Below, one piece after another: positions 1-64,000 of a stretch of DNA of 64,000 nt; within the stretch, counting starts at the first letter, position 1, and every line of letters begins with the position of its first letter. This DNA comes from Podarcis cretensis (taxonomy: Eukaryota). The notes beneath the pieces were generated by a model. The model searched no databases, was not told the origin of the DNA, and saw only the letters and a list, made by a program, of their open reading frames with translations. The stretch lies in the NCBI GenBank assembly GCA_951804945.1, contig OX638149.1, positions 66,526,001-66,590,000 on the forward strand, written 5' to 3'. The translations under genes and the position numbers were made by a program.

Positions 1-25
1 CAACACAGAACGTAACACTCTAGCC

Positions 26-162
26 CAGGGATAGTCAATGTGGTGCCTAGATGTTGAGGACTACAACTCCCATCATCCATTACTGTTGGCCATGTTAGCT
101 GAAACTTAACGAAGTGGTAGTCCAAACTCTCTGGGCTGGAGGATACCATGTTAGCACCCCTT
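26..162. mobile_element. Short hAT-like MITE remnant
   Basis: CAGGG...CCCTTG ends with internal GGACTACAACTCCCATCATCC / GTAGTCCAA inverted arms, a common squamate repeat pattern. Confidence 0.55.
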
Positions 163-1492
163 GCAAAAAGACTATTTATAAGGCATGAAATGTTCCATTG
201 TTAGCTGAAAACAGTTGTCTCTCTGTTGTGAAGATTGTTGTGTTTGTGTTGACTGTTGTGCTTAAAATAACTTAATGAGTGGGATTCAGCTCGGCTGTTG
301 CAGGCATGCAACAGGTATGAAACAGGACTGTGCCCCCCATGTACCCCCTAAATCTGCTCTGGAGAGCTGGCGTGACCCAGAATGGTTTTAGTGATTCACA
401 AGGGGAGAAGACTGGGGAAAGTCTTGTGGATGAATAGACCACTTGGTGTATTCCACACAATATGTATAGTTTATTTTTGTTCACAGTATATACTTTGGCG
501 AGGATCCAAAGAGCTACTCTAAATGCACCCAGATGCTTAGGCACACACAACAGGAATTTTGGCCCTTTTTTCATTAAATAACTTGCCTCCATGTCAATCT
601 GCTTTTGAGAGTCCCCTCAGTTTCAAAAGTGGCTTGCCGTGTGGCATCGAAGAGACGCTGTTTCAACAAATGCAAAGCCCCTTGGGCATACAGAACTGTT
701 CAAACTAATTAGTTATTTTTAATGGGAGACAGAAGATGTAGGAGATGAGGTCTCTGGAGATAACAAAATAAATGCAGGAAATGTAAGCTTGGATCAAAGA
801 TCTGCTTTGGCTCATGGAAACCACTTGTACTAACTCAGTGAAATTTTGGACCTTTGTTTTGGAACACCATTTGCCATTTGGTATAGGAGCAGGAACATTG
901 TTTGAGAAAAACAAGTGACTGCAAACCCATAAATGTCTACTCAGAAACAAGTCTCATTGAATTCACTAGTGCTTTGGCCTCCCACAAATAGCCGCAATCC
1001 TATACTAGGTAAGCCCACTGAGTAAGTGGGACTTACTTCTGAATAAAAATGCCTAGAATTGCATTACAAGGCAGCATTTCTGTATGCACCTACCATTGGA
1101 TTCAGGAAATTACACAAGGGTAAACATGCCTAGGATTGCAGTGTAAATACCCCTTTTGGGACTCGTGGGGGTAATTTTGATTTCTTTGGGTCTTGGCCTT
1201 TGATTTCCATTTTGAACGTACTGATGAAGAAAGCTGAATTTGATTTGAAAAATTCCAGTATCCTGTAGATCAATATATGAAATAAAAGAATCTGACAATC
1301 TGGTTTTTGAAAACTGTTCTAATATGTATTTGTTATGCTGTAATAGGTATTCACTGGCAGGGAATAGTACAATGTTTTTAAATGTGTAATATCCAAAGCA
1401 AATCTAATTACAACTATGTTCTCTCTCATCTCTCTCTCTTCTCTGTCTCTCTCCTCCCCCCCCCCCCCACTCCCTGAAATCTCCTGCCATAG

Positions 1493-1624
1493 CAATTGCA
1501 TTTGCCTCCAGACTTGTCAGACACAGTGAGCCGCACAAGCAAACAGGATCTGGCAGAATCTGCCAAACTGCTGAGCTCAGGATGTACTGCTATGGCCATA
1601 GGCAAGAAGCACCTGGACTTCTAG
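1493..1624 (+). CDS. ELP4: ELP4 (elongator acetyltransferase complex subunit 4), last coding exon
   Basis: A long pyrimidine tract and CATAG acceptor (AG 1491-1492) precede [46 protein letters not shown], which matches the vertebrate ELP4 C-terminus ([13 protein letters not shown]...KKHLDF). Tail-to-tail synteny with PAX6 is established. Not in the ORF track. Confidence 0.95.
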
Positions 1625-1731
1625 TGATTTCTACTTAGCAGTTTCACTCCGATTTATATGGCACTCTAATTATGACTGTTAATGACTTATGTAAATATTT
1701 TTCTTAATGATTGTGACCCAGTAGTCATTCA

Positions 1732-1734
<3 letters not shown>

Positions 1735-1782
<48 letters not shown>
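1735..1782. repeat. (AT)n microsatellite downstream of the ELP4 stop
   Basis: Uninterrupted AT dinucleotide run. Confidence 0.95.
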
Positions 1783-1784
<2 letters not shown>

Positions 1785-3946
1785 CAAGCTGTGTGCCTTA
1801 TTTTGCCATTCTGTTTTTTAAAAATATTTGCAAATGTTGTATTGGATGTTTCTACAGTTAACAAACACAACCTATATTTTGATGCCATTTTAAAGACGTA
1901 AAATATGTTGCCATTTTGAAGCTGCAGAATTTTCTGTTGCCATCAACTTTACTGTTATTACTAAAGTTCAGATAATGAATGAGAAATGAAAGAATTGCAC
2001 TTTGCATGTTTAACACAACTATTGTATGCTGTATATCAATATTATGTATATTAAATAAAATCATGGATTTTAAAAAGTCAGTTATTTTAATATCAGACAA
2101 TCATTGCCCTAGAAAAACATTGTTAAAAATGACACCTTATTTAGTACCATATATGCTGTAAGCATTAAATTTCTGTGTATTTTCCACCTATTCTGTTATC
2201 AGTAATATGATAAAATATTTTTCATGGTAAAATACATTATAGATAATTACTTTGCCTTATGGGCTAATAAATATATTAAATTGCTTGAGTGAAACTTACT
2301 AAACATATACAAAGAATTGCTTTTCAATATAGTTCAAAACAGTAATCCTAAACAACTGAAGTCAGCAATATGAAATTATGTCAGCAGACATTATTCAAGA
2401 TTGAAATTCAAACTGACAACTACATTAATGCTAGAAAACCAGGGGAGTGCATTGGAGCTTAGGGAAGACATATCATAGAAAGAAGTCTACAGAGCAGCAG
2501 ATAACAAAACCAATTCAGGGTTCCATACTATTCTGTATATACTATTTGTAAACATATGAATTTTTCCCTAGGTAAAATGTATAAATATTTATCAGCAGCA
2601 AGATTTGCATTTTTGTATTAGAACTAATGTACAAACTATGTGAATAGGTGGCTATCTGGAAATGGTTTTCAAGTGGGACCTGAAAATTACTTTCTATATA
2701 GTTCTATTTTGAATTAGCCTTGATAGAACTTTCCACTAAGTTCATTTTGGATTGAAACTTAGGTCTTTAAACTGTCATTTTATAGAGTTGGGCTGAATTA
2801 TGCTCCCCACAAAACCTTAAATGCTTACTGTAATAATGTTAATGTATTTTGATGGGATTGGAACTAAAGTGTTGGTTAAATGATTTACTTTTTATAACGC
2901 TGTGAGTAAAATGGAGACATAGCTTTTAAAACTGTCTAATGTGATGAATGTCAATCATTTAAAAAAATCCACTGTACCATAAACACACACTGTATACAGC
3001 TTTTATTCTGAATTAGAATAATTGAATCAATGACAGTGATTTGCCAGGATGTCAAATCTATCCATCATATCCTGTCACTACCAGTTTATTTTTCTGATCA
3101 AAATCAAAAAGACTACTGTTTTGTCACCCGCTATTTCATTAGAGGTAACAATTGAGTTTTTTTCTTTCTTTTTCAAAGATATGTCTGTTTTATTTTTTAT
3201 TTTTACTATTTCTAAAGACGCAAATCCTTTTTAAAATCTATTCAAAATAAAGTTTCAGAACTGAGCTGTCAGTTTCATAAAGCTAATAGACATCTACATT
3301 CTTATACCCATATATCGCTACAGCTTTCAAATCATTTCTCCTTTCGCCTTATATATAATATGAAGCAAAACTTCTCAACACAATTTGAATGGGGACCTAT
3401 GCAGATATTCAATAGATCAAGTATAAAAGGATTAACACTTTAGTTACTCAGTTATGTTTTTCATGTAAATAAGCTAGGGAATTTTATATACTATTCCTCT
3501 ATAAATTCTAAAACCTTTAGGCATTATTAAATTAGCTTTTTTACAAGATATTATTATTAATAATTGTAAATGTCCTTAATGGGGTCTAATTTAGTAGACA
3601 ATCTTCCAAATATCATTAAAATATATGACTCTGTGGGTGAGTGCAAACTTAAATATAACATGCATAAATATAAAGTACACTCATCAGAACAGGCATTTGA
3701 AATAATAAGATCGAGTTGGCATAGAAACCCAAAGAATATATTTTCAACAGCAAAAAGGAAAGGGGGAGATCATTCAGTGAAATCTATATTAAATGTTGTT
3801 TTTTGTTTCACATGCTCTGTGAAATAAGTGCTGCACCACACACATACCCAGTGTTCTACAGCTAAGGGGAAATACCTATTCTTTTACTTCTAGAATATTG
3901 TTTAACCAGCAGTAATTTGGTTTAGCAGTCATTTTCCTTATCAAGG

Positions 3947-4323
3947 TAAAGGTAAAGGACCCCTGACAGTTAAGTCCAGTCACAGACGACTCGGAGGTTG
4001 CGGCGCTCATCTCGCTTTCAGGCTGAGGGAGCCGGCGTTTGTCTGCAGTTTTTCCGGGTCATGTGGCCAGCATGACCAAGCTGCTTCTGGCGCAACGGAA
4101 CACCGAAACCAAAGCAGCGCACAGAAACGCTGTTTACCTTCCCACCAGAGCGGTACCTATTTATCTACTTGCACTTTTGGGCATGCTTTCAAACTGCTAG
4201 GTTGGCAGGAGCTGGGACCGAGCAGCGGGAGTTCATCCCGTCGCGGGGATTCAAACTGCCAATCTTCTGATCGGCAAGCCCAAGAGGCTCAGTGATTTAG
4301 ACCACAGTGCCACCCGCGTCCCT
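3947..4323 (-). mobile_element. Full-length Sauria SINE (Squam1 type) with target-site duplication
   Basis: The minus strand begins GGGACGCGGGTGGCACTGTGGTCTAAA (tRNA-derived head), has a characteristic body (plus strand GGTCATGTGGCCAGCATGAC, CGGTACCTATTTATCTACTTGCAC) and an (ACCTTT)n tail. Direct repeats TTATCAAGG flank it at 3938-3946 and 4324-4332. Confidence 0.9.
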
Positions 4324-4952
4324 TTATCAAGGAAAACTGAATAGTAAAATGGTCACACCCTATTTGATAAATAAACAAATGTTCTGTAGGATACATTAAG
4401 TAACAGGACTGTTTCTTCAGATTAAATGAAATAGCTCAAGCTTGGCATGAAGTTTCCTCATTCCATTATGACCATTTCCTAACTGATATGTTACCTTCAA
4501 TGGTCTAAAGACCTACATGTTACCTATTTAATGTAAAGCTTTCCAGGTCCCATAAACCAAAGGCATAATCCACCCACACAGGTATGCAGCTGTTTATGTG
4601 CCGAAAGGTCAGCACTGGGTTGACCAGGGCCTTGTTTCCCTCATTTCCCTTCCCCTTGTAGAGTATAGTCTTGCATAGGCAAGAGGGAGAGCTGGATTGG
4701 CCTCCCATTCCTGGCAAGTGCATATGTGCCTGTGCGTACAAAAGGAGGAGAAACAGGGCTCTTACGTCAGTCCCACTGCAAGTGGATGGGCCTGATCTTC
4801 ACATGCATAAGGGTGGTGAAATGGACTGCTCTACTTCAGACTGCGGGGGGGATGACATTTTCAGTGTTCTCTTGCTGCTGCTGCTGTTTATTTCTACCCT
4901 GCCTTTTATGGCAAAACCAAGACGTATTAGAATTGAAACATTAAAAGCAATA

Positions 4953-5202
4953 CAGTCGTACCTTGGATTCCGAATGCCTTGCAAGTCAAACATTTTGGCT
5001 CCCAAACGCTGCAAACCCAGAAGTGAGTGTTCCAGTTTGCAAACGTTCTTTGGAACCCGTATGTCCGACGTGGCTTATGTGGCTTCCGATTGGCTGCAGG
5101 AGCTTACTGCAGCCAATCAGAAGCCACACCTTGGTTTACAAACGTTTTGGAAGTTGAACGGACTTCCAGAACGGATTCTGTTCGACTTCCGAGGTACCAT
5201 TG
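4953..5202. mobile_element. Tc1/mariner-superfamily (Tigger-like) MITE, 250 bp
   Basis: TA on both sides (4951-4952, 5203-5204); imperfect TIRs CAGTCGTACCTTGGA / TCCGAGGTACCATTG; internal inverted repeat at ~5080-5127. Confidence 0.85.
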
Positions 5203-7179
5203 TACAAGTTTGGGGGACACATTATCCTAGCAAAGGTCTGGAATCATGCACCTGGAGCATAGATAGACACACACAACCTTAACACACACTTAGCACAGAA
5301 ACACATCTGATGCATATACACTGACATGCACATGCTTACACACAGGTTAATGAAATGGCAAAGTCCTCTGCTCAAAATGGTTTGTTTTTTTGTTCCTGAC
5401 ACCCACACACCAAGAAACAAGCATTCAGAGTATTCACCCGTTTTCCAATTGTCATTTAAATCCACCCATGGAAATGGGAAAATAGGAACAAAAGTACTGC
5501 CTGTAAGAAGCATTCTGTCTACCTTTCCTGGCTTGCCCATGCTTGAACTGTTTAATTCCGATTTATTATAAAAGTATTTCTATAAAAGCATAATATTTAA
5601 AATCTCTAAGCAGCATACTAAAATGCAAACATAAAAACATTAAAATGGTATAAAGCACAGATAAATATATATATTATAATGATAGGGTCTTGTGTGTCAG
5701 GGAAGGCCTTGACAAGAAAATAAATTTTAACAAACAGCTGAAGTGAATTATGTTTCATGTATGGCAGAGGGAAAAGCATTCCAGAGTGCAGGAGCAATTG
5801 TGGAAAATACCCATTTTCAAGTGGTATTCTGTAAGTCATAGTACCATGAGTAAAATCTTCCCATGTGATGTAAGTCATCTTTAGAAGTCTATACAGGCCT
5901 CATCTACAAACTGATTCTACATGATCAGGTTAGATATTGCATCAAGCACCACACCAGACTAATGGGGTGACCAACTAGGACTCACAACGGATATGAGGAA
6001 CCTGGTTTGCAGAGTCAGGAGAAGAATGAGTAAGTGTTTCAAAATGCAGCTTCAAACAGCAGCTCTTACTGCTGACAATTGCTGCTTCCTGGCACCCCCA
6101 ATTACTGCCAAGAGAAGGAGGCAAGAACATGAGGTCAGCAGAGTGCTTCCAGAACTGAACAAGTAGTTCTGATCACTAACCATAGGCTCCAACTCCTAGG
6201 GGGCCAGGTCCCTTTGGCCCCTGCAGTAAAACATTTGAAGGGATCGGGGCCCCCAGAGATTATAGGCATTGTTACCTTTCTTTCCCACGCTTGGACTTTG
6301 TTTCCCAACAAGCGAATTTGGCAAGAGAGCTGGTATTGGGCAAAAACCTCTGACATTGTTTCTTATGGTCGTAATGATTGGAGCAGGGAGACAAAGAAAG
6401 AGAGAGAATGCAAACTGCTCCGTGGGGCAGGTTCACAGAGTTCTGGTAGGATAAGAGAGGAAGCGGCTCCCGGTTACTTATCATTAAAAAAATAAATAAA
6501 CTAGGAGTGCCTGATTCAGATAACTTGGAAGTTAAAGCTCTCAACCTACTGTTGTTGCTGTTATTGTTGTTGTTGTTGTTAATCCGCCCTTTACCCCAAG
6601 GTCCCAGGGTGGGTTACAACAATTAAAACACAGTATTCAAAAGCAATTTAAAACTTACTGTCAACTTACTGTCACAGAAGTAAGGTGGGTCCTAAAAATA
6701 TGACCAAGAAGGCAAATGCATAATTTTGCAGCCAGCCCTCATTGATTTGGGGCAGAGAACACAACCAGATACCTAAAAACTTGGTATTGGGGAGAGCTAG
6801 GTTCAAGTCCCTTTTTAGCTTTAAGAATTCATAGTAGCCCTGGATCAGTTGCTGTTTCTGAGACCAGCCAACCTCACAGAGCTGTTTGGGGGATAAAAAG
6901 TAGGGGTGGGAATAAACCGTTTCACAAGCACAAGGTACCTCCATTGCTAGCAGCTGCTCACAACAACATGCCATGATTTAAGCTGTGTTTCCAACAGTCA
7001 TAGCAGTTCGTTTCTCTCCACCAGCCTGCATACATCCTTCCTGCCATCCTTTCCTGCCAACTTTTCCACAGACTACAAAGCCACTGTTTTCCGTATCTTT
7101 GTATAGCGGGCTATATTCCAGCCAAATAAAGCACAAGTTGGTTACTGGGAGGTGGTGGTAGTGGGGAAGCTGTGACCCT

Positions 7180-7330
7180 TTAGATCTTAGAATCTTAGAA
7201 TTGTAGAAGGGACCACAAGGGTCATCTGGTTCTACCCCCTGCACTGCAGGAAGAATTCACCCAAAGTGGCGCTCGAACCCAGAACCCTGAGATTAAGAGT
7301 CTCATGCTCCACCAACTGAGCTGTGTTGCA
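7180..7330 (-). mobile_element. tRNA-Lys(CTT)-derived SINE with a CR1-type 3' tail
   Basis: Minus strand AGCTCAGTTGGTGGAGCATGAGACTCTTAATCTCAGGGTTCTGGGTTCGAGC (A and B boxes, CTT anticodon arm), then GATGACCCTTGTGGTCCCTTCTACAATTCTAAGATTCTAAGA (CR1-like octamer tail). Confidence 0.85.
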
Positions 7331-9649
7331 GCTTCAGCTCCCATCAGCCCCACGCCAAAGGTCAAGGATGCAATTGTAGTCCAGTGACAGAGGCTTACAG
7401 GTTCCCCATCAAAACTTTGCATGGATGTGCACTCATACTCACTTCCTCCAGGCAAGCAAAATATGGCATGTTATCACAGTGCAAAGAAACATTCCAGCCA
7501 AGCAAAAGGACTCATGTAGGCTCTAGAACAGGCCCTTCAGGAGGTGTTGCCTGGAGAAGATGCAGAGCTTACAAAGAATCCTGAGAGACTTGGCCACATT
7601 TGGCCTGAGGTTCCAGAGCAACTTTGCAGATCAATGAAAAACAATCTAAAATAGATGACATATAAGGAAAGGAGAATGGGGAGGGAGGAGGAAAGGAACA
7701 AGCTCGGGTACTAGTTCTTCCCATAATGACCAGTTGGATGGAAACAGTGCAGGGAGCTTGATGGAATGAGTGCTGCTAGATGACAGTTGCCGAAGAGCCA
7801 AAGGCAGCTCTGAGCAGCAATGATAGAATAACCCAGCTTCCTTTCTCTCTCTCTCTGCTCTGCAGTCTGGGGGAATCTTGGCATTTGCTCAGTACCATGT
7901 ATGTCTATTTCCAGCATGGCCTACTTTTAAAACGTTTCAATCTAAGCTCTGATGTTTCACCCCTTGTTTCATTTAAAGTCGCACTGTGTTGTGCATCTTC
8001 AAACAGCATTCTTATACAAGCATCTTTTGCTCATTGTTTTTCTGCATTCTGACTACAAATGCAAGAAAAATGTATTGGGGGCACAGCTTCCAGCCAGATC
8101 CTCACAGGCACTGTGTGAGAGCGTGTAATCACCTGCACATTTGGTGCACAGTGGCGGCAGCACAGATAGGATTCGTGTAGGGCTTACTCCTTAGCCTTTT
8201 CTTCTCCCAAAGATATCCTGAAAGGCTTAAGATTGGAGTTTTGCTTCTCCTGGATGGGCCCCATCTGCCCTTTGGCATGTAGGGAAGTTTGTGCACATTT
8301 CTTACAGTGCCTCTGTATTTAGCAATCTGCTCCTTCTAGTCCTCCTGTATATGAAATACAATTCTACCAGTCCGGAGACGCTGGACTGCCCAGCTTGGTA
8401 CTGTACTGTGCACAGAGATATCCAATGTTTGGGGATGTTCCATATCTGCAGCCTCATAGAATAGATGCTGCCAGCTGCCATGAACCCAATGACCACTACT
8501 CTCTAGGCAGGGAACCAAGAGTGGTTAGTTCAAGTATAACATACAGGCACCATAAAAAAATGACAGCATTCAGAGAAAATGATGGTGGTTGTGGTAATGA
8601 TGATGGCACCATCTACAAGAGCTTTGCAATTATGGAGTAATTAGGCTTATAATTACATACAAATATGTACATTTGTATATTGCAAACAGAATGCTAAGGA
8701 CAGGCTTAACGTTAAAGAGAGACTTATTAGCAAAAAACCCCAAAAAACTATTTAGTATAGACACTAGGGAACAAATAAAATTGTTTTGAAGGTAACATCA
8801 ATTTCAGGGGAACCCCACCACCACCACTGGCCATTCCCATGTGTGGGTGTAGTGACTAGAGTGTTAGCTCCGACTCTCCCATGAAGTTCACCGAAGGATC
8901 TTGGGCCAATCACCGTCAGCCTAACCTACTTCATAAAGTTGCTGTGAGGATAAAATGGGGACAAGACCTATAGTATGTACTCCACCTTGAGCTCCTTGAG
9001 GAAAGGAGGGATATGCATGTAATAAATAGAAACACATAGAGTAGCTCCTTGATTTTGCCACTAACCTTTGCAGATGTTTGGGCTGCAGCCTCATTTTCAT
9101 ACGTCTTAGGCTATTTTGGAGCAATGATGCAACGAAAGATGATGTGAGTGGATATATTTTAGTTGGGACCTCCTGGGTCCAATTCCTCCCCTTTCTAACA
9201 AAAATGGGGGCAGGAATCAAAGGGCAATATTATATACGTGATGCCCCACTCAGTTTAATGGGCCTTACTGCCTGAAAAGTGTTTATAGAATTACAGCCTA
9301 AATCCCTGATGAGGATTGCTCCATTTCACATTTCTGCATTTTGTATTCTGTTATATGCTTAAAGGTGTTTGAAATAGTATTAAGAAAATGAATAAACCTT
9401 CCCAGACTAGGGGAGTGGAGGAGGAAGAGGAGGAGAAGGAAGCTAGCATATGTTACAAGAGGCTTGAGCTTCTTCAACATATCAATTTGAAAATTCCTAA
9501 ATGTATTATAGGTTGGGGTTTTTATTTTTATTTTTTCAAAATCACTCTATAGGTACTATTAAGCTGCTTTGGCTTTTTTTCAGACTGATAGGGTGTTACA
9601 TAAGTAGGCTGCAATAGTTTTAAATATGGAATATTTAAACAAGCTAAAC

Positions 9650-9752
9650 TATGGAATTGGCTCCCACAAGATGCAGTGGTGGGTACTAATTTGGATGGCT
9701 TTAAAATATGATTAGATAAATTCCAAGATCATTAAGCTATCAATGACTAGTC
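9650..9752 (+). mobile_element. CR1 LINE 3' fragment
   Basis: TGGAATTGGCTCCCACAAGATGCAGTG...TTGGATGGCTTTAAAATATGATTAGATAAATTC resembles the end of CR1 ORF2. Confidence 0.55.
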
Positions 9753-9789
9753 ATACAAAAACCTTAAACCTGACGCAATAGCATATGCT

Positions 9790-11290
9790 CAGCCAGTGCA
9801 AGCTTTTGCACACTGCAGTTATGCTCTGGTGTCAGCCTGCCCTATCAATAGTCTGGCCACAGTGTTTTGCACCAGCTGGAGCCTCCAGGTGAGACCCAAG
9901 GGTAGGCCCGCATTGAATGCATTGCAATAATCTAATCTTAAGGGTACCAATGCATGGATGTCAGGCACTGGCTGGATGAGGAATGATGGGAGACGTCAGC
10001 CAAGGAACCCCCAAGGGAAAACACAGAAGAGAAAAGCTCAGAGCCCGGGGATTGGTGGTGGGACACCAAGGACAGGTTGGGGGGAAGATTGGGAGATGGT
10101 GCTGAATACTGACGGGACAACAGGTTTTGGTGAACAGGAAGAACCTATGACAAGGAGCAGTTCAGACGCTGAGGCTGAAGTGGGGGGGGGTGGTCAATAG
10201 ACTGCTGAAAAATCCCAGGAGTCTGCCTCTCCTGCTGCAACAAGCTCCCCTCTTCCCTGGTCTCCAAAAACACACAGGATAATGAGGAGAGCAGAACAGA
10301 GGGGGGAGATGCAGTTTGAGACTGCTTGGGAAACATCCAGGAGAGGAGAGCCTTAGAAGGAGTGGGTGGCAGGGACCTTCAGTCCTGGCAACTGTGCTAT
10401 AGGGGCAAGACCTACTGGGAAGTGTTGCCGAGTTGTGTGCCATTTCCTTGACCAAAGGGTTAACTTCACTGACAACTGACTCTGCTTATTCTTGCTGACC
10501 TGTGTCTGACTCCTGCTCTGACAGCAAATCTCCATGGCCAGGCTACCAATGTCCAAGGCTGGCTGCAGTTAGCACACCAGCTGTAGCTAGTAAAAGGCAT
10601 TCCTAGCCACTAAGGCTTCCTGAGTCTCCAGCAACAAGGTGCCCACCCCCCAAAAATAACAAATCTGATCTCAATCCAGAACAGGCAATTTGCCAATTTC
10701 CCAGACATGGGGAACGCCCCCCCCCCCTCCACAGTACCTTTATGTTCAAACTCAGTTATGGCCCTCATCCACTCCACCACTCCACCTAGACAATGATCCA
10801 GATCTTGCACAGCTTCTCCTGATGCAGTTGTTATGGAGAATTAGAGCTGTGTGTCACTAGCATACTGATGACACTTTGCCCCCAAAGTTCTAATAACACT
10901 CCCAACGGCTTCACAAAGATTGGGGGGGGGGGAGAAGACCATGCCCTGTGTGACACACACCATTGTGTGAAGACCATGTGGCTGTAGCACAATCTCCCAG
11001 TGCTGTACTCTGGGCACAAGCCTGTGGGCTGGAGCAAACTGTGCCCCCAATATCCATCCCAAAGAACAAGTCAAGGAGAACACCGTGGTGATAAGTATCG
11101 AAAGCCAAGTGACTGAGGAACATAAGCAGAATTGCAGTGTACTAGTCATCCACCAGGGCAGCCAAGGCTGGTTCCTCCCCAACACCACACCTGACCCCAG
11201 ATTGCAATGGATCCAGATAATCCATTTCCTGTAGAAACTCCTGCCAACACTCTCTTCATCAACTTGTCCAAGAAGTGGGTATCATTGCAA
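9790..11290 (-). mobile_element. Decayed L2-type LINE reverse-transcriptase fragment, interrupted by a nested insertion
   Basis: Frameshifted minus-strand peptides FLDKLMKRV, LAFDTYHHGVLL, CHQYASDTQL (degenerate YADD), IHALVPLRLDYCNA and RLQLVQNTVARLL are all typical of L2 ORF2. Confidence 0.85.
9959..10527. mobile_element. ~570-bp insertion inside the L2, solo-LTR-like
   Basis: Starts TGTCAG (9959) and has the complementary CTGACA at 10518-10523. Removing it restores the L2 reading SLAMEIHALVPLRLDYCN. Confidence 0.6.
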
Positions 11291-11489
11291 GGGTCCTGTC
11301 CACATGATCCGGCTATATAAAGTAAAACCAGCTCCATAGAGTATGCATTGGACACTGGTGTCCTTGACCTTGACCAACAACTATGGCATCCAATGCACAA
11401 CAGAGCTGAGTGCCATTCAAATTTCTCACTGAGAATTGCCGCTGAATACCAGTTGCTGGGAATCACAGGAGAGGAAGTTGTTGCGCTTA

Positions 11490-11600
11490 TGTCCGGCTGG
11501 CAGGTTTCCTATAGGCAGCTGGTTGACCAGTCTGAGAACAGAATGGTAAACTCAATAGGCCTTTGGTTTGATCCAACATGATTTGTCTTATGTTCTTGTG
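11490..11600 (+). mobile_element. CR1-type 3' end fragment
   Basis: CTGGTTGACCAGTCTGAGAACAGAATG...GGCCTTTGGTTTGATCCAACATG...CTTATGTTCTT. Confidence 0.5.
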
Positions 11601-14600
11601 CTCTTAATACCATGTTGCAACTTCCCTAAAGAAGAGTGCTGCAATTTTAGGGCTCCAGTCAGCCTGGAACAAGAGCCTTGTAGCCCTGTTCGGGCTTCTG
11701 AGGTAGGGCAGAGGGCAGTTTCAGCAGTAAAAAAAGGTCTTAGGCCTCTGTTTTCTCTTCCTATCTCTGGAGGCCTTCTCTTGCTGTGCTGTATAACACT
11801 GGAGTAGTGCCATTCCCAAACCTGAGCATTTTATTTATATATTACAAGTGGAGACTTAGTTCTAGAAACTAAACCATCCCTGCATAGTTCACAGGAGGAT
11901 TTTTTAAATTTCACAGCATGCAACCCTAATCCCTTTCCCCATAATACCATAAGCTGCCAGGGGCTTGAGGAGGCCCATTACCTCCTTCCCCCTGTCCTCC
12001 ATGTTGCTGTGGGGGCTGGGAGTCCAGCACATTATTTTCCAGTGACATTCCATGTCTCAACTGCTCTTACACAAAATACATTTGATATCCTTTCCCCAAC
12101 TCCATGCGCACTCCGTTTAAGGCAGATTCCGCTGACCAGAAAATTAAGCAAAGGTTTAGAGTGGAGGGATTGCAAGTTCAAAACAGCAGAGAAAAACATG
12201 AGCCAAATTCAAGAGTTTGCAAAGAGTCCTGTTAAGGGTTTTGCTCTTTAAAAACCACCGAACAAAATTGTCTTGCAAGTTCATTAGCTATATCTAAGGG
12301 TTTGCAAAACCACCACCATTTAAAAAAAGAAAAAAGTGCCCTGAAGCTGGTATTTCAAAAATAACTTTTAGAAATTAGAAATGTTAGCTGCCTTTGAGAT
12401 ATAGGAGGTACATAGGTAGGTAGGGAGTTAGGTTCTAGTAATAAGTGAAGTTTAACCAGGGGTGTGAAGTTCAAAAGTGATTGCATTGCACAGCATACCA
12501 AAAAGCTAGAGATCCACAGGTGCAGTAGTGCCTGTGGGCCTCCCCTTTTCCTCCTGGTTGGACAGGTGACCAACACTGACTCCTCTGTCAGCAACAGAGA
12601 GTCTTCCTTGAATCCCTCTTCCCAAACTGGGAAGCTTGCTGCATCAGAGCCAAAACCATTTGTACAACGTCAACAAAATAGCTCCTTGTGTGGTAGAGTC
12701 CATCACTGTCTTAAATCCCGTTTCCGTCTATAAACTAGGCCTTGTGAGATTGAAGGTGTTGCAGCCCTTTGAAAAGCAAGTGAAGCGGCAGCTTGTGGCA
12801 TCACAGTTGAAAACTGTGTCTCCAAAGTTGCAAATGAATTTTCATTGCTTAAAAAGAGAATGGAAGCAAAGTACCAACTGAGTCAACAGCCAGACATTAG
12901 TGAGAAACGTGATCAACAAGTAATGATCAACTCTAATATTTCACAGCTAAATAACTCTAATAGCTAAATTACAATGTCGGTGTCTCACATGTATTCATTC
13001 ACCAAAGTTTTCCCCAGTTCTTTCAAAAATGTCTTCTTTTTTCATTTTCATGCTGTTTGGTTGCTGTCCAAAATCAGGGACAAGAGCCTGGTGATCAAAA
13101 TGAGCAAACTGGAAATTCCTTCTTCCTTTTTAAATTAAATTAACTCAAAATGTAGTCCAAAGCTTTCCAAACAATGCTGTTGCTATTTAAAAATCATAAC
13201 TATTACCCAGACAATTCAGGAAAAAAATGCCTGTTTCCCACATGCAATCTACAATGCGGTCCTTTGGACTCTTTTCCTTTAAGTATCCAGACCGATTGAC
13301 TGTGGAAAACTGAGTGTTTTACTTTAGGAAAAGAGCTTCTTGCCCCACAACCAACTCAAACAGGTGGAGCAAAACATGTGCCTGTTTTTTAGGTGAAAGC
13401 TATATGGCTGTTTAACTCTTGTGAGCATTCCACACAAATACAAACAGAACCAAGAGGGAGGACAGTGTTAAGTGTATGTCATCATAACACCAAACTGTAA
13501 AAAGAGCTTATCCCCAAATTTGCACTAAACCCTTCGGGTGTTGCTTGGAGAAAATTAAATTGCACAACATGATTGGAAAAGGGCAAATCAATCAAAACAG
13601 AGCAGTCACCAGGCCATGTATGTATGTGCCCATCTGAGATAACCTGAGATGTCTGGCTGTTATATTTTGATTGATCTGTCCTTTTTCAATCACATTGTGT
13701 TATTGGTGGGCAATTAAATTTCACGAAGGTCTGAAAAGTCACTGGTGGACAGCACTTGTAGATGAGTCTGGAAATGGGTTGCCTTTCTGCACACAACAGG
13801 AATCACTTTTTAACACAGCAGATGGGTTGGTCCTCTGCAAAACATGCCCTGGAAGGCCACATTTGGAGCCAAATAAAAGATTGCTCATCTGTAGTCCAAT
13901 GGAAAAGACTGCCATTTTTTTATTATTAAAATGTTATTACTCTTTTGTAAGGGGAAAAAAACCTCTCATGTAAACTGATAATTTACACTGATGTTTTATG
14001 AGGGTTTTGTTCACCTTGCAAGTACAGATTAGCAAATTATGATTTAAAGTATTGATGGCATTCTTACCAATTACCTAGTTTTCCCAGTTCCATTGAAAGA
14101 AAGAAATAACTCTTTAACGCAGTTAAACTCCTAAACAACAATGAAAAGAGAAACTAGCATTTGAGTTGGGTGCAATGCAATGCCACACTGCTTATATTGT
14201 GCAAACCCATTTAAGCAAATGATCTGAAGAAAATGCAAAATTTCTGGATGATTGAAAGTTTGGATTAAGGTTTTCATGTGACTTTCTTTTCAGAAGAACG
14301 TTTTTCTTAATCAAAGTCATAATCCATGAGAATGGGTTTTCCTATTGACTAATGTATCTTTGTAAGCTGTATTCTTTCATAATTCTGATTTATTTCAATA
14401 GCACTTCATCAATGCCTTTAAAAGCCCCTAGACAACTTTTCTTGGAAAAATGTAAGCTATGTGGCCTGTTTCAAGAATGTTTTTTAATATTTTCAGTGCC
14501 ATCAGCTCTGAACTCCTTCACAGAAAATGTTTCCAGTAATAATCCTATTTAAAATCATGAAAAATAAGTTTTAGAAACAGGTCAATTGATTCCACCATTC

Positions 14601-16719
14601 CTACTATTTTAACAGAATTACATTGACATGGTGGTGGGTATGAATTTGGCTACTCAAAACTTAAACAGGAGGAATTCTGCTGTAAGCCTGTGAATATTAT
14701 TGGCATCAAAGCTATAAATACATAAGCCAATTGTTTTCTTCTCCCTTGCAGAATATTGCCTAGAACAGAACATTTGAAATAAAAGCTACAGCATGAGTGA
14801 ACTAAAGCTTACACATTGTTTCTCATCTGTGTGCCTAGAATGTACTATGCCTCAAGGCTCCGTAGGATAACAGCAGATATAAAATGGAAAACACACAACA
14901 GGAGATGCACATTGCTGCATCCAATATATATATAAAAAATGGCATTTCCCAAGAAAATCAATGGCAAATATCCCCCAGAATTTAATGGAAATGGGTTCAG
15001 TGTCACAAACAGATGCAAGAAACACTTAATGATGGTTAATAAATGTCAGTCTGTAAACATTTATATAAATCAAGCCTGCGTGATCAGGAAGCTGCCATTT
15101 AGAACACACACTCAAAGCTTTCCGTTTACGAACCGCTTGCCAAAATGTAAAAGTAGTACCAATGCACAGACTTTCTCTCATCATGCTTTAAACCCTGGAA
15201 ATTGTGCTGTGTCCAGTTAGATGCTTGGGTTGCTGCAGAATCTCACATGCCCCTGAGCCAGGAGCCAGGAACTGGCATGCGAGCTCAGGCATGTTGAGAT
15301 GTTGCAGCCTCTCTCCCTGCCGTCCCACTCCAGGCGATAGACCCCTGTCAGGATTCTAGACAAGAGTCCTCCAGCACAACGCTGCGTTCAGCTAGTGTTC
15401 TCTAACCCAAGATGCCCTGTGGCTGAGAGAACCGCAGCTTTTCCAGGCAGGCAGCGCTCAGGGGCTCAAGTGGCCTCTCTTCTGCCTAATGAGCAGTGAG
15501 CCAAGCACTCTTCCCAGCCTCTCTCCCATTGACAAGGAAAAGGATCACCAGCCAGTAAGCCATAAAGGCCTCCCTTGCTCTTAATAAACACATAGAATGT
15601 ACTGCCACTCTGGTACATGATGGTTGTAGATTGTTCTTCAAATTATACCCCTGGACAAGGGACAAAGTATCAAAAAAATAAATAAATTAGGTAATGCAGA
15701 TAAGCCTTGTTACTGTACAGATCCAACCTGTAGGAGAAAACTGAATGCCTGCCTAGAGTAGAAAGAAGCAAAATTATTGGGGGACAAAGGAAAGAAGAAG
15801 AAGAAAGCCTTTGTCTTTGGCTCTTTTCACTAGCTCCTTTGGATGAAAGCACCAGGAAGGAGTTTCTTTGTAACTACAGTATAGGCAAGGATGCTGCCCC
15901 ACTCAAGTTTTCTCTAACTTGAGCCCTGAAGTTATCTACTAAACGTTTCTGATGACACGTTCTTAAGATCATTTAACATATGCTACCCCTTAACACATTG
16001 TAATAACCTGTAATCAAGACAGTTTAAAACTTAGGATAGGTTTCCCCCCCCACACACACACTTTCACTTTCTATTCAGATCTTCCATGCTGATGACTATA
16101 ATCTGTTTTAGTGATGCTCTGAGTACAGAACCAGGAGGTGGTAGTTAGATTAATTAACCTGGAATAAAGAGTGTGATCTTGTGATGTGCAGTAGGACACG
16201 ATTTGGCTCTCATGTTGCTGCAAACGAGGGAGAGTAAAAAAGTATTTTAAAAATTGATCAAAATATTACTTAGGTTGAAAAGGGTATAGCTGTCTGATTT
16301 GGATACGTGTGCGAGGGGTCAAATTCATGCCTATCTGATACAGATAGTCATGTTAAGATTCACACACTCAGTCATGTACAAGGAAGGGAATTTCTTGGAA
16401 GATGGCTGATCCTCAGGAGAGATTATACTGTGCTATGAAGAATCAAGTAAAGCAGAATTCTCCTCCTGCAGTTAACTGAGCTGTTTGTATAGGGCTGATT
16501 TTCCTGATGCCTGCAATTACATGCATGTCATATTATTTTATACATAAAATGCGTACTCTCTCTCTCTCTCTCTCTGAAAAAAAATTAAAATGATCAGCAG
16601 AAATAAAGAGCTGACTTTTATGCAAAACATCTATTAGTTGTGATTCCTAGGTTGGGTTTTCCACATTATTATAGATATTTCTATTTCAGAAAAGCCACCA
16701 TGCTCATTTTAAACTCATG

Positions 16720-16721
<2 letters not shown>

Positions 16722-16755
<34 letters not shown>
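16722..16755. repeat. (GT)n microsatellite
   Basis: Direct observation. Confidence 0.95.
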
Positions 16756-16757
<2 letters not shown>

Positions 16758-17849
16758 ATTAAAGCCATATTATTATAGGTTATGCTTTTCTGCATTTGTC
16801 ACGAAAGAAAATTATGCATCTGGATGCTTTTATGGCATCAGCAAATTGTCTCAAAGCAGCCACAGCGTCTCCAACTTACAGAAAAGTAGTATTTGATTAT
16901 GCTATGGCACACTGAACAGAAGAGAAATGTTATTCTCTGTCTTTTGTGAGTACAGCTTGTGGTACTTTCTCTTTGAGTCCAAATTCCCTGTGCTTTCATA
17001 CATCATCAGATCTGTTTTTCCTTGCAACATTGCAAGTAACAGCTGGACCACAATGAACCTCCTCCATAGATGTGGGAATGTTTATATTTAGCTGCCAATG
17101 ACTAAAGTCCTTCGGCTTTCACTAGCCAGTCACAGTTTGCATTGTTGTTGCCTGTTTATTTTCCTTCTCTCTTTATTTCTTGACATGCACCTCTCCACCC
17201 TCGCCCACACTCATGCAAAGTGCATTGAAATATTAGCCAGGTTAGAAGTTCATTGGGAAATTACACTAAGAATGTGCTTTGAGAAGCCACATAGAGAGAT
17301 CGTTTCCTCAGAGAGCTTTGCTTTTGTTATAATGCACCAGTTTAATCATTTAAAAGGAAAAAGTCTGAGGCTGCAATCTTGCAACCAAATATTCCAGCTT
17401 AATCCCATTTGATTTAACCTGGATTTATTTGAAGATAGATTGCTTTAGGACTGCTGCAGCACTGAAGTAAGTAGAAAATTTTAACCCTTTCTATAAATCC
17501 ACATTTATGCAGCATAATTCAAAATGCAGACCTTCCTTAAAAGTTAGCTAGATTTCTCCCTATTAAACAACTGTTTCCTTGCATACACTTCTGTGCAACA
17601 GGAAAAAGTTTTCTTTTTATAGCTATTATAGAGAGACTTCCATATACAGCTCTGGTGTTCCAGCAATCTGTTAACATTTCAGCTAAGATTCCAAACCAAG
17701 CTATAGAATATATAAAAGTGATTTCTTGAGGACCTCCAATATTTAAAAACAGAAAATAATGTCAAAATAAGATTTGTCTGTATAAAAAAATATATATTAA
17801 AACCTAACAAGGAAAAAAAATTGGCCACACCACACTATAAGGTTAAAAA

Positions 17850-18845
17850 NNNNNNNNNNNNNNNNNNNNNNNNNNNNNNNNNNNNNNNNNNNNNNNNNNN
17901 NNNNNNNNNNNNNNNNNNNNNNNNNNNNNNNNNNNNNNNNNNNNNNNNNNNNNNNNNNNNNNNNNNNNNNNNNNNNNNNNNNNNNNNNNNNNNNNNNNNN
18001 NNNNCAAAAATGATTGGACTGTGAACAGTAGTACAACTTCAGCTAAGAACAATTAACTTTTGCTGACCAAAANNNNNNNNNNNNNNNNNNNNNNNNNNNN
18101 NNNNNNNNNNNNNNNNNNNNNNNNNNNNNNNNNNNNNNNNNNNNNNNNNNNNNNNNNNNNNNNNNNNNNNNNNNNNNNNNNNNNNNNNNNNNNNNNNNNN
18201 NNNNNNNNNNNNNNNNNNNNNNNNNNNNNNNNNNNNNNNNNNCTTTTCCTATCAAACTTTTCTTCTTTGAAATTCTCTCTTGATCCTTCGTTTGCACATA
18301 AGCATCATCTGTTAATAACCTTTGGAAATCCCAACAGATATTTTTCTTACAGAAATCTAATGCCGTATTGTTCCAGGTTGAATTATATGCAATGGAATGA
18401 TACAAACTTGGAGCATCAGTCTGAAATCTATGAACAGATTGGTAGAAGTATTCGATATAGCTTGATAAAACTCTTAATTCGTGGCAAAGCTTGTTGATCA
18501 TGGCTTCCTTTTTTAAAAATAAAATAAAAAACACAACTTCATGACCAACACAAAAGCAAACATCCATTCAGTCTACATTGTTCTTTTTTCATTATAACAT
18601 ACAAATGCCCATTTACAAATAATACATCAAAATGAATAAAAGTTTGGATACCAAAATGAAGATTTGTTCCAACTGATATAATGCCTTCATGTATACAAAG
18701 GTCCATGTTAAAGTCTTTCTCCATGTGTTATGTCGTAGGGTACAGTTGCAGTACAGACGTACTCTGAAAGCCGTTCTTCTTTTAGAAAACACAGCCAAAC
18801 CTCCAACTGTTGTCCATAGAGCCATTTACAAAATCAACACATGGT
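17850..18845 (-). other. PAX6: PAX6 proximal 3'UTR (distal end approximate, partly N-masked)
   Basis: AU-rich sequence after the stop. A U/GU-rich tract just beyond the N-run at 17850 resembles a downstream poly(A) element. A longer UTR isoform cannot be delimited from sequence alone. Confidence 0.65.
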
Positions 18846-45060
<26,215 letters not shown>

Positions 45061-45070
<10 letters not shown>

Positions 45071-45115
45071 GGTGGATTGATGGAGCAAGATCCCACGTGG
45101 CTCGCGGATAAGATT
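45061..45115 (-). CDS. PAX6: PAX6 exon 4 (45 nt 5'UTR plus start codon at 45070; ATG CAG AAC A)
   Basis: CCACC-ATG-CAGAACA followed by a GTAAGT donor; acceptor TTTTATTACTCATAG at 45116-45130. Confidence 0.93.
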
Positions 45116-45520
45116 CTATGAGTAATAAAACAGGCTTTAATCAGGGGAGGGAAGCTCGCGGGCAGGTAGTTGCGCTGCACTGAGTGCCCAGGTCTCCAAG
45201 GCCTCGTTGCTTTCTGCTGGCCTCCCAAATGATGTCAAATATTATATATATATTTATATATATATATATCATGCGAAAACCCTCCCAGCCCCAGAGCCTA
45301 TATAACAACAAACCTGGAAACGTTTCAACCTAGCAAGTCTAGTTCTTTTTAAAAATAAATAAATAAACATAAACCAGCCGTGGCCTTCTCCTCGGCAAAG
45401 TGGCTGTGGCAAGTGTGGGCTCCTGAAGCACCAAGGAAAATGGGTTGGAGTGTGAGAAGTCTTCTAGTGTTGGGGGGGACGGGGGACGGACCGGGAAAGT
45501 AGAAGGTGCTTCCAACTTGC

Positions 45521-45597
45521 CTGATTTATGAGCGGACTCTCCTCTCTGGCAATTTAACGACTCACACATCTGCGTAGCGCTTGTTAAAGTCTTCCCG
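45521..45597 (-). other. PAX6: PAX6 5'UTR exon 3 (77 nt) with a GC donor
   Basis: TAG|CGGGAAGACTTTAACAAGCGCTACGCAGATGTGTGAG...AAATCAG|GCAAGT; sequence and length match my recollection of human exon 3. Confidence 0.88.
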
Positions 45598-48500
45598 CTA
45601 GGATGAGGGGAAAAGTATATTAAAAGTATATTAAGCACTTTTAAATTTGCGTTCCCTAACCTCCTCCCCGCCACCCACCCCAGTCATAGCCGCCTCGCAT
45701 TTGGAGGTGGGGGTGGGAAGAGAAAGGCAGTTCAAAAGATTCAGCAACACACACACACACACACAGAGAGAGAGAGATAGGAAAAGATGCCCAAGTTTTT
45801 TCCAGCACGCCTTACTGGAGCGCCTCCTGCCCATAGGAAGGAATTCTGATCTGTGACACCTTTTGTGTCCGTATTTACAAACAGGACCTCGACTTTGGTT
45901 GGGCTTGGATTCGCTGAAGGGAGCCGGCGCGGCGTCCTCGCGCTGCACTTTGGGGCCAAAGGACTCTTTCTCTGAAAAGAGGTGGCCAGCAGAGTTTGTT
46001 GGCACTTTCTCTCCCTGGGTTCCCCTACCCCCGCTGCAACCTCTCCAGGTTGCTTATGGGCAAATCCTGCTCTCTTGCATGGGGCGTGGGTGGGTGTGCT
46101 GGGGCACTTCTTTCCCTTTTTAAACCACACATGTTTGGGAGCTACTTCACTCTGGTGATTCTTTTCGGGGCACTACTAACCATCCCGAAAAAAACAAAAC
46201 CCGAAGAGGGAGAGAGAAGTGGGGAGGTGGTGGGGGAGAAAGACAGAAATCCACTTATTGTGATTAACTTCTTTTTTGGTCTTTAGATCTTCCCCTTTTT
46301 CACTGTACTGTGACACACGCTGTCTACCTCGCCTCAGTGCTTTAAAAAGTAAGGCCAGGAGGGGGTGAGGGCTGGGAATACAAAGCCTCCAGAAGGCGAA
46401 CAATGGCCTCCATTTTACTCCCCTACCCAAACGCCGAGCGCAAGACCCCAGCCAGGCAGCCTCCTCCGGAACGGGCCGCGGCGCAGCCTCCCAACTCCGC
46501 GTTCCCAACAACCCTCCAACTTACAAAGGAGCGGGTGGGAGGGGGGGCACACAGCGGCCTTCCTCCTCCCTTCTGTAGGGCCCGCCTTGACCCACGCAGC
46601 CTGGCCAGCCCCAAGCCCTGCCTTGGGTTGTTTTTGTTTTTAAACCGGCCTTTTGAGGAATAAGACGAGGAATAATGCAACAACAAAAGAAGTTCTGCAG
46701 TTCTTGATGTTCTGTGTTGCATGTATTTATTTATTGGGTCCCAGCGCTTTCTTTTTAGGTTCCCAGCCTAGCAGGGGGAAAATAGAAAAGTAATTTCTCG
46801 TTATAAATATCTGGAGGTAATTATGTTACTGGTGTGAGTTGTTAGGGGTTGTAAAAAGATACAACAGCGCAGTGGGGTGCTCAATTGGGGTGAGACAATT
46901 ACAATAAAGAACCTATTCAAGAGGTTTTGCTTTAAAAAAAAAGAGGGGGGAGAAGACAGAGAGAGAGAGGAGGTAAAATAATGAAATAGTGGCAGCCTTC
47001 ATTTTATTCGCCCCCCAAACCTCCCTCCTTTATTTTTATTTTTTTTTTGGAAGCTTTAAAAAAATCTCTTCTCTTTCCAGGCTATAATGAATATTAATTT
47101 TATTCTTTCTACCTAGAAAAAGAGGCATCTTCTTCCGGGTCCAAAACGACTCCGGTATGATTTTTAAAAGTGCTTTTTCCCCCAAAGCCATCTACGTTCC
47201 ATTAAAAGGGCGAAAAGATAATCAACACGGAACAAGGACTCCTCTCGCAGCGTGAATGAGGCGCGCGGTGGTAAATATTTACTCCGCTTTGGAGAGGCAC
47301 CTGATTAGCAGCCGAGCCAAGCGCCCTGGACCCTTCTCCGGAAAAAGCCTGTGCCTCCAGTCGCCCAGAGTTTCCAGAAGGCGCCCCTTTAACACACCAA
47401 ACACGTCTGTCGGGACACACGCTTGCACGCAGGACAACCGCTCCAAGACAGAAAGACGCCGAAGCGTGAGAAGCAACTAGAGAGAGAGAGCCTTTTTCGC
47501 CCAGGCGCAGGGGACTGTTATTGTGAACACTTCCCAGTCTCTGCTATACCAACTGGCGAAATGCATTTTAAGGAACTCACTTTGGCACTTATTTGGGGTG
47601 TTAACGAACAAAGACGGCTAGCTGGTTTCAGGCACCAACAAACAAACCGAGGCGTTATTCTGATGAATCCGAGACAGCAAAATTGGAGTAGGGGGGAGTG
47701 AAGAGATAAAAGAGAGAGAGAGAAAGATTTGGGCTTTTGGGCTATTTTAATTACAAGGTGGACTGAGCCCTACAACCACCAGCAAAACCGACCCTTCCTC
47801 CCTTCCCCCACCCGGAAGCGCAATAATGGTGGAGTTTCTCCCTTTGCCAGAAAGTAGCTCCTTTTTACTGAATTTTAAAAATGAAATTATTCACAAAGAG
47901 ATGCAGGTAGGCAGAGAGCAGCCTCGATCGAATTTCCCGGTGAGATTACAAACCCTAAGCGAAACGCAACGTCTCCCTGGTCCCGGCTAGGCCTAATCTG
48001 CAAATTCCTATTTAAATCTCCAAATCTGGATCTAATCTGATCGTCTTTGAGATTTGATCCTCCCCTCCGCTGCAAACATAATTAGCTATTAAGATGACAA
48101 ACGTTTACAATCCCGGGCCGAATAAGCAAAAGATAAACGCTAATCCATTGGCGTGGAGACGTTTGCGAAAGGTCACCGGCTATAAAAATTTATTGCCAAA
48201 GACCACAATTATTATTTTAGGCCTATAAAGACGCTCAGCCTACAGCCATAATGAATGGCTTCACTTTCTGGAAGGAACTGCTCGGTGCTCTCGACAGGGC
48301 CTGAAAAGTTTACTTGTAAGCCTGGTCGCATTAGGAGTTTCTCCCCTCGTATTTTAAACCCCTGATTTGAAGACGCCAGTGGTTTATTATTCCCTCCCCA
48401 CAGTTAGATTAGTTTAAATAGAGTTAAAGAAAACAGACAGAAGTTTATTCTTGCACTCCTGAAGCGATCACTTGGGCAGCCCTTGCCTATGCAAGTTCAC

Positions 48501-49903
48501 TCAGAAATGCTTTATTGTTTCAGTGACGTTTATTCTCACATTAAAGTGTGCGTAAAATCTCAGCCTCAATGTATGGCGGTAGAGGTGGAAACTCTGAAGA
48601 AGAGAGGAGGTGGGGGATGAACTTTTTTGGGGGTTGCCCTGCATTTTCCGTGAGTCTGGGCGAAACTTCACAACATCCACCCAACAAGGAAATGAGATTT
48701 CGAAAATCCAAAATCAAACCAAAACAACAGCAACAAAAAACCCATTTGCTACTTGAAAAGGAAGCAGACAACATTCTCTAGCCTAGAAACTTGTGGAGAA
48801 TGGGGTGGATCGCAGATTCTTTGGAGCGCAAAACTCAGGAGACTTAAACGATCTCGGAGATTTGAGTGAAGTGCTGTAGGGGGGTGGGGGTGGCAAAGAG
48901 CGCAGAGAGAAAAATGTTGTTGTTTTTGTGGCTGTTTTTGTTTAAACAGTTTGTACTTCGAGCCAGGTAGTGATCAAGTTAGAAAGTTCTGCTCATTCTC
49001 AGTCTCGTCGTGGGCAAGTTTGGGGAGATCTCGCGGCTGCTTGATTGAGAGTGACAGTCCTTCAGCTCCGCTCAGACCTTCCCGGATACAACTACTGAGA
49101 CCTGACTTGGCCTAGAATGTGACTCTGTGTGTCGTCGTGCCCCCCCCCCCCCCGCCGGCCCGCGTGTCTCTCTCTTCCCCATTTCCTTAAGGCCAGTTAA
49201 TTTGAGGAGGAAAAGAGATATATAGACATAAATAAAGGGAGAAGCGAGAGTTGCCTAAACGAAAGTCCCTCATCAACACACACGCATAAGCACACACAGC
49301 TTCAGCTTGACGGAGATACAAAGCAACCAGGGAAAAGAAGCGGGGAATAAAGACGCTGAGCTTGGATGGACCCAGCTTCCCAAGAAAGCAAGGGGCCAAG
49401 CAACGCCGTGTGGTCCATAACGCCTCCTTCACAACGACCGCAACAACAAATGCCCCTCATAGGAACCAGGTGCGATGCATTCTCGTGTGTGCGCGCGCGC
49501 TCAGATGATCCCTACAGCTTTGGCCGTCCCTATCGCACTGTGCCAAACGGAGCAAGCCTTTCGTGGGGCTCTGTCTAGCAGAAAGGCCGGGCGAGTCTGC
49601 TGCTGTTGCTATCCAAAGAGAGAGAGAGAGAGAGAGAGATGCTTTCCCAGAAAACAGGGGCGGGGGTCGGTCCATGAAGGAGGAAGAGGAGGAAAAAGAA
49701 GAGGAGGAGAAAGAAGGCTGGAGCGAAAAGGACAAAGTTTGGAAGCCTTTGAGACTGGCATCTCGCTTAAGATCCTTTCCCGGAATGTAAGAAATGGTGT
49801 GTATGTGAGCGAAACGGGGGGGGGGGGGAGAGAGGGGGGGAGGGAGAGACCTGTCTAAATATTAAAATGAACTGAAGCGAGGAGAAGAAACGAGCAGACT
49901 CAC

Positions 49904-50049
49904 CTTTCTGAGGCATCCTGTCTTGTTGTCAAAGCTCCTGTCAATAGTTTTAAAAAGCGCCCCTGATTTGAAATGATGGTGCCTTAAAAAGGGTTGCCAG
50001 TAAAAGAGTTTTTCTCCACTGAAGCTGCTGGTTGTGTGATCTTGAGTTC
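49904..50049 (-). other. PAX6: PAX6 5'UTR exon 2
   Basis: CCTTCCCAG acceptor; internal GGAGAAAAACTCT, CATTTCAAA and TTGACAGGAGCTTTGACAAC resemble mammalian exon 2; ends GGATGCCTCAGAAAG|GTGAGT. Confidence 0.88.
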
Positions 50050-50171
50050 CTGGGAAGGAGACAGAGATTGACAATAAAATGGGCTGTCACTGACTGGAGA
50101 GGGAGAAAGAAAGAGGATGTGAGCGAAGTAGGGGGGAGAGAGGGAGGGAGAGAGGGAGAGACAGAGCACAC

Positions 50172-50280
50172 CTATGCTGATTGGTGATGGTTCAAGTGTA
50201 TTAATGTATGTGTGCGCCTGGTCTCTGCCTCGCCTCCCCTGCTCCCCACTGGCCCATTAGCAAAGCCTGACCTCTGTCAT
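50172..50280 (-). other. PAX6: PAX6 exon 1 (P1-derived; 5' end approximate)
   Basis: AGAGGTCAGGCTTTGCTAATGGGCCAGTG...CCATCACCAATCAGCATAG|GTGTG is very similar to mammalian exon 1. Confidence 0.85.
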
Positions 50281-50520
50281 CATCTTCCAGCAAAACACTT
50301 CCTCCCTGCGCCTGAACCAGAGCGGGAAATGAGGCTGAGCCAGGGCTCGCTTTTCAAACCCACTAATCACTCCACGCATGCAAATGCTCCGCTCGCTCCC
50401 ACACAAAATATTGCTTTATGCAAAGCAACGCCATTGCCTCCTAGCTGCCGATTGGACGCTCACTCGCACTGCCTGGTTCAATTGGCCCATTTGTTTGAAT
50501 ATGAATGCACTGGCTTCTCT
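50281..50520 (-). promoter_or_regulatory. PAX6 P1 promoter
   Basis: Directly upstream of exon 1. CCAAT boxes on the minus strand (attgg at 50451 and 50481), AT-rich AATATT at ~50407-50412, and octamer ATGCAAAT at 50378-50385 on the plus strand. Confidence 0.75.
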
Positions 50521-50951
50521 CTCTCTCTCCCCTGCTCCCCCCCAGCTCCCCGCTCCTCCTCGCTTAGATTCCACCGACCTCTCTTTCTCCCCCCCCCCCT
50601 ACACCCGCCCCCCCCATCTCCAGCCCTCTTTGCCCTGAGTTCCTCTTCCACCATCCCTGGGCTCAAATGCGAGGCTCCGGGACGCGCGGTGAGCGGACAG
50701 GCACCCTCCGCTAAGGTTTCGTGTGTTTTTTTTTGGTGGGGGGAGGGACAATGTTTTCCTGGTTAGGATTCAGTCATGTCTCCCGGCTGAACTTTTTTAT
50801 TTTTTGCCTCCTTCCCCACCTCAGAGATCCCCTCTGTTCGCCCCATTTCCTCCGAGATAGGGCCTGGAGTAAATAAATAACGTCGCTCGGAAAAATAAAA
50901 ACGAGGACTGCCCTTTTCTTTCCAAGGCGATCTAGGTTTGTGCGGGCGGCC

Positions 50952-50982
<31 letters not shown>

Positions 50983-53900
50983 AGGGGTGGGATGGGAGAG
51001 ACAGAAAGGGAGGGGGCGAACTATTTGCATTTAAACAGTTCGCTCCCAGCAGACAATGGAGATAAGGAAAAAATAACATTCAAATGGTAACGACATAAAT
51101 ATTTGGGAGACAGGCGCTTTGTCAACTGGGAATCGCCTGGAGGTAGCCAAGTCCACAGTTGGGTGTGTGGGTATTTTCCCCCTCCCCTCCCCCTCCTTTC
51201 CTGCCCCCCCTTCCCTCTCTCTCCTCGAAATGTGACGGAGAAAGGAAACGCTCTCTCTCTCCCCGCTGCCTGGAAAGTGCAGAGCAAATACACACTTTAC
51301 TTTGTGTATTGAGGACTTTCGTGAAGGGGCCTGAAGAGTCCTTTCCCAAACACCCAAACTTCTTCCACGTGCCGTTTGTTGACTAAGTGCTGTTGTGTTT
51401 CTCCCCCCCCCCACCTCTCTCTAGCAGACACTCCAAGGAGGGGGAGAAAGAGAGGAGGGAGGAGTGCTAAAATATCTCCACCGCAAGGGTCGGCGTGTGT
51501 GTGTGTGTGTGTGTGTGTTGGAGAGGGGGTTTTGCGTGTTGCTCTCACCAGATTTAGCTCACTCATGTGCGCAGGGCGATTCTCTCTCTTTCCCTCCCTC
51601 CCTCCCTCCTTCCCTCTCTTTCTCTCCTGCCAGGGAAATCAGGGGCCGAAGGAAAGCAAATGACTTTGCTTCTCTGACCACACACCACCACAAGTTCATT
51701 TGTTGAATGGCGGAGTATTAAGACACACCTCAGTACACTCCAAAGCAACCCCTCCGCGCCTGCATTTAAGGTGACACTGGCAGCACCAGTTTGAGCTCAG
51801 GGTGTTCCGATCGTTTATGGCGAGTGGTCTGGGAGGCGGGGAGTGGGGAGGGGTGGGGGAGATGAACTTCTGCACAAAGAGGGAAGGGGAAAGGAGGAGA
51901 GAGGGAGGGGGCAGGGAGGCGACGGGGTGGGGGGGAGGAGGAAAGAAGGCAAAAAGCCCCAGAAATTCCAAGAGGCAAAAAAAAGTGGGGAAGGGTTTCG
52001 GGTGGGGGTGGGTGGGACACGAACGCGCCAAGCATAAAATGAAGTCGTAGCCCCGCATACACTTGACTTCTCTTGACATGTGAAAAGTGCTAAAAGTCAG
52101 AGCTCATCAATAAAGTGGCTGGCGATTGAATGAGGGCCCTGACAACCATTGCATTCTTCAATAAAGTACAATGAGGAGACAAACGACTCTGCCAAGGAGT
52201 TTGGATGGGAGTGAAAGGACGCCTCAATAGGAGCTGGATAATGGGCTGCCAGGCCGTCATGCACTGTCATCTCCAGCCCTGCAGAGAAGCTACCGCGGCC
52301 CCTAATAGCACAAAATGGGCTCTTAAGAGACTACCGGGCGATTCCTCTCTGGGATGTGTGTGGATCTCTCTCTCTCTCTGTATGTGTGTCCCCCTCCCTC
52401 TCTCCCTCCTTCTTCATCTTCTTCCAAACTCCTTCTTTCCTTCCTTCTTGTGCCAATTTGCCTTGATGCTGATTACCACTAATGCGTGGGGCTGCGCTTT
52501 TATGGGTCTTGCTTTCTATTTTATTTTTTTAGGGGAAAGAGAGGAGGCTGCAGCAAAGGAAGGCTGGGATTTAAAATCAGGACTTTCTCCTCGGTCCCCT
52601 CTTTTTTTCCAGGCCTCCGGTTCCAAAGTTTTTGGTGTCTTTTTTGCAGCAAATGGGAAAAGAGTCAGAGAGAATTGCCCAGCCTAGCTGGGAGGGTTGA
52701 GACATTCTTCTGCAAACGCCACTCAGGACGACCTCTCTCTCTCTCTCTCTCTCTCTCCCTTTCTTCTTTCCTTTGCTGATCCAGATTTTCCCCCACCCGG
52801 GCATTGCCCCCCCCCATTTTTGATTTGTTTCTTTATCCCACATTGCAGCCCGCATCGATAACCCAGGCCACTTCAGTTTGCTGAAGGAAAGAGATCCGGT
52901 GGGTTGGACAAATCTTTTACCTCCAGCTACAATAGTTCAGGCCTAAGGCGAGCTGCACCCCCCTCCACACTTGCTGGAAATATCCTTTTTATTTCAATGT
53001 AATCGGAGCCGAATAACTATGATGGAAAGCTGGGGTGAAAAAACCAACCACACGGGGACATTCTAATAGGATTCCCCTTAAAAGGTAGGTAGGAAACTTG
53101 AGAATTCTCATAGCTGGGATCCTGCTACTGATAGAGGTGTAGGACTGTGTGTGTGTGTGTGCGCGCGCAGTGTTTGGACGATTTTAGTTCTGTGTTTAAA
53201 TTTATTGTCCTTTCCTTTTGCCCTACTGTTATTTTTGAAGTGTCTCCCATACATTGGAACCCTGCTAATTTCTGCAAAGTCCCCGCTATCAATGGCTAAA
53301 TCTTACACGGCAGTCCTGCTCCATTCAACTCCATGGGAACTTTGCTGTTGACTTCAGCGGGCGCAGGCTTTTTCAAAGTGCGCCAAAGGAGATCTTTGCA
53401 GAGAGATCAAAATGGGGAAAAAACCATAGATTACCAAGCCAATGTCTCGCTTGCCTCGCGGGTTTCACCGCATAGAGTTGCCGCTGCGGGATAGTTTAGC
53501 AAAGTGTCTTGAAAAGACCCCGCTCCTTCAAGCTAGTCCGCTGCAAAGCTTTTTCTTTTCTTTTCTTCCTGTTGTCTGAAAAAATTCTCCCTCTTAAAAA
53601 AAAATCGCAAAGAGAATAAGAATAATAACAAAAATAATCCCTGAGATCCTGGGGATTTTTGTTTTGTTTAATGTGACTTCTGGTCCTCTGGAAATCAGAC
53701 GAATCTTTTCTCTTTTTTTGTCCAACAAACATTTTTTTAATACTTTCCTTAAGTGGAAACGCAAAAAAGGGCAAAACAACAGAGTAGAAAGGTGGGGGAA
53801 ATAGAATAAAATGAAGAACTCATGAAGCTTGTTTTTAGGGGGGACAGACACGTCCAGATCTTCAGGCAAATTTCATTTTTACAACCATTCAATTAGCCTT

Positions 53901-56900
53901 CGTTTGGATTAGCACCTCCTTATATGCTGCTCCTTCAGAATAAAGAAGCCGTAATCTTGTTGCTATTTCCCCCAGGGCACAGTGGGCCTTGCGCCCCTTC
54001 CCTCTCCACCCCCTCCCGCTAGTTTTGTTTTGTTTGTTTTTTAACTGGGGGGGGGGAGGAAATAATAAGGGGAGGGAAATGGTGAATAATCTGACGTCAT
54101 TGCAGAGATGGGAATGGAAGGAGAGAGGAAGCAAGTCTGGGAAGAAAGGAAGAAGGGGGGAGGAGAGAGAAAAAAGTGCCACAAAAGGTGAAGAAGAAAA
54201 AGATTGGGTGCCTCGCTTTGCTGCTGATTTATCAGGACGTTGGAGACGGGAGGCCGAGGGCAGGCGAGGGAGCCTCCGAAGCAAGGAAAGCAAAAGTTGA
54301 AAGGGAAGGAGGGGCCGAGGAGAGGGAGGGAGGGAGGGAGGGAGGAGGAGGAAGACAGGAGCGGAGCGAAGGGCCTGCATGACAATGTGCATGTGTGAAA
54401 GAGAAAGAGGAGAGGAAGAGGACAAGGCGTGTAGAATGGGGGTGTGAGAAGAAAGTGGGATTTCTGCGGAGACGTGGAGAGGCGAGAAAAGGGGAGGAGG
54501 GACAGAGCAGGGCAAAGTGAGAGTGTGTGTGTGTTTTAAAGAGCGAGGGAGAAAAGTGTAAAAATTGTGTGAGGAGAAAAACACAACTTGGGATGAGTCC
54601 TGGAGTAGAGTAAAGGAGGCGGGGCAGAGGGGGGAAATGGGGCCAGGCGCGCTTGCTTAGGAGTAAGCGCCGTGGAAGGAAGAAGCCTGCTTCGGATCCG
54701 GCTGGGAGAATCGAGATGGAAGAAGACGCGCGCGTGGGAGATCCGGGCGAGGGGAGCAGGTTCTCACGTGCAGCGAGAGCGCACGTCGGCCAGGGAGGGA
54801 CGCCCTTCGCCTAGCTCAGGGCAGGCTCAGCTTGCTCTCGCAAGCAGCGTCTCGGGGCGAGCGCTGCCAGCGACAACCCCGGGAGCCTTTGAAATAGTAC
54901 CTGCTCTCCAACGACAGAGGGGAAAAAAGTCCTTGCCAAGTTGAGCCACAACTCGAAGGGCGCCATTTTAACTCTGGGTTGCTCTGTTTTGTTTTGTTTT
55001 TAAACAACAACAGGTTTTTTTTTAAAAAAAGGCCGTTCTGGATTCTCCCAGGTATATACAGGTGTAAACAAAACAAAACAAAAACAGAATAAAACACGAG
55101 AAACCCCAAAATCCTCTGCCCTGTTCCTTTTTTTTTTGTCAGCAGCTTTGAACTTGAGAATTAACTTGCTTAAAGTGGCAGGCACACGATGGAGCAAGAA
55201 GGGATGAGGCCGTGGAAATGGTCGCGAGTGGGGTGGCAAACTCAAGCGTCCTTCTTGGGGGTAAGGGATGATTACCCCCACCAGTTTTGCATGTGAAGTG
55301 GAAATGAGGAATGAGCGCGCCAGGGTAGATTGGCTGCGGGGGAAAGAAATGGCCCTTTTCTCCAGGGATTTCTCTTGACCACAGGAGGGAAAATAAGCGC
55401 TGAACGGAGAATCAAATGCATTTGATGCTCACCTTAGCACCTTGCCCGCCAGACCTGGAGGGACCGCCGCAACCAGAGGACTTGAGAAGCAAGGGTCCGG
55501 ATCCCAAGTGGATTTCTAAGTAGACACGTGCACTCCACGTAGATTCGGAAATATCATCGTGGATAGATGGGGCGGGGGGAAGCTTATTTACTTCCCAAAG
55601 ACGCGCACCTAGGATGGCAGCTTGCGCCTTTTCTATTTTGGCAAGAACGAACACCAGACGGGCAGCAACAGCAACGAAGAGTCTTGTGGCACCTGAAAGC
55701 CAAACAGATTTATTGTGGCATAAGCTCTGTGTGGAGGGGAGCCAGCGGAGTCTGATGCACGACGTGTTTGTCTGTAAACTGAGTGCTAACTGAGGATAAC
55801 ACTTCCTGCCTCTGAGGAAGAGGGATCTGCACCACCAAAGCTTATGCCGCGGTCCGTCTGTTGGCTTTATTTCGAAGGTGCCACTTCCTGTTTTTACTAC
55901 AACAGAGTCTGGCTCATTCTTCTGAGCGTCTGGTGGATTCAGAGTGGATTGATCAGAAATGTCTTGAGCAGTTAGGAATACTCCTGCGGTGGGAAATAAC
56001 TCGAGGGATTCGGGTTTATATCTTTTATTTTTGGGAGGGAATGGGGAGAATATGATTAATTCTCCCTCGCCTTCTGTACCAGTGTCAGGTGCATTAGTCA
56101 CTCTGCCTTGGGATTAAACTTATCTTTGCCTTGAATTGTAAGTGTGTGTGTGTGTGTGTGTGTGTGAAGGGCACAGGTGTTCAGTAAGTGGATTCAAAAT
56201 CACTCGGAAAGTTAATATTAAGATGAGAGAATTACAACTGAAAAATTATAATCCTTTGCAATTTAAAAAAACACCCCAAAACCCTTACACCCCCTTAAAA
56301 GAAACAGCAAACATCTCTACTACTTTCTCGCAGAAAGCAAACATATCAAGGAAATGTGAGTAAATTAGATTCATTCTCCCGATACTGCCATTGATTGCAG
56401 AAGTAGGTATTTATTTGTCAGGGACAAATAATAATAAAAAAATTCTCCCCTTCTCCGCTTCCTTAGGAACAGGAGTCGCTCAGTTCAGTGCTCCTGGATC
56501 GTCTTGTTGTACTGTATTAATATCTGGCTCGCGAACCTCCTTTTTTTAATACCCAGAAAAATGCTTAAAGTCCTCTTGTCCACTTCAGTCTCCCACTGAA
56601 GAGATACACAAACCCTGACGTGTTAGACTACAATGCGTTTGCCTTCCGGACACCGAATGCCGAGTCGGATATGGAGAAAGAGCGCTTGAAACCTCTAATG
56701 CGCCGGACATTGAGTTAAATGGAGCTTTGGCGAGTTTAGGAGCAATCTGCAAAAAGTTTGGAATCGATTTAACCTCTTTTACGTCGGGCGTTTTGCAAGA
56801 AGGCGCAACCTTTTGTGTGGAAGGATTAAAAAAAAAAATAAAGGCGAAGGGGAGGGGACAAGAAAAGGACTCAATTTATGGACTCTGAAATAAAAGGCAA

Positions 56901-57769
56901 CATCCATGTTTCTCCCCCTCCTTCATCCAGGAAAGGTTTGATATTTATCTTGGTCTGGTAGATTTTTCGAAGGGACTTGCCAGCAAAGCCCCCCTCAAAA
57001 AAAAAGTGGAAAGGGAGCGGGGACTCGCCAGCAAAGCGCATCCTGACGGGCTTTTTAAACACTATTGATTGGGACAAGCTGTTCCAAACCCCAGTAACAC
57101 TTAATCTGCCTGTTAATCAAGGCGCTAAGGAGCTCAATGCGAGTTTTATTAGCGACCAGAGAACACAGCGGCAGAAAGGATCAAAAGACTCGCCCCCTTG
57201 ATATTTGTCAAGCCAGACTCCCCCCCAAAAAATATATTTTCAATTACAGAGCAATTCTTAGCTTATCATCGCCGCCTAACAGAAACACGCAGATGGTTTT
57301 ACAAACGCTGCCAGAGAAACAACTGCAGCAAAGGCAGCGAGACCCTCAGAACTGCAGCCTCCGAGAACCCCACGCCGGACCCAAGCCGGCACTGCGCGCC
57401 TAGAAAGGAGCACTGGCTCACCTCAAAGCGAAACCAGTGTCATTATTTCTCTCTGTCTCCCCCGCTGCCTTTCTATTTACCACCGGAATTCGAGAGAGTG
57501 AGTGGAAGGCAACACCTGAAAAGGCTATGCCAATTTAAACCATCCTTTCCTTCCTCACTTTTCTCTCCCCCCCCCGTGCCTGTTTGCGAACGAAGAACTT
57601 TGGAGTGGGTTTGCAGTCAAAACGGACGGAAAGAATTTGGTATGTTCCTCAACACCACCTCACTCAGATTTTTTTTATTTAAAAATATTTAAATTTTTTT
57701 TTAATTATCCTGAAGGGGAAAAGTTGAATGGGGGTGTTTTTTTGTGTTTTTTTTTTTTAATGGACTGGC

Positions 57770-58080
57770 CCGACGCTCAAGCCCGTCCCTCCCCTCGAGC
57801 TGAGTTTCAATTAAGGTAAAGGTGGAGAAATATTATCCCGTCTGCGAAAATCAACATTTTGATCTTGTCATTTTTAATGCGAACCGATGGTGCTGGATGT
57901 CAACGAGATATGCGTATAAAAGACTATGTGGTCAGAGGTAATTATGTCACAGCTTTTTCTCGTCGTGACAGCTGGATAAACACAATCTCCAATAAACATC
58001 TCTAATTAGGGAGGAGGACCTGCGAGGCTGGGTGTCTGATTTATTACTCACCCAGAATGTCCATTTACCGGTGGAGATTA
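57770..58080. promoter_or_regulatory. Candidate conserved element between P0 and P1
   Basis: GGTAATTATGTCACAG...GTGACAGCTGGATAAACACAAT...AATAAACATCTCTAATTAG is a dense cluster of homeodomain, TALE and forkhead-type motifs. Confidence 0.45.
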
Positions 58081-60360
58081 AAGTGGACCCCCCCTTTTTT
58101 TTTTGATGCCAAAGCACCTTAAGGGATTTGGTGTAGGAGCTGAGGGGCTGGGAAGGCGAAGTCTTACAGCTTGATCCAGGAGAGTGAATGGAAAAGAGAG
58201 AGAAAGAGAGAGGGAGGGAGGGAGGGAGGGGAGAGCCATTATCCTACTAATCCCTTTCTTTCTAATTAAGTACAAAGAAGAAGAAGGAGAAGGAAGAATC
58301 TAAAACACAATTTACCTGCCTTGGGCTGCAATCCTAAGCGCCCTCCTATTTCCAGCTGCTTGAATTTACTCCCAAGCAACCGTGCGCGCAGAATACCGAG
58401 TTTTACTTCTCAGGAAGTGCGGTGCGGACTTCTCCCGGCGCAACTCAAGCTCTGTTTACTCACGAGTAAGTCCAATCGGTTGAAACAGAACTTTTCCCTA
58501 CAAATAATGGGTGCCTAAGATTGGAGTTTCGATTGTGCGGCTGAAGTTGCGTTTCTGAACCCAAATGCACCGTACAATTCCCCTTGCTTTCTCTTCCACT
58601 AACAAACCAACCATCCAGAGTTAAGCAAAAACAAAAACACAACGAGAGGCTCCACCAGGCACCAACCAGTGTATTTTCGCACACCTTTTCAGACGTTCGA
58701 GCAACCTAATGGAAAAGAAAACCATCACCACGCCGCAACCTCAAAGGAAGTTAAACGCGCGGATCCAGGAAGCAGTTCCCAAAGCAGAAAGTTTTAGAGA
58801 CAGTTAACCTGACGGCAACAGATGACAGGCGCAACAGAAAAACAGCAATCTCTTCTCCCTCTCTATACCCCTTATAATACACCGACTGCATTTTATGCAG
58901 ACCAGGAATACTTAGCAGTATACTTTTACATACAGCCTAGCATTAAACACATCACCTGGAAACAAATCCTATGGATTTCTAAGGGACTGCCTTGAAAACA
59001 CCGACGTTTCCGGCTAAGGCCCCAAAGCTCCTTTACTCTGGAGTAAGTCTTACTGGGCCGATTTACCTGTGCTTAGAAAGGAACGTCAGTTTTAACTCCA
59101 ACGGAAGACGTATCGATTTCGGCTGAAGTGGTTTGTGGATCGGGCGCGAAAAAGCGCGCTTCGCAGGTTGCCTTAGTAAAGGATTCTTTACCCCCTCCCG
59201 CTCACTCTTTCCTTGGTACAGCTTCAGTCTGGGAACAATGATCTAGCCGAGACATTACCTTGCTGGAAACGTGGGGACACCCCAGAGTTGGTGGGTGCCC
59301 CAATGGACAGCCCCTCCCGGCTCGCCTAAGCGCAGAAGTCGCCGCGAGCAGAGCCATCCAGGACGGGGAGAGAGGGGTGTGGATATGCGCCGGTTCACAA
59401 ACAGACCCCAGTTGGCAAGTGGTTACCAGGCACGTGAGTGAACTGACCGGAGAGTGGAGCAGGACTCCAGGTCAGACTGGGGGAAGGAAAAAACAAAAAA
59501 CCAGCCCCGAACTCCGCAAAACTCCGAAAGATCCACCGGACCCGAGGATCTGTCTGCGCCAAACGCCCCCGACGTCTCTGCGTTGCAGAGTCCCTTCTGA
59601 AGTGCCCAGAAGCTCAAGGCGAGCCGGGCGTGCGTAATCCGAAGCCCCTTTTCGTTCTACCTCAGTGGAAATCGTTAATTATTAGGTCTTCCCAAGGAAA
59701 GCTCAAATCACACGGTCTGGGGATTGAAAATGCTACCCAAGTATGCGAGCCACATTCTTTCGTTCCCTTGCCTGAACTTCGGGAGCGCCCTAGCGAGGGC
59801 TGGAGGCCGTGGGCGAGGTCAAGGACCAACTTCTTCCTCCTCTCTCAACACCCCCCCGCGCACCCACCCCCATGCCTCTCCCCACACATCCCCAAACCGG
59901 TGGCAGCGAGCACATGAGCCGGGTTTTCCATACAAGGCGCCTCGGTTGTCCAAGCGGGGAGAGGTCAGAGCTGCTCCAAGCCTCGCGTCTGCCTAGCCAC
60001 GCCAAAGTCCAACTCTCTGCCCCGCGCCCTCTTCCTTCCTCCCACCTGTTGGCACTGCGCTTTCTGTGCGCGCCCCGTCGAACCTGGCAGTTGCTAGCGT
60101 GATCCCCTTTTATGCCGCTTGTAATTAACACTCCGCAAAAGGCTGAGAGAGATGGGAGGGGGGCGGAAATAAGAGGGTTTTTTTAAAAAAAAAAAATCCT
60201 GGGCTTGGTAATGGAAACGAGGAGGTCAGAGAGAGAGAAAGAACGGGAAAGAAAGGAAGGAAGAAATCTAGAGAAGGGGAGAAACAAACGCAGCGGCAAT
60301 TGTTTCAGGAGGAATCCGGCAACTCCCCCCGACCCTGGATAAAGAGCATCAAATGTTTAC

Positions 60361-60506
60361 CTGTTAGAGAGAGGGCAGGCAGAGGCTCATGATCCGCGGG
60401 TTCCCAATTGCGCCTCTGAGAGTCGGTAACTGGCAGGTTTGATCGCCAATTTCTACATAAGAATCTGCCACACAGTTTAAATGTCAACGACAATAAAAAA
60501 GAGGGT
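60361..60506 (-). other. PAX6: PAX6 exon 0 (P0-derived; 5' end approximate)
   Basis: ACCCTCTTTTTTATTGTCGTTGACATTTAAACT... resembles the start of mammalian exon 0; ends AACAG|GTAAAC. Confidence 0.8.
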
Positions 60507-60680
60507 GCCTGGCTTTGCACTAACTTTCCCTTAATATCAGCGCCAGCGCCTCTCCCATTGGCTGGGCTGCCCCGGTGACGTCACGGCGGACAGTAGTTAG
60601 AGCTGAGCTCATAAGAAATTTTAGACAACAAGAAGCTCACCGGGGCCGGGAGATAATTCACCTTCCCGTGACCACTGGAG
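60507..60680 (-). promoter_or_regulatory. PAX6 P0 promoter
   Basis: TATA-like ATATTAA (60531-60537) about 25-30 nt above exon 0, CCAAT (60557-60561), and a perfect CRE palindrome GTGACGTCAC (60575-60584). Confidence 0.8.
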
Positions 60681-63581
60681 GGGCTGAGAGGCGAGGCGCA
60701 CGTGGACGTGGGCCAGCTATGCTGGCTTGTTCGCTCCTGCCTGGCTGCCTACCTCTATCCATCCATCCAAAAAGGAAAAAGAAATATAGTCAGATCCCAC
60801 TACCAAACAAGGTCCTCCTGGCTGATCCATAGAAGCGACTCCACCATAATATGTGGTCTGTGGAGTGTTGTCCAGAGGACGGCCCTTGCAATAATAATAC
60901 ATAATAGTAGTAGTAATAATAATAATAAATTATTTTTTAAAAACACAGCGATGATTTGTGATTCTGAGTGTTCTTTTGCCTTTGTCTTCCTCTTGGATCC
61001 TCATACTACGACCGCCCTTCACTTCCCCCCGGTCTTTCACCCGCACAAAAGGAAGATCTTTTCTCCTTTTTCTTTCCTTCTGTGTATACAGGAAAATCCG
61101 CAGGTTTAATTATGACGCAGCATCTTCGGCACGGCGGAGGCAGAGATGTCCCTGGACTTTTGTGTGTGTGTGTGTGTGTGCGTGAAGTTCTGGAGAAGAG
61201 CTACCAGGTGCAGCAGAGCCGCCGACTCTCAGTGACCGTCCAAAGTCGAAGCCTGGGTCTTTCTACCTGAGGCTCCAGATCACACACACAAAACCCCCAC
61301 TCTGCCCACGGCTCAGTTATCAATAAAATCAACCTTTATCACTTGGTTCCTAGGTTTCTGTTTATGGAAGGGCTCCAGTCAGGGGGAAAATCCAATTTGT
61401 ACTTTTGGATGGCTACCTGGGTTGTAGCGCTGGCGAAGACGAGGCTTATACTGTATATTCGCACCCAAGCAACCGATGCTGCCTTCAGAGGGGTCTGGAT
61501 CTAAAATTTATTTTATTTTATAACTGTGTAAAGCTGTCCAGTTATTAAAAGTCGATCATTAAAACAAATTGGAAGAGAAATTCAAACCGCGCGTGGACTT
61601 TCACTTCGAATCACTGAACACCTCAAACACCGAGGTGTGAGAGGTGAGTTGATATTTTGTGGAGGTTTTCTTCCAACCGCGATTCAAAAGAGGACCAGCG
61701 GATCCTTTCTATCTCTCTCTTCTCCCCTCCCCACCTTTCTCTAATCAATTTTTTAAACGAAGGGCGTTCGTTTTAAAGTTAAGCCCCAAGTTAAGTGCCG
61801 CTTATTTCAATGGAAGAATGGCGCCCTCGCTCATCTCTCCTTCCCACAGAATGAATGGGACCTAGAAGACCATAGCGCTGCTTTTCATTTCAGAGGGCTG
61901 ACACAACCTTTACACAGAGACCAGGCCGCATCGCACTTTTTTTGGCCCAGAGGGTGGTGTTAGAATAATCATCAACATCTTGCTTTAAGGCCCCTTTCTT
62001 ACAACGACACCGAACATGTCCCCTTTTTCTCAAAGTTCTGGAGAAAACGAAGTTTTCTCTAGGCAGCTAATAGTGTTCCCTCGTCCAGCAATGTTTTCTG
62101 AAGGGCGCGGGAAGCTACCCCCTGCTCACACCTTTGAGGACCCAATCCACTGGATAGTTATCCTGAGTAAACAATGGGAGTTGGGAAGGTGAGTTATGTT
62201 CCGAAGGAACCCACGAGTTTTAAGTGATGGGGAAAACGGTGGAGATCTTATTTCCTTTGAAACCGGGGCAGAATTCTCTCTGCAGGCAACATCAAGCAGG
62301 TAACGTGGTCTGGGATTGCGGGGGGGAGGATCAGGATACTTTTAGTCGCATAGTAACACCCCCCCACACACACACACTTGTGGGTCTCCCCTCGACGCAT
62401 TCATCCTGTCCCCTTAAAGGCAGAAACACCAGGACGGGTGGGGTGGGGGAACACACTTGTCGGAGTGAATACTTTTGTTTGTCAGAAAAGAAGCGCGCAC
62501 GCCCGAAAGTCACTGTAGCTTTGATTGAACCGCGCGTCCGTCTCTCGGGAGCTGGCAAAGGGTTCTCTGGGCTTTGTTTGCGGCGGATCCCTGAAAAGGG
62601 AGGCGTGGGGAATAAGTCGTCCTTGATGCACCCACACATCTAGAAATACCCGTCGGGGAGACCGCCCACCGCCGGAAAAGGATAGCTTCTCTTTCTACAT
62701 GGTTTTCAGTAGCTGCGTTGCTCCCCACGTCTCTTTCTTAGGGACCGTCTCCTCGTTGGTACACTTACGGCTGCGATCCCCAGCACACTTACCCAGGAAC
62801 AAGTCCCGCTAAAACCCATTTAACTTCTGAATGAATAAATGGAGGATCGGGATGCAAACCAGATCTTGATCTAACAGGCGAGGCGAGGGAGGGCTGTCTA
62901 CCACCCGCATCCCCCAGCTTCGTTGAGCTCCCTGGTGCGTATACATAGATGAATACGTGTGTGTGTGCGCGCATGTATATGCGCGCGCACCCACCAACCC
63001 ACCCACCCACCCCTGACCTAGAACTTATGCCTGACGCTCTAAACTGCTTCAGAGCTTTGTGACACTCCTTTGGGGTTTTCTGTTAGGGATTAGTCGGGTT
63101 CCTTATAAGGAAGTCTATCCCCCAATGTTATATAAAGATTTCCAGAGCAGAAAAAGGAATGAAGAAAGGACAGGCAGCCGATCCAGCCAAAGCACCAGCA
63201 ATCTGTTCCGAATGCAATGCGCTTCAGAATTGAATTAGCCAGCGGCGAACCCTTAGGCCTTCTTGCCAGCGCCCTGTGATGCCCAATGCACCTTTTCACT
63301 TGTGCTTTTTGGGCTGCGGGGGGTGGTGGAAGGTGCCATCCTAAGAATCTTTGTTTGGGGGCCAATCCTGCCGAGCTGGTGAGGGTTTCTGTCCTAGTAT
63401 AAAGGCCGGCGTGGAAGCTGGGCTCAGCCAGGATCAATCCCTCGCATCCCGGGTTGATCGCATATTGCTGGGACCCTTGAACATATCGATCATGTTGGGA
63501 CCGGAAGAAAGTTCGCGTGTGGGTTGGGGGAAAGTTCATTTGATGAATGCGCTTCGATTTTGGGTCGGTGTAGGTGCACGC

Positions 63582-63632
63582 TCATAGAATTATACAGTTG
63601 GAAATGACCCCAAGGGCCATCTAGTCCAAACC
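63582..63632 (-). mobile_element. CR1-type 3' tail fragment
   Basis: TCATAGAATTATACAGTTGGAAATGACCCCAAGGGCCATCTAGTCCAA. Confidence 0.55.
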
Positions 63633-64000
63633 AGGCTGCAGCTTCAAGGCAAATGCGGCCGAATAGAAAGCCAACCCGTCAGGCGCACGGAAGGCCAGCC
63701 TGGTAGTGGCGCTTCTGTTTCGGGCTCAGGCTAAGAGGGCGATCCTATAGTTAGGACAAAGGCCCACGAAGCCCTTCTGGGGACTAAGGGGAACCGCCTG
63801 AACCTCTCCTCTCTCCCCAGTCTTCAAAAGGCGCCCACGTGGAAACGCCTGCGGGTCTCAGTGGAGTTCAATTCGTCGAAGAGAGAGATGTTCCCGAGTC
63901 AGAGTGGAGACAGAGCGTCCTCTGGGCCGGCTACTCTGACCCGCTTGGCTTTGCGTGCTGTGGGGTGGGGAGGGGGTTAGGAGGAAGGTCCTGCATCTTC

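Follow-up and report, generated by a model that had tools for sequence, protein, structure and literature searches.

Origin and probable role of an upstream ATG in exon 2 of the Pax6 gene of the lizard Podarcis cretensis

The Pax6 locus of Podarcis cretensis raises the question of what an ATG located in exon 2, well upstream of the main start codon, might represent: the remnant of a coding N-terminus, a regulatory upstream open reading frame (uORF) or an alternative start. In the assembly stretch analyzed in this work (64,000 nt, hereafter the window), Pax6 exons 2 to 5 all lie on the minus strand, with the following features.

60359..60558, minus strand: P0-type upstream exon blocks, included in the Podarcis model P0216, in which exon 2 is spliced to exon 4
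49904..50049, minus strand: Pax6 exon 2, 146 nt, phase-1 donor; its last 13 nt begin with the upstream ATG
49914..49916, minus strand: ATG 1, homologue of the ATG that begins the 19-aa extension in ray-finned fish
45521..45597, minus strand: Pax6 exon 3, 77 nt, GC donor
45584..45586, minus strand: TAA closing an 8-aa uORF, without listed difference in runs X5 or X13
45567..45569, minus strand: ATG 2 in exon 3, 14 nt past the TAA and in a weak context; the main ATG follows 94 nt later
45061..45115, minus strand: Pax6 exon 4, with a 45-nt leader and the main ATG at 45070
38944..39074, minus strand: Pax6 exon 5 (paired domain), holding a +1-frame TGA at 38965-38963

The frame opened by ATG 1

Residues 36-83 of the Podarcis lilfordi model P0216 map exactly onto 50047-49904, in exon 2. 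The donor following 49904 (GTGAGT) agrees with the consensus at 9/9 positions and lies 13 nt from ATG 1, whose context has A at -3 and C at +4 (purine-poor at +4). When exon 2 is joined to exon 4, ATG 1 and the main ATG are 58 nt apart (13+45), and the 2-4-5 splice yields a +1 frame of 59 codons that terminates at the TGA of exon 5. The preliminary description of this locus had placed the ATG at 49916, the spacing at 58 nt, the frame at 59 aa and the stop at 38963-38965; recomputation returned the same values, and the exon 4 acceptor that it had assumed (first base 45115) is the one used in P0216. Among the 12 AG sites listed from 45260 to the main ATG and the six GT donors listed near exon 2, there was no acceptor giving an open, in-frame path to the ATG. 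A DNA search of the lizard's own genome found the exon 3-4 region in single copy, together with 10 short matches (30-37 nt).

If the additional base were an assembly error, a 57-nt extension would be intact. A search for RNA runs listed none with this sequence, a result that says nothing about expression. Of the 13 runs listed, four were compared with 44950-46000, a range that does not reach exon 2; X1 gave no contig, and the contigs of the other three could be aligned. The contig of run X9, which may be the source sample, showed neither differing letters nor gaps over 44984-45235; run X13, from a different study and organism, had three differing letters and no gaps; run X5, less than 90% alike, had no gaps over 45018-45105. 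The unaligned end of the X5 contig shows an AG acceptor 10 nt beyond 45105, so that its leader is 45 nt long too; although guessed to be RNA, this run reads across an intron, as DNA would. Exon 3 is likewise free of gaps in X5, X9 and X13, and P0216 reads 15 whole codons through the leader. The preliminary description had asked for a check of 45071-45115 for a 1-bp error; as no indel appears in any of the three runs, the 58-nt spacing is not an assembly error, an explanation for which nothing spoke, which we count as refuted and whose residual probability is negligible.

A different reading of the 2-4 mRNA is that it codes from further upstream, with a 98-residue N-terminal extension as in P. 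lilfordi P0216. In the main frame of this splice, exon 2 reads through without a stop, and P0216 maps onto the window in exact blocks. However, among three candidates the 48-residue exon-2 reading matched only P0216 itself (a blank being weak evidence), the sturgeon protein P0247 matches its last 16 residues and 0/10 before those, and P0216 has the appearance of a longest-ORF call. A coding role of this kind seems to us very improbable.

Homology with the ray-finned-fish extension and its polarity

A 19-residue Pax6 extension occurs in 86 of the 324 database proteins examined, in 31 distinct forms, and the MPQKE..RATW-type N-terminus that the preliminary description attributed to fish Pax6 exists. 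The ray-finned-fish extension (PMC3554528, citing Nornes 1998, Miles 1998 and Lakowski 2007) starts at the same ATG as the lizard frame, is interrupted by an intron at an identical position (codon 5) and has residues that can be recognized as the same up to W-D/E; the two differ in that the fish extension covers 57 nt, or 19 codons sharing the frame of the exon 4 ATG, whereas the lizard one covers 58 nt, with no gap in the three runs, and is out of frame. Residue identity with the lizard frame ranges from 4 to 11 out of 19, the best case being 11 of the first 13 (P0107). The RATW codons correspond to 45104-45093, in the +1 frame of the exon 4 leader, and the extra base relative to fish falls within 45090-45071, with the best fit at 45081-45077. 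In a chance test over the six frames of the window, the score of the eight exon-4 codons after the split codon was matched at 10 of 127,954 positions (itself included), and that of the four exon-2 codons was reached at 1 of 127,978. The homology of the lizard exon-2 frame to the sturgeon and teleost 19-aa extension is therefore real.

A motif search of the 64-kb window for the small extra exon of fish gave no match; the +1 reading of exon 5, compared with all protein representatives, retrieved only P0324, an intron-flanked genomic call without the exon-2 start; and the ESM Atlas search returned only paired-box clusters, below 0.9. The palindrome CCACGTGG (45093-45100), which overlaps the RATW codons, was considered as a factor-binding site that might explain them and is no more than a lead: it occurs twice in the window, and the mammal and salamander models suggest that it was not retained.

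It had been proposed that the peptide kept a recognizable identity. Taking this as a sign of function is not well supported: of the flanking non-coding triplets upstream of ATG 1, 7/11 are alike in sturgeon P0247 and the lizard, while lizard and songbird have only 4/9 residues in common over the RATW stretch. The exon-4 leader is a multiple of three in those tetrapod models whose reading crosses it (P0216, P0222, P0307 and P0221 with 15 codons, P0199, P0101 and P0389 with 17, the junctions being set by alignment to the lizard), and the +1 offset persists in frog, salamander, lizard, songbird and mammal models. The two leader changes listed for X5 (45072 and 45075, from a list holding 4 of the 11 differences of that piece) both fall at third positions of the +1 frame, which might be a faint hint of peptide constraint. 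The likeness of the RATW codons is likely to reflect the slow evolution, at the DNA level, of the whole leader. Against a leader that never coded, the match with mormyrid fish, at 11/13 residues, is high for such DNA.

The preliminary description also held that an ancestral coding N-terminus had turned into a uORF. Its homology and +1 frame stand; its polarity does not agree with the protein models, on which, rather than on DNA, this comparison is based. The extension is present in 52/93 ray-finned-fish models (a proportion inflated by several clusters having been chosen via extension-bearing representatives), in 0/7 outgroup-fish models and in 0/71 tetrapod ones; all seven models of shark, skate, coelacanth and lungfish (five genera) start at the exon 4 ATG. 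As 27/93 ray-finned-fish models start there likewise, an extension could be missed in the outgroup models. In PMC3554528 the extension is termed a teleost feature, and the exon structure of the elephant shark equals the human one; its occurrence in sturgeons and paddlefish, besides teleosts, implies that it is older than teleosts, a point which that paper did not state. Because no outgroup-fish or tetrapod model has the extension, the in-frame state is likely to have been gained in the ray-finned-fish stem via the loss of one base, and the term "remnant" of an ancestral coding N-terminus appears doubtful.

The opposite polarity, to which we assign a low probability, would require a coding extension already present in the ancestor of jawed vertebrates or of bony fish, the gain of one base in tetrapods, and a regulated skipping of exon 3 that now shuts off Pax6 translation. 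It would fit the 11/13 homology, an indel localized past the W-D codons, the exon 2-4 junction of one Podarcis gene model (P0216), the offset kept from frog to mammal and the third-position changes of X5. However, the seven outgroup-fish models lacking the extension would demand two losses, and the peptide drifts among tetrapods.

Exon 3 and the comparison with the human PAX6 uORF

When exon 3 is included, ATG 1 is in frame with the coding sequence (135 nt), yet its frame stops after eight codons. Without any exon skipping, the +1 overlapping frame can also be entered at ATG 2, from which it runs for 71 aa; no difference is listed for ATG 2 in X5, and the songbird model P0305 begins at its homologue, with the first 7/7 residues identical. 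The 8-aa uORF, ATG 2 and the in-frame exon 2-5 route discussed below were absent from the preliminary description.

According to the passages of PMC7617937 and PMC12822670 that deal with human PAX6, a short uORF begins in exon 2 and terminates within exon 3, whose skipping generates a repressive overlapping ORF, a mechanism of aniridia; the work is that of Filatova et al. 2021 (PMID 34174135), as cited in passages of these two papers and of PMC11062406 and PMC9943669. The lizard gene has the same arrangement: its uORF begins in exon 2 (ATG 49916, eight codons), crosses into exon 3 and ends there (TAA 45586-45584), and skipping leads to an out-of-frame overlap of 59 aa. The leader measures 45 nt in the lizard and 51 nt in mammal models, with equal phase. 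The human data concern disease alleles, and the human passages make no mention of the fish extension, of ATG 2 or of an exon 2-5 route.

On this analogy, the reading that we favor, with moderate confidence, is that ATG 1 is the lizard counterpart of the uORF known from human PAX6 and tunes Pax6 output rather than encoding a useful peptide; this would also cover the eight-codon frame with exon 3, the 59-codon overlap without it and the ray-finned-fish gain. We infer that the normal mRNA joins exons 2, 3 and 4. On it, ribosomes initiating at ATG 1 would terminate after eight codons, pass the weak ATG 2, only 14 nt further on, and reinitiate at the main ATG, 108 nt past the uORF stop. If exon 3 were skipped, the uORF stop would be lost and Pax6 repressed, as in the human aniridia alleles.

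This arrangement recalls ATF4-type leaders, in which a short first uORF is followed by a second, out-of-frame uORF overlapping the coding sequence, after a gap long enough for reinitiation. The lizard leader likewise has a short uORF (8 aa) and then an out-of-frame overlapping one (71 aa, from ATG 45569), but the gap between them (14 nt) is too short for reinitiation at the second; given this gap and the weak context of ATG 2, ribosomes would by default pass over the second uORF. We know of no stress control of the lizard Pax6 leader.

The idea that exon 3 skipping acts as a translational switch is retained in part. The repressive overlapping ORF corresponds to the one published for human PAX6 (in the passages of PMC7617937 and PMC12822670 referred to above); a natural switch is not well supported: the exon 2-4 junction appears in one gene model (P0216) but not in the aligned contigs, whose range does not reach exon 2, and in the human minigenes of PMC9934858 exon 3 is included from the wild type and skipped from the allele of a patient. 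The same data, with human skipping reported as pathogenic, weigh against a regulated shut-off of an ancestral coding extension, and such a switch would not be a clean one, since ATG 2 opens the +1 frame without skipping. We consider it more likely that the lizard form lacking exon 3 is minor or aberrant than that it reflects regulated switching.

A possible exon 2-5 route and its implications

A further possibility is that ATG 1 was kept mainly as an alternative in-frame start via an exon 2-5 splice, the uORF being a side effect; the product would be full-length Pax6 in which four exon-2 residues and a Gly replace the usual first four. This splice is open and in frame within the window, and the phase-1 donor, 13 nt on from ATG 1, agrees fully with the consensus. 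Seven models start exactly in this way, namely those of Acipenser ruthenus (P0239, P0241), Coregonus (P0291), Anguilla (P0308) and the birds Buteo (P0256), Calypte (P0262) and Cinclus (P0263); an ENA protein with a similar start (P0072) and a butterfly model with a similar motif near the paired box (P0099) are additional leads. However, the seven models are automated predictions, and only 3/71 tetrapod models have this start, all of them from birds, with none among the squamate and mammal models examined. Moreover, a 4.25-kb deletion that takes out exons 3 and 4 in humans nevertheless causes aniridia, according to the relevant passages of PMC8491394, so that the 2-5 route does not rescue the lost allele, although the deletion removes intronic DNA too. 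As the main reason for the retention of ATG 1, this route is possible but rather unlikely. It could represent an old start of Pax6, and it is compatible with the uORF reading that we favor.

A more speculative proposal, which we consider improbable, is that the 13 coding bases of exon 2 form an ancient start cassette with three splice-chosen outputs, tuning the Pax6 dose of tetrapods. Spliced to exon 3, the cassette would give a short permissive uORF that also shields ATG 2. Joining it to exon 4 would produce the repressive overlapping frame, and joining it to exon 5 would yield full-length Pax6 with a different N-terminus. Ray-finned fish would have made the repressive output a coding extension by means of one base.

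The regulatory mechanism considered here is already known; the new part is the evolutionary link, which is modest and which older literature may already state. The dosage of Pax6 is critical, and aniridia is known to result from variants of the 5'UTR in the region of exon 3. Linking the start of the human uORF to the fish coding extension would provide an evolutionary account of this uORF, and the same link calls for caution, in that zebrafish leaders do not model the human uORF. If the exon 2-5 isoform or ATG 2 were used in mammals, this would affect the interpretation of exon 2-4 variants.

Exon layout and upstream reading frames

Pax6 lies on the minus strand of the window, its exon 3-4 region being single copy in a DNA search of the lizard's own genome, and 13 blocks of the window match a protein model of Podarcis lilfordi, P0216, exactly, which places the DNA in a lacertid near Podarcis.

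Pax6 exons carrying or adjoining the leader (window positions)
50049-49904, minus strand: exon 2
45597-45521, minus strand: exon 3, 77 nt, with a GC donor
45115-45061, minus strand: exon 4, containing the main ATG (45070)
39074-38944, minus strand: exon 5

The preliminary description had placed the upstream start of exon 2 (ATG 1, 49916) one base out of register with the main ATG upon skipping of exon 3, and all its numbers were correct: the recomputed distance between the two ATGs is 58 nt (13 nt of exon 2 plus 45 nt of exon 4), and joining exons 2, 4, and 5 leaves 59 codons open up to the TGA at 38965-38963. The extra base is real and not a 1-bp assembly error. Of the four sequencing runs compared over the leader, one (X1) gave no contig there; X9, which may derive from the source sample and is not independent, showed 0 differences and 0 gaps over 44984-45235, and 0 gaps were also found in X13, from another study, and in X5, which is less than 90% alike and has its acceptor at the same distance.

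When exon 3 is included, ATG 1 lies 135 nt from the coding sequence and in frame with it, and its reading frame stops after 8 codons (TAA, 45586-45584). A second upstream start in exon 3 (ATG 2, 45569-45567, minus strand), 14 nt past this TAA and 94 nt upstream of the main ATG, opens the same +1 overlapping frame for 71 codons and has no listed change in X5. The overlapping frame proposed on exon 3 skipping does exist, but skipping is not required to open it. The songbird model P0305 begins at an ATG homologous to ATG 2 and follows the +1 frame through exon 4 (21/34 residues identical), an intron-4 exon then bringing it back in frame with exon 5. In the lizard, an intron-4 exon at 40428-40303 (minus strand), adjoining an N stretch, is coding in the Podarcis muralis model P0280, and comparable readings occur in horse, bat, and songbird models.

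Exon 2 (49904) spliced directly to exon 5 (39074), both on the minus strand, is in frame and open, giving a full-length Pax6 from ATG 1. This start is present in seven named, automated models (two sturgeon, whitefish, eel, and three bird models); the ENA protein P0072 has a start resembling it. In humans, deletion of exons 3 and 4 is reported in extracts of PMC8491394 to cause aniridia, which implies that the output of this route is limited there.

Relationship with the fish N-terminal extension

The 19-residue extension of ray-finned-fish Pax6, cited in the preliminary description, is real and homologous to the lizard +1 frame. It was recovered from teleosts, sturgeons, and paddlefish by searches using exon 5 (best 120 of 1339 matches) or the N-terminal 40 residues of a cod Pax6b (best 120 of 562), and by three cluster look-ups; an M-P start with W at position 12 occurs in 91/324 proteins, with the main Met at position 20 in 86. 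The 31 distinct forms share 4-11/19 residues with the lizard frame, with a maximum of 11 of the first 13 (P0107), and their profile ranks the lizard exon-2 codons first of 127,978 window positions and places those of exon 4 within the ten best of 127,954. For the extra base, the best position is 45081-45077, within a plateau at 45090-45071. Moreover, the fish models that swap first exons (P0140, P0148, P0163, P0179, P0183, and P0184) diverge at residue 5, so that the fish intron falls at the site of the lizard 2-4 junction. An E-box-like palindrome, CCACGTGG, lies beneath the A-T-W codons (45093-45100), with only one further copy within the window (63835).

Homology leaves the polarity to be considered, since the lizard frame had been regarded as the remnant of an ancestral coding N-terminus. 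Models were classed by their first residues and taxa assigned by hand from names, setting aside rows without an organism name, invertebrates, and most search-ranked teleost rows. Among 93 ray-finned models, 52 carry the extension (a share inflated by the choice of clusters), 4 the exon 2-5 start, 27 an exon 4 start, and 10 are other or partial; the corresponding figures for 71 tetrapod models are 0, 3, 42, and 26. Sawshark, skate, white shark, coelacanth, and lungfish start in exon 4 in 7/7 models. On these protein models, a single gain in the ray-finned stem is simpler than two losses, and the evidence leans against the remnant reading, leaving its homology part in place. According to extracts of PMC3554528, the tetrapod start is strictly in exon 4, the extension is teleost-specific, and the elephant shark exon structure equals the human one, the "all fish" wording of a legend in the same source being ambiguous; PMC6925180, likewise in extract, describes two lamprey Pax6 genes with few residues ahead of the paired domain.

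Exon 3 skipping and conservation of the leader

Exon 3 inclusion or skipping had also been proposed as a translational switch. A natural 2-4 junction is indicated solely by the P0216 gene model, which carries it; on the other hand, wild-type human minigenes include exon 3 (PMC9934858, in extract), and skipping is tied to disease. In humans, the extracts of PMC7617937 and PMC12822670 describe loss of the uORF stop upon skipping, giving an overlapping ORF and less translation, as a proposed aniridia mechanism, which is also found in those of PMC11062406, PMC7615962, PMC9943669, and PMC11998461; the extracts of PMC11936725, PMC4488758, PMC10771650, and PMC2242813 contributed nothing further. The exon 3 donor (45520-45519, minus strand) is GC, not GT, with 8/9 consensus positions, and could make skipping easier. 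Skipping is likely to be rare.

The frames and positions are read directly from the DNA, and from them we infer how translation, reinitiation, and isoform shares might combine. The usual mRNA would be 2-3-4. On it, a fraction of ribosomes would initiate at ATG 1 and terminate 8 codons later; they would then bypass ATG 2, whose context is weak, and resume translation at the main ATG. The effect would be a mild damping of Pax6, and exon 3 skipping would repress it strongly.

The signs that peptide identity has been kept are mixed. The leader changes listed in X5 both fall at third positions of the +1 frame, which counts toward the peptide being kept; the three residues after the junction are altered in X5, as read from a contig's loose end. 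Lizard and songbird share only 4/9 residues over the RATW stretch of exon 4, and in the sturgeon model P0247 exon 2 is translated in a different frame, with 7/11 triplets directly upstream of ATG 1 translating as in the lizard, so that non-coding leader DNA is conserved too. Leader length is better preserved than the peptide: the exon-4 leader is 15 codons long in frog, salamander, lizard, and a Logan protein and 17 in mammal-type models, a difference of one in-frame indel, to be expected one time in three by chance alone. Some mammal-type models (P0032, P0040, P0101, P0389, P0199, and P0200) have an in-frame exon 3 ATG adding 27-32 residues, a further N-terminal extension drawn independently from this leader. 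In seven Logan proteins (P0221 and P0372-P0377), exons 3 and 4 are open in the main frame, and the exon 3 stop seems to be absent from that frame in their organism.

The uORF mechanism is already in print, and so is the fish extension. The literature searched states neither that the two are one element, one base apart, nor an exon 2-5 start, both being weak negatives given that the likeliest sources (Lakowski 2007, Miles 1998, and Filatova 2021, reportedly the primary paper on the human PAX6 uORF mechanism) and Nornes 1998 lay outside its scope. The frame-shifted upstream start of the lizard Pax6 is real and mostly explained, and two leads remain.
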